Below, piece by piece: positions 1 through 64,000 of a stretch of 64,000 nt of DNA. The stretch's first letter is position 1; each line of letters starts with the position of its first letter. The notes beneath the pieces are model-generated. The model was not told the origin of the DNA. It ran no database searches and saw only the letters and a list, made by a program, of their open reading frames with translations. The DNA is from Auanema rhodensis (Eukaryota > Animalia > Nematoda). The translations under genes were made by a program, and so were the position numbers. The stretch covers positions 4,898,001 to 4,962,000 of the forward strand of contig OZ059898.1 in assembly GCA_964057225.1 (NCBI GenBank), read 5' to 3'.

Positions 1-755
1 TGTCACTCATGCCAACATGGTGTGGTAGGCGGGGTCACGTCAAAGTTGTTGGGATATTTGTTCCTTCATTTTCGTGAGCATGGAAAGGTCACATTTTAAG
101 AATATTGTATTCGGATAAAGCATCTTAAAGTACCAACACAACTCTGCTGGACTAGTCGGAACAGAATTTCAGATATCAGAGTGATGTTTGGGTAGAAAAG
201 TTTGTTTATACTCTTGAAAATATGTAGAGAACTACTAGCGTGATCAAAGGTAATATGCCAAAATATAAGAACGGAGTTCATGTTGAGCTGAGCACTGAGT
301 TCCTCATATTATATCGTAATATTTTGCTCTTTTTTAATATTGTTTTTATATTATTTAAGAATAAGATATAAAGCATAATATGAACTTTGAAAAAGTTATA
401 TAAAAAAGAAGTTTTCGGGGGAAAAGTTACAATATTTTAGCGCTTTCACAATGAGAATAAGTCATTGGATATGAAAAGAAACAGCTTATGCGTAAGTTGC
501 TTTTATGAAAAGACCACATGTAAACGTCTGATGAGGTTCAGACGACAAGAGAAAGAGAGAAGTAACATCGCCAAAGGAGAACGACGTTCTGACGAGTTTT
601 GATGACTTTTTGATTAATGACTCAAGTAAGAAATGCAGGATAGTGGGGCTCTGTATAGAGAATAGAAAAGAGAAGAGATGGAAGAAAAAGCAAAAAATAG
701 AACTTCAACAGAATAAGTAAAGAAGTGATATGAATCTAAAAAATGACAAAAATGA

Positions 756-2671
756 TCACTGACCCAAGGATGTTTGGCTTCCAGAATATGCTCCTGAACT
801 GACTACACCTTTAGCGCTACTCCCAAACCGCACAGCTTGATGGCTGAAAAATTTGATTAAGAAATGCAATTTAGTGTTTTTTTTGTTTCCAACTTTGCAA
901 TTTTTTAATTCTTTTGATGGGGGAAAATAAGTATTAGTCAAGGAACTTACCTCATTAGTATTAGATTGTTGTGAATTAAAAGCTAAAGTATAATGAAGAA
1001 CATTCGAATTTCAGATGTTCACAACAATATTTTGGAGAAATAGCTGCAAAAACAGCTGGATTTATTGGTTCAAATAAGACAATAGTAATAAACAAAGAAT
1101 TAAAAGGTATTTCTGAAATATCTTTTATGATCTCTAAGAATCTTTGATCATAATCGATAAATTTTGGTCTTAAAAAGAGGAAGTAATAATATTTTATATA
1201 AAACAATACATTTTATAAAAAGGAAAATTAGAAGAAAAAGAAATTAATTACAGTTTTCCTTAATCCAGAAAATTATGAAATTTTTAAGCGAAAAGATTAA
1301 AGACAAATGATTCGTCCTGAAAGTTCCAACATCCAAAAAGTTAGTCTTGAAGAAGTTTGCCCTGGTTAGGAGCTGCGTTTTGCAGATGAATTCTCTCATT
1401 GGTAATGTATTGGTGAAAGATGAACAACAACAGTAGGAGAAACATAGAAAGATATCGAAAGTATAAGAGAAGAATCAACTGACAAAAGCGGAAAAAACTA
1501 ATATAAGTAAAAAAAAAATTAAATTGTCTTCTTGTACTACCACAGTACACTTAATTATATTTGTATATAAAAGACTTTTTTAATTTGATGATAGTTGATC
1601 ATAAATCTTATTATATTGGTTCAATAATTATTCTGCATATCTGAACTTCTGGACTCAAAATATGAAACTAAATTTCCACGGTTGTTGCTATTCTGAAGTA
1701 TGAAACATATGTTTTTGAGATGATTAAGCATTCCAGAATTTTTTATTTAAGATAGGGACTAACCAACGATGATAAAGAGAACTTCTCACATATAAAACTA
1801 GTAAGTTCAATATAATATATATTTTGATATTAAGTATAAAGCTTTGTATAAGTTTAAAATAATTTTTTTTCTGTTTCCATCATGAAAAAAACTTTAAGAA
1901 ACACTATATATTCAAAGTAAAAAGACTAAAACGTTTGAAAAGATGTGTAAAATGATAGATAGTATTAATAGTATATGAAGATATGAGTTGTTGAAGACGT
2001 ATTTTTACAACTATTATTTTACTTTATATACATGTCTAATAACATAAAAATTGTATATATAAACATCATAATATAGTTGTGTGGTTGTATACTAGTAAGT
2101 TACAAGATATTTGTTCTTTCATTTTTATCTGATGAATATACCTCAACCATATATAATGATATATATACACATATATTTCATTTTAAAATATTTTTAATTA
2201 AATTGCTTTTGTTCGATTATTACTTAAGTTATAATAAAAATTTACTTTTTAAACCATTATTTCTAAAATTATCTTAGTAAATCAATAAAAAACTTGATCT
2301 ATGAACATTTTTCTAAATTGCGGGACAAAAATAGACATATATTAAATAGTTAGCAGAGTGAATTAGAATAGCGGACATGCTAGCTGAACTACAAACGAAT
2401 CATATTAACTCATAATGGAAGGTTTAACTAATCAGCATATTCTCTAAAAACCATCAGGAAGTAGCATATTCGTTTCTGGTCCCTGTGCACATAATAAGAA
2501 TACACAAGTTTTCTCAATTTTTGAAGAAGGGTGAGGACGAACAAAGTTTTTTTCTCGATGATGAGCACTTGATCGACCAAAAATCTATTGGTAAGAAGTG
2601 AAATGTAAATCTTACCGTAATCCAACTCCTTCAATTGCACCGTTAAGTAACAAAGCAACTGTCGCAGCCAT
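756..2671 (-). CDS. Putative two-exon 47-aa micropeptide MAATVALLLNGAIEGVGLRHQAVRFGSSAKGVVSSGAYSGSQTSLGQ
   Basis: Exon 1 is 2671-2616, after a TATTCAG acceptor and ending at a strong CG|GTAAG donor. Exon 2 is 843-756, after TTTTCAG and ending at TGA. The phases (2+1) join in frame, and both exons are GC-richer than their flanks. No homolog recognised. Confidence 0.6.
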
Positions 2672-4449
2672 CAGTTACATCTGAATAGGTATAATTGGAA
2701 GATTATAATACAAAAATTGAGAATATTGAAGAAGTAAATTGTAAGAAGACAAGATGAGGACCCACCCCCTCCCATAAACAAGCCTAAGGGCATACATACA
2801 CATTATTCTCTTGTCATAGTGTCAGCTGTCTCTTTTGCTTGTTTTAGTTTTTAGACAGAATTCAATATTAGCAGAAAGGAATGTGAAGAAGCAATGTTAG
2901 GAATATGATCACATCATCAAGGTGACGCAGCTAGCATTTGAAATGGATGAACATTAAGAATACAGACGATGAAGAAAACGAGCGCAATAGTGGTAAGCAG
3001 TTGACTGAAGACTTTGGTCCAGCTACAAACTTTTTAAAATATTTAAAAGAAATTGAGGAATTGCGTTGAAAAGAATACTTTAAAACGATGAAATGATTGT
3101 TTAAAGTTCTATAAGTGAAGTTTAGTAATGCACTATGATATCAATAATAGAAAAATATGTTGAAGCATTACAGGAAAAGTATCTTGCAGATCTTATTGAT
3201 TCTTAAAGATAAAACTAAAACATTCAATAAGTAATATATTTATAATTTTTTTAAAAATTGAATGATGGAGTATTTCTATATTTTAAACAATAAGAAGAGT
3301 TCATTATATGAAAGATTAGTAGGTTTGATACGTAAACATTAGGGTTGAATTGTTTGTCCTTTTTAGTACATAGTATTATAGAATATTATGTAATACTATA
3401 TATATACATATATACTTATAAATTTTTAATAATAAATGATTTAAATAAAGTTTTTAATCAAAAACATCTTTTTCTACAAATATAGGTAAAGTCTGCAATT
3501 TTTTACTTGATTTTTGCATCACATCACGCCATTTAGCTGTTGAATTTTTAGTTGTACTCATGTTAATCATTTATTTATTTTTCAACATAATCTTTGTAAT
3601 TATTTCTTTAAAACGTTAAAATTATTATTTTGAAACTATATATACTGTACACTGTATATCATATATACTATATAATATATAGAAATATGTATATAATAAT
3701 AATATATACATATATGTCTATAAAGCTATAATGTGTAAAGCATGATAAGATATAATTTGATAAATTCGTTAAAAGTTTTCATTCCATTTTCACGCGCTGT
3801 TATCTTGTACAAGCATTTCTTACGTATTGCTTGTGGAGCACAACCGTAACGATTTTGTTAATTCAACTTATCATTTGTCTTTGTTTATATGTTTCAATGA
3901 TAATTTGAATTTTTGATTCTTCTTTTTTTTTTTAATTTGAATTATTTAAAAAAAATTAAATATTCATATATAGATTGTATGAAAATATTAATACTCATAT
4001 AACGACTTGATATCTAACTAGCTTCTGTTTATTCTGTAAAATATTTCCTGCTTTCTCTATAGAGCATTTTATTAATTAGATAAGATTAATATAGATTGAT
4101 TGCCTTCTGTACGTATAGCATTACATCCATAAAGATTTTCTTTAATATTATGGAATTTTAAATTATTTATATGTATGACTAAGAATAACTATTGTGTTAT
4201 TAACCCACGTCTTTCATAGTTCATATCATTTAAATGAATCGGACAGTATCCTAATTATATTCTTTATTCTTAGTAATGTTATATCTTATCATTAGTATCT
4301 AACCACAATTTTAACTGTTTAATCCTTTTATCTCTTTTATCAATCACACTGATATTTACCTGTTTATTCCAATTTTATTGTTCTAGTATTGATATTTCAG
4401 ACCATCTAGTTAAACAAAATATATATATTTATATATAGTTATAACAACT

Positions 4450-6872
4450 ATGTCAAATGGAGGTATAATCATATACAATATATATAAATTTTATATAATA
4501 ATTATATAAATTTAGATGTTATAGCTGGAGCCATTTTAGGCATTTTTAACAATGTCTTTATTCTAATACTTGCTGCTATTTTTCTCATTTTTCATAGAAA
4601 AGAAATTATTTTAACTTTTAATAATTTACGGAATGGAGAAACTGATAATACTGTTCCATTGTCATCCAGGTTAGTACATTGCAAAAATTGAAAACTGCTA
4701 TGGAAGTAAGTGTGAAAGGAAAAAAGAGAGGAAAATTTCGATAAGCAATTGAAGAAGCATCAAAATGTGTCTGATAACGACGAATAATTACAGGGTACAT
4801 CCAGAAGAACATCGTTTAGAATCTGTTAAAGTAGAGCCGAATCGTTCAAGGTAAATTAAATATATTAGAAATACGAGAAAGTATGATTTTATATCTTTAG
4901 ATTCTCTGTCAGTCAAACGAAGCGAAATGCTGCTTTTGTCGATGCTGAGAGACCGACAGTAATACATCAACATCATGTATTTAGAGAAAATATTTAATTT
5001 TGATATATTACAATTTATTTTATAGAATGAAATAGAATGTGAACATGAGACAATAATTGTTCCTTTAGAAGAAAGAATATCAGAGGTTTTTATTTGAAAT
5101 TTTCTTTTGTTGCTTGACCAATTACCTTTAAGGCTACACTAAATATGGAAGAATCCGAAAACGTAGCACAATCATCATCAGTATGTGATAACAAATTATC
5201 AAACTCATATTTATGTATTCAGGTTGCGCATGTTCACACAGAGAACTTGAAAACAGTTTCGCGAGATTCAAAAACATCATATGAAGCTTTCATGGATGAA
5301 GTATTCTTGAATGAGCCATCTACTAAGCTCCAAGTTTTTATGACGGATAACACTGAAGCTGTTTATTCTTCTGGAGAATCAGATATCTCCCATGTTGGAA
5401 TACAATATGATACTCTACCCTATACGTATGACATGCCTCCAGTCAACTTATATGATGTAGTTGATGACCAGCAATATGCATATGACTCAGCCGATTCTTT
5501 AGATGACACCATTATCGAAGTAGTTCAAGATTCAGACATTCATGAATCAAATTTTGCCGATTTCACTGAAAGATTACATCACACCGACGATCTACCACAT
5601 ATACGATTTTCTGAAGTATTCAGCGCCGACATTCTCGATAAGATGAGTGCTAATGCTCATAGAGATTGGTTCTCACCTTATCAAGAATCATTTAAACATT
5701 TTAGTATTGTAACTGAATCACCAACTTTTGAGACGCATATTCATCTTGGTGCTAGTTACGATTCACCTCCCGATCAAACTGCATACGATAACATTCTAAC
5801 GTATACTCCAGATTTGCCTGAACACCCGATTTCTGATAGCGTTCACTTGTTTCATCACAAATCATATGGCTTAGATGAACACGTTGATAAATATTTTCAT
5901 GACGCTCTTCATGCCCATGCTGCTGATGAGCACATTATCGAAACCTCACCTTATCAACCTATTCATGGTTTCGTTGATATCTCTGCAAATGAGCTCCAAA
6001 CTAGAAGTGAAAATACGCCACTTCCGATTGACCATACACGCAGTAGCTCAGGTGGAAGTGTTGACGAGTGTTACATTGATAGTTCAATGTATAAAAGAAC
6101 GGATAGTAATCTAGATTCAATAGAAAGTTTTGGAGGATTCGTATCAGATTATTACACTCATGTTGAAGACTTATTAAGCAGATACGGACAAGTAATGTTC
6201 GAAGGACCATTATCATCAGTTCAAGTTCCAGAACAAACTTCTATTACCAAAAAAAAAATTGATACATCTCAGGATAATAAAACGTCTTTAGTTTTGGAAC
6301 CAATTATGGAACATAGCCATGAGGAAGAGAGCAGTATATACTCTTCGTCAACAACTATTCATGGCAAACAATTGGAGAAATCAGACGATAATCATACTCA
6401 CATTCAGCAATCATTAGAACAGTCTCCTGTCATAATAAAAAGTGACAATTATCATGACATTAGCACTGATAATAAGTCAGAAACAACTAAGAGTATTCAT
6501 ATATCAACAGTAACATCATCATCAGTTCATCAGGAGTCTGATTCTCATATATCAAATATTCCAGCTTTATCTTCTGTTGATACTATAAACACATTAACTA
6601 AACGAAATGCATTAATTCGCTCAGAGCACCAAAGCTTTGATAATGATATGAGCTATACAAGCGGATTGTATGATTCTACAGTAGAAGTACATACCTCAAC
6701 TTCACATAATGCTAATAGTTCTGATGATGACGATTTTGATCCTAATTATAAGCTTAATCTAATAAATCAATATGATTCTTATACTGCTTCTCATAATAGA
6801 TCTGATTATGAACCTTCTAGTTCTGATATATTTGAATGGCATTCTGAGGCTCTTGACTCTTTTGAACGTTAA
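4450..6872 (+). CDS. Single-pass membrane protein: N-terminal TM helix plus long acidic, Ser/His-rich low-complexity tail; unknown function
   Basis: The spliced model reads MSNG|DVIAGAILGIFNNVFILILAAIFLIFHRKE... Several short GT-AG introns join in frame to the 575-aa ORF 5145-6872. An upstream ATTTCAG acceptor lies near 4400. Confidence 0.7.
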
Positions 6873-7290
6873 GGATTAAATCAAGAGCGCCTGTTTGGAA
6901 CTTCTTCATCAGCAATGTTATCTGTAAGCTTTTAAAAAAAATTTTATTTAAAATATAACTATTCATTGCAAATTGTAATATTAATATTTCAGAACGAAAG
7001 TAAAGGTCGTATTGAAGAAAGAAAAGAGTAACTTTGACTACAAACATATTTTCACTTTGTATTGCTTTAATTTATTATTTTTGATAATGGTGTCATGAAG
7101 CATTATATTTATATTTAATTCATTTTATATCATAAATTATACAAATTTATAAGAAAACAACAGAAGAAATAATTAGTATTCAGTAAAAGATCGATATAAG
7201 CTGTTTTTAGGAACAATGAACCTGTGTCCTTCTAAAACAAACCATAAGAAATAACAGTCTAATGTAAACCTCACGCTCACGCTCACCACG

Positions 7291-7325
7291 CATACAACAT
7301 ACGGCGAACCTTAGAAACAGAGCTA
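7291..7325 (+). promoter_or_regulatory. Candidate proximal sequence element (PSE) of the U5 snRNA gene
   Basis: GGCGAACC-containing stretch about 35-45 nt upstream of the U5 start, loosely resembling the nematode snRNA PSE. The call rests on position only. Confidence 0.35.
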
Positions 7326-7343
7326 CGCGATACCATCTCGGGT

Positions 7344-7461
7344 ATCCTCTGGTTCCTTTGCAATTCTCCGTGAAAATCTTTCGCCTTTTACTAAAGATTT
7401 CCGTGCATAGGGACGCATATGAGTAAATAAATTTTTTGGAATCCCCTCGAAAGAGCGGGAT
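7344..7461 (+). ncRNA. U5: U5 spliceosomal snRNA
   Basis: 5' CTCTGGTTCC; invariant loop I in AAATCTTTCGCCTTTTACTAAAGATTTCCGTG; Sm site AATTTTTTGG (7430-7439); terminal stem-loop ATCCCCTC-GAAA-GAGCGGGAT. Confidence 0.95.
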
Positions 7462-7533
7462 AATTTGTGTTTGAATTTTTTTTAAAAATTTAATTAATTT
7501 TTTTATTGAAATTTAAATTTAAAATGTACAGAG

Positions 7534-8792
7534 ATGGATACTGCTGGCAGAGATTATGTGAAAGATAATATGCCTATAATAGGCTTGGGAACTTATCAAG
7601 TTTCATTTTTAATTAATCTGTATACTGAGTATATTTCAGATTCGTAAAGAGCAAGTGATTTTTGATATAATTGATGCTGCACTCGCGACTGGCTATCGTT
7701 TCATTGATACGGCCCAAATCTATGGTACATACTTTAAAAATATTTATCATTTGCAAATTTTCTTAGGCAATGAAGCTGCAATTGGAAAAGCTCTTAAAGA
7801 ATTATTACCTAAATACGGACTTGAAAGGCTTGGAATTGTTTTCGGATAATGTCGTAATGTTAATAGTTTAGAAGAGATATTTTCATTACAACGAAACTTT
7901 CTCCTGCTAATCACGGAGCTACTAAAGCGGGTCCAGCAATAATGCGGTAAAAAAGTATATGGTTTTAATATGAAATAATGTAAAACAGGTCATTGGAAGA
8001 TTTACAAATTGAATATATAGATCTACTCATAATTCATTGGCCAGGTGTTACAAAGTTGAAGGTACGATTGCCTGGCGATTGCCTTGCATAAGCATTAAAA
8101 AAATATTTTAGGTTCATGATCCTAAAAATTCCATTTTGAGACATGAAAGTTATTTAGTTATGGAAGAGTTTCACAGTATATCATTGTTAAAATAAGTAAA
8201 TTAAATGTTAATTGTTTAAAGGGGAAGGAAAACTTAAAGCTATTGGTGTTTCCAATTATGAAATCAAGCATTTGGAAGAATTACTTGATAAAGCAAATGT
8301 TCTTCCAGCATTGAACCAAGTAAGCATATCGAATGTGGTTTCAAAATATGAATAGTTCAGGTTGAATATCATCCTCATTTTCATCAGACTGATCTTGTAA
8401 ATTATTGTAGGACAAAAGGAATTCTCTTCCAGGTTCTCCTCAAGTCTAAGCACTTCATAATAATAATTTCAGGCTTATAGCAGTTTAGGAAGTCCAGATT
8501 ACAGAGATGAATTGTTCAATGACTCTCACCTTAAGAGTCTTGCTTCTAAGTATAAAACGGATGTTCCTTTATTTCTGTTAGCATGGGCTGCATCACAGGT
8601 TAACCGCGTTATGTTTTGAAAATTTCTTATTTTTTTCAGGGAATAAGTATTTTGCCGAGAAGTTCGAATCCAGAAAGAGTAAAATCTAACTTTCTGTCCA
8701 AAGACATTAAAGTTAGTAAGGAAGATATAAATGTGTTACTTGAAAATGGCATGAATAGCAAAGTTTGTTGGGATCCAAGCACAGTTGTTTGA
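7534..8792 (+). CDS. Aldo-keto reductase family protein (about 10 exons)
   Basis: The spliced translation contains MPIIGLGTYQ, GYRFIDTAQIYGNE, DIFITTKL, YIDLLIIHWP, LKAIGVSNY, NQVEYHP, QAYSSLGS and ILPRSSNPERV, which are canonical AKR motifs with the catalytic D, Y, K and H. Confidence 0.93.
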
Positions 8793-9272
8793 ATTGTTTC
8801 CAACTTCTGAGAGATATTCTACAAATTTATTAAACATTATTATCCTTATTATGGAGTGAAAAACATTTCACGCAAACTCTGAATAAAAAAAACGTTGTGT
8901 TTGGCTGGTTGCATGTTGAAAATTTTTGAAATACTTCATAGTTTGCTCTCATTATATTATCTTTTTAAGCAGGTCTATTTAACACTTGTATGGAATTTAG
9001 TTACAATGATAATAAGATTGAAATGCGGCTTATATTTATCTTAAGATAAACATGTTAAATATATATACTTTTTCAACTTTGATCGTTCAGCTTTTGGGGC
9101 GCTTTGAATGTCACGAGTAATCTTCGTTTGATTTAATAAAATTATGTTCTATTATTTCTGGGATTCTGGGTATAATTAAAAGGAAAGTTATCGCTATGCT
9201 GCTTCTTATCAGAACTAGGAATAACTTAGAAAAAGTTATTGAAATTGAAAGCGTTAAAGAAAACAAAAGTAT

Positions 9273-9345
9273 CGACCACGGCAGGATTCGAACCTACAAT
9301 CTTCTGCTCCGTAGGCAGACGCGTTATCCATTGCGCCACGCGGCC
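9273..9345 (-). tRNA. tRNA-Arg-ACG: tRNA-Arg (anticodon ACG)
   Basis: The reverse complement reads GGCCGCGTGGCGCAATGGATAACGCGTCTGCCTACGGAGCAGAAGATTGTAGGTTCGAATCCTGCCGTGGTCG. It folds as a cloverleaf with A and B boxes and is followed by T-runs (Pol III terminator). Confidence 0.97.
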
Positions 9346-9787
9346 ATAAGATTGACCCATCTTATGCAATATAACTGTATCTTTAGAGCTTTTAAATTTA
9401 ATAAATTAGTATTTATTATTACAATAAATTTTATTGTTTGAACTATTTACATAATTATAAAAAAGTTAGAAATCATTAAATAAACATTTAAAATTTTTTA
9501 TATTCAAAGAAAAAACTTTTCAGAAGAATGAATGCTTTATAATACATGTTGAATAAATCGTTTGAGATACTCAGTTTCTTTAAATAAATAATTTCAAAAT
9601 AAGAAAGAAATTTTTTCTTGATGACCTGCTTTATTGCAATCTTGATACTGGGAAGAGGCTTTCAAAGATGACACTAGTTTCCCAGCAATAAGAGCACTTT
9701 TTCCAAATAACTAGAGATAGCTATAAAAAGAAAATACATAGAAGAAGATTAGTTGTAACAAAATAAGGAAAGTACTTCTCAGAAAAA

Positions 9788-9802
9788 GAGGAAGGAGAGA
9801 GA

Positions 9803-9876
<74 letters not shown>

Positions 9877-9890
9877 GAGAGAGAGAGAGA
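9788..9890. repeat. (GA)n microsatellite / polypurine tract
   Basis: Uninterrupted GA repeat at about 9806-9873 with GAGGAA interruptions on both sides. Confidence 0.95.
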
Positions 9891-12168
9891 TAGAAAGAGT
9901 GTTGAAGGATATCTCAGTTGAGAAGGTTGACGATATATTCTTCGAAATCTTCATATATTTTTATAATTTTCGAATATTATTTGAATATAAATAGTCAATA
10001 GTGTCTTGATATTCAGAAGATTCATGTTATAGCTTGTTTATAAAAGTATCTGTTATATTCTCTAATAGTTTATATAATAATATTGATTCAAAACAATCAA
10101 ATATTGAGCAAAATGTATGAGAAATTTGTATGTCCAACAATATTTTGAAGATTAATATCACAATCTGTTTTTTTTTTTTTGGAAAATATGTTTGCTCGAA
10201 CTATACTTACGTCATAGTCACCAATTGCATACCATCAATGATTTCTCAGTTCATACACGTGATTGATGTTCTCAAATATTAAAATGTTCCTGTACATATA
10301 CATATAGTATTCAATCTATGAAATGTATTTGTATCTCTCCATTTCACCTACTTATTTCCTTTCCTAGTCCGTTCGAAACGCTTTTGAACATGAAAACTAG
10401 TTACTATAAATATTTTATCTATTTCCAGTATGGATTATGCTGATTAAGCCAAACGAATATTACCATTTGTCTTATTCAAAATATATAACGTTTCATCTTT
10501 TAAATAGTTACTGACGTCAGAAATATACGTAAAGTTTTTGAAATTTTGAAAGAGATAACTGTTTTCATAGGTAGCTTCACTTGTCGCACACTTCCCTTCA
10601 CTACAAAGCAATTGTTATATATATATATTCAAATAAATTCGGCTTTATTTTATCCAATCTGTCACTTTTTCGGAAATATTTTCATTACCGTCCGACAGGC
10701 ACTGGCTAGACGAATGCAATCTTTGAGTGATTTTCTTTATTTACTTATTGATTCAATTATTAATTCAAATAAAACTGTTCTTCTCACGATTTTCATTTCT
10801 AATTTTCTTATTTGATCCTTTTTCTTACTTTTATTTATCTATTTATCATTTTATTCTTTATATTTTCAATTACTTACTTCTTATTGAAAATATGTGTTTT
10901 CTCTAGTCATCAACTATCATCTTCACGCTGTCAGAAAAGTTTCTTAGTTATGACAAAGTGCAAATCACAGATATCTGCAGATACATTTTGGCTTGAATCG
11001 AAACGCTACGTTGAGAGTCTTGAAGGTCTGGGACCAACGATGTTGCGGCGATGGCTCTCCTGTTTACAGCCCCCCCATCTTCTTGATAAGACTGTCTTTC
11101 ATCTTACCGCTTAAATGGCCATTCAAACTGCGTCACGTTATCCTCTATTTTCAATTTTCTTCTTTGGTTTTAATTTTATTTTAAAACATTTCCAGAAAAT
11201 ATATATTTCTTCATCTGAAAAAGCAAATTTAGCTGTTATCGTTTTCTACTAATATGCATATTATTTTAACATGAAACCATCATAATATACATATATTCTA
11301 AAATAATTCAATTTCTATATTATTTGACTAAAACTATTACTATTATATTTTATTCTTTCTTATTGTTTTTTTTGCAAACAATTGAATCTCTCTTTCTTTT
11401 GTTTCTTTCTCTCTCTCTCTCTGTCAATTTTTGTTCTCATAGTCTCTGATACGCTTTAACCTTTCTCTTTAATTTTTATCAGTTTTTCAATTGTCTTATC
11501 GATTTGACCTCAACTAATCCTTCCAATTTTAACACCTTAGTTAATCATTATTAACTTAACAAATACATATATTATTTACAATAAATACTAATATTATATG
11601 TATCAAAAATAGATTTCATATTAAAAAAAATGAAATTTTCTAAATTATAAAAGATCAATGAATCATATAAGTATTTTTTCCTTTTTTTCTATAAATCTTA
11701 ATATAATCTATAGTTTATAAATTATGAAATTAAATAAAAATTATATAAACTATCATAATTGCTCCATATTTGGTTATAAAATAGACGGAGAAAACTGTAC
11801 TTTATCCTGTTTGTTGCGAATGCAATAAAATTATCATTTTATTTGTTGTTTGATATATCGATTCCTCTTGTTTCATGTTTTTTTTAGAACTTTTTTGTAC
11901 TTTTTACAAAAAAATATAAATTCTTTTAATATAATAATATAATTTGAATATTTATTTACATTATTAAAAACAAAATTATTTCATATAAGTTATTAAATAC
12001 ACTATTACAATCATGATATCGTCTGTTATAACCTTATCATACAATGATTAGTGAGAACCAATAAAATAGCAATAAATTCCCATATGTTGGTTAGAAGCTT
12101 ATGCTGTTTATGCTTCTATCACGCACCATGCCATTCAAAATCGACCTTGCTCCCAAAACATCCTCTCC

Positions 12169-12171
<3 letters not shown>

Positions 12172-12215
<44 letters not shown>

Positions 12216-12229
12216 TCTCTTTCTCTCTT

Positions 12230-12275
<46 letters not shown>

Positions 12276-12289
12276 TCTCTTTCTCTCTT

Positions 12290-12335
<46 letters not shown>

Positions 12336-12420
12336 AATCTCTTTCTCTTTTGCTCTCTCTCTCTCTCTCTCTCTCTCTTTCAATCTCTTTCTCTTTTGCT
12401 CTCTCTCTCTCTCTTTCTCT
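12172..12420. repeat. Compound (CT)n microsatellite with a higher-order unit of about 50-60 bp
   Basis: CT runs are separated four times by the spacer TT(T/C)AATCTCTTTCTCT(C/T)TTG. Positions 12181-12240 and 12241-12300 are identical. Confidence 0.95.
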
Positions 12421-14880
12421 TTAAATATCCCCTTTTTCATATTCTTTTTATAATTTCTAAATTTGAATAATAATTATGTTCCAAAAAGTAATGAGAATCA
12501 TATAGTAATGGTAACTATGGGTAATTAACAATGACAATAATCATTTTCACCTGTTCTCATAAAGTAATTAACTGTGATCAAGCTTTTTATATTTTCTTCT
12601 TCATTAATTCAATAATATTAACTGAACAGGTGTTTTATCCAGGAAAAGAATGAAAACATTTCAAGATCAGTTCAATCTTCTCACCTCATTCTACTTTTGC
12701 CACCTTTTTTGGAAATAAATTTTCTATAGGCAATCTAGGAAGTGTTTTTTCATCCGTGAATAGACAAAAAAACATCAAAGATGCCGACAGTTTTGCACTT
12801 GTTTAAAAGATTCAATGAAGCATTTTTCAATATAGATATGGCCTTGCAATGTATTTCATCTGATCCGAAATTTTAAAAAAATTTCATTATAAAGAAATGT
12901 CGTAGTATAAAGTTTTTACTAAATTTGTTATGACACTAATGTTCATTAAATATATTTTTTTTATAAAAAATACTATTAAATCAATATAATTAATCAATAA
13001 AATAATATATTTTAAAAAGTTTTATTATAGTTTTGATTGAAAAATATAAAAATTATTTAGCATTCATGATATGATTTTATGGACGTAGAATAAACACTAT
13101 GAAGACATTCAACACTTTTTATATTTTAATGTTTTACATAGATGTTACATATATAATTTTTAAAATAATTTATAATTAAATATATAATTTATTTTATTAT
13201 ATCGATATATATAATTTTTAAAATATAACTAAAACATTTGGGAAAATGACCAACTAAAGGAAATTAGCCCCGCGTGCTTAATCTCAGCTGCTATTGCTTT
13301 GAATTTCCTTGTCATTTACTGTGCTATACTAGTACAGGAAATTAAAGATTTCTATCTTTATAAGCAAATGAGAAAGAGATACTTTGAAATCTAATTGATT
13401 CGTGAATAAACCATTGAAATATTCTTGAAATCTAAATCTACTCTTTATAATTTCTTTCTTTTCATCTTCTATTGTTCATAGAGTACCTCTATTCCTCTTC
13501 AATTCTTGCAAGTTTCCTTCTTTTGTGGTTTAACCATCATTTTTTTCTTTTTTTTCCGGATATTTAGAACAAGACATGATACAAACTCACTGAAACAGAT
13601 GAGCAGAAAACCTTCCATTGTTTTCAGAATTTCCACTTTTTTTCGTTTTTCTTTGTTCATTTCAATACCTTATAAGCGTATTTCAAAGAATAAATATAGT
13701 ATGATCTCTATAATATTTATTTTTCGAGAATATTGATTATAAATCTTTTCTTTTTCAAAATTATAATAATAATATTTATTGATTTTATCAATGAGACTAT
13801 TCGTTTCTCATATGCTCACTTTATCATTTACATCTATGTTCTTCTATTTCCATTACCATTCCATTAATCTCTTTCTTTTATTTTCTCACTCACTATTTAT
13901 CTTTTTATATTATTTCCCTTTAATAAACAGTCGGTTCGGACTCTTTTTCAAAAAGAACCATAAACAGAGGTTAAGTCGGTTACATGTGTCGGCTTATATG
14001 GTTATATAAGGTCATCGATAACTTATGTTATATATACATGTGCATATGGATAGATTTATACTGTAAGGTATATCTATATCAATTATCTCATCTGGAAACT
14101 TTTTCATCTTGTTTTATTACCCTAATCGTCTATGATGGTGATAGTAGAGCTCTGAATGAGACAAACTATGCTAATTATCAGTGCATAACAGCGTGTATTG
14201 TTCACGTAAGCTTCTTGTGACAATCATTATCAGTTATTAATTAGAGTAGAACGGTTGCATTCCTAACTGTCTCATCTTTTAATACCATTTTCCACATAAA
14301 AATACTATAATAACAGTGTCATCAAGATAATTATTATAATTAATAATAAAACTGTTCCCATCTAATGATTGTAAATAACCATATCATAATAAGCGTTATA
14401 GTCCCAGGTAGTATAAGCTGTTGATTAGCCTGAACATCTCTATAAGTAGTTTAGGCTCATTCTCATACAATATATGATTTGACAGATCTTTAACACTTTA
14501 AACTATATGTATATATGTTCATATATTCATAGCCATATAAATGATTTAACTTCCTAGCTTGTATATTCCCTGAGTTCATTATTTTGGAAAATATTTATAA
14601 TTTAAACTGTTCCTAACTTTTTAATAATTTCTTAACTATTATAAATACTTTTATTCTTATACACTCACTCACTTATATCATATTCTTCATTACAGTAATA
14701 TCATTATATTATATTCATTTTGATTCTTTTACCTCTCAACACAATCTTTAATTGATTCATGTTAAATCATTGATCGTTTGCACATCTTAACACCGTAATC
14801 CATACTTAACGTCGTCATCGTCTTCTTATTCTCACAATTTCTGATCTTGTTAGAGTCTTCCCTTCTTTCTTCTTAGTCTC

Positions 14881-15010
14881 GTAGCCCCGTATATCATTTT
14901 TATGCGTCCGTCCGGTCGTCTCGACGCCGACACCATCGGCTCCGCCCCTTCTCCGTCTTCTTCGTCTTCGCCTCCTCGTCCCAACTGCCCAACCCGCCTG
15001 AACCCACCAT
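14881..15010 (+). promoter_or_regulatory. GC-rich putative plr-1 promoter with a GC box
   Basis: CpG-rich island in an AT-rich background, with GGCTCCGCCCC (Sp/KLF box) at 14938-14948, about 300 nt upstream of the TTTTCAG acceptor and ATG of plr-1. Confidence 0.5.
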
Positions 15011-15248
15011 TAGAACAGTTGAGTTTTAGGTTCTAAAGTTTTACGCTTGTGATCATGATTGAATAAACTCTTGTTCTTCTGGAATTTCTCCTACTTCAAT
15101 ATTATATGATATATTTAGCTTTACTGAGATACTATCTATATAGTACAGTTATTTTTTTATTTATTCGTTCAATCTTTCTATAGAATTCGTTTCAAACATA
15201 AATACTTTAATCATTGAATACATTTTTTTTCAGAAAGTATGTATTAGA

Positions 15249-18200
15249 ATGCTGTTCAAGGCTAGTATTTCGTCATCTCTCTATCTCTTTGTTAGCTTAT
15301 TTATTCTGAATTCTGTATCGGGACGACCAACAGATCGTCTTCTCACTTCTGATCAAGTTGATCTCCTTGTCTCAACTTCATCTACACATCATGATGTCTT
15401 GACACCAGGCTCCTCGACATCAGAATCTGAAACCACAGGAGCACATCAACGCCTTTATGGGACGTTCTCACCTGCTGGATTCAACTATGAAACCCAAGGA
15501 AATGTTGTTCAGGTACGTCAAAATTTAACATTTTGATACTATTTAATTACTTCATATAAATAATCAAAAAGAAAATTAAATTCCTGTGATAACTAAAATT
15601 AGTTTTCTATATTCAGTCTTAACCTAATGCCTAATCTAATTTCACTTTTTTCTTCAATTCCTTTTTGGTCGTAGTTTACTTATAAGTTTTCTCAAAATCT
15701 TCTATTCAGCATCTCTCCAAATATTTTCCTTCTCCTTTTTGTTGCAAAAAAAAATAAAGCTCGAATATAAAAACAAACAAATACTGAAAAGCCTAATGAA
15801 AACGCCAATAATCTGAAACGTCTGTGCCCAGCCGCCTGACCTTATACCCTAACTGTATCCGGCTGTTCACCTGTTGTATAAGCTCAAAAATCTTTTATTA
15901 TTCTCTCATTTCTTATTTAGCTATAATAAGACATTATTTCTCTGTTTTTTCTTATTTCTCTCTCTCTCAATCTCTAGATTTTCTATTATGTTTCTCTTTA
16001 TGTTGACACTGTTAAACGTAAACAGCTGTAACGTTCCACAGCACAGGAAACAGATGTCATCTCTCACATCGTTCGTGCTCCATTTTTTTCAAAAGCACTT
16101 AGCCTCTATAAAGCCTATCATCTCAATTTGCTTAAAAGGCTTTTCCTTTCTCCAATTTAAATTCAAATTTTGGAAATCATCTGCCTTCAAAATATAGTAT
16201 GAAATGTTGTTTGACACGAAATACTGAAACATTTTCTTGGCATAAGGCTTTCAGCAAAAGAAATTGCATTCAGTTACAGACGAAAGGCATAATCTTCGCA
16301 ATATAACTATGCTAACTATGTTGAAGATATTCATGACATTTGAATGCCGACCGTGCCTTCGCATCCTAAGCTGTTGCAACTAATTTCCATATGCAAAGAG
16401 GGGTGGAAAGAAAGAGAGCGAAGCTTTTTTTTGTCATTTTTTTCTCTCTGAATGTCTATGATACTTCGATGAATAGTTAGTTTTGTAACTTAACTATACA
16501 TCGAAATTTTGTTAATTTTCTCTGATGCAACATGGCTCAAGAATTAATGCAATTGCTGTAGTTAGACAGAAACCGATCATCTATCAAATTAGTTGCTATT
16601 GGGAAATCATTTATAAGAATATGTTTTACTATCTAGCAAATATAAAAGAAAAGATGAATACAAATGTCAAACTGACTGTATGAGATTGATCATTTTGCTT
16701 CTTCGAGACTTTTTTTGCCGATGGCCAACAGGAGATAAATGAAGTTCGGCTCTCTTTCTTTCAAATTGTCTCTCTTGTGCATATACTTTACTGAGCAGAT
16801 TCTTCATAAGATATTGCTTTGCTTCTCGCGTAGACAAAGACTAACAAGTTTTCTGGCAATATTCCAATATGTTGTCCCAGAAATTCAATGAAAATCTGAA
16901 AAACAGTTGATGCCATCTACGAGATGAGTAGGACGATGAAGATGTCAGTAGAATTTGTCTTTGTCTTCACCCTGCTGTTCCATCATCTGACAGTTTTTCT
17001 ACTACGGAGGCAGTTCATTAGTCTTCGTACTTGAAATCACTAAACATTTTTTCATAGTTCTCTAATTGTACTTATAAGATATATAATTATAATAATTTAT
17101 AATAATAATATTAAATATTTTTGTATTTTTATTCAAATTTATCGTTTTCACATCAAGTTTGTGTACCATGAACTTTTATCTTTATGAATAAGATATGCAT
17201 TCATATATACATACATATATATATTTATTGAATGAATATAATCCCATTCAAATACTACATATGACTTGCTTATTCGGTAACTTCTGATCGACAAATTCAT
17301 TCATCCTCGGTCTGTATCGACTTTTGTTCTCCATTTTTTTCCCTTTTCTTTGTCTTTTGCGCATGGCACAACCCATATGGACAGATAGCCAAACAACGGC
17401 GATAGCTCAAGTTCAAACGGAGACCTACGACGAGTTTGTTGGTGGAAAGCCCTTAGGGCATGCTGGCCGCAGTCTAAGTGGCCACCCATTCCGTCATAGA
17501 GGGAGAAAGCTGCGGAATTGTTCATCTTCTGCCTTCTTCACAAAACAATTCCCTGGAGCATCATTCAACAAGCAACATCTCAAGCAAACATTTAACTTTG
17601 TCGTCGGTCAATAGGCTTCTCTATTCGTCATTGTTGCCGCTTTCTATTTGGCTTAACACGTCTGAGGAAAAACTAGACGTCGTTTTTGGGGTTTGATATG
17701 TGCTTGCGTACAAAGCTCATCTAATCTCAGATGTTGCCAGCACCATTACATTTCTGTATAAGCGTGTAGCAATTGAATAAACAATTCTAAATGACGGATG
17801 GAATCGTTTTCGTCCAGTTCAGCTATAACCTCATGTTGCAACTTCTAGTACAAATTCCTCTACTCTTCTACTAAGCTCTTTCTTACTCGTTCGTTTCTTT
17901 TCTTCGTTTTCTGTCTCAGCTCTCCTTCCTCTCTTCTCTTCGCGCTTTCTTTGTACATCTCTCTGGCTACTGGTGCCTAATGGCATCTCAGAATTGAATT
18001 AAGCTCCATTTCAATAGCGACCACACACTGAACGATTGCATAGAAAACGAAAAGAAAAGACAAAACGGAAGATAGTAGCCCTTCTATGAGTTTCCTTGTC
18101 CGTCCATATAGAATTTTGACAAGATCCCATAACATACATACAGAAGGGGTGAAAAGGAAGACATAAAGTATGATGATATATGCTTTGAAAGAATTGCAAA

Positions 18201-21200
18201 TGAGGTTGCAAATAGATGTAGAACAACTTTTGGCTTGTTTGTATATTCACAAATTATATGAATATAAGTCAATTATAAGTTAGAAGAACAGCTGGGTCTA
18301 ATGTTCAAATCATGCTCAAGTATGATGCTCAAGTAAAGAATATAACAAAGTTACTTTAATGTACAATGAATAAGTTATAATATGTTATAAAAGATCTCAA
18401 CTTATATATAAGTATCCAACACTTATTACTAATGTCATAGATCTATTTTATTTTGTATAAAACGATCAAGAACAAATCAGCAAGTTTCCTAATACTCACT
18501 AATCCAGTTAAAGATGATTAAATACTTACTTCAATATAATACAAGTATTATGTGAGAGACATATCTATAAAGATGAGAAGACTATACCGATAGTTTTATA
18601 GTTTTCGGCTTACTTCAAGTATCTAATGTTATCCGTTGCAACAATTCAATAGTTGGAGCTACAAGCTCAAGAGGATTAACAAAATGAAATGAGATGACAA
18701 TTCGATTAGATGAGGACCTAATCTTCTAAATAATGTCGCCCCTGCTCAACTATATTCAACTATGTTACTATTCGATTAAAGTTCAAGTAAATGAAAAGAT
18801 AAACAAATTTTATATAAATAAAAAATATCACTACCGATCATTCTTTTATCTCTCAACTTCTCAGGATTAGTTTGAACATTGAAGAGAAGATGGTGCTTAG
18901 CTTTATCGGTTCACATAAATTAGTCACATTAAAAGATCCACTTATTCTCTTTTCACACACTTATACTAGCCTCGTGTGTATACATCTGTTACTTTCTGGC
19001 TTTTCTTTGATATTCAGATACCATTGAGTTCTTGCTACATTTTGAATATTCTGTCTGAAACGACCATGAGGACAACCTTTCCTTGATATATCTAGTTGAT
19101 TTAGATAGCCGACAAAACACCTAAGGACTTTAATTCAGAAGACACATGTCACCGAAACAAAAAAAGCTCTTTGATTTCCTCGTATCCGACATACATTTTT
19201 CTTGTTTATATGTATTTCTACTACTTACGATAACCTATGTGAAGTCTTTATTGCACTTTACACTTATCTCATTTTCGATTTTGAATGAAGCTAATCAAAA
19301 GAAAGATGAAGTAGAGAAAAGAGGAAAGAAAAGAACATTTCAAAGTGAAAATATAAAGAGAGAGAGAGAGAAAGATTATGTACATAAATACCTAGAGATA
19401 GAAGGGTACAGAGAGAGAAAGTAGGACCAAGTCAGAAAGCGAATAGTAATGACCAAGGACATCTGCGTTCTTGTCTCCGCTGCGATTTATGGCACCGTTG
19501 TCGTCGTAGTGCTGGTGATGATGTTGAGTGCAATGGTCGAACGGACGAAGTCACAATCATCATCAACACGAACAGGGACGATGATGTGAAGATGAATCAG
19601 GATAATGACATCTTTTATTGCTAATCCTCTATCTGTTAAAGCTGATAAATTGAAAGTTCATGTATCAAATACAGGAGAAGGATGCGACGAAGAGAAGATT
19701 TCAAAATTAAAACATATTCTCATAACTAAATCTAAAATGTATTATAATCATGCATAATTGAATAACTATAATTATTCACAAATTTTGTAATAAAAACGCA
19801 TAACACAAGCCTGTCGTATATTATTGTAATCCTTCCTGCTTACCATTATACCAAACTAATTCCAGTTCACAGCCGTATCATCGTTTTATATTCTTCTAAT
19901 TCTCTTCATTTTGTGCTCTCTCTTTTCCCATCCTCCCTCCTATTCTCGAATGATATACACAGATGTGTCGCTGTCGGCTTCTTTCATATCGTATTGAAGA
20001 CACAACAGAGCTAAATTTTACGACAACTTTAGACTTAGGCCTTGTTGATGAACATAAAATGCCCATCATTATCATCCGACCGTACGGATCTGCTGTCAAA
20101 ATTCAAAGATATGACCAATACATATGTATATACTGTAATATCTTAAGGGTCAAAATATTATTTTCAGAGAATAAATAGAAAAACAAAATAATATTTCTTT
20201 CAGTTGCTCATATATTATATTATAAGCAATCTGTTATACATTGGAAAACAATAAATTTTCACATTTGATTTTATAGATGGTTTTGTCGCAATGATGTCTA
20301 ACATTCTAACTCGACCTAATTCATTTGTTCAAGCTCATAAATAATCATCAATCACAACGAATTCAACATACAGTTTATGAAATATTTTTTATTAAAATTC
20401 TCTAAAAATGAATAAAACTAAAAATTTGTTTTTTATATTCATCATAATTGGGAAAAAACGCTAAAATCTTTTGAAATTTTGTCGATTGGTTCATTTCAAT
20501 AGCATATAAATCATTCTTTAGCCGAAATACATTGTATGATTTAGGACAAGATCTTGAGCTTCATATATAGATTCTTATATATGTATATAATTATTATAGA
20601 AAGAATTTTCAAGAATTTTATACCAAATAATAGTTTACACATTGTGTTTATATCTTCTTCTTCTTTATTTCTTTTTATATCTTTTTTTTTCTCTCATTTG
20701 CTTGATAGTTTTGTGGGTACGCGAGGAGCGAAGGGCCAAGTACTGAGTGTATGGCGGTTAGATCAAAGAAATTCGTTGAATGAGCGTTATTTATGGTAGT
20801 TTGTATGGCCTCTCTGGTGATGGTAGCCAAAACGGATCATATATATTGCAAGGGAAATATTTTCTTGAAGAAAGATTCTCGGATAAAATAATTCGTATTA
20901 ACAAACATGACACTTAACAGAAGAAAATCATTTAAAAATAGTATTGTATTCCAATAGTTATATTTATGTTGTTATAGGTATCATCTTTCCGTGCCTGTGA
21001 TGCTCGTCGAAAAGGGCTTGATAGAACCCTATTTGGACATGTAGCTGTAATTTTTGTTGATGAAGTTCAACCATTTTTAACTGGATGTGTAGCATTAGAT
21101 AACCAGGTAATTATTAATGAAACATCTTATAAAACTAATGTTTCACGATTTAGGCTCGATTTGCTGAGAAGTCTGGGGCTCTGGCTTTAGTAGTAGGGCC

Positions 21201-22475
21201 AGCCTCACGTGTACGTATGAGTTTGAAGCCATTAAAGGTATTGATGAACTAAATAAATTAGCTTACTTTGTTTTTTCAGTTGCGATCAGCTAGAATTCCT
21301 GTTGTTGTTCTGGATGACCAGGAGACAGAAAGCTTACGAAAATACGTTGCTGATGTTGCACAAACGGGACGTATAGCATCTATAAGTCTTCAGTATATTG
21401 AGCCTAAAATTGGTACAACTCAAGTATTGAAGTTGCAGGTGGAGTTTATTGATCATTTTAATTTTCAATTTTTATTATTTTAGGTTTTTCGACCAACAGC
21501 ACTTAATCTAGCCCTTATTGGCCTTCTTATTATTCTAGTTTTATTTATTACGGTTCTAGTATTTGTGAAAATTCGCTGGAGACCAACTGCCCATCGTGAT
21601 ATATGGTTAAGAACTTTGGCGCGTTCAGCAGTGAACAAAATGGAAATTCGTAAAATAGAAAAGGTTAGCATACAAAATATATTTGTACTCTTAAAATATT
21701 AAATTTAAGGGATCAAACACACGAAAAAAGCGAACCTTTTCACGTTTATCCAAAGCAAATGGTTTATCATACCTACCTGTATTTGGATCGTTGAGTTCTG
21801 TTGCAAATACAACGAATAGCCAAGTAAGTAAATTATTAAGTCGGGTTTGTAAAAAATTTTATATATTTCCTTTTTTTTAGGATCGCTGTGCAATTTGCTT
21901 GGATGAATATTGTGAAGGAGCTGAGCTACGTGTTCTTTTTTGCGGACATGAGTTTCATCCTAAGTGTGTTGATCCCTGGCTTCTAGCTAATCGGCGATGT
22001 CCACTCTGTCAATATGATGTCGTTTACAAACAATATCCAAAAACTGAAGAAACTCCCACAAATAACGCATCAAATAAACAGCATAGTTCACCGTCCCCTT
22101 CATCTTCGTCATCCCCTTCATCAACAATACAAAACCGTGTCCAAGCCGAAGCAAGGGAACCATTATTACCACTGGTTGAGCCAACAAGTCCCGTAAGAAC
22201 AGCGGCGCCACTTTCTCTGACCAGCGCTACAGTTCTTCCCGAGCAAGCTCTTCCATGTGTAGCATCTCAGAGACATCGCAGGCAGCTTACAAACCCTCGT
22301 GCTAGATCTCTACCGCGTAGACGGCCTTTACGCCCACGAAGCTTCCTAGAAACAGCTGTAAGAGTCGGGGGGTAAGAATTCTTTATCATTCAAGCAATTA
22401 AAATGTTATTTTAGCTACTCATCAGATGTGTCATCCTATATGGAACGTGACAATGGACCTCAAATCATATTGTGA
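15249..22475 (+). CDS. plr-1: PA-TM-RING E3 ubiquitin ligase, RNF43/ZNRF3-like Wnt-receptor antagonist
   Basis: Signal peptide exon 15249-15512, then a 5.5-kb first intron. PA-like domain ([23 protein letters not shown]...IPVVVL), TM helix ([20 protein letters not shown]), RING-H2 (CAICLDEY...[23 protein letters not shown]) and a Ser/Pro-rich tail. Stop at 22473-22475. Confidence 0.88.
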
Positions 22476-22883
22476 TTGCTGCTGCTAACTTCTCAAAAAC
22501 CATGTTTCCTTTCCATCAACCGGTGCTTAGTTATCAGTATTTTCATTACGGGTTGTGTTGAATTATCAAATATAGAGGTTTTCCCTTTATGGTTCATATG
22601 TTTTAACTTACTTAAGTCGCAAAATATTTACGGGTGATATGACTTGTCGTTTGTCTCACTAACTTCATGATAACTTTTCCAAAATGTTTATTTTAATTTA
22701 ATAATAATGTATTTAACTTTTTCATTACACTGTTCATATTACCTGTTTATATATATAGTATATATAGTTCAAGTCCAATGAATAGGTAATTTCGTAAAGA
22801 AACATGTTAGAACATAACTTTATACAGCAAAATTCACAGAAATTCATGCATTATAATAATATGTATATTAGTTATGAAAACAC

Positions 22884-23875
22884 TTATTGAATTAGAGATT
22901 GATATGTAGACTGGAACCAATCTTGTACGTCTTGCAATGTCTAAATCACGATATTAAAAAACGTTTGCTAAGAGAATAAAACGAATAATTTTCAGTAATT
23001 CTAATATAAAGCTTCAAATAACCTTGTCGGCACCCCATTCTTTAGCCTTACGAGCAAGAGCTTCTTTGAATTTCTTCCATAACTCCTTAATTTTTTTAAG
23101 TCCACCACACTTGAAATCGCATTCCTTAAGAAAATACAGAAATTAGTTTATATCAACACTTTTTTACTTTTTCAATGGCAGAGCAGTCGAATGGGGCGTC
23201 TTTCCCGCAATCACTATTTATGACATAATTATTACTGTAACTGCTCAACTGTGTACAATTGAATGAAGTATTTCCTTCAACATCAATAGCCTAAAAAGTT
23301 GTAAACTGTCTGATAAACTCGAGTTTGCTTTTCAATATATTTACTTTGACATCAGGGAAATAAGCTTGCAAGATTTCTGCTGAGGGTAGATTCACCATGT
23401 TGTTGCAAGGAAGAGCTAAAAAACATCAAACATGTTGGAGTGTTGCTAATCATAAATTATGCCTAGGATTTCAAAGCCGGGCATTGGTTTCTTAGGAAGG
23501 CTGACTTCAGTTCTTTCACCCGATTCACATCGTATAAGAGGATTTCCTTCGTCCAATTCGCAAATGCAATCATCTAGACAAGAAACAGTCGGAATATTCG
23601 CCGATTCTAAAATAAAACATCAATTTTAACTACTACAGGTATCATTAATTAGAAATAAGAGGGAGGAATGCATTCAAAAATATTATTTTCTGCAAAAATA
23701 GTTGAGAACAAAGAATCTGTCTAACCCAATTTAGTATATTCCCCCCTATTCTATTTCTTCAATTTCAGTCAGATGATTGTAAAATATAATTGTGTAGGAC
23801 ACCAGACGGACTAAAGCATAACCATATGGCCAACAGAAGATTTAGAATAACATTTCCTGAAGATCTAGCATTCAT
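22884..23875 (-). CDS. Small secreted Cys-rich protein (LRRNT-like cap plus short LRR-like segment, helical C-terminus)
   Basis: Six exons give MNARSSGNVILNLLLAIWLCFSPSE-SANIPTVSCLDDCICELDEGNPLIRCESG...LPCNNMVNLPSAEILQAYFPDVKAIDVEGNTSFNC...TLQDVQDWFQSTYQSLIQ*. The model includes one GC-AG intron. Confidence 0.75.
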
Positions 23876-25011
23876 GTTTCGTATGATGGAATAGCGAAAC
23901 TAGATGAAATCAATATTGGAAATTAGATCAATCGAGAAGAAAATAACAGAAAAGTGTCACTTCTGTGATATGAGTGCAAAATATTAAATGAAAAAAAAAT
24001 AAACAACAAGCATTTCATCCGCGCTCCAAAACTTGCTCTTTTCAGTAGTTGTATCATGATTCGTTATTTCTGGTATATAATCAGTGTATGACTCACAAAA
24101 ACAAGTAATAGAAAAGTAAGATGTAGACGGCATTGCTGAGTCAACGAATAAAAAGGTATTAAAAATCTCTTCTTCCGTAGTTTCCTTGAAAAAAACTAGT
24201 TGAATTAATTCCAAGAAAAGAAATATGAGGAAGAAAAATAATGTTTGTTTTAATTATAAAAAAAGCTAAACTTGCCTACAGATATAAATAGAAGAGCGGT
24301 TAATAAACACCACTGCTGTAGTCGGGTCATCATCGCAATACACTAATGCGGGGCGGGACTGAACAAGAATGGCTGGAGGCCACAGTCTAGAGAGAAGATA
24401 TGTACGCTAAAACAGAATAGGATGGGGTGTGAAATAATTGTTACCTTATGTTAACACGTATGTAACAGAAAATGCAACCGTGTCAACCAGACAAACGTGA
24501 ACGAATGACGTGGGAAGATTCACATTCGCGTAAAAAAAGAAGCATTCTTAGTGGGCGGCCTCAGTTTACGAGTTGATTAATTAAATTGCTGACAGCCCAC
24601 TGAATGACATGTTTTTATATCAAAACTCTTTAAAAAACATTTTATTAAAATAAATGCATCCCTGAACATTCTGTAAATAAATATCGATAGCTCATAAAAT
24701 ATCATACTTTTCATAAAGAAACCCTAAAAACGATGTGCATATGACAAACATTATTTTGAAATTGAAGTTGTTAAGAGATTATTACAACTATAAACCATAT
24801 AATCATTATGATAACATTTGTGTATAATAGTAAAAAAATTGATATTGGGCAGAGTGTAGCATATTCACACATATCCCTATATGTACTTGCATGAACAGAA
24901 CATTTTTTCTAAACAATACCCAAGGCATTAAAACACGGCTACTATGTTAGAGCAATAAAACTATAAACATTTAGAAATCAATGTATTACATATTGATTAT
25001 TGAAAACGGAG

Positions 25012-26412
25012 CTACTTTGCGATATATTTGCAGAGGATGTTGATACAAATGAAGCTCCAAATTGTGCCTCTTCCCTGAAAAGTGATGGTACATATAGCAC
25101 AACCTGAATATAAAAACTTGAATTCTCTCGACGAATCTTCTATAAACGGATCAATCAACATATGAATAGGAAGATCAGAATATAAGGTTAAAACAGTGTT
25201 TTTTCTATTCTCCCTCCTTATACCACACATACTGTAAAAATACTTCAGACTATTTAATAAGAAAGAGCCTACCTCAAAATGATTGGCTTATACTTAAATT
25301 TAAATAGTTGGATGTCAATACATTTTGAAATCGCGTTAAAAATTTCTCGGACCTGGAAAATAAAATAAATAAATTAGGTGCAGTGTAATTAAAAACCTCC
25401 AGATCCTTCCTATAGTACCAAAGTGGTTTCTTTATTTCAGAATGGCCATTTTCACGTCGCGAAGTGAAATAATTAGTAACCTGAAAATAACTGTCTGTTA
25501 ATAATATTATTACCTTGAGAGAAACATTGTTGGCAACTTTAGCTACAATAGCGTGTTTTGAAACTCTCAAAGATATACGCCAAACGTTCCTCCAAGCCAT
25601 AGGAGAATGTTTTGAAAATATATCTAAATTAATATATATGCCTTATCACATTTGATTATTTTTCATACTTTCCACGAAAGTGAACACGGTCTTCTCAAAC
25701 AGTATCTTGCTCTCTGATATGCTTCCTCGTGCATCAGGAAATAAACACCAAGCACCACCTTTCATATCAATGATTTTCTCTAACTCCGACACAATCGTGT
25801 GCAAATCTTTCTCAGGATACTAAATGAATTCAGCATCTACAATCATTAGTCCTGTATAACCTGTGCACAGTAGTCTTTACATTGTTTCGTCTTCCTCATA
25901 TGAGCAAGCAAGAATTGTTTCAATAATAACATTTGTGATATGTGAGCTAATGAAGGCTTCTCCCCTGATGGCGAACCGCTTAATTTCTCAAGCTAATATT
26001 ATGCTGAAAACGGATCAGTTACCAGTACTCTTGCGTATTTTTCGAGCAACTCAGGCCATTACCAGGATGCTGAAGATGTTGTTGACGGAACCATAGCTAA
26101 ACAGGAATATAGATATATATGAAATATCATCCATCATACAGGAAATAAATTTTGATAATAATCCTGATCCTTATTCTGCCATTGTTCCAAGATATAAATA
26201 TGCTTCCTACACAAATGTATTCATTATTTGAAGCAAGTTAGAAAAACTAGCCAGTTAATCCGTTCAATTTCTTTGAAAACAATAAAAAAATCCAAAAAAG
26301 ATCTTTTAAGAACATCTTTAAGCAATTTCATAATATCTTCTCCATCCGCACATGTGTACAATTGAGTAAAAAAAAACCCTTTTGGTTCTTCGGTAACTTC
26401 AACAAAGCTCAT
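25012..26412 (-). CDS. Uncharacterised multi-exon protein (about 340 aa)
   Basis: ATG follows TTCAG directly. Nine exons join in one open frame through short introns (first intron GC-AG) to TAG at 25012. No domain recognised. Confidence 0.65.
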
Positions 26413-26823
26413 CTGAAGTTAAAACCTACAACAGCATATTGTAATAGCGTTTAGATAAAATATGGATTTCCTATTTTTCTCTTCATAATATAATAAAGAT
26501 TTCATTTGATAATATCAAGATGTGATACAAGTGAATACATCAATAGTACCTGTAACATGTATGTACAACGTAAAAAGAAATAATAGCACAAGTAACATCA
26601 TGGTTGAGATTTTCTATAAGTCGCTGCTAAGCACTAGTCTTTCACGATACATAGATGTAAAGCATATTAGAAAATGCTCCAAATGAAATGATATTAACTT
26701 GATACAGTAAATAATACAGAGAATAAAAGCAATCTGTTGTTATTATTATTAATATTATTTGAATTACACCTCAAACGATGTAAAGCTATATTGAAACTTG
26801 TATTCTATTTATCTAAGAGACTT

Positions 26824-29800
26824 CTATTTACAGTATATAGTAATTGCACCAGGATTATCAAAGGAATATCTGAAATAATGGTATTTTGCAATTGAAAATC
26901 ATCTGCAAACATACAAGTACTTATGTTTGGTCAAATAATCTATAACGCTATTTTTAATCGCACCACGACTGCCTTCTGAGTTTCCAGACCCTGTTATGAC
27001 TAAGAGTTTCTTAGTTTCATGAGCTTTTCGATTTTTATTAGAGCCTAAAAAACAGTTTCCTTTTTTTTGAGAAAATTCACTTACTATCACACATCCGCAG
27101 TTTATCCTTCAATGTTTCCAGGGCATCTTTAGTTGTCATCATATGGAAGTCCAACACTTTTGAATTTAGATTTGCGTCGCGAAGAATTTGATTTCCAGCT
27201 TCACGTAGTCTTTTCTCATCTCTTCCAAAATCACTGGCCTGCAAGATAACATAAAAAGAGTGAATATTAACAAGAATTACCATTTTAGAGTAATATATTG
27301 TACTATTTGATTTTGGACCGAGCTGTTTAACCTTGCTTAACTCTTGCTTTTTCTTCGCGGACAGAGTATCAGCTTGAGCAAATAAACGACATGCTTCTTC
27401 CCGAGCTTTGGAAAAAGCATTTGTTACAGAAGGCATTGTTTTAGGACGACAAGGAAGAATAGGCTAAAGTTATAATATTCAATTATTAAAGCAGATTTAT
27501 ATTACCCCTTTCTGAACGTTTAACTTGGGTGTGTTAGTATGGTAGTCTTCAAACTCTAAACTCAATATTGCACGGGTGTGCTCGGAATTCATACTTTAAA
27601 AAAATCTTGTTTTAATAAACATGAAATTACCAACTTGTTATCAATGAATAAATCGAAGAGTCGGTTCGAATCAACGCTTGGATAATCTTCAATCAATTTG
27701 AGATATTGCATTCTTTGGGCTATTGTAGATAATCTAGTGGGCTAAAAAGGAAGCAGTTCATTATTTTAAAAAAAATGTTGAACAAACTTTTTTTTCCCCT
27801 GAAAACTCAGATTCAAGCCTCATAGCATACTGTTCTTCAGAGTTATCGAATAACGAATTTTCTGAATTAAAGATTTGTGAAATCAAAAATAACCTCGCAA
27901 ACCTTCTATATCAATCTGACATTGCTTGTATAGAAACATTAGAAGAGATAAATGTATCGTCAAATAGTCCGGAACGTCAGAACCATCCCCCGTTCCTGCA
28001 AATACTGATTGACTTGAAAAAAAGGAACTGTGTTACCAAAAAGAATACTCAAAATCATTTTCAAGTCAGAAAGCTTAACTTGAATTTTTTTATCTTCGTT
28101 AACATCAATTTTTTCACTTTTATCTAAACAACAATCATTACTTTAAATTTTGAATAAGTGATTTCTACCTGATATATGGCTGTCATGTGGAGAGCTGTGA
28201 GTCTTAGAGCTAGCAATCTCGATCTTTAAAAATAAAAGAAAACTATATTTAAGAAAATATTATACCTTATTAACAACTGCATTATGATTTGAAGCCGCTC
28301 CCACCTCGTGGTACATCCTAACCAAATTATTCATTCCAGATCTCTCATAATAATGTTGTAGATCCTCAACCTGCTCTTCAGGGAAAAGAGCAACCAGTAT
28401 ATCAAAATTGTTAATATCAGGCATACGGCTACAAAAATAAAAATGTTTGTTGAAAGAAGATCAAAACTTTACACAGAATCACTAGCAGTGGGTGATGGTC
28501 TTTCAACTCTTTCGGGCTTACATCCATCTCGAATTTTGCGAACAGTGGTCTCAACATATGTAAACTCTGGATAATCACAGGGGATCCCAGCTTCATTCAA
28601 GGAAACTATAAAGGGTTTATAAAATTCGATTGATACAATAAAAATTACTCACTCATCACTTGACTAAATTGGGTTTGCACAGACCGTTGTTCAATAACCT
28701 TAAGAGGTGTTTCAACATGGTGCGAAAGGGACAAAAATCCTGAAATACAAATAAAACATCTGTAAAAATCAAAAGCAAAAGCAAAACCTTTCTCGTTGCT
28801 AATCGCTTTATAATCCTCGCACGGACTTGGTGATGTAGAAGCAGCTGTAAGTGTACAATATCTTATATACAATAATGCTGAGTATCATACGTAAAAGTTC
28901 CGTAGGTTCGAGAAGCCCAAAGAAAGTAGGGTCAGGTTCTGTATCGAAACCAGGAGGAGGTAGGAGTGGAAAAGATGAACCCAATCCAGGAGAAGACATA
29001 TTCGACCCCATATTACCTCCGACTGAGGAAAACTGCGATTCATTCGAAGTATGATTATCTTCCTGCTCAAGTCTGGAAGGAAAATTTGATTAGATTTGCA
29101 TATACACATTAAAAAAAACCTGATAGGAGTAGTCTTGCCCACAAGTGTCTGTAAATCAACTTTACCTTCCAACTCCATAAGCTCAAGTTTCTGCTTAATG
29201 CTGTTTTTAGAAATACCATGAATATTTTTCCTGCATGGTAAATAAAAAAAGGGATATAAAACAAATACATACTCAGCACAAATCGCCGGCTTATACTTCC
29301 ATGCTGTCTCAGGTTCTAAAACATAAATCTCATAAAAATTCTTCACTGCCTAAATGAGAAATTAAGATAGAATAAACGCTTGGGCAACTACATGATAAAC
29401 ATAAGGCTTCATATGTTCAATAAGTAAATTAGTGTTATCAACAATTATCAACTTTCTGTGATTTTGCATAGCATCCCGAACTAAAAAGTTAGTCATTTTC
29501 AAGTAAAATCTGGTTTCACAACCTTTTCCAATATTTTTTTTATGATACTCATCCAATAAGTTAGGATCAAACCTATATTCTCCGTTTTTATCATAGAAAT
29601 AATCATCAGTACTGCAAATAACACAGTCGGACGAAATATCTCTCAAATATCTTAAATTAAATCATCATATGTGTTCAACATCTCTATAAACCTGGCAGTT
29701 TCCGATTTTCCAGAACCAGGAATTCCTCGCAACAGAATCATTACAGAATGGCCCTCAAAGATGCATTGTATTATTTCAGAAGAAGTCGCAGTGACATCTC

Positions 29801-29828
29801 TGCATTGAAGATGTTCAACCTTATGCAT
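26824..29828 (-). CDS. nonu-1: N4BP2-like Smr endonuclease (P-loop kinase + CUE + Smr), nonstop/no-go mRNA decay factor
   Basis: N-terminal ILLRGIPGSGKS, CSTDDYF and IIVDNTN (AAA_33 kinase). CUE-like segments LVALFPEE and YPSVDSNRLFDLFIDNN. C-terminal LDFHMMTTKDAL...LLVITGSGNSEGSRGAIK...NPGAI (Smr domain). Confidence 0.85.
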
Positions 29829-30323
29829 AGAACTAGGTTATCCAGAAACTTTTATTATCTTTAATATTAAAAATTTAAAACGTAAATAAAAAAACACTAA
29901 AATATTATTCTAAAACTTTAAGAAAAGACATCAATGCAAAAGAAAACATCATATTCCAGCTTGTCACGTGCATAACATTTTTTGAATAATAGCCAATATA
30001 TTTGAGTCTGTTCATTATTTAGCCTAATGAGTTTCAAGGAATGCCTGAAGTGGACACATAAATCTGGAGGTGTCTGTACTCTCTGTACTATAGTGTAAGA
30101 AACAGACAGTTAGAGAGTACCAAGCATTCTTTTCATGACCAAGGAGAGTGTGTGGTAATAATAGAGGGGGAAAAGAGAGAAAGAAAATTTTGAATGCTTT
30201 ATTTAAGAAGCTAGTTCCTATGCTAGTGTATTCTAACATTATGCTATTTAAACATATTATTTATATTGATCATTTGTTCTTATACTATATTTCATTCAAT
30301 GAAGCTATTACAGCTATTCAGTT

Positions 30324-31403
30324 ATGGATGACAATGGTAAAGACGTTGTTATGAGGTTAAGGCAAGTAACAGAAGAACTTCAGCAGGTTTTTATTCTATC
30401 AAGAAATTTATATCATTTTTTTCAAGGTAGAGGCAGGTACTCATGTTGAATTATTAGCTCAATTAGCAGAGTTACATAACAGGCAAATGAAGGAAAAAGA
30501 GCTTGTAGCAATAGATTATGAGGTTTGTTTTATGATATTGCTTTTCAATAAATGATGCTATTAAGCTTTCAAAAAAAAGAATTGAGGATAATTATCAACA
30601 AAGATTAGAACAAAGTCAAGAAATTCTAGCAAATCGTCTTAGAGATACTAGAGATGAATTATTAAGAGTAAGTGCTATTACTTGGGTTCTGTACTGTTCT
30701 CTTTATTAGGAAATTGAAGATACCGAGAGGCAAATCGAATTAGAATTCAATACATCAGATATCGCAAAAGTTACCCCATGTCTCTTGGAAACAAGTAAAA
30801 AAACCTTACGAGGGTTTGTTGATTAATCTAATATACGTATACTCAATGATAAATATGCAGAAGAGGTGGTGGCATACTTATTGAGCCACCAACATATTTT
30901 AATGCAACACCTAAACCTCCTACTCCACACGCTGTACCACAAACTACTTACCTATTATCTGATGCCGAGATACAAGCAGATATAAGAGCTATAAGCATGG
31001 CAACTAATCAACGGAGCCCACAAAAGGTTTTACTCTTTTTGCGCAAATATTGCAATTATTCTTAGCTTCAGCAATCAAAGATGTATGACGTTACTATCAG
31101 TAAACAGCGGCTGCACTATGATGGGAAATTGTATGTGTTATTTTCTGCTATTACCTTATTCACTTTTATTCAGCTTTAAACTAAGCGAAGAAGTAATCGT
31201 TGAAAATACGGAATATGGCAAATTTCCCGCAAGAATAGATGTGATTACCGAGACTGTAGTTTCTTTTAAGGTAATAGTATTATAAATAAATTAGTTAATT
31301 TATTATATAGGCTACTATGTCTTGGGATACTAGACAGGTTTATGCATCATCTTCTGATCTTATAGAAGGACGTGTTTTAATTTCTAAGAAACGGAGCAAT
31401 TGA
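30324..31403 (+). CDS. suds-3: Sds3/BRMS1-family Sin3-HDAC complex subunit
   Basis: Spliced protein: N-terminal coiled coil (LQQVEAGTHVE...RDELLREIE), KKTLRGR, TYLLSDAEIQADIRAI, and the C-terminal beta domain LHYDGKFFKLSEEVIVE...SSDLIEGRV typical of SUDS3. Confidence 0.75.
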
Positions 31404-31570
31404 ATCTAAAATTTGATAAGTTTTATTGCAAATATTCCTATTTTCATATTTCAGTCACTTATAAAGTCTTTCAACTTGTTTCTTTTTATCGATTACCCGT
31501 ATTAGATTAAAATAAAACAAATATCCTATCATTCTAAACTTAAATTCTATTTTAATTTAAAGTTCTATTT

Positions 31571-32582
31571 CTAATTTCTCTGTTGATCTGGGGCGATCCA
31601 GAAAGAAAGCTTCAAAACGCTTTCATATGCTCCAAAATAAACGAATCCTCCTATTGAGATCCATAATACTCTAGGAGTAATACCAGCATATAGTCCATGC
31701 ATTCCTCCAGTTGAATATACCTAGAATAAAATTATAAAAATTACTAATATAAGAGTAACCAAACCTCTTTAAGTGTAGAGAGTACTGTTGGCGTAATCTT
31801 TGTTTTTGACAACATTATCCTAGTTTTAGCTACATCAAGAGGAGTTGTTACCGCAGCAGAAATAGCTCCAGCCACACTACCACAAGCCGCTCCCCAGATG
31901 GGAGAACATTTTCCATCCTATATTTCGTTTATAAGACAAAAATTTACAAGAACATACCTTATTTTTTGAAGCTTTTTGTTTGAGAAATTCCCATAAAGGA
32001 TACTGTATCACAGCAAAGGGAATTTCTCGGGCTATTGTACTAGAAAAACCACGGTAAAAACCAGGGAATCCATTTTGTTTGAAAATTTCTTTGCTTATAT
32101 TTGAAAGCTTCTGATTTCTCATGGCCTAATTTAAAAAATTCAGCTTACGACTTAATTCTAATATCTACCTGAGCTCTTTGTTTAATTAACTCAGTTGGTA
32201 CACGGATTAAGCAAGCTATGATTTCTCCTATACTGGCAGATGCAGCATGGCTTACAACATCTGAAAATTCGAAAATAGATAATTTTTTTCAATCTCCAGA
32301 ACTATTATGAACAAATTGTTTCTTGCAATATTCATAAGAAAGGAAAAAAAGTGCGGCCCCAGGCGCAGAGCCAATAGCTACTGATCCCATTCCACTAGAA
32401 AAAAAAAGTAAATATATCAAATAAAAATATTACCTATATATTCTTGATAAACCTCCGGATGCCCTAAAACCTTCTTTGCTTTGAATCCTAGTTTTAATAG
32501 TATCTAATGGATATAAGCCTAAATCTACAGCTAGTCCAGCGCTTGCGCCACATAGGGTCCATCTCAGAGCATTGTCACCCAT
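31571..32582 (-). CDS. slc-25A26: Mitochondrial S-adenosylmethionine carrier (SLC25A26)
   Basis: Three carrier repeats: [25 protein letters not shown] and [13 protein letters not shown]. Also [24 protein letters not shown] and [18 protein letters not shown]. Confidence 0.92.
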
Positions 32583-32883
32583 ACTTAAAACAAAAGTCTA
32601 AAAATAGCAAATGTATTATTTACATTTCAGCAACAATGTTTTTTGTATCACATATAATAACTAAGATTTATGTGAAATGATTGAATATATTAATTGCTGA
32701 AGCTGAAGTATACTTATAATTTTAGAAAGCTGTTCATTGCGTACATTTTTTATACAGTACCAGGAGAATCGCGAATTTGTCGTTTTACAAATTAGTTGTA
32801 AGGTGTGTGCAAAATCGTTTCAATAATTTGTTTCGAAGCTATTCAAAAAAAAATTCAAATTCTAAACGTCTTATTTGAATCAA

Positions 32884-34264
32884 ATGAAATCGATTCCTAT
32901 TGTTGAAAATGGTAAACCTTGGCTGGATATTTTTAAAAATTATATTCTTTTAAACAAACCCACGGTTTTCAAAGGATACACTGAATCCTGGCCTGCTTTG
33001 AAAGATTTTGTTACGGCAGAGGGAGATGCAAATTTCGATTACTTAATCTCTAGATATGGTAAACCATATTCATATATAAAATTTCGTGGCATATTGCTTC
33101 AGGTGACGCTAAATGTCCAGTTGTTAATGTGGAAACAGGAAATAGTACTACAATGTCTTTGCTAAATTATGTGAACCTTATTAAAACTGAGGATAAGCAT
33201 ACGCTCTACTTGAAGGATTGGCATTTTCAACAAGAGTTTGTGTTTTGCCCATTAATTTCAAATTGAGTAATATTAAAGATTTGGCGTAGAATGTTACAAA
33301 CTCCCCCCATTTCTCAAGACCGATTGGGCTAATAACGAAAGATGGACGAATGAGGCAGATAACCCATTCCGAGGCGATTATCGTTTCATGTATTTTGGTT
33401 GGAAGGATACCTGGTTTGTTTTATGATTATTATATTAGTGAACGATATATTAGTTTTTTAGGACTCCTTTTCATTCTGATGTGATGTCTTCTCATAGTTG
33501 GTCAGCTAACATATGTGGTCGAAAATTGTGGTATTTCGTTCCAATTGGAAAAGAAGCGGTATTTCGGTCCGGTAAAGATTATATTAAGGATATAAGACAG
33601 CGTAGAGATTTATGGGAAGAAGTAAGTTATGCATAGCTTTTTTGAAAACGTTCATGATCTAAGGCTGGTGTCGTGGAAATTATTCAAAATCCCGGAGAAA
33701 TAGTTTTTGTTCCTTCTAATTGGTATCATCAAGTGCATAACATAGTAAGAAACTGTAATATTTCTGAAAAATATTGTATTTAGGACACATCAATATCTTT
33801 GAATCATAATTCTATTAACTCTTCAAACGTTTATCATCTGTATGATTTCTTATTAAATCGACTTGAAGATGTTAAAAAAGAGTTAATAGATCTGAGATCA
33901 TTCTTAGATGAACAACAAGTAAAAGTTGAAATACAGGTCTCAATTCATGGAATTTAAATTGTTCCAAATGATCTATCTTCAGAACTTGTTAGCTGCTGAC
34001 ACAGGAATGAATTTCATTCGTTTTCGTGAATTGTTAAATGAAATCGTGGCAAGTAGATCTGAACCACGAGCAGCATCTTGTTTCATATGTTCCTTACATG
34101 AGGATTTACGAAACTGTCTGAGTAGTCGTGAATGCATGGAACGATTTAGCTGCGCTTGCTCTTGTATCGATGATACTTGTCCCGAATGTTTATCATTATT
34201 ATGGTCATATGAATTATCCACTTCAATACAGTTACTTTCTATGTTGGATGAACTATCTTTCTGA
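32884..34264 (+). CDS. jmjd-4: JmjC-domain 2-oxoglutarate hydroxylase JMJD4
   Basis: LYLKDWHF, DYRFMYFG...WTPFHSDVMSSHSWSANICGRKLW and FVPSNWYHQVHN...SLNHN, with an intact HxD...H iron triad. Confidence 0.9.
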
Positions 34265-34281
34265 TGTCACAACATAAAACT

Positions 34282-35125
34282 TTATTTTGACAGTCGTTTC
34301 AAGCGGAAAACACAAGCTCTTGTGATCGCATCTACATAAACAAGGGATGCAGCAAAATGGTTATATACAGCGTTTAAAAGTTTCAGTCTTCTTGAATTAC
34401 AGTTGCTTTCAGCTAAATAAATTTCAGTGTCTAAATTGGACATCATAAGAAGAGTAGTTTCTATAGGCTCATCCAACTCCATGTCTTGTGTAACATCAGT
34501 GCCAATTATAACTTCTGGCTGAATATGATCAAAAGGTTTCCCAAAGTGCAATGATTGAACTGAAGCTTTTTCTCTTTCCTCAACGGTAAGGTTTATTCTA
34601 AGATTTTCCTTTATTACATCTAGGTCATAAGTCTGTAAATACATTTTAGAAGTAAGAAAGGAAAATTCTTCAAATTGCCAATGTATTAAATTTTAAATTA
34701 AGAATTCACCTGATCTGTCACTATTACTGATTTCGCATTGTTTTTACAAGCTACCATAGACGAAAACCCAACTCCTGCTCCGAGTTCCAATATAGTTTTG
34801 TTTTCAAAAATCTTTTGATCCATAGCATATCGGCACAACACGAAAGCCTGAACAAGCAAGTTGAAGTTAACAACTTGCAGTACTTACAGCTTGCCAAGTT
34901 GTTATATTTGGCTTATGAATATTTCTTGGGTGAAGTAGATTCAAATTTATATCATTAATACATACAAGAGTTTCTTCCAAATCTAGCCCAGTGAGTGGCT
35001 CCTTTAAAACTTGTTACTATTATAAATCAAGCAATGTGACTTACTAGTTTTACTCTAGTAGGAATGAAATCGTTTCCCATATAATATTGGAAACTGTTGA
35101 GATAGTCGTCCGTAATATTGTCCAT
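34282..35125 (-). CDS. Methyltransf_16 (METTL21/METTL23-like) protein methyltransferase
   Basis: TWQAAFVLCRY, KTILELGAGVGFSSM, VIVTDQ, IKENLRIN and IIGTDVT motifs across 4 exons. Confidence 0.85.
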
Positions 35126-35252
35126 TGTTAATTAATTTGGTTTAAATAAAATAATTATTGTGTAATCTCTATGCCTAAACGGTTGATTCCGCAAAGTAAC
35201 TTATGAACCTATAAATAATTGTGTTACTAAAATCTTTGTTTAGAATAACAAT

Positions 35253-35773
35253 ATGACAAATAATATCACCGATGCGGATTTAGAAAGTATACAAACTGCG
35301 AATATAACTACATAGATGTTGTATTTCAGAAATATGGACCAATGTTGTAGACCAAAAAAATGTACCACCAACTTTGGATAACAAATATGATCCTGATGCT
35401 ATTGATAGTATCACTTACATATTTAAAAGATGCTATCAAGCAAGGTTCGCTTTGCCAATTGAGTTATCATCTTTTTCGGACGAGGTTGGAAAATAACAAC
35501 ATTACATACTTTATAACATACGAAAACAATTTACAGCTCAGACTCAGAATGAAGACACTAGTCGAGAAGAGCAATTTAAAGCCGGTTGGTCCAATATACT
35601 GGTCGGTGGATATTGTTGCCGGGAGTACATACATACAGGAGAGTCTTCAAGTTTTAATCACAATTGAGATCGGAGGTCAAAAATATCAATTCGATTTGGA
35701 GCAATTTTCCAAACTTCGAAAAAAGTTATCTGATACGATGATTACTTTTGGAGAAAATGATCAATATCATTGA
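35253..35773 (+). CDS. COMM-domain (COMMD) protein, most like COMMD5
   Basis: Three exons. The C-terminus IYWSVDIVAGSTYIQESLQVLITIEIGGQKYQFDLEQFSKLRKKLSD fits the COMM domain pattern (WxVD..S....L.P.....l......Fe....F..Lr..l). Confidence 0.6.
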
Positions 35774-36050
35774 GTGATCATGCTGTTCAGTTCATACTAT
35801 AAATCGATGTTAATTGTTTTAATTGTTTAATTTCAACCTAGACAATAAATCTATGGCAATCGTCAGTAATAACATAAAACATCATACCCGCAGAATGAGA
35901 ACAAAGCATAAATGGATTTCAGTTATAGTTATAAATTATAATTCAAATTACACCTAATTCAGGCTAAGTGATAATAACATGAGAAATCTAATAATTCTGA
36001 GTATGAAAGTTAAAAACCCGTTGGTAAATATTGATAGCATTGAAATACAG

Positions 36051-38652
36051 TTAAGAATTTTCAGGATTATCTACACTAGATAAAACATTATCAGATCTTA
36101 CATTAGCATCGTCGTATAAACCACGAGATCTAGCTATAAGCTGCCAATTTGAATCTGAAAGAAATTCTGTACCGCTGGAATATAAACGAGACGTACTTAG
36201 CGGATCAGAGTCAAAACCAGCTTTAATCGCAGCAATTCTAGTTCTTTCCCACATACACCCCGCACTGATTCGAGATTCAGGCTCATGAGCCCACATTTCA
36301 TGAACAGATCGAGCTATTTCAGCGGTAATCTTGAAAAGCCAAAATATAAAATTAATGATTAAATGTTACCGGATTTCTATATAAGTCATTTCTAACTGCT
36401 GGACGGAACTTCTTATGTACAATTAGGTCTCGAAGATCCCCCAAAGCAGGTTGAACGCCCAAATCTTTTTCATAAGCGAGCCAAAATCTATCTTCACAAA
36501 TGAAATCGTCTGTATTGGTTCTTGATAAAATTTCCCATATAACCTATGTATACATATTAAAAAAGGTGCTTAGGTAGCCCATTATGTCTTACCAAGGCTA
36601 ATGCATAAACATCAATCTTCCGGTATGCTGAAACTGTAAATTCGGTTGCCCCTTCTAACAGTTCAGGAGCCATGTATCGACGAGTTCCAACCTAAAACAT
36701 TTGTTAACAGGTTTTGTTGCTTTATACATACTTGACCACGACCACTTTCAGTGATATCGGAAGAAGAGCAGATAACAGAAAATCCGAAATCACTTATAAT
36801 GGATTGTAATCTTCCATTCACTTCCTTTAAAAGAATATTACTGCTTTTTATGTCACGATGAACAATGGTCGGTTTATATTCTCCATTCTTTAAGCATTCC
36901 TCATGCATATAAGTACATGCATCAAGAGCCGATGTAATCAAGTAATAGCATTGGTCGAGAGAAAGAGTATTTTCCTAAATAATATAATTAATTATGAAGA
37001 AAGGTGAACTAATACCTGAAGATAATCTTTCAGACTACCTAGTGGCAAATATTCAGTAACCATGAAAAGCTCACTCTCTCGGATATCATAGTTCAAGAAC
37101 TTCAATATTCCTTCATGTGGAAACTGAAAAAAAAAACTTCATGACCGTATTTTAACGAGATCACAAACCTGGAAACGGAATTGTAAGCATTGCTTTTCGT
37201 TGATAAAACTCTCTGCAGCACTAATGTTAACAACTTTTACAGCAACTTCAATTCTTTCAATTCCACTTGTTAGTGTTCCTTTAAAAACGTTTCCAAATGA
37301 CCCTTTGCCTATTTGCTGAAAGTACAGAGATGTATTATAGAACGAGTATTCAGATTAACTTCATGAACTGCCAAATCCAAATTCTCGTCTTTCTTTAATG
37401 ATGCTATGGCTTCAGCCACAGAATCACGCGATGTACGCTTCCTCATCACTAGTTGTTCTGCATCAGGAGTTCTGACTTCTCGCTTCTTAAATTTAATAAG
37501 AAAAAGCTTTAATGATATTCAATACCTTTTGTTTTATAAGATGTCGTACACCTACTACAGCTAATATCAGAACTGCTGTAACAATAAGCGCAGCTATAAC
37601 TAGGATAACTATACGTCCAATCAAATATTCTATAAAACCAGCAAAATGGTATATCAAACTAACTAACACACAACAGACCTTTTGCTTTCTCAGCCCGGGA
37701 GGGTTCCTTTGGAACATACTCTATTTCAACTTCTTTATTACAAAATTCCGTGGTACAGCAACAGAAGGATATTCCAGATTCTGGTTCTCCTTCTTGTACC
37801 TTCACTACACACTGAAAAAAAGCAAGTGAGAACTGAAACTAAAACAATTTCACCTTTTCTCGTTCGCACTCTGTAAAAGAATAAATATCTTGATGCCAGC
37901 ACCCTTGCGATGTGAAGTGAAACTTATTCTAAAACATACTATATTAAACAGCTGATATTATCAACAAACAAACTTTTTCTGTTGGGATGGCTTCAATTAT
38001 AGAGAAACAACTAACTCTATAAAACCCCGACTTTTCTGGAAGACTGCATTGGATAACTTGAATATCGTCTCCAGCAGAAGCATTGCGATACTGAACAATA
38101 TAAAGAGTTTTATGATAGTGAGAGGAAACTCACTCCACATGAAATAGGACCTTTTCCATTGGTACCTTCAAAGAACTTATTATGAATTTTTAAAGCAGAA
38201 TCGGGCATGAAACCTGTATAAACTAAAACAAAAAATACCATAAAGAAAATTTGCCAAAGAACTTACTTGAACTAAAGTTTAATATTTCTTATACCGAACC
38301 TGGATAAACAGCCTCTGCAATATTTAGAAAAATATAATAAAATAATAATAAATACAATACCCATCTCTTCTATGGTTAGTTTAGCATCTTCATCAATTTG
38401 AATATTTGCTAAAGTATATAAATTGTTTTATAATATTAATAAAGTAAATGTTACCGCTTGGCCTACTTTTCCAGTCATCATTCTCGGATCCTTTCAGTAT
38501 TACTCTTTTATTTTCGACTAAGGAACAAAAAAGGTTATAATTTTTTTTTTGAAAGTACCTGGATTATCATTAGAATCATCACCAAAAGAAGTTTGAGTTA
38601 GAGTAACTAGAAAAATGCTAAAGCTGAAAAATAGGCTTTTCCAGCCTATCAT
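36051..38652 (-). CDS. daf-4: TGF-beta/BMP type II receptor Ser/Thr kinase
   Basis: Signal peptide, Cys box [11 protein letters not shown] helix and no GS domain. The kinase has [46 protein letters not shown] and [15 protein letters not shown], which resemble DAF-4. Confidence 0.88.
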
Positions 38653-39437
38653 TCCTAAACAATAGCTACGAGTTAGAACAAATAGACAACTTGATATTAA
38701 TATAAACAGAATATAATTGAAAGACGAAATAAAGAGCACAAATAAAAAAATGACTGGAAAAGATCAACACTGTTATAATGCCCAACCACAAAGTACAGGA
38801 GTATGTATCTAACAGTATAAAACCGATATATGGTGTGATTTAAAAATACAAACCAAAAAACATGATCTTTGAGAATATTGACCAAGAATTAGAAAAACCA
38901 AATTACAAGACGTAAGCAATAAAAATTTTGCCAATATTATATAGACAACACAGCTTATAATTAAATCAAATTTAAAAAAAATCAAAACCTACATAAAGAA
39001 GAAATTGAAGAATTAAAGAGCTTGAGTGAGCAGAAAATAAACTTTTAACGAAAAGTTTTCAGTGGTTAAATGAAATATTCGTTCTCGAAAAAATCAATAT
39101 TAGTAGAAAATAATTAAAAATTTCAGAACAAGTAGTTTTCTTCACGAAGCAATGCGGCGTTTATTACCATAACGGTAAAAGCATGGGATCTCTCCTCATG
39201 TGAACAATACAGCGACGCGGTTGCGAGGCGGTAGTACATCAACCTAAAACAACTAATTACGGGACTAATAGCCATGCATCTGACATTGATAGGTAAGGTA
39301 TTAACCTATATTCTAATAACGGAAAGGACGGCCTGTCATATTTTATGAAAATAAAAAGAACATGAAATAAAAACAATTAGAAAGTTTTCAAAATATACAG
39401 ATAAAAATTCAGAGATTATCAGAGTTGTACCAAAAAT

Positions 39438-41089
39438 TTAATCGTTATTCTCATCGCTTTCATCAGAATATTCCTTGTAGGAATTGAGATTGACCAATTT
39501 ATGTGCATTAGTAATAGTAATATCTAGAGATGTGGCACTAAATTTTAATAATTTTTTCAAAGTATACCAAAATAAAACTTACAATTTTTCCTTTTTCGAT
39601 TTGGAATTCTCCAAAAACAAAGTTGGATTTTCAATCATTTTCCCTATATTTTTTTTCCTAATACAAGAATACGTTCTAGAAATATGTCTGAAGAAAATTA
39701 ATTTCATTATTCTGATATAAGGAAATATTGACTTGGCATATTTCATTGTTCTGGGGGTGCTCGAGAGCGCATCTAAAATTGAAGTATTAGGTAATGGTGT
39801 TGAAGCACGAGAATCCATTTCAAAGGGTTTAGGAATAAAGTTCTGAACAGAAATAGTTAATAATGTTCATTTAAAGTCCTCTTACGTCAGTCAGTTTACT
39901 ATTTCTTGAACTCTTACCAGTAATTATTGTTTGGCCACATTTATTAGTTTTATTATATAAGTTACTCAATTCTAATCCATGTATAGTACTTAAAAGAAAA
40001 CTCATATATAAATATAAAAAATAAAAACCTGTCGAGCTCATCCAGTTCATTTTTCTTCAAAGCCCTGCCAATCACATCGGTAGCTATAGTTCGTAAACGT
40101 CTTCGAGATTTCTCTTCAGAAACGGCAAATTGCTGACTAATATCAAGAACTTCTTTAATGGTGACATTAAATGTCCTTTCTTCCTAAAAAAAAACATACA
40201 ATTGGTATTGACAAATGTAAATATGACAAACGTGAATTGGAGAAACATGTGCAAAATAGTCATCGTTAAGATCATTGCTTTTTCCAATCAACGGTGTAGA
40301 GCCTTAATAACAATACATAATACTAGAATTCATACACGCAGTACAGAGAGGGTTCGAAAAATTAGCTGTACGATCTGAAGACACTGATGGTGTAGAATTA
40401 ATAATCTATATCACCGAGCTTTAGAAAACATAAAAAATGTATAAAATACTTTGTTGAAAACAGTACGAGATTTCGATTTTGTTTTTAATTGTACAACTTT
40501 GGCTTTTAACGCTTCAATACCCGTTTTCTGTAATATAACTGAAACTTATCAGGACTAAATACAAAGGATAACCTTTTGAGTACTTTCAGGAAAATCGCTG
40601 TATGTAGGTCCGGGGGGACAAAATGTATTCTTTGAAGAAAAAGTATTTTTGCCAGACAGATTATTCTGCAGATATAAAAACTCTTCTATTATGAAAGAGA
40701 TTCTAATTATACCTGTGATAACGACTTTCTAGAACGTGACGAACGTCGAGAATTTGGTGTTGTTTTCTTGCTGTCTGGCTCATCTAAACATGGATAATAA
40801 AATGCATGAACATATAATTAAACCTTTTTTCCTGTGAAAAAAAAAGAACGGCAAATAAGAAACCTTTTCCTAAAGTTAAAAAAGTCAAATGAGCCAATAT
40901 ATTTGAATGGATAAAAAAACCTTTGTTGCTAACCGCTGAGATCTTCTAGGAGAAAATTTGCTTAAATTTTGTTGTTTATATATATATGAATTTCGGAGTC
41001 TGGGCGATGATCTTACAGGCTCTGCCGTTGGCTTATCATTTAATTCGAAATATAACTAACTTACCACATGCTAATCTAATTTGAGTCAT
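39438..41089 (-). CDS. Uncharacterised basic low-complexity protein rich in SP/TP sites
   Basis: About 12 exons join in frame (RSSPRLRN, FSPRRSQRL, KKTTPNSRRSSRSRKS, CSTPL, VSPIH, ASTPLP, SSTPR...YSDESDENND*). The 5' end depends on a GC-AG intron and is less certain. Confidence 0.6.
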
Positions 41090-41743
41090 TGCTTTAGGAA
41101 AAAAATACTAAATCAAGTTTGATAATTGAAAAAAGGCGAGACAGCTTTGACAAATATGTGGCAAATATAGATGTCAAAAATTAGACAATGTGAATCTCAA
41201 TAATTTTTATGATCCACGGATTCACGTAAGTCCATCAACTGTGTAGAAATGTCAATTAAAAGAAATCGAATTTTCACTCAGTTATGAAAGGTTGTTGGTC
41301 TATAATGCAGGATATATTTTGGAGCAGATTTATCGATTAGGTCTACAACTTGTATTTCTCCAAATTGTTCTGATAATTTCATCAATTATTTAATCAATTA
41401 TTTCCACATATATTTTTCAGTATAGTTTATAACTTATTATGCCTATTCTTGATGCTCATTATTATGAAATCACATTTTTTTTCATTGTGAGTTTTGAAAA
41501 AGATACCCTCAATAGGTTGATAGGGACTGACGTCTTCAGTCTGATAAACAGTAAGCGTCAAACATTGATTTGAAGTTTATCAATTTTTATCCGTTTGCTT
41601 ATTATTTTTAAAGTAAAAGTTTTGTTATCAGCAGAATGTGACGCAGATTGAAACTCCTACTTAAGTAAGGTAATGCAGATATAAAATATTTTCTTAGTTT
41701 GTAATTTGCTTAACGTTTTTTCTTATTTTCAGAAGAAAAAAAA

Positions 41744-42400
41744 ATGAAAATTTTGTACGTCTTCGTTTTTACATTTTTGATTTTCTCATCAGTTAATGCA
41801 AAAAAGTCAGTTCAACTTAACCTGAGAAGTATTTTTGTGTAATATCTACAGAAACAAGAATGCTGGTACTGACGGTCAGACCTTCAAACTTCGAAATCTT
41901 GCAGGAATTAATGTTAAACAAGTTTATTAGTTTTATTGATACTTATTGTAAACTTTCTTTTAAGCCATTAACTACCTATCAAGAATGTAAGCAAAAATGC
42001 AAACAGGATCGAGATGCTGTTCAGCTTGATGAGGTTGCGAAAATTTTGATTAATGTAATAGCTTTTTTAATTCTTAGTATGTGCAACAATTGAGAAGCGA
42101 ACTTCTAGCTGCTGAAACTATTCTTGCGAACCAGCAAGCTGCTGAAACTATTCTTCCGAACCAGCAAGCTGACGCTCCAGTCCAGCCTGTTCCCGTTTTG
42201 GTTTTAGATCCCATGGAATCTAGAGAATCGGGGGAATCGGCAGAATCGTTGACTACTACGATGGATAAAGTTAGGAGTAAATTATTCATTTGCAACTCAA
42301 GATTTTATAGATTACTCGTTTGACAAATGACGCTGTTCAAGTCGGTGAAGAAGTAAAGGATATTATTAAAGAGAGTGCCAGCCAGGCAACCAAGCAGTAA
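41744..42400 (+). CDS. Small secreted nematode protein (signal peptide, CxxxC helix, acidic tail)
   Basis: MKILYVFVFTFLIFSSVNAK...PLTTYQECKQKCKQDRD...YVQQLRSELLAAE...ESASQATKQ* over 5 exons, preceded by TTTTCAG. Confidence 0.75.
42111..42170 (+). repeat. 30-bp tandem duplication within coding sequence (AETILANQQA / AETILPNQQA)
   Basis: GCTGAAACTATTCTT(G/C)CGAACCAGCAAGCT occurs twice with one mismatch. Confidence 0.9.
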
Positions 42401-42447
42401 TATATGAGTATAACAACATAATAAACCCTTTTATTCCCTGAATATAT

Positions 42448-45344
42448 TTAACATCTTTCAAATACTTTATAGAGATCATGTAAGTCCGTAAGTCGAGTGA
42501 TATAATCTTCTGTTTTCAATCTAAATTGAGCATGTTCGAGTGACATTTGCAGCTATTATACTAAAATCACATACTTGCCAGTTGGAATCAAACGAGATTT
42601 AACACGCGGAATTATAAGATCTTCGATTATGGCTTTCCATGTAGATTTACCTGATAGCCCTTAACATATGTATGAATAAATTTATAATGGCTAGTATTTA
42701 TAAACCACTCAAGTTTGCATTGTCACAGAACTCATTTTTGATCGAGAAAAATCGTCCTAATGCTCGGCAAAGATCTCTGAAGCAAGACTCTTCCTAATAA
42801 GAATAATTGTTACGTTTAATTATTTCAATCTTAATACCGTGTCCCAGTCTACATTACATATTAGGTCATATATCAGAGCAGGTAAACCTTCTAACTGGGG
42901 AACATATCCATCTATAACAGATGGGATGCCAATAAGATATGGAATCTGCTCTTCTGGATTATCTTCTGATGCTCTAGTTTCCAAAGTTAAAGATAGAAAG
43001 TCATTAAGCATTTCTGCATGTTCAAAAAGATAAGATGCTGCTTCACGAGATTTTTCTTTAAAAAAGATAAAAAGATATAATACTATATCTAAAATTTTAA
43101 ATAATCTTACTCATGTGCTCAGGATTAGTGTTTTTCATATGATACAAAAAAAGTTTTTGTACACTTATTCCTCCATTATCTAGTCGAAAGGAACCAAAAT
43201 TACCAAACGAGAAAATGAAACTCTAAACATATATAAATGGAAAATAGATAGAATAAAACAGCAGCTAAACCTGATAAAAAAGTTCTTCGCATATATTACG
43301 GAAATTGAACATATAAAGGGAGGTCGCATACTGTACAATTACAAATTCTGCATTGATAGAACCAACATACGACAAAGATTTAAACAGATCCCTGAATTGA
43401 TGAGAAACATAAAATAAATGAGTCTGTACTACCTAAGTTCTTGACAGGTTTCTATGCAAACTTCGCGGCGTAAGTTGGACAATGAATCCAAAGAAAATAC
43501 TCTTCTACACGTTCCCGCATCCTACACCACATGTCAACTTCTCGCAATAAGAAATACATGCTACCTGCTTGTATTGTACAGTTCCTTCTTCAGTTTGACT
43601 TGATGCTACAGGAACTAAAACAGTTTGAGAAAGTGAGCATCTTGATTCCTGAGAAGAAGACAAAAACTGGTCCAACTTTTGCTCTTTGCTGTCAGTTCGT
43701 ATATTCTTAAAAATTATGAATTGAGTAATCAGTCTTCATACAATACCATATAATCAACACGCTTCTTAGCTTGAGTTTGTGATAGCCTAGATTCATTGCT
43801 GCAATTTCCGTTGATGGTATCAGCTTAATCAGAAAATTCAGCATTTAGACAGAAAATTATATTTCCTCACATTGCGTATAGCTTGGCATGCGAGTTATTT
43901 GTGTATTTGACAGAGTGCTGTGAATTTGACGGCCTATGGATAAATTACACTTGGAAAAATCACCAAGTAAACCAGTTATGTGCTATAAGGATATTTGATA
44001 TTTCAAATGCATGACTTAAAACTAACTTCAGCAATGTTTTCAACTATCACATCTTCATCCAAAAAAATGACATTTTGTTTAGTAGGATGTACATTTACAT
44101 CAATTCTTGCTGGATCCATCTAAGCAATCGTCATAATATAAATGTAAAAGAAAAAATACCTCTAGCGATAAAATAACAAAACTGTAGACAAGAGACAAGT
44201 CTGATAACACTTTTTCAAATCCATGCTTCAATAGAGGACATTGAACATCTCTGCCATTAATGAATATAAAAAATTGTTTACGTCGGTCCTGAAAACATTG
44301 AAGATTTGTTTTAATATTCTAATTTTAAAAATTATATTTCTCCAGAATCATTATTCTAACGATTAAATAATACCTTGCGAGCTTGAATCGCTGTTGATGT
44401 TGCGGAAGCTGTTGGGCGAGAAAAACATCCAGACAGTTTAAATTTTAGATTTTTGTTTTCGTAATCAATATCAATGAGGTCCTAATCAAAATAGTAGCCG
44501 ATATAAAATAAAAGTGATCACTTCTGCATAATGCTTTCCTAATAATTGCGATACTACAGTCTTTCTTAACCCATCACCACTTGTTCTGAAATCGTTTCCA
44601 TTTGAACCTTTTCGTAGCGCAAATTTTACATCACTGAAATCATCAATGTAAGCCCAAATTTGAAAAGTGTAACTATTACGGTCGGAAAACAGCGTATTTC
44701 GTAACAGCATCAGCTATTCGACCCGTTTCTTCAGTATGATTTTTAAAAGTAAGTCGTCTAGAGGGGCAATTGTAAAACAATTCTTCCGCGGTTATAACAG
44801 TTCCGTTCTGTCCGGCAGAAGCTCGGATTGATGTTATTTTGCCATCTTGAAAATTTTATTTAAAATCAGAAGCAAGACAAATACCTATGTATTTTCCTTG
44901 ATATGCAACTTGTTGATCTTTTGGCTTAGAAGTTACAGTTACCTGAAATACTGATAGCCCTAATAAATAATCTGAAATACCTTTGAAACAAGACTAATCG
45001 AAGCTAATGCTTCCCCTCGAAAACCATAGGTTTGCATATTTTGAAGATCCTCGAATGCAGTTAGCTTTGAAGTGGTAAACCTCTCGCAAACAATGTCCAA
45101 GTCATCTTTGAAAATCCCTTTTCCATTATCCTTAGATCCAGTAATTTGAAATCTTCTCAGTAATAAATACCTGGACTTGTATTAAATCTAATCCGCCTTG
45201 TTTGATAGTTATAATTATCTCAGTTGATCCGGCATCCAAACTATTTTCTATCAACTCCTTAACCGCGTTAGCAGGTCTGACTACTACTTCACCAGCCGCA
45301 ATTCTATTCACCACTATTTCAGGCAATCTTTTAATTACGCCCAT
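42448..45344 (-). CDS. mlh-1: DNA mismatch repair protein MLH1
   Basis: [72 protein letters not shown], and the C-terminal DLYKVFERC* motif. Confidence 0.96.
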
Positions 45345-45809
45345 TTTCCCTTCTCATAAACTGCGAAATATTTTTTAAAAGAACAAAAAAAAGCATAGAG
45401 AAAGCTGAAGAACATTGGAAAAGTTTCAAATTACACAAGAAAAAGTAATTTATTCACAAAACAGAAAAATGAAAAAGCTGATACATACTCTGTATAGCAA
45501 AAATTGGTCAATTTAAAAAATTGAAGACCCTAGGGAATGTAAACATAGCATTTAAATTAGAGATTAATTTACAAGAAAAAGCTTAGTATAGTATAACATA
45601 CTACTATTGCACTATATTTGTTGCCAACTAGACTAGATTTGCGAAATAAAAGCAAATACAGGCCAAAATACAAACTAGGATAATAAGATCCAAATAATTC
45701 AACAACGAATTATAATATAAAACATTTGATTGAAATAATAGTATAAAAACACCGAAATGTAAGTGAAAAGGTTAAAGTGTAAGTTCAGTAAAAATATGTT
45801 AATACAAGC

Positions 45810-48800
45810 TTAGTTCCACTCCTCTTCTGGGACTCCTTCCATTTTGTCTTGTTCCAATGTAGAGTCGCTTACAATTTGAGAAGACCAGCTACATTCTACT
45901 TGTTTCTTAACAGTTTGTTCTTCAATTGATTTTGCTACTTCTGGGATGTTCGATTTTTTTGCTAGTTGTGTCAACACAGGAGCAGGAGCACCTGGAGAAA
46001 TGATATATAATGATAAAAAAGAAAATGAAAGAAAACATACTAATTGCAGATACCCCATTTGGCTTCAAGCTTGCAAAGTTAGGAGCGCGTTCATCACCAG
46101 AGAGCCATTCATCCGCAGTTAGAGTTGGTTCCCAAGTTACTAAAGCATCTGGGAACAGATCAGTTTGGAACCCATCTTTCTAAAATTGTGAAATAAACAC
46201 AGACATTCATCCATTAACAACCTTAATACGAGGAACACGGAAAATCATTAATTCCAATGTCTTCTCAGTAAGTCTCCATGCACGTTGGAATTCCACAGCC
46301 ATGACATCACACCTAAAAACAACAATGCAACAACGTTTGTTAAATGAATTATTTTCATACATTTTCTTGTCATGGAATGCTATTGACTGACATCCAGTTT
46401 CTCCCTTATAGTCAGTGAGGGAAAGGAAGTAGGGTGAATCAAAACATACTTCGAACATACGTAAAGTTTGGTCACCCTGTAAAACTTGTTGTGAAAATAA
46501 AAATATGATAACAACCTTTCCGCCTAAGAAAAGAACGCTTGTATCGTAATCGTAATGAGGAATCAGAGGCTGAGTGGCATTGTCAATAATTTCAACATGA
46601 ATCTGTTGTAAAGTTTGAGCATCCAAAAGATACACTTGTCTTGTTGAACTCCGTGTGAATCCGACAACAATAATGGCACGATCATCACAAGCAAATAGAA
46701 CTCTAGCAGCTCTAGCATTTTCGAGAACCTATTTGGATAAGTTATATGAATAATTTAAAAAAAAAGTTACCTTTCGTTGTCGTATCAGACAATCTTCTCC
46801 TAATTGAGGTTGATGAACATTAAGCATAAAGTCTTTACCGAGAGATGCCAAAAATCTTCCGTCTGCACTCCAAGAAATCGAAAGAATAGCTCCAGAGTGA
46901 GAACAGATCCTACACCAGAGACGTAGATAAGAATTACATATTGAACAACTTACTTCAATTTTTTGGTGCAAGTGTTTGTATCCCACAATTCAATGGAAGC
47001 GTCAGCTAAAGCTACAGCTAAAATTCCAGAAGCCAAAGGATGCCAGGACACGCAAGAAATCTTTTCGCCTCCGGTAGATAATACTTTGGAAGGCTGCATT
47101 TCATTGCGAGCACCATCGGTTGTAGAGAACTTCCAAATATTCAAAATTCCAACGTCTGTACCGCAAGCAAGTTCAGTGTCATCAAATGGATTCCATTTCA
47201 AATCGGTAACAGGAGCTTTATTGAAAACACCATCCATAACTCCGTCAGGAAGTTTGCAAGGATCCTGAATATTGTAGATACCAACAACTCCTGCGGGGCC
47301 ACTCAATGGAACGGCAACAAACTTCAAAAACAAAATTAAGGGAAGTAAAGAAATCGTCATACCTGTCCACTTGCACAAGCGCCATTAGACTCGGGTGGAA
47401 GTCTGGTGTTCACATTTCTAAGATTACTGAAAACCGAATTATTCGCTTTTATTCCAACTATGGTTTCCACATAACGGAATTTAGATCTGACTAAACCAAC
47501 AACACAAGACTTTGGCCTTTCTCTTGTTGAAAGGGGTCTTGTACTTCCAGTAGCTAATGATGAAACATTATTTTATTATAGAAAACATGTCTTACTTGGT
47601 GGAGATGTTCGTAATCTAACTAAAGCTGGTTCAACCAACGGTGGCGAGATAGGTTTACGATTTTCTTTTGAATTATCTTCCGACTTAGTCTTAGATGAAA
47701 ATGTAAAACTATAATAGAAAATAAAACAATACCTCAGTTTTATGTTCAACAGTCTGAGATGAGCGTTCAGCCGGCTGAGTTGGAGCTTCTGATTGAGGAT
47801 AAACAATTTCCCTAACTTCAGACTTAACAGGTTTAGGCTCCTGAAAATGATAGAGCTCAAACATGTTGGAATAAAGAGCAATACCTCAGGTTGCACTTTA
47901 GGAGCTGTTGTTGTTCTGACCATAGGAACTGTAGCAGCTTCTGGCTTGGGAGGAGTTGGTTCTTGTGGAGGAGGTGAAGGATTTCCAACGGGAGACAATG
48001 ACATTTTAGCCGGCTAAAGAAATTTTATAATGAAACATCGACAGTTACTAACTAGTTTATCAGAACCAGAGAACCATTCTTCAGAAGTACATCCTGCTTC
48101 ACTACCCATAGTATCGGGGAAGAGATCAGCATGGAATTCCCGATAAGACTAAATTAGTTAGCTTTCTCGGATAAAAAGAAAACTAAGAACTTACTCTTCT
48201 TGGCACAATGCAAGACACCGGCAAAATTGAAGTTTTTGTCAATTGATAAAAAGTATCAACTTCGCCATCCATCACATTTACAGATTTCTTCGAACCTAGG
48301 CACGATCCCAAAGTTTGCTCGGCTAGGGTAGTTTCATAAACTACAAACAAATATCAGATAAGAGAGAATTAGCAAGAAAATACCTGAAGACATCATTGGT
48401 TGTCTATCCTGCATTTCCATGAGGAACATTTTGTTAGTGCCCTTGCCAGCAAGAAACACAAGCTTAGTATCTTCATCATAGTGAGGAATTAAAACACCAG
48501 TAGTCGACACAAACTCCTAAATAAAATCAAAATAATTTTCTAAGGTTATGAGAAACCTGGGTATGGATGGGTGAATTCCATTTATTAGTTTCATATACAA
48601 GAACTTCTTGGACACGTTTCTGAAAAATACTTTATGATAGTTTATGTGAGAGTAAAAACATACGTTAGTAAAACCACTTGAAAGCAGTCGGTCACCGCAA
48701 AATAGGATGCGACCTTCTCTTCCCATTCCTTGATGAAGAGGCATTACTTTAATTGGATTATGCCCCGTACGAATATCATAAATGCAACCCTAAACCAAAT

Positions 48801-49689
48801 GGTTATAAGTGATAAAAAGCCAATTTTACCTGACGACCACGATCGCAACTTATGGCCAAAAGCCGCCCGTCTGGACTCCACGAAAGAGAAACGCCTTTGT
48901 CTACAACGCCAGTTAACTCTAAAATTTATTATTTTATAAATATTATAAAAGAAGCACAACCATGAGCAACTTTTGCTTTATCCAAATCAACAACATACGC
49001 CGATCCAGACGACGAAACTGCTACAATACCAGAAGCCGTGGAATGAGGAGCCAATGAATCCAAAAGGATTCCATTCCCAACGTCTACATCAAATTTCAAA
49101 TCTGTTCTAAGAGGTTCTTCATTTCCAGAGAGCTTCCAAACTTTGAGCTAACAATATTGAAGATTTTATTAATAAAGAACTTTGGCAAACCTTATCATCT
49201 CTGCTACATGTAACCAGAACATCTTGCTCGTAAGGCATGAAACAGAAATCATCAATCAGATCTACAAAATATATTCCTAATACAATGTTAGAAAAGTCAC
49301 GAACCTCCATGAGCACACACAATACCAATATCTTTTCTCAGTCTGCGACCTTTGGTTCCAACAGGTAAAACTCCTAATTTTCCTCCTGTAAAAAAGTAAT
49401 AAAGTATTAAGTTATGTTGTAGTGCCGCTAACCTTCTCCTTCTATAGCAAAGGCTATATAGCTCTGACTTGCTTGGATTCCGTTATTAGTACAACAAAGA
49501 TTTCCAGTTGGAAGATCGAAGATAGTGTCCTGAAAAGTATAAATTAACAAACATTAAATATGTGAACATTAAATAAAATTTTGTGATGAAAGAGCTCAAA
49601 GAACATTACTCAAGCAAATTACTTACTTCTTTCTTAGGAATTTTTGGAGTGGTATTCTTGAATTTTGAAGCTTGGAATCGCCATGCCAT
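45810..49689 (-). CDS. pod-1: Tandem coronin (coronin-7)
   Basis: MAWRFQASKFKNTTPK, two WD40 propeller blocks (second begins SKFRYV; WNPFDD, WHPLA), a Pro-rich linker, FQTDLFPD and an acidic C-terminus EGVPEEEWN*. Confidence 0.93.
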
Positions 49690-50252
49690 TGCTAATTTCA
49701 ACTAAAGGCGATGTCAGCCTGAAAAAAATTGGTGCATTGTGCAAGCAGAGGTGAAATATAAAAGAAGCATCATTCAACACGTCTATGCACACATAAAGAT
49801 AAAAATTAAATGAATGTGAAAATATGAAAATTGAAATTAATATAATGAACAACAACAAAAAGAAATTAAGTAATTGCGAGATAATTACTAATTACTACAC
49901 AAGTCAGTGTCAATGCAAGAACAATAGCTGTGCTAATCTTCTATCTAATACCATTACAAACAGCCTAATTAAGAAAACAAGATAAGCTGGACCATAGTTT
50001 AGGTTTGAACGGTTAGCTTAATCACCTTATTCATCCACACATCCTCAATAACATTTTATGAAAGCCCAAAATCAAGGAACTCCTCACTTCAAGTACTATT
50101 TCAAAGTCATAACTATGCACAATGGGGCGTAGATCTAATTAAGGCGTCTAAGGCTTCCTGTGTCCACTTGGAAGATATGAAAGTACCTCTTGATGCCAAC
50201 ATAGTAGAGCCTTTGGCGATTGAAGTTTGCTATTCAACATTAACGTGAAGAA

Positions 50253-53200
50253 ATGAAGGTGAGTTAAATGTCAATATTACCATTAATAATGATTATTTCA
50301 GTTGGCTATTACACTATATATTCTTTCTATATTTTTTGGAGTTAAGAATGTCATTCAAGCATTCTCAGCATGCCCACAACAATGCTTATGTTCAGAAAAC
50401 AACATGGTTTGCTCGTAAGTTGATTCAGACTTCCAAACAAAATTACGATGAAATCCTTAATAAACTAAGATAATATTAGCTAGTATACCTCATAATTCAA
50501 GGTTAGTAGTTTAAACAGCAAATATCAATTAATACTCATATGCAACAAGCAAAACGAATAACGTATTGCTCATCTATTAAACAAGAAAAGTCCGTTTGTT
50601 AACAAGCTAATATCGGATTACCGCAAACAGATTAATAAAGAATCGCGGTGTAGAATAGGTAGGCCTAACGAATATGTAGCTAAAAGCAAAACAATATTCA
50701 CGATTCTTATGAACTTTCGCAAAATTTGGCACTTTTAAAAAACAAAAAAGTTTAACAAAAAATAATTAAGTCTAATTCTTCAGAGGCTTTATGAATTTGC
50801 CTATAATATTGGTAAAATCATGCAAACCACATTGATGGTCCAGTTTTCTTGTCAAACATTTGTAAGCTATTTATATTTAATATAGTAAACATTAAGAAAA
50901 TATAATAAATATTAATAGAAAGTAATCCCTGCTCTTCAAAAATAAATTTCTCCATAAGTTGAAGTAATCTAGCTAATAGAGATTAGAGAATTTCGCGCCG
51001 TCTAGGCGGGAAAATTAGTTTTTCAACAGCGCGGGACATCTCAATTCGGAAAACATATGAGTTCAATTCATTTAAGATAATATTTCTTCTTCTTTTGATA
51101 TATTTATGAAACAAAAAGGTTATGTGGAAATTGTTGTAAGAATTGTAAGCTAGATCGGTAAAAAAATTATACATGAGAAAACAATGGTTAATTTAGACAT
51201 GTCTGTTTTTATATAAATGCTGATATTCTCAAAATAACACCCTCGTAATTTTTTTTCGTTAGTGAAGTGGTAGGCCTTCGTAAGTCATGTGTTAGAATGT
51301 GCATCCAATGCGTTTCATACGTTAAAAAACAAATCTGAGTCAGGGATGTAGAAATGGAAACAGATAAGACATTAGTCTACATTCGATGAGTCATTGTGGG
51401 ATCTAGTCTCAGTAGCGTTATTCATAATTTGATAAGAAAGTGATGAGATGAAACCAATATAATATATTTAAAATTTTTACATTCATAACGGCAGCGGCAG
51501 TTAAAAAAACATTTTTATGATAGCAAAGTGTAAAGAAAGAAAAAATATATCCATAGATGAATACAGTTTTTGGCTTTTGAAAAGTATTGCACTGTCAGGA
51601 ATATCTTGTGGAGCTGTCTTTTTTTTTCGTGGCATGCAACATAAAGTATGACGAAGACAATACACGATTGCAATACCGGTTTGTATTAAGTATCTGATGT
51701 TTTGATGTATAAAGTTTACAATGGATCCTATTCCACGCTTTGAGGGCAATCTTAGACATGGCGAAATAATCTTACTCTTCTTGGCCAACATTGAACATAA
51801 AATTATATCCAATATGGAAAAAAACCGACAATGTTAGTTTCTTGTGCGATTGAAAACTGTCTGAATATCGGATATTATTACGTAAAATGCAGTACATAGA
51901 AACGATTGTAAACATGTTTAATTCAATAAGCGAACACCAAATTAATTACTATCTTATAGATGCGAATCAGCCCCATCCACAGAACTTACACTGTCTTCCC
52001 TCGGTGGATTTTATATCAAATCATTAACTATTCACTCTTGTTCAAAAGTAACAATTTTGAATGGAACCTTTAACGGAGTTGTTATATTGGATCGTCTATC
52101 ATTCATACACATTGGTATATTTACAATAATTTTGATTTTAAAAAAATTTTTAGATCGTTTGATTTTGGAACCACATGCTTTCAAGGGAACATTGCAATCT
52201 CCAAAACAACTAATAATTGAACAAGTAAAAAGAAAAACAGTACGGGATTAATAATGAATAATGATTCAGAGCACTATACCGATTTTGATGACTGGTGCAT
52301 TCACTGGATTGTCGCATATGGAGCATATATGGATACGCCAGTCAACTATTCACACGATAGCTTCTTTTGCGTTCCAATACGTTACGGATGTCAACTATTT
52401 ATATTTTCGGGAGAGTCATATTCGGCATTTACAAAAACATGCATTCGGTGAGTCAATACACCTAGTACATTCAAGAACATGAGCATACAAGTTGCGAGTT
52501 ATATTGATTTTTTTATTTTAAGGTAACATGTTTGATGTTCGCAATATATATTTCCGAGGGAGTGTTGAAATAGATGATAGTGAGCGCGAACTATTTGTGA
52601 ATTCAACTATAGATGAACTACAATTTCATGGAGTGATAGGACAGTTGAACGAGGGATTTCTACTAGGTTCCACGATGCAGTATACAACCTTGTCTGGATG
52701 TGTTCTTAAGCTATTCAGACGAGGTGAAGTGTATGAAACGGAGAATACTCCTTTAATAGGAATATCAAGACTTAATATCATAAATAGCACTTTGAACGCG
52801 TTCTCTCCAATATTATTTTCGCACTTCAGTCCAATTAGCATATCAAAAAGCCGAATTGGAAAGCTCCGAGGAAGTGATGTTCATTATGCACATCATTACT
52901 TGTCGCTTCTTATAGAGGATTCGACGATAAACTCAATTGAATCATTTTCTATGAGTCACTCGATTATCAAAACAATTTCGCTGATCAGGACAAAGATAAG
53001 CAATATAAGTGGAGCCGCTTTATTGGGTAGCCAGATCGTGCAGATGTTGATATCACAGTGCGATTTGAAGACAATTCAAAGCACATGCTTTTCGGAATCA
53101 GTTATTGAAGAATTTTTCATCAAAAATAGTAACGTTGGACTTATACAATCAAATGCCTTTGAAAGAGCAATCCTCCGTCAAGCTAATATAGAAGGATCAA

Positions 53201-55803
53201 CTATTTCAAGAATTCAACATGCAGCTTTTCATAAAGGAGCAATTCATCTACTTGAGCTGAACACCTCAATTATTCATTCGAGGGACATTTCAGATGCTGG
53301 ACCATTCTCCAATTGCGAGGTAAGCAAACTTCAGATTTCTACTTTACTGCACTAAAATGATACGCATTGTTGGCTAGATAACCCTACTAGAGAAACTATT
53401 ATGAACAGCAAATTTAGAAATCCAATTTTTTCGCTGGCCATGCATAAAAATCTTTCATTTGAAAAATAAGACTGAGAGAGAATTCCAAGGCTTCCAGACC
53501 TGTTTTAAAATAACAAACAGAAGACAAAAAATAACAGAGTGAACTCGCGAAGTTCCTATCTGAATCATTGCTTTGAAGTAAAATATATTAAAGCGTTTTA
53601 TATTGATATAAACAGCAAAACGGAAGAATTGCTCAGCTAAAATTCACAAATTTTTGCCAGCAGTGTGCGATGATAGAAGTTGCCGTGAACTTCAAAAACC
53701 AACAGAAAAGGAACAGAAAAGCAAACAAACTAGTTTACGATATAATAACAAAAAAAAGTTTAGAATATAAGACGCCTTGAATTAACCCCATTTTGAGCAA
53801 TTTTTAAGTAATTATGAGTATTTTAGGAATTAAGAAGCATAATTAACTGGAATACTATACATGTTAAAAAATAAAAATTCAAACTTATTTTTAAAAAAAA
53901 TCGTGAAACGAAATCAGCACATTTTTCTTCTTAAGAAGACATAGCGACTTTTTCAAAAGTCTGTCAACATGAGGAGAAACCGAACAAAAATGGTCAGAGG
54001 TGGCTTGATGCTCCTTCATCGTCTTTTTCAAAATGCTCTCACCATCCACGACCCTAGTTAACAAACATTCGGGTCCAAATCGCAAAGCTGAAGAATGAGA
54101 TTTCGATGAACAAACAACAACATAGAATTAAATGTTAAAATACCATACAATTCTTAAAGAAGAATGCATGCTTTTATAATTTACAGATTGGACAAGCAGT
54201 AATCAAAAATTGTGCATTCGAAGGAGAGAATATCAAATACTTTTTCCGTCATTTCGAACCAGTAAGTAACCTTATGATATAATTCAGAAAATTTTTCACA
54301 ATTAATTTTGAGGTACGCCTAACAATATCTAATTCGAATTTTGAATGTGTTCCAACCGATTGTGAATTCAATAGTATGATAATCAATCCACCGCAGCATC
54401 ATTTATTTTGGAAAATAGAAGGAAATACATGTAAAATTAAATCGAATCATACTACAGATCAGGTAAAAATTATAAAATGAATTGTTTTCTATAAGGTCGC
54501 ATTGGGAAATGACTCGTCATTGTAATTTCAAATTGTACGCAACAAGCGGTTGCATTCACCAAGTATTATTGACTCACAAATAAAATAAGCTTAAAAAAGA
54601 AATTCTGAATGAGTACCAGCGATTGTACAAAAGGTTTTATAGTTAAATAAATGTGAATTTCAGTTGTGCAAAGAGCCAAAAATTAGTGAATATGAAGGAG
54701 TTATATGTCGAGAAAATTGGGCAATTTCTGATTGTGAATGTATTAGTCCAGTCGTTTCCTTACCAACAGCGATAAAAACCACCGTTGCTGTCATAGGCGA
54801 TTGTGGAGAATTGGTAGTAAATACAACAGAAACTTTCGGTAAGTATATTTTTCGATTTGTTTGGGAAAAAACGAATAAAAGCTTGTGGTTTGGGCTATTG
54901 GATCACTCGATTGTTTTTTCAGCTTGTTTAATATATTGACATAATTTTCAAAAGTATATGAAAATTGTGGTTAAATATAAATATTCAATTTCAGAAACAG
55001 AAGGCATCAAACTTCTTTACATGTACAGAATAAAGAAAAATGAGTTAGTAAAATTGCCATCTAAGCTAAAAGTCTTAAGCATTTTCCATTCGAACATTAA
55101 TTTTAGGTAAATTTTACTAGTTTAGCTTAGCCTCTGATAAAACCTTTAAGATACGGTTCGTTGAAGCCAAGCAAGATAACCTCTATCGCAATTCAAAATA
55201 GTAAGCTAGTGGAGATGGAGAAAGGATCATTGGCCCATCTGACAATAGGCGTTTGGACAATGAAGAATATTTATCAAAGCGAAATGAGCGATGCAGCTCT
55301 AGAAGGAACAGTTATTGGTTATATCATTTATATAGATATCCTTTACTTTGAAATGTTTATAGGTACACTTTCAATAAATGGTAGTCGATTAGAATCGTCA
55401 GGGGCATTATTTAGGAAATCTCTTCATGTTCATATGGAAAATAGTTTATTATTCTCAGCTGATGGTATGACCTCTGTACGCTCAGCACATTTTGCTAATA
55501 ACACCATTCTATGTTGTTGTGGAACTGAAGGTAGGAAAGGTTTAGATTATTGTGAAATTCATGACAAACAAGAAAACTGTTTTTTCTCTCCAAATTAAGG
55601 CAATTAAACATCAAAATTGTTGTAACTTATTTGCAGAATGCTCAAGAACTGCTCTGAAGTGTGGACAGATTTTTCCTCAGACCCGCTGCTACCAAGCTAG
55701 CCGAATCATTCAACAAACATCTTCAAGTTCCTTGTTAAGTTTGGCTACCTTCATATTTCCAGCTTGGATGATTTCTTACGGATATATATTGTTAATAGCA
55801 TAA
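50253..55803 (+). CDS. Extracellular LRR / beta-helix surface protein with C-terminal hydrophobic (GPI or TM) tail
   Basis: Signal peptide, CPQQCLCSENNMVCSC cap, many I..I...AF repeats (including the 275-aa ORF 52528-53355), Cys-rich linkers and a hydrophobic C-terminus. Confidence 0.78.
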
Positions 55804-56974
55804 ATTGTACAATAACAACAAATGATTTAAAAAGAGCATACAAGCTTGGCGGTAAGGGAAGCAACAAACTAATCTAGAAATAAAAGAAAAATTCGATGTT
55901 CCCAACATAATAAAATGCGGGAAAGTTTATGTTGAAGGAATTTGACGAAGTGAACGTCCAACAGCTGGAATAGCATGAGTCATGATGCATTTGTTCGATG
56001 GTTGGGACAATTGAAGAAGAAGGGGGTAAGAGATATCGGCGAGAGGGTAAGACAAGCTAGCGCTGGAACATTTTGCTTAGGCTAGCCTTAATTGTAATAG
56101 AGAGCAGATGGTCATTGAACGGATATATAGAAGAAAGAGAATGAGTACCAATGTCCATGTATAGGATATATGACTGCTTAGGCTAGCTAAATGTGGGTCG
56201 TAGCTTTAGACTTCTGTGCATATAAATACGCCTCCAGGGTCAATCTGCCTAGGACGCTTAAGCTCTGAGAAAAATCATCTTTTCTAATCAAATATTTTGA
56301 TCATGTCAGGCCCTTATTCATTTTTCTATCCTCATTAAAAGCTACTTTAGTTCTTAGAATACATTTTGTAGGTCTATTCATCAAAATAGGGTCAATACGA
56401 CAGATTTGACTAGCCATGTAGTAGAATTAGAAATACAGCTTTATAACAATATTAAATAATTGAACGGAAACAATGTAAAATGTTTGGACATGCAACTATG
56501 AAGACATATATATTTATATATATATATATGTGATATTAAATATTCTTAGGAATAAACAATAAACTAGGAGAATGTTATATCAATTCTATAGAATATATAT
56601 TTGATAATAGATTATAAATTAAATTTTTTTAAAAGGGAAAAAAATAGAACTACGTTATTAAAGATTATTATGACAAACTACCCGTAATCACAAGGGTTCG
56701 CAAAGAGGCAAACGAAAACGTATGACCTTACAGGTTTGGTGAAAGGAAATTTCAAGGTTGGATGATCATTGAGCGAAGAGAAATAATTCGAATATTACCT
56801 TCTTCCTAAAAAAAGGCAACAACAACAATCTGTCAGATGCTGTTATTAATCTTATAATAAAGAAAAGAAGGAGGAAAAACTGAAAGAAGTTTAAGAAGCC
56901 GAACATCATAACGTTTTTGCACCGGATGATAAGGTATGTAACAAAATAAGAAATTAAAACTAATTAGCCCTATC

Positions 56975-59008
56975 TCAGTTGAAAATGTATAAAGTTATAG
57001 CTAAAAGCAGTAAAGGTGTATAACAAGCAGCTGTATCTGGCTCCTTTTCACGTTCTTCCATCATCCAGCCGTCTGCCTTCTCCTCTTCACGCTTGTGTTC
57101 GTAATTCGAATTATCTAGTGCTAAATAATGGTAATTATTAAACCTCTATAAAATAAATATAATTACTTTTTGTTTCATCGTCGTGATAGCTTTCTTCATC
57201 TTCTGGATCAATCATGTTTGTGTTCTGAAGACACAAAAATGAGAAAACAATAATAATACTTTCAGCTTACATCTTGGACCTGGTCTTCTCTTCGGGGTGG
57301 TGTATGATCCCAATAATCATCGCTATGGCTGTCCCTGAAACATGTAATAGAACAAATTCATTTCAAATCGCCTCTTACTCTTCTTCTTCTTTCAGATTGA
57401 TATTGTGTTCTTCAGCGGTTTGTTGGGCAGTGTTTTCTATCAGCTTCGTGAAGGCATCTTCACCTTCGCTACTAGTATTATCTTTCTCATTCTGTGCATT
57501 TTCCACTTGTTCTTCTGTATCATCTTCGGACACTGTTGTCTGATCCCACTCTTTTGTTGTTTTTTCTGTAGTCTGTCCCTCTTTCCAGTAATCTTCTTCT
57601 TCTTTTGGTTTTGTTTCGGCTGAAAAAAAAAACTTTAAATTAGTAAATTATAACCAAAGCAGCATAAGCAACCATATCACCGTGCGCAACAATTGAAAAT
57701 GATTTATGTTTTTATTCATTTTATATATTAGTTTTTATGTGTAAGCATATTTAAAGTTACCTTCATTACTCTTGTAATCCCAATAATCAGAATTATTATC
57801 TGGTTCCATATCTTCATCTTTCAGTTCCCCATCATCTACATGGTTCTGACTACTTTCGGCTACAGCGGTATGTGATTTTCTTTCTTCTTTCTCCTAATAT
57901 AAATTATAACATTACAATGCTCTAGTTAATGCCCATACTCTTTGCAACTGTTCCTGATATTGGCGTTGTTGTTCATCTCTTCTCCGCTGATCTTCTTGCT
58001 CACGATTTCGTAAAGCTTCTTCTTCTCGTTGTCGTTGCTGTGTTTCCATCTGTAATCTTCTCTGTGCCTCTTCTTCACGTCGTCGTTGTACTTCTTCTTC
58101 CTGTTGCTGACGCTTACGATGATACTCTCGTTCTAGCTCTTTACGTCTTTCCTCTTCTTTAGCACGACGTGCCATTTCGACAGCTCGCTCTTCTTCAAGG
58201 CGGCGACGTTCTGCCTTAAATAGTAAAATAAGTTGTGAAGTTAAATAAATTGACAGTATTACCTCTCGTCTACGAAGCTCCTCCTCTCGACGTTGCATTT
58301 CTACTTGTCTGGAATTTTCGGCTGATGACATAGTTGCAGGGACCTCTGGATGATACGACTGAACTTGTGGTTGCTCTTGTTTACGAAGTTGCTAAATTAA
58401 TCCACGGTGAAAAATTTGAAGAATTACAAAAAACAAAAATTTTGGTCAAGGCCGAACACTGGTTTGCTTACCTCCTCTTGCTGAATTTTCAACTCATATT
58501 GTCGACGTCGTTCAGCATTTTGCTGAGCTTCTTCTTTTCGGCGCCATTCATTCTCTCGTTCTCTCTGAGCCTCGATAGCTTCTCTCTCTCGTGCGCGAGC
58601 TTCTTCTGATAACAAAAAGATGTTAACTAGTAACTTTTTTTTAATGATATTTACCTGCTCTTCTCATTTCTTCGGCTTCTTGTTCTATTTTTTTACGTTT
58701 TGAAGGATCATCCCCAACTGGAAATTATACATAAAGACTTTATGAGTAATAGTTTGTAACGAACCTTGGTATTGACAACGATCACCTTCGTATACTCCCA
58801 TCAAGCAAATGCACGAATGAACGGACGGGTCTTCGAACGAGAAAGCACACATGCCACCGTTCAGACATCTGAGTTGAAATAATCAATTTTGATTCAAAAC
58901 AATTCAAACATACCTTATTTTACAATTTGACTGTGGAAATACAAGCCCAGAAGCCGCTTGAACATCAGATACTACTATAGAAAACAGTAGAAGTGATATA
59001 AGAATCAT
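56975..59008 (-). CDS. Secreted, likely GPI-anchored protein: one EGF-like domain, long E/R/Q-rich helix, acidic stalk
   Basis: Signal peptide MILISLLLFSIVVSDVQA; EGF domain CKIRCLNGGMC...CICLMGVYEGDRCQY; ER/K-type helix at about 57930-58700; C-terminal DTAACYTPLLLLAITLYIFN*. Confidence 0.8.
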
Positions 59009-62000
59009 TCTATTTAGTTTGAGAAATATATGGTTTAATATAGTTATTCTGTAAAAAGTAAGAGGTTAGGACTATATTAAGTATCAATAATTATGTAAAA
59101 ACGTGAAAAAAAACATAATAAAGGCTGTGGTCAGAGAAGTGGGTAATGCCAAGCAGTAGTCCAGCTGCTCGTGATAATTCTGAGGAGTTTGACCCGTGCC
59201 CCTGAGGCGTAATGTGGCAACAACAGTTGGTGTAAAGAGACAGAGAGCTAGTGAAGGATCTGTTAGAAGGAAGATCCGAAGAATAAGTGTGTATATGTGT
59301 TGATGAAAGTGATGGCAAGAAGAAGCTGCGCGGAGGGGATGGCAGAAGAGTAAAAGTGACCGAGTGAGATATTAAATGATGAAAGAGCAACACATCAACA
59401 GAAGAGAATAAGCTAATCAGGGTAACAACAAATGAAGCGATAGAGAAGAATAAGTGTTGGATTGACTGATATGACTCAATCGAATCATTGTGGCATTTTC
59501 TATGATAAGATGAATATTTAATATTATTGAATAACTTAAAATAATATTTGTAAGATATTCAAAGATGTTTGCTACTAGTTCCTGAGAAAATTTAGACAAA
59601 CAATAGAACATCAGTCGTTGAAATACAATATAGAAAAGAAAACTTATTTACTAAGAAGTATAATAACTTATAAAATGGGAATGAAATGCTGATAAACAAA
59701 ACATAGAAGAATATTTTATAATTATAGTGATATTCCTTCAATATCGAAGTTCATTCCAACAAGATAAAAATTTTTAATTTCATGGGAAGGCAAGGGCTAA
59801 TTGAAGACAAAAAGTTGGGAATGAAGCAAGAGAGAAAAGAAACAGACAGAACACAAAAAAGATCGAGAGGGACCTAAGTTATAGAAGAGAAAGAGTGAAT
59901 GGAAAAGCGGGAGTATTTAGAGAGAAAAAGACGATCGTGCCAAACCAATGAACAACTGTTCTTTGGGTGGCAATCCTCGGTGTGTATGTGTAGACGTCGC
60001 CAGAGAGTATTGAGACAATTGGTACAAGATAAATAACAAGATTCTATCTTCCATCAGATATTTTCAGAATATTTGTAAATAGCCTTTTGAGAAATAGGTG
60101 ATAACAATGCTATGTTCGTTCAACCCATATACAGAAATTGAATTAAGCTCAGGTATTATTAGCAGCTGAATATAAAATTTTTTGGGATAAGTAGTCGTTG
60201 CGAACCGGCTATTATAGTTTAGAGAGCAGTCAACCGTATCCATGGGAAATTAGAATCAGCTAAGTAGAATATTAATGCATATGAGATGGTTGAATGTTTA
60301 ACATTCTCAAGAAAATCAGATTTCACTAGCGGATAAATCAGTATATATAGTGTGAATTAAAGAATGATATATCTTCAAAAGATTTCGGAACAATAAAGAA
60401 CATTTTATAGACATATATGCGTACAACAAGTTGTATCATTACGAACTTTCCATAAAAAAGTGTAGCGTGGAATCATAAAACTGTTTAGTTGACAATTACC
60501 TGGGTATATAACCGGAAAGATGAAGAAACTAGTACAGTACGAGAGATAGAAGGTAATTGCCACGTGATGACTGAAAGCTTTAAGATCTCAGTTGACCTGA
60601 ACAGATATCGAGAAAACCGGCAATAATATTACCTTGCACCCCCCTCAATCCTATCATCTACGACAACCTTTGAGATATTGAGGGAGGAGAACGATTGTGG
60701 TAGAGAGAGAGAGGAAAAAGTTGCAGAAGGAGAGAGAGAGGAAGAGACAGGCAAATTTAAATCGACTTGGAGAGAATGAAGAGGGAGGGAAGGGAGTGAA
60801 CTACCTTTGCCACCAGCAGGCGGCACGAATTCAAAGGAGGTGAGCTGTTCGTCTGGTCACCACTTTACAACTTTCTCCTTGCCTCTTATAGTTGCCTTTA
60901 TCTTCTGCACCCTCTTTCCCTTTTAATCGCTTAATATATAATATAATAGCTGAGTTCTTTTCAACTGAGAAACTCCACACATTGATCATATCTTACTTTT
61001 TGGTTTCGATAGAATATCTGCTCAAGGTGGTCGAACTTGTTCTTTTCACACAAATTACGACATGGGAGAGCGAAACTGATACTTCGAAACACAAAAGATG
61101 ATGATAGTATGCTCAACATTTATGTAAAACTATATATAGATGATATAGTTATTGAAACTAAAATAATGAAAACTAGAAAAATTACGAAGTTCGGACGAAA
61201 GAAGTTAGAAGGAAGAATATCAAGATATGTATGTCTTACTAAAGTGCTCATTTTATTTTGATAGCCTCATAGAATGTGTACTGAATTTCTTGAAATACTT
61301 TAAATTGTTAAGCATAGTCTGTTTTATTTTAAACTTGTTTTTTCTTCATGTTCTCGTTTAAAAAATGTTGTGATGGAAATGATAAAAATTTCAAACAAAT
61401 GCCAAAAAACATTAATTAATCATTATAATTATTATGTATTGACAGATATTTCACGACATAGGTTAGTTGATGATCTACTTTTTTGTACTTTAGGTGGATC
61501 TTACACCTTTTGACCTCTGTGAAATTTCATATAACAAATGGCATAGAAAATTGAAGGGATGGGTCAACACTGGTCAATACAATCTAAGTACAAGACGTAA
61601 ATTCAAAAATAAGCTTAATAACATTATCTTCAAAAAATAAATAACATTAGATTGTCATACAATTTAAAGAATTTGAGCAGTTGTCATCTAAATATCGTTA
61701 TAATCAACATTGTCGTCAGCGTCATCATCGTCATCAAATTTTTTTGAGAGGTAAAAAAAGTAAAAAGCTGACAACTGTTATATAGCTCAGTTGAAACATC
61801 TTAACTAATTTACAAGAAACAGTGATAAATCATTGATTTTTTCATAGAAAACAAGAATATTTAAGGTATTAATGATATATTTTCTACCTTTCTTCTCTTC
61901 AATGTCAGGTATCAAACTACTCATAACCCAGAATGATGGCATATTCGATGCACATTCCCAGATGATTCATTCAATACTCTTGTATATTGGGCTATTTTTC

Positions 62001-62847
62001 TTATTTACAACAGAAAAAGACATAATGAAAGTGGTTATTAGAAAAAATCTTTTTTTTTCTTCCACTTTTTAATTTCAATTTTATGAAAGAAAGAAATGAC
62101 ATGAACAAATCTGAATATAGTGTAAAGAGAGGAATAGATTGCTATTGAATGGATAAGACATGAGTATAAATCATTTGTGTCTTACTGATCTGATGTTCAA
62201 TGATTCAGAAAAACAAATCTATAATAGAGTGTATGCCACATCAGAAAATTGGAAAAGAAAAAATAAAGATAAGTGATACACATTTATACATATGAACAAT
62301 ATTTATATATTAAATCTGGACAGATACTCAATGACTAGAAAGATAAGCAGAACTTTAAGAACATTTTTTCTTCATAAAGCTAACTTAAATGATTTATGAG
62401 AACTGAATTAACTTTTAAAAAATAAGAACAAATATATCAAAATAAGGCATAAAAACATATGATCTTACATGAAAAAAATTAAAGGAGAGCACTCTTGCAC
62501 ACAAGTCAATATATCCAAGGAATTAAAGCTTGAGTGACATGAAAGGAATCACCATATGATGTGTTCATTATCTGCTTTTCCGTATCGTAATTAGGATGTG
62601 ATGTCTAAGTAAAGCAGGGTTAACGAACCCAACAGTGTAGCCGCATTCAGATGGCTAGAAAGAGATAAGCAACATCTCTGTTTCAGATTTAAGAAGATTA
62701 TAGGCTCATTAAAATGCTATTCGACTTCACTTAGTTTGAAAGTAAAAAAATATTTTAACCAAAAGTGAATAAAATTAATAGAAACCATAGTTTAGTAAGA
62801 CATTTAAAACGTTTAAAAAGTTTATAATACACATCAACCTAATTACA

Positions 62848-62850
<3 letters not shown>

Positions 62851-62894
<44 letters not shown>
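62851..62894. repeat. (TA)n microsatellite
   Basis: About 22 consecutive TA units. Confidence 0.95.
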
Positions 62895-62896
<2 letters not shown>

Positions 62897-64000
62897 TGTA
62901 CAAGTTTTATGCAAAATTATGTGAATGTCTGCGTGTGAGTGTATGAGTGTCTTGCTTAGTATGTGTAACATTTCGCTTCAAGGTGTAGACTAATGGACAT
63001 ATGGTGAGCTTCCATCACTACATCTATAGTTCAGTGAATCATACAATTCTCCGAAGAAAATCCAAAGTAATAAAACCCAACATTACATCGTGGAAAAGAC
63101 AATATGAAACGAAAATCCTTGGATATGATTTATCTAGTAAGTGTCTGAAGTGTCAATATCGATACAATTTAAAAATATAATTAACTAAATAAAGATTTAT
63201 AAACAACATGATATGAAAATATTGCTTAATATTTCTAAATATCAATATCTCTCAGATGTCAATTGAATTATATTTTAGTTGACCAAGCGTACTAATCTTA
63301 TATTGAATCCTTTTTGAGTTAAAACATTGCCGACAACCCCCCGATTGAAATGCCAACTCAATTGCCATTTACGAATTTAAGTAGGTGATTTATAAATTTT
63401 AAGAAGACATTATTCTTCAAAGCTTCCCCGAGTCCTTGAATTTCCCCAAAATTAACCTAAAGTCGTAATAAGCTTCAAATATCCAATTGCTTGCTTTTCA
63501 CAGTATTAATAGCAGAAGCATGGGTCGAAACAACTCAAAAATCCTTTTTGAAAACATAGTCCAATATATCAATGTATTGTGTTTTATTTATTATTCATTA
63601 TTCATTATTCAGTCATTTTATCAATTCAAATCAAATTTTATTTTGTCAAGAACAACCAATGGAAATGAGCAACATTGTTAAACGAGACTTTAGGCAAAGT
63701 TGAGGCATCAAAAAAGTGACCAATCTTTTTTGAGCCAGCAACAAAGAGACAAAGAAAAAGGCATTTTAGATTCTACATGCACAGTTTATATGGTATAGAG
63801 AAGTTTGTTAATCAATTATGTTTGATTTGCCAATGTTCATGGCAAATTGACTAACACCGTCTACAGGTGAAAGCACATTGAGTCCTAGCAGTTTCCATTT
63901 CGTTAGGATCGTTACAACTGATGGAAAAGATTCGGCAAATGGATTCTGAAATTAAACTTAACACTTTAAAAAATAAACGACAAGGAGTCACCTCCGGCTA

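Follow-up and report, generated by a model that had tools for sequence, protein, structure and literature searches.

The analyzed stretch, referred to below as the window, comprises 64,000 nucleotides (64 kb) of Auanema rhodensis DNA (contig OZ059898.1, positions 4,898,001 to 4,962,000). Within it, the end of a protein-coding gene, a U5 snRNA gene, and an aldo-keto reductase (AKR) gene follow one another on the forward strand. Their features, numbered from the first nucleotide of the window, are the following:

5223-7030, + strand: 3' part of the upstream gene, a 547-aa exon followed by a short last exon, with the stop near 7003-7030
7131, 7182, and 7215, + strand: PAS-like hexamers of the upstream gene
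7287-7303, + strand: proximal sequence element (PSE), the promoter element of U5; its sequence CACGCATACAACATACG differs at 2 positions from the consensus CACCCATATNANATACG
7344-7461, + strand: dispersed U5 spliceosomal snRNA gene (RF00020 in Rfam) whose Sm site is canonical
7462-7531, + strand: A+T-rich spacer, including runs T8 and T7, seen by direct reading
7524-7526, + strand: out-of-frame upstream ATG, the beginning of a uORF of 14 codons overlapping the AKR start
7525-7533, + strand: candidate trans-splice acceptor TGTACAG/AG, with AG at 7530-7531 and an alternative AG at 7532-7533
7534-8792, + strand: AKR gene, 10 exons, 290 aa
7534-7599, 7640-7724, 7767-7827, 7872-7946, and 7989-8061, + strand: AKR exons 1-5
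8112-8175, 8222-8319, 8361-8432, 8473-8598, and 8640-8792, + strand: AKR exons 6-10
8882-8887, + strand: AKR poly(A) signal AATAAA, 90 nt after the stop

The U5 gene was recognized with the Rfam covariance model RF00020, which matched positions 7344-7461 with a score of 77.4 bits (gathering score 40) over model positions 1-117 of 117, a match that takes in stem-loop I and its invariant loop. This agrees with a preliminary description of the same DNA, in which the end of U5 had been placed at about 7461. When the whole 181-Mb assembly was searched with the Rfam model, the window copy obtained the top U5 score, and the Rfam alignment revealed an Sm site (an A, a U run, and GG) followed by a 3' hairpin. 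The PSE consensus CACCCATATNANATACG was derived from the 5' flanks of 20 dispersed or array sn/SL RNA genes of the same genome. It describes an element common to dispersed U1, U2, U4, U5, and SL2 genes that ends 39-42 nt before the RNA +1, the distance for the window U5 being 40 nt. A match with at most two mismatches occurred only once on both strands of the 64-kb window, and this was the element of the U5 gene itself. Six more dispersed U5 copies (three on C4, two on C5, and one on C7) are 97-98% identical to the window copy, which is set apart from them by the two bases just before the Sm site. The likeness between the window copy and these six is confined to the RNA-coding part and the PSE, and the other flanks are unrelated. 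Such a pattern points to selection on an autonomous gene and not to retroposition. In agreement with this, the possibility that U5 is a retropseudogene was ruled out, since the PSE, which lies outside the RNA, is kept at the right spacing in every dispersed copy. Judged from these features, the window U5 looks like a functional, self-sufficient snRNA gene. No common motif that could represent a 3' box was found in the 3' flanks of about 20 sn/SL genes of the genome, in line with the published view that a conserved 3' box is lacking in C. elegans (PMC11125478).

A genome-wide survey indicated that most genes for Sm-class RNAs reside in long tandem arrays, accompanied by a few dispersed copies. 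The arrays are as follows, those of U1, U2, U4, and SL1 being located on C3, C1, and C4:

U5 array: C8:10.43-10.53 Mb, 371-bp unit, at least 48 copies
U1 array: 727-bp unit
U2 array: unit of about 2.47 kb
U4 array: unit of about 472-490 bp
SL1 array: 252-bp tandem unit, the SL1 RNA genes carrying the canonical 22-nt leader

The U5 array copies are 93% identical to the dispersed ones and have a poorer PSE (4 mismatches). Their Sm site is devoid of its two A's, both of which are present in the window copy. For the other arrayed RNA families, too, it is among the few dispersed copies that the best PSE matches are found. The genome also contains at least four SL2 RNA genes, which implies that it has SL2-type operons. 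With respect to the surroundings of the other dispersed U5 copies, the one at C7:15.45 Mb, which has a good PSE, is followed by open frames on the same strand about 35-70 nt downstream. These frames resemble internal exons of a cuticlin/ZP-like gene, with weak CUT_C and ZP-C matches, and this U5 copy is probably intronic or lies in the 5' flanking region of the gene. No same-strand coding sequence was found near the other five dispersed copies. The three C4 copies (16.33-16.44 Mb) lie among repeated blocks, and two of them have a common 3' block that ends in an acceptor-like ATTATTTCAG about 65-110 nt after U5.

The ten exons of the AKR model join into 873 nt with no internal stop. Eight of its introns are of the GT-AG type and one is GC-AG: intron 3 begins with a GC donor at 7828-7829 (AG/GCTTGG), at a junction that carries GT in N. 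americanus and A. caninum. Two exons matched Pfam family PF00248 with 22.5-23.3 bits at a cut-off of 24, as may be expected from pieces of only 29-33 aa. Orthologues were retrieved in two steps: exon 10 was used in an exhaustive search, and its best match, a T. circumcincta protein, then served as the query of a word search. They are annotated with PF00248, show about 60% identity, and come from Ancylostoma caninum, Necator americanus, Angiostrongylus, Haemonchus placei, Nippostrongylus, and others. All ten exons aligned, with 55-70% identity and identical boundaries, to strongylid orthologues of 289-290 aa. In the alignment with these proteins, exon 1 reaches their residues 1-2, so that the ATG at 7534 corresponds to the conserved start. 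An AKR protein of the species itself was not found: the exon 10 search returned only fragments of at most 55% identity, and the word search returned the orthologues of about 60%. When the genome was searched with the A. caninum orthologue, the best match was the window AKR, which is the single orthologue in this genome. Four public runs from one study, the type of which was guessed to be RNA, contained 0.40-0.43 of the sampled 31-mers of positions 7300-8800. A share of about 0.40 is expected if the words of spliced exons alone are present, which hints that AKR may be expressed as a spliced mRNA. By its AKR similarities, the genome belongs to the strongylid branch of clade V or lies close to it.

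The end of U5 and the AKR start codon are separated by 72 nt on the same strand. An AT/U-rich spacer of about 70 nt had been noticed here in the preliminary description, and its presence was confirmed: the 70 nt at 7462-7531 are 90% A+T and 53% T, corresponding to the 99th and 98th percentile, respectively, among the 70-nt tiles of the window. The A+T content of the spacer is higher than that of all 17 other dispersed sn/SL 3' flanks checked (mean 69%, maximum 76%), and the AKR introns contain 74% A+T versus 90% in the spacer. This segment may act as the 3' flank of U5, as the U-rich tract of the AKR acceptor, as an A+T-rich core promoter, or as a terminator, and in the last role it may shield AKR from polymerases arriving from U5. 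It is closed by the AG at 7530-7531, and the second AG (7532-7533) and the start codon (7534-7536) come next on the same + strand. Direct reading thus upheld the earlier placement of an acceptor ending at 7531 and a same-strand AKR ATG at 7534. In A. caninum, N. americanus, A. cantonensis, and H. placei, an acceptor of the TTTCAG or TTTTAG type is located 1-5 nt upstream of the orthologous ATG, while in T. circumcincta it is found 45 nt upstream. The AG at 7530-7531 is positionally homologous to the acceptors of the relatives, and its TGTACAG context is weaker than TTTTCAG. Based on these comparisons, trans-splicing at 7530-7531 is likely, and it would remove the out-of-frame ATG at 7524. By its geometry alone, the locus resembles a nematode operon, with same-strand units about 100 nt apart and an acceptor-like AG.

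The upstream gene is represented mainly by its 547-aa exon (5223-6863), which is rich in S, D, and H. Neither a Pfam family nor, in a word search, a homologue was found for this exon, and we regard the gene as an orphan or fast-evolving one. Its likely 3' end, as marked by the hexamers at 7131-7215, is separated from the PSE by only about 70-150 nt, and about 500 nt lie between its stop and the AKR acceptor.

The preliminary description had raised the question of whether the U5-AKR adjacency is conserved in relatives. This was not the case at any of the five strongylid orthologue loci inspected (T. circumcincta, A. caninum, N. americanus, A. cantonensis, and H. placei), which are distant relatives with about 60% protein identity. 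Neither U5 nor any other Rfam family was found within 4.7-5 kb upstream of the AKR orthologues of these five species, and a local comparison of the U5 parts 7344-7368 and 7408-7461 with the DNA upstream of the relatives' AKR also gave nothing. The orthologue locus of D. viviparus included 49 nt of upstream sequence only and is therefore uninformative with regard to the pairing. In strongylids, the order of genes is HLH (-), AKR (+), a thioredoxin-domain gene (-), and Mybbp1a (+). This neighborhood is absent from the 64-kb window, and the best HLH match in the A. rhodensis genome is located 192 kb away on the same contig. The loss of the strongylid neighbors, together with the distant position of HLH, indicates that the U5-AKR pairing is derived. 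To judge from this comparison of gene order, the rearrangement that created it would also have taken away the ancestral upstream region of AKR. All five strongylid orthologues keep the start codon without any U5, four of them with the acceptor 1-5 nt before it, which argues that AKR runs from an ordinary promoter located elsewhere. By a rough estimate that assumes about 22,000 genes and about 35 dispersed sn/SL genes, the chance of at least one such neighbor pair arising per genome is roughly 1 in 5, and at this level of approximation the U5-AKR adjacency is not statistically remarkable.

Several systems described in C. elegans are relevant to the interpretation of this locus. There, snRNA loci located in sense upstream of coding genes are a regular feature (PMC6390993, Gomez-Orte et al. 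2019). As in those loci, the A. rhodensis U5 is a Pol II snRNA gene with its own promoter that lies in sense, a short distance upstream of a coding gene, and the downstream gene has a normal structure and a poly(A) signal. The differences are that no more than 72 nt separate the two genes, that a probable trans-splice acceptor closes this gap, that the snRNA is U5, and that chimeric RNAs were seen in C. elegans, whereas the A. rhodensis pair is known from DNA sequence. Disruption of Integrator in C. elegans leads to chimeric snRNA-mRNA transcripts and to upregulation of the downstream sense genes; the read-through transcripts can be spliced and polyadenylated, and those derived from SL genes can be translated, whereas U1- and U2-derived chimeras are untranslated (PMC6390993). 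A second comparison is offered by a reporter composed of the C. elegans U2 gene, about 75 bp of its 3' flank, and GFP, which is off in wild-type worms and yields strong GFP after ints-4 RNAi (Waddell & Wu 2024, PMC11125478). It shares with the A. rhodensis locus the succession of snRNA promoter and transcript, short 3' flank, and open reading frame. However, it is an artificial, in-frame fusion without a trans-splice acceptor, whereas the natural locus has a candidate acceptor that could strip off the snRNA leader. The third system, the SL2-type operons of nematodes, resembles the locus in having same-strand units, a U-rich gap of at most about 100 nt ending in an acceptor, and SL2 RNA genes in the genome. 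In contrast to such operons, no polyadenylated mRNA gene forms the first unit, which means that the CPSF/CstF link to SL2 is missing, and the pair is not kept in five relatives; the likeness is one of geometry only. Finally, C. elegans outrons measure 59 nt at the 10th percentile, 369 nt at the median, and 2099 nt at the 90th percentile (PMC3730108, Saito et al. 2013). An AKR outron of 250-450 nt would be of ordinary length and, like other long outrons that hold small genes, would be discarded after trans-splicing. No example of an outron harboring a PSE-driven U5 gene was found in the literature.

On balance, we lean towards the view that U5 and AKR are two independent genes that became neighbors through a lineage-specific rearrangement. 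According to this model, the PSE at 7287-7303 would set a Pol II start at 7344, and the U5 transcript would be cut by Integrator shortly after 7461, as it is in C. elegans and other metazoans. The 5' end of the AKR mRNA would be produced by spliced-leader trans-splicing at the putative acceptor AG 7530-7531, leaving 2 nt before the ATG. The AKR pre-mRNA would begin at a conventional Pol II start distinct from that of U5, and two positions may be envisaged: (i) upstream of the PSE, which would give an outron of about 250-450 nt containing the U5 gene, or (ii) inside the A+T-rich spacer, which would give an outron of at most 70 nt. Considering the range of outron lengths in C. elegans, either position would be ordinary. 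For the same reason, the argument made earlier that the spacer leaves little room for a separate promoter is weak. In normal worms, U5 read-through would be expected to add little AKR mRNA, and such read-through is probably a minor, conditional event. Overall, constitutive U5-driven expression of AKR is unlikely. Read-through into AKR upon Integrator failure is likely by analogy with C. elegans, the phenomenon being already known in that species (PMC6390993).

The independence of the two genes is nevertheless challenged by several observations: the spacer measures only 70 nt, a distance that Pol II leaving a busy U5 gene should traverse; the spacer is unusually A+T- and U-rich in comparison with other snRNA 3' flanks; and the 70-150 nt between the 3' end of the upstream gene and the PSE leave little room for a promoter. 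Furthermore, since its ancestral upstream context was lost, AKR had to acquire a new source of transcription, and co-option of either U5 or the upstream gene may have been one way to gain it. The scarcity of space upstream of the PSE keeps both of these co-option models alive. In the model based on the upstream gene, Pol II would read on from the orphan gene, AKR would be the downstream cistron trans-spliced at 7531, and U5 with its own PSE would lie inside an intercistronic region of 330-400 nt. This arrangement would fit the common orientation of the three units, the distance of only about 500 nt from the upstream stop to the AKR acceptor, the presence of SL2 RNA genes, and the loss of the ancestral AKR context. 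Typical nematode operon spacing is about 100 nt. The gap here is several times larger, and since the upstream gene has no detectable homologue, conservation of that pair gives no comparison in its favor, so we consider such an operon unlikely. In the model based on U5, the strong form of the proposal made in the preliminary description, most of the AKR pre-mRNA would come from the U5 +1, Integrator would free the snRNA, and trans-splicing at 7531 would rescue the remaining RNA. The operon-like geometry, with a 70-nt U-rich spacer ending in an acceptor, the scant promoter space before the PSE, and the loss of the ancestral promoter context are compatible with such a bicistron, as are the splicing, polyadenylation, and, for SL-derived RNAs, translation of C. 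elegans read-through transcripts (PMC6390993). Yet the pairing is absent in all five relatives, a close same-strand coding sequence occurs at only one of the six other dispersed U5 copies (that on C7, with apparent internal exons), U1- and U2-derived chimeras are untranslated (PMC6390993), and the U2 reporter gives no GFP in wild-type C. elegans (PMC11125478). A U5-headed bicistron thus appears very unlikely to us, and we give equally little credence to the related claim that polymerases (Pol II) initiating at the U5 PSE supply a meaningful share of AKR mRNA in the wild type, with an output that rises when Integrator activity falls, as under metal stress.

Between these models and full independence lies a conditional arrangement, in which AKR would have a weak promoter of its own and a drop in Integrator activity, for instance under metal stress, would let U5 read-through add translatable AKR mRNA, thereby coupling a detoxifying enzyme to RNA-processing stress. 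Such a switch would be in line with the upregulation of sense genes downstream of snRNA loci after Integrator depletion in C. elegans (PMC6390993) and with the rise of misprocessed, polyadenylated snRNAs caused by cadmium in that species (PMC6631800), and the acceptor, which precedes the start codon 72 nt past U5, would strip both the snRNA leader and the upstream ATG. However, the idea is built wholly by analogy, read-through is expected at any sense neighbor and hence is no sign of selection, and the pairing is not conserved; for these reasons we judge a selected switch to be quite unlikely. It is also conceivable that one of the partners is dead, either because this U5 copy is silent or because AKR is a decaying relocated copy. 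The GC donor of AKR intron 3, the TGTACAG acceptor that is weaker than the TTTTCAG of relatives, and the two divergent bases before the Sm site might be taken as signs of decay. Against this, the AKR reading frame runs unbroken through 10 exons and belongs to the single orthologue in the genome, the word share in the four runs fits a spliced mRNA, and the PSE and structure of U5 are intact. GC-AG introns, moreover, form a normal minority class. Inactivity of either gene is therefore highly improbable, and the existence of two functional, independent neighbors remains our preferred explanation.

If the pairing is incidental, as this explanation holds, the locus represents another case of the arrangement already described in C. 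elegans, namely a sense snRNA just upstream of a coding gene, and its value lies in annotation: a functional-looking dispersed U5, the PSE consensus of the genome, and an intact AKR orthologue. If, on the other hand, U5-started polymerases were to feed AKR, Integrator cleavage could replace poly(A) cleavage for a downstream trans-spliced mRNA, and the locus would offer a natural read-out of Integrator activity. Its compactness, with 250 nt from the PSE to the ATG, would allow a clean test.

Some minor observations concern AKR transcripts and the 3' side of the gene. No spliced leader was seen at the 5' ends of transcript contigs of AKR orthologues from other species, and these contigs therefore do not bear on SL1 versus SL2. 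In another strongylid, three Logan transcripts of the AKR orthologue have the coding part in common and three different upstream sequences, none of which is a spliced leader. The junction lies 20 nt before the called start codon, and the divergent parts represent either alternative leader exons or assembly chimeras. Downstream of the window AKR, about 480 nt past its stop, a tRNA-Arg(ACG) gene (9272-9346, - strand) is convergent with it, and beyond the tRNA gene there is a long (GA)n microsatellite at about 9795-9890.

What the first reader, a model, noticed from the sequence alone, without database searches (positions are those of the whole stretch)
22515..22640. plr-1 3'UTR carries two miR-51/miR-100 seed sites within a tight cluster of other miRNA seed matches
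Seen: TACGGGT, the complement of the miR-51/miR-100 seed ACCCGUA, occurs at 22547-22553 and 22629-22635. Two copies of a CpG-containing 7-mer within 90 nt of AT-rich UTR is unlikely by chance. Nearby are CCGGTG (22520-22525, miR-35-family 6mer), GGTGCT (22522-22527, miR-49/83 i.e. miR-29-family 6mer) and CAGTATT (22535-22541, miR-236 i.e. miR-200/miR-8 7mer). Known: PLR-1 is the RNF43/ZNRF3 counterpart that removes Frizzled receptors, and human miR-100 has been reported to repress ZNRF3 and raise Wnt signalling. Inference: an ancient or convergent miR-100-family control of the Wnt-receptor ligase may operate in nematodes.
Basis: partly seen in the sequence, partly recalled or inferred. Interest (0 to 1): 0.7.

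Follow-up and report, generated by a model that had tools for sequence, protein, structure and literature searches.

The report
Conserved miR-51/100 site in plr-1 UTR
Just after the stop codon of a worm gene that removes Wnt receptors from the cell surface lie two short matches to the ancient microRNA miR-51/miR-100; the six-letter core of the first is kept in all ten related worms examined, so it is probably a real but untested regulatory site.

Summary
TACGGGT lies at 22547-22553 and 22629-22635, which is 72 and 154 nt after the stop codon (22473-22475) of a PA-TM-RING-H2 gene. That gene is the PLR-1 (RNF43/ZNRF3) orthologue. The genome is not C. elegans: it is a 181-Mb Auanema-like rhabditid.

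I fetched plr-1 orthologue loci from Auanema JU1783, five strongylids, two Caenorhabditis cDNA contigs and Pristionchus. Of all 4096 six-mers, ACGGGT (the complement of miR-51/100 nucleotides 2-7) is the only one found within 300 nt of the stop in all ten species. It is also the only invariant run in the alignment, and it was never shared in 3000 shuffles.

The full 7-mer and the second site are shared only with the congener Auanema JU1783. There they sit in near-perfect islands, while the intron and the start of the UTR are unalignable. CAGTATT (miR-236) is kept in Auanema and four of five strongylids. CCGGTG and GGTGCT are kept only within the genus.

No conserved RNA fold, Rfam family or repeat explains the block. 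Still unproven: the poly(A) site in this genome, the presence of the miRNA gene in this genome, and any repression. plr-1 is absent from the published list of miR-51-family targets. Verdict: a probable, unreported target site of a known kind. The scan's only other note on this is the same stretch.

The parts
15297..15515 (+). Upstream coding exon of the plr-1 orthologue (matches residues 14-85 of the Auanema JU1783 protein P0009), followed by a ~5.4-kb intron
   Evidence: tblastn of P0009 against the window, collinear hits
20978..22372 (+). Remaining coding exons: ectodomain, transmembrane segment (exon about 21487-21663) and RING-H2 finger with tail (21884-22372)
   Evidence: Exon translations; Pfam zf-RING_2 at 1.7e-9; tblastn at 67-90% identity
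22416..22475 (+). Last coding exon, [19 protein letters not shown], with stop TGA at 22473-22475
   Evidence: Translation; a near-identical terminal peptide in Auanema JU1783
22518..22572 (+). Conserved 3'UTR island 1 (about 55 nt), nearly identical in Auanema JU1783. It holds CCGGTG, GGTGCT, CAGTATT and the first TACGGGT
   Evidence: Pairwise alignment A2: perfect runs here, while the intron and the first 40 nt of the UTR do not align
22535..22541 (+). CAGTATT, a 7mer-m8 match to the miR-236 (miR-8/200 family) seed. It is kept 5-6 nt upstream of ACGGGT in Auanema and in 4 of 5 strongylids
   Evidence: miR-236 sequence printed in PMC2824724
22547..22553 (+). Site 1: TACGGGT, a 7mer-m8 match to the miR-51/miR-100 seed. 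Its core ACGGGT (22548-22553) is invariant in all 10 clade-V species compared
22614..22652 (+). Conserved 3'UTR island 2, shared only with Auanema JU1783. It surrounds the second site and a conserved TGACTTGTCG run
   Evidence: Alignment A3; motif search in the other loci found nothing
22629..22635 (+). Site 2: TACGGGT, a 7mer-m8 match specific to the Auanema lineage
23014..23127 (-). Last coding exon of the convergent neighbour gene (stop at 23014-23016), syntenic in Auanema JU1783. It bounds the intergenic space at 538 nt
   Evidence: tblastx between the two downstream regions and a minus-strand translation

Best explanation
The stretch is the proximal 3'UTR of the plr-1 orthologue of an Auanema-like nematode. 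PLR-1 is the RNF43/ZNRF3-type transmembrane RING ligase that clears Frizzled receptors from the cell surface. The UTR carries canonical seed-match sites for the miR-51/miR-100 family. Site 1 descends from a site already present in the common ancestor of the clade-V nematodes compared here (Auanema, Strongylida, Caenorhabditis, Pristionchus), where its constant core is the 6-mer ACGGGT. In the Auanema lineage this site was strengthened to a 7mer-m8 and a second 7mer-m8 was added 82 nt downstream. Inferred mechanism: Argonaute loaded with the abundant miR-51-family miRNAs pairs with these sites and lowers plr-1 mRNA stability or translation through the usual GW182/deadenylation route. That would cap PLR-1 dosage and so tune how much Frizzled/Ror/Ryk stays on the surface. 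The adjacent conserved CAGTATT may be a second input, from miR-236. Shown here: sequence, position, gene identity and conservation. Inferred: the UTR extent in this genome, the identity of the trans-acting factor, and repression.
For: ACGGGT is the only one of 4096 6-mers present within 300 nt of the stop in all 10 species and all 4 lineages. It is the only invariant run in the 10-species alignment. The chance of it per UTR is 0.003-0.07, and it was never shared by four lineage representatives in 3000 dinucleotide shuffles. It equals the complement of nucleotides 2-7 of miR-51 and of miR-100. No printed miRNA fits the neighbouring registers. In the two Caenorhabditis cDNA contigs the site lies inside the plr-1 transcript, about 75 nt before the contig end; an AATAAA signal precedes that end in L006. 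Both window sites sit in near-perfect islands against Auanema JU1783, although the intron and the start of the UTR do not align. There is no consensus RNA structure, and the window UTR folds no better than shuffles, z = +0.78. There is no Rfam family, and the stretch is single-copy. The miR-51 family acts through seed-matched sites on signalling genes, and Frizzleds mig-1 and lin-17 are predicted targets. Human miR-100 is reported to target ZNRF3.
Against: In 8 of 10 species the site is only a 6-mer, with A or G at position 8 and no A at position 1; this is the weakest canonical class. plr-1 is missing from the alphabetical list of TargetScanWorm miR-51-family targets in PMC12407057 and from its text. 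I could not locate a miR-51/100-family gene in this genome, though these searches are weak. The Auanema islands are conserved well beyond the seed matches, so other factors must also read them. C. elegans itself, and clades other than V, were not tested conclusively. Dirofilaria has no ACGGGT within 700 nt of its annotated stop, but its gene end is doubtful.
Confidence: 0.6

Rival explanations
1. The conserved islands are read mainly by one or more RNA-binding proteins, or by another unknown trans-factor. On this view the match of the ACGGGT core to the miR-51/100 seed is a coincidence.
For: Between the two Auanema genomes conservation covers about 55 nt and about 40 nt, far more than two seed matches. 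Position 8 of the site varies (T, A or G) and position 1 is never A. The site is only a 6-mer in most species. plr-1 is not a listed miR-51 target.
Against: Across the four lineages the invariant run is exactly the 6-mer complementary to seed nucleotides 2-7, and both flanks vary, which is the signature of a seed site. By my estimate, the chance that the single best-conserved 6-mer equals the 2-7 match of one of a few dozen ancient miRNA families is about 1-3%. I know of no nematode RNA-binding protein with an ACGGGU motif (own knowledge).
Confidence: 0.22
2. The element serves the opposite strand. It would be part of the 3'UTR of the convergent neighbour gene or of an antisense transcript, so the + strand seed matches would be irrelevant.
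For: A convergent gene ends 538 nt downstream in the window, and likewise in Auanema JU1783 and Parelaphostrongylus. No strand-specific RNA data are available for this genome.
Against: The element always lies 70-250 nt after the plr-1 stop in all ten species. It lies inside plr-1 cDNA contigs in Caenorhabditis. A minus-strand AATAAA (TTTATT at 22687-22692) would end the neighbour's UTR before it reaches either site. The neighbour has its own conserved block nearer to its stop, at 22891-22943.
Confidence: 0.05
3. The matches are chance seed matches without function, picked out after the fact from an AT-rich UTR.
For: Seeds were chosen post hoc from more than 100 families. The 6-mer matches CCGGTG and GGTGCT are what chance gives and are not kept outside the genus.
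Against: The unbiased 6-mer census and the shuffles single out ACGGGT. Both TACGGGT copies and CAGTATT sit in conserved islands, whereas neutral sequence is saturated.
Confidence: 0.04
4. The island is a structured cis-acting RNA element: a stem between the CCGGT and ACGGG runs with CAGTATT in the loop.
For: By eye, CCGGTG/TACGGG in Auanema versus CCGGTT/AACGGG in strongylids looks like a G-U to U-A exchange.
Against: The putative 6-bp stem has a central G-G mismatch. RNAalifold predicts no pair at all on the 10-species alignment. The window UTR is no more stable than shuffles. Caenorhabditis and Pristionchus keep ACGGGT without the CCGGT partner. There is no Rfam match.
Confidence: 0.04

Closest known systems
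Validated and predicted 3'UTR targets of the C. elegans miR-51 family (hst-3.2, kal-1, lin-12, cdh-3; predicted mig-1 and lin-17 Frizzleds), Sci Adv 2025, PMC12407057
   Same: Same miRNA seed; seed-matched sites in the 3'UTRs of cell-signalling and adhesion genes; site conservation across nematodes; the Wnt pathway is among the predicted targets.
   Different: plr-1 is not in that paper's text or in its list of TargetScanWorm targets. In most species here the site is only a 6-mer, which TargetScan does not score (own knowledge). Nothing has been tested experimentally.
Human miR-100 repression of ZNRF3 (with DKK1) in cetuximab-resistant colorectal and head-and-neck cancer cells (Lu et al. 2017, as summarised in PMC9544809)
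   Same: Same ancient miRNA family, and the target belongs to the same orthology group of Frizzled-clearing RING ligases. The predicted outcome is also the same: more Wnt signalling.
   Different: It was described in human tumour cells. Whether the human and nematode sites are homologous or convergent was not tested here and cannot be tested with these tools.
Deeply conserved miRNA-target pairs such as let-7 with lin-41 (cited in PMC12407057)
   Same: A short seed-match island persists in an otherwise unalignable 3'UTR over long evolutionary distances.
   Different: Those pairs have genetic proof and usually 7-8-mer or compensatory sites. Here the constant part is a 6-mer, and conservation is shown only within clade V nematodes.

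Membership tests
Canonical miRNA seed-match site (miR-51/miR-100 family) | Contiguous Watson-Crick complement to miRNA nucleotides 2-7 (6mer) or 2-8 (7mer-m8) | tested here: met
   TACGGGT occurs twice in the window. ACGGGT is present in all 10 species. Seeds were checked against printed miR-51 and miR-100 sequences.
Canonical miRNA seed-match site (miR-51/miR-100 family) | The site lies within the 3'UTR, between the stop codon and the poly(A) site | tested here: inconclusive
   The sites lie 72 and 154 nt after the stop, with no poly(A)-signal-like hexamer before site 1. The site is inside plr-1 cDNA contigs in two Caenorhabditis. No reads exist for this genome, so the poly(A) site here is inferred.
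Canonical miRNA seed-match site (miR-51/miR-100 family) | The seed match is conserved more strongly than its flanks across species | tested here: met
   It is the only invariant run in A1, the unique top 6-mer of 4096, and was shared in 0 of 3000 shuffles.
Canonical miRNA seed-match site (miR-51/miR-100 family) | The cognate miRNA is encoded and expressed in the same organism | tested here: inconclusive
   Neither RF00104, nor five mature-sequence patterns with 3 mismatches, nor several gapped patterns found a convincing hairpin in G000. The tool scores few candidates, so absence is not shown. The family is reported as conserved across eumetazoans.
Canonical miRNA seed-match site (miR-51/miR-100 family) | Argonaute occupancy and site-dependent repression | not testable with these tools
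   This needs CLIP or chimera data, or reporter and mutant assays. The ALG-1 chimera paper (PMC5074850) is not held.
PLR-1 / RNF43 / ZNRF3 transmembrane E3 ligases | Cytoplasmic RING-H2 finger | tested here: met
   Pfam zf-RING_2 at 1.7e-9 and zf-rbx1 on exon 21899-22375.
PLR-1 / RNF43 / ZNRF3 transmembrane E3 ligases | Extracellular domain, then a single transmembrane helix, then the RING, alignable to ZNRF3 | tested here: met
   A hydrophobic segment lies in exon 21487-21663. The window gene is collinear with the Auanema protein P0009 over residues 14-484. P0009's best solved match is ZNRF3 (8xfp_C), 8.8e-23, over residues 64-357, spanning ectodomain to RING. Pfam found no ectodomain family on the single exons. 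The exons were searched singly; the joined protein was not built or searched.
PLR-1 / RNF43 / ZNRF3 transmembrane E3 ligases | Orthology to nematode plr-1 | tested here: met
   The same family contains proteins that their sources name plr-1 (P. pacificus), BMA-PLR-1 (Brugia malayi) and Zinc/RING finger protein 3 (Ascaris suum). The C. elegans protein itself was not retrieved.
PLR-1 / RNF43 / ZNRF3 transmembrane E3 ligases | Lowers the cell-surface level of Frizzled, Ror and Ryk | not testable with these tools
   Known for C. elegans PLR-1 from the literature (reviews found). Not tested for this species.

The most novel reading that the evidence does not exclude
Control of the Frizzled-clearing ligase (PLR-1/ZNRF3/RNF43) by the miR-100 family is an ancestral bilaterian link. 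On this reading it has been kept from nematodes to humans and forms one arm of a miR-100 circuit that sets Wnt-receptor dosage by acting on both Frizzleds and their ligase.
Probability: 0.1. Interest if true: 0.8.

Novelty: new member of a known kind. Interest (0 to 1): 0.5.

Why it matters
miR-100 is the oldest animal microRNA, and its direct targets were largely unknown until a 2025 study of the worm miR-51 family. That study pointed to cell-signalling genes, including Frizzleds, but not to plr-1. A seed match kept in the plr-1 3'UTR across ten clade-V nematodes would add the receptor-clearing ligase to that network. The same miRNA family would then act on both the Wnt receptors and their remover. 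It would also give a nematode counterpart to the miR-100-ZNRF3 link reported in human cancer cells. The prediction can be tested directly in C. elegans with the binding-site-mutation and compensatory-miRNA strategy already published. It also shows that conserved 6-mer sites, which standard target lists omit, can mark old regulatory links.

Tried and rejected
- **Relatives by whole-genome search:** none exist in the collection.
- **Cognate miRNA gene in G000:** Rfam RF00104 gave 5891 candidates, 60 scored, no match, and the controls did not ring either.
  - Mature miR-100, miR-51, miR-52, miR-56 and miR-55 with 3 mismatches, and a degenerate core pattern, gave no hits.
  - ACCCGTAGNTCC gave 3 hits; the one whose context I read (L012) looks coding, and none of the three loci has an Rfam match.
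  - The hairpin-type gapped pattern gave one weak hairpin (L015, z = -1.3) and one palindrome.
  - The cluster-type patterns found a tRNA-like sequence and DNA with no evident hairpin.
  - Overall this is inconclusive.
- **RNA-structure reading:** no consensus pairs and no excess stability.
- **Known RNA family:** none.
- **Repeat or mobile origin:** single-copy, and no longer repeat.
- **Other miRNA registers** (seeds ACCCGUU, AACCCGU): no printed miRNA starts that way.
- **ALG-1 chimera paper:** not held.
- **Two orthologue look-ups** (Nippostrongylus, Diploscapter): no record found.
- **Dirofilaria:** no ACGGGT within 700 nt of its annotated stop, but its C-terminus differs from all the others, so this says little.
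- **Exon handling:** the spliced protein was never joined. Exons were searched one by one by reference.

Full report
**1. The observation**

The + strand carries TACGGGT at 22547-22553 and 22629-22635 and nowhere else in the 64-kb window. Two further copies lie on the - strand, and 1.41 copies are expected for both strands together.

I checked the seed assignments against printed sequences. miR-51 is UACCCGUAGCUCC... (PMC12915212). miR-100 is AACCCGUAGAUCC... and miR-236 is UAAUACUGUC... (PMC2824724). So TACGGGT is a 7mer-m8 match to the miR-51/100 seed, and CAGTATT is a 7mer-m8 match to miR-236.

The two TACGGGT copies are not part of a longer direct repeat. The stretch 22476-22700 is single-copy in the genome.

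**2. What the gene and the genome are**

The window is G000 contig 6, 4,898,001-4,962,000, in a 181-Mb assembly of 112 contigs. It is therefore not C. elegans.

The exon at 21884-22372 carries a RING-H2 finger (Pfam zf-RING_2, 1.7e-9). The exon before it carries a hydrophobic transmembrane stretch. The last exon, 22416-22475, ends [19 protein letters not shown] with stop TGA at 22473-22475.

The exhaustive protein search found the nearest representative to be a 485-aa protein of Auanema sp. JU1783, P0009. It is 69% identical over the whole RING/tail exon. tblastn of P0009 against the window gives a collinear gene at 15297-15515, 20978-22372 and 22416-22469.

The family contains proteins that their sources name plr-1 (Pristionchus pacificus), BMA-PLR-1 (Brugia malayi) and Zinc/RING finger protein 3 (Ascaris suum). 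P0009's best solved relative is human ZNRF3, at 8.8e-23 from ectodomain through RING.

I searched the exons one at a time by reference. The joined protein was not built or searched.

**3. Conservation**

I fetched the DNA around plr-1 orthologues from these species (cDNA attribution):

- Parelaphostrongylus, Dictyocaulus, Oesophagostomum, Haemonchus and Ancylostoma (Strongylida)
- Auanema JU1783
- two Logan cDNA contigs that cluster with C. brenneri and C. remanei
- P. pacificus
- Dirofilaria

In every clade-V species, ACGGGT lies after the stop at these offsets:

| Species or group | Offset after stop |
|---|---|
| Window | +73, and again at +155 |
| Auanema JU1783 | +71, and again at +209 |
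| Strongylids | +93 to +125 |
| Caenorhabditis cDNAs | +216 and +221 |
| Pristionchus | +244 |

A census free of any miRNA list gave the key result. Of all 4096 6-mers, ACGGGT is the only one present within 300 nt of the stop in all ten species and all four lineages. The runners-up are overlapping words (CGGGTT, AACGGG) and words from CAGTATT.

In the MAFFT alignment of the ten sites, the only invariant run is A-C-G-G-G-T. In dinucleotide shuffles the chance of ACGGGT per UTR is 0.003-0.07. It was never shared by four lineage representatives in 3000 trials, for four different choices of representatives.

The base 5' of the core, which pairs with miRNA position 8, is T only in the window and in Auanema JU1783. 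It is A or G elsewhere. The base 3' of the core is T, G or C, never A. So the deep element is a 6-mer site, and the 7mer-m8 form and the second site are features of the Auanema lineage.

**4. Within Auanema**

Against JU1783, the last intron and the first 40 nt of the UTR are essentially unalignable. Positions 22518-22572 are nearly perfect: runs of 25, 10 and 13 identical bases hold CCGGTGCT, CAGTATT and TACGGGTT. A second island, about 22614-22652, surrounds the second TACGGGT and a conserved TGACTTGTCG run.

CAGTATT is also kept, 5-6 nt upstream of ACGGGT, in four of five strongylids. CCGGTG becomes CCGGTT there, and GGTGCT is lost. The miR-236 match is therefore a reasonable second candidate site. 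The miR-35-type and miR-29-type 6-mers are not supported beyond the genus.

**5. Alternatives tested**

- **Structure:** RNAalifold finds no consensus pair. The window UTR folds no better than shuffles, z = +0.78. A stem seen by eye between CCGGT and ACGGG has a central G-G mismatch, and its 5' arm is missing in Caenorhabditis and Pristionchus.
- **Known RNA family:** none matches.
- **Opposite strand:** a syntenic convergent gene ends at 23014-23016. A minus-strand AATAAA at 22692-22687 would end its UTR short of both sites. In Caenorhabditis the site lies inside plr-1 cDNA contigs, and L006 ends about 15 nt after an AATAAA.
- **Other miRNA registers:** no printed miRNA begins NACCCGUU or NAACCCGU.
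- **Poly(A) signal before the sites:** no poly(A)-signal-like hexamer precedes site 1. The AATATA between the two sites is not conserved in JU1783. The UTR therefore probably runs past island 2.

**6. Weak points**

- I could not find a miR-51/100-family hairpin in this genome. The search tool scores few candidates, and family members differ outside the seed, so this is not evidence of absence.
- A 6-mer is the weakest canonical site class.
- plr-1 is absent from the text of the 2025 miR-51-family study. It is also absent from its alphabetical list of TargetScanWorm targets, which runs ...pdi-6, plx-1.... That fits a 6-mer-only site in Caenorhabditis (TargetScan does not score 6-mers, own knowledge), but it also means there is no published support.
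- Dirofilaria shows no site, but its annotated gene end is doubtful.

**7. Mechanism and context**

The most likely reading (about 0.6) is canonical repression of plr-1 by the miR-51 family through these sites. The family is abundant, broadly expressed and dose-sensitive. It acts through seed-matched targets in signalling and adhesion genes, and Frizzleds mig-1 and lin-17 are predicted targets; the Wnts egl-20 and lin-44 are also flagged in the supplement.

PLR-1 is the nematode RNF43/ZNRF3 homologue (reviews found). Y47D3B.11, which I know as plr-1 (own knowledge), rises after Wnt-pathway activation in C. elegans. The same miRNA family may therefore damp both the receptors and their feedback remover.

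Human miR-100 is reported to target ZNRF3. Whether that reflects common descent is open; I put it at about 0.1.

**8. Verdict**

This is a new, so far unreported member of a known kind: a conserved miRNA seed site. It is of moderate interest because it links the oldest animal miRNA to a central Wnt-receptor regulator, and it can be tested directly.

Noticed in passing
window 22891-22943 (L004 10270-10322): A third conserved non-coding block, shared with Auanema JU1783, lies 70-120 nt beyond the stop of the convergent neighbour gene. It is presumably an element of that gene's 3'UTR.
   Followed up: no
L001, L002, L003, L005, L007, about +273 to +298 after the plr-1 stop: All five strongylid plr-1 UTRs share (T)CTAGTC. 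From memory this is the complement of the miR-44/45 (miR-279 family) seed. It is absent from Auanema, Caenorhabditis and Pristionchus.
   Followed up: partly
window 22640-22652: TGACTTGTCG(TT), just downstream of the second TACGGGT, is conserved with Auanema JU1783. It matches no miRNA seed that I know and is absent from the other species.
   Followed up: partly
window 15516-20977: The plr-1 orthologue has a first intron of about 5.4 kb in an otherwise compact gene. Its content was not examined.
   Followed up: no
window 5145-6872 (+): An uninterrupted 575-aa ORF encodes an acidic, Ser/Asp/His-rich protein with no Pfam family.
   Followed up: partly
window 46207-48004 (-): Three ORFs of exactly 142 aa lie in a row. 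One of two scanned gives weak WD40 / beta-propeller matches, so they may be exons of one WD40 gene or a tandem repeat.
   Followed up: partly
window 52528-53355 (+): A 275-aa ORF has a BspA-type leucine-rich repeat match (PF13306, 1.5e-7), a family more usual in bacteria and protists.
   Followed up: no
L017 (G000:C6:11462482-11462667, -): Two ACCCGTA words 165-195 nt apart begin a tRNA-like sequence (by eye; not checked with a tRNA finder), which suggests a small tandem tRNA array on the same contig.
   Followed up: no
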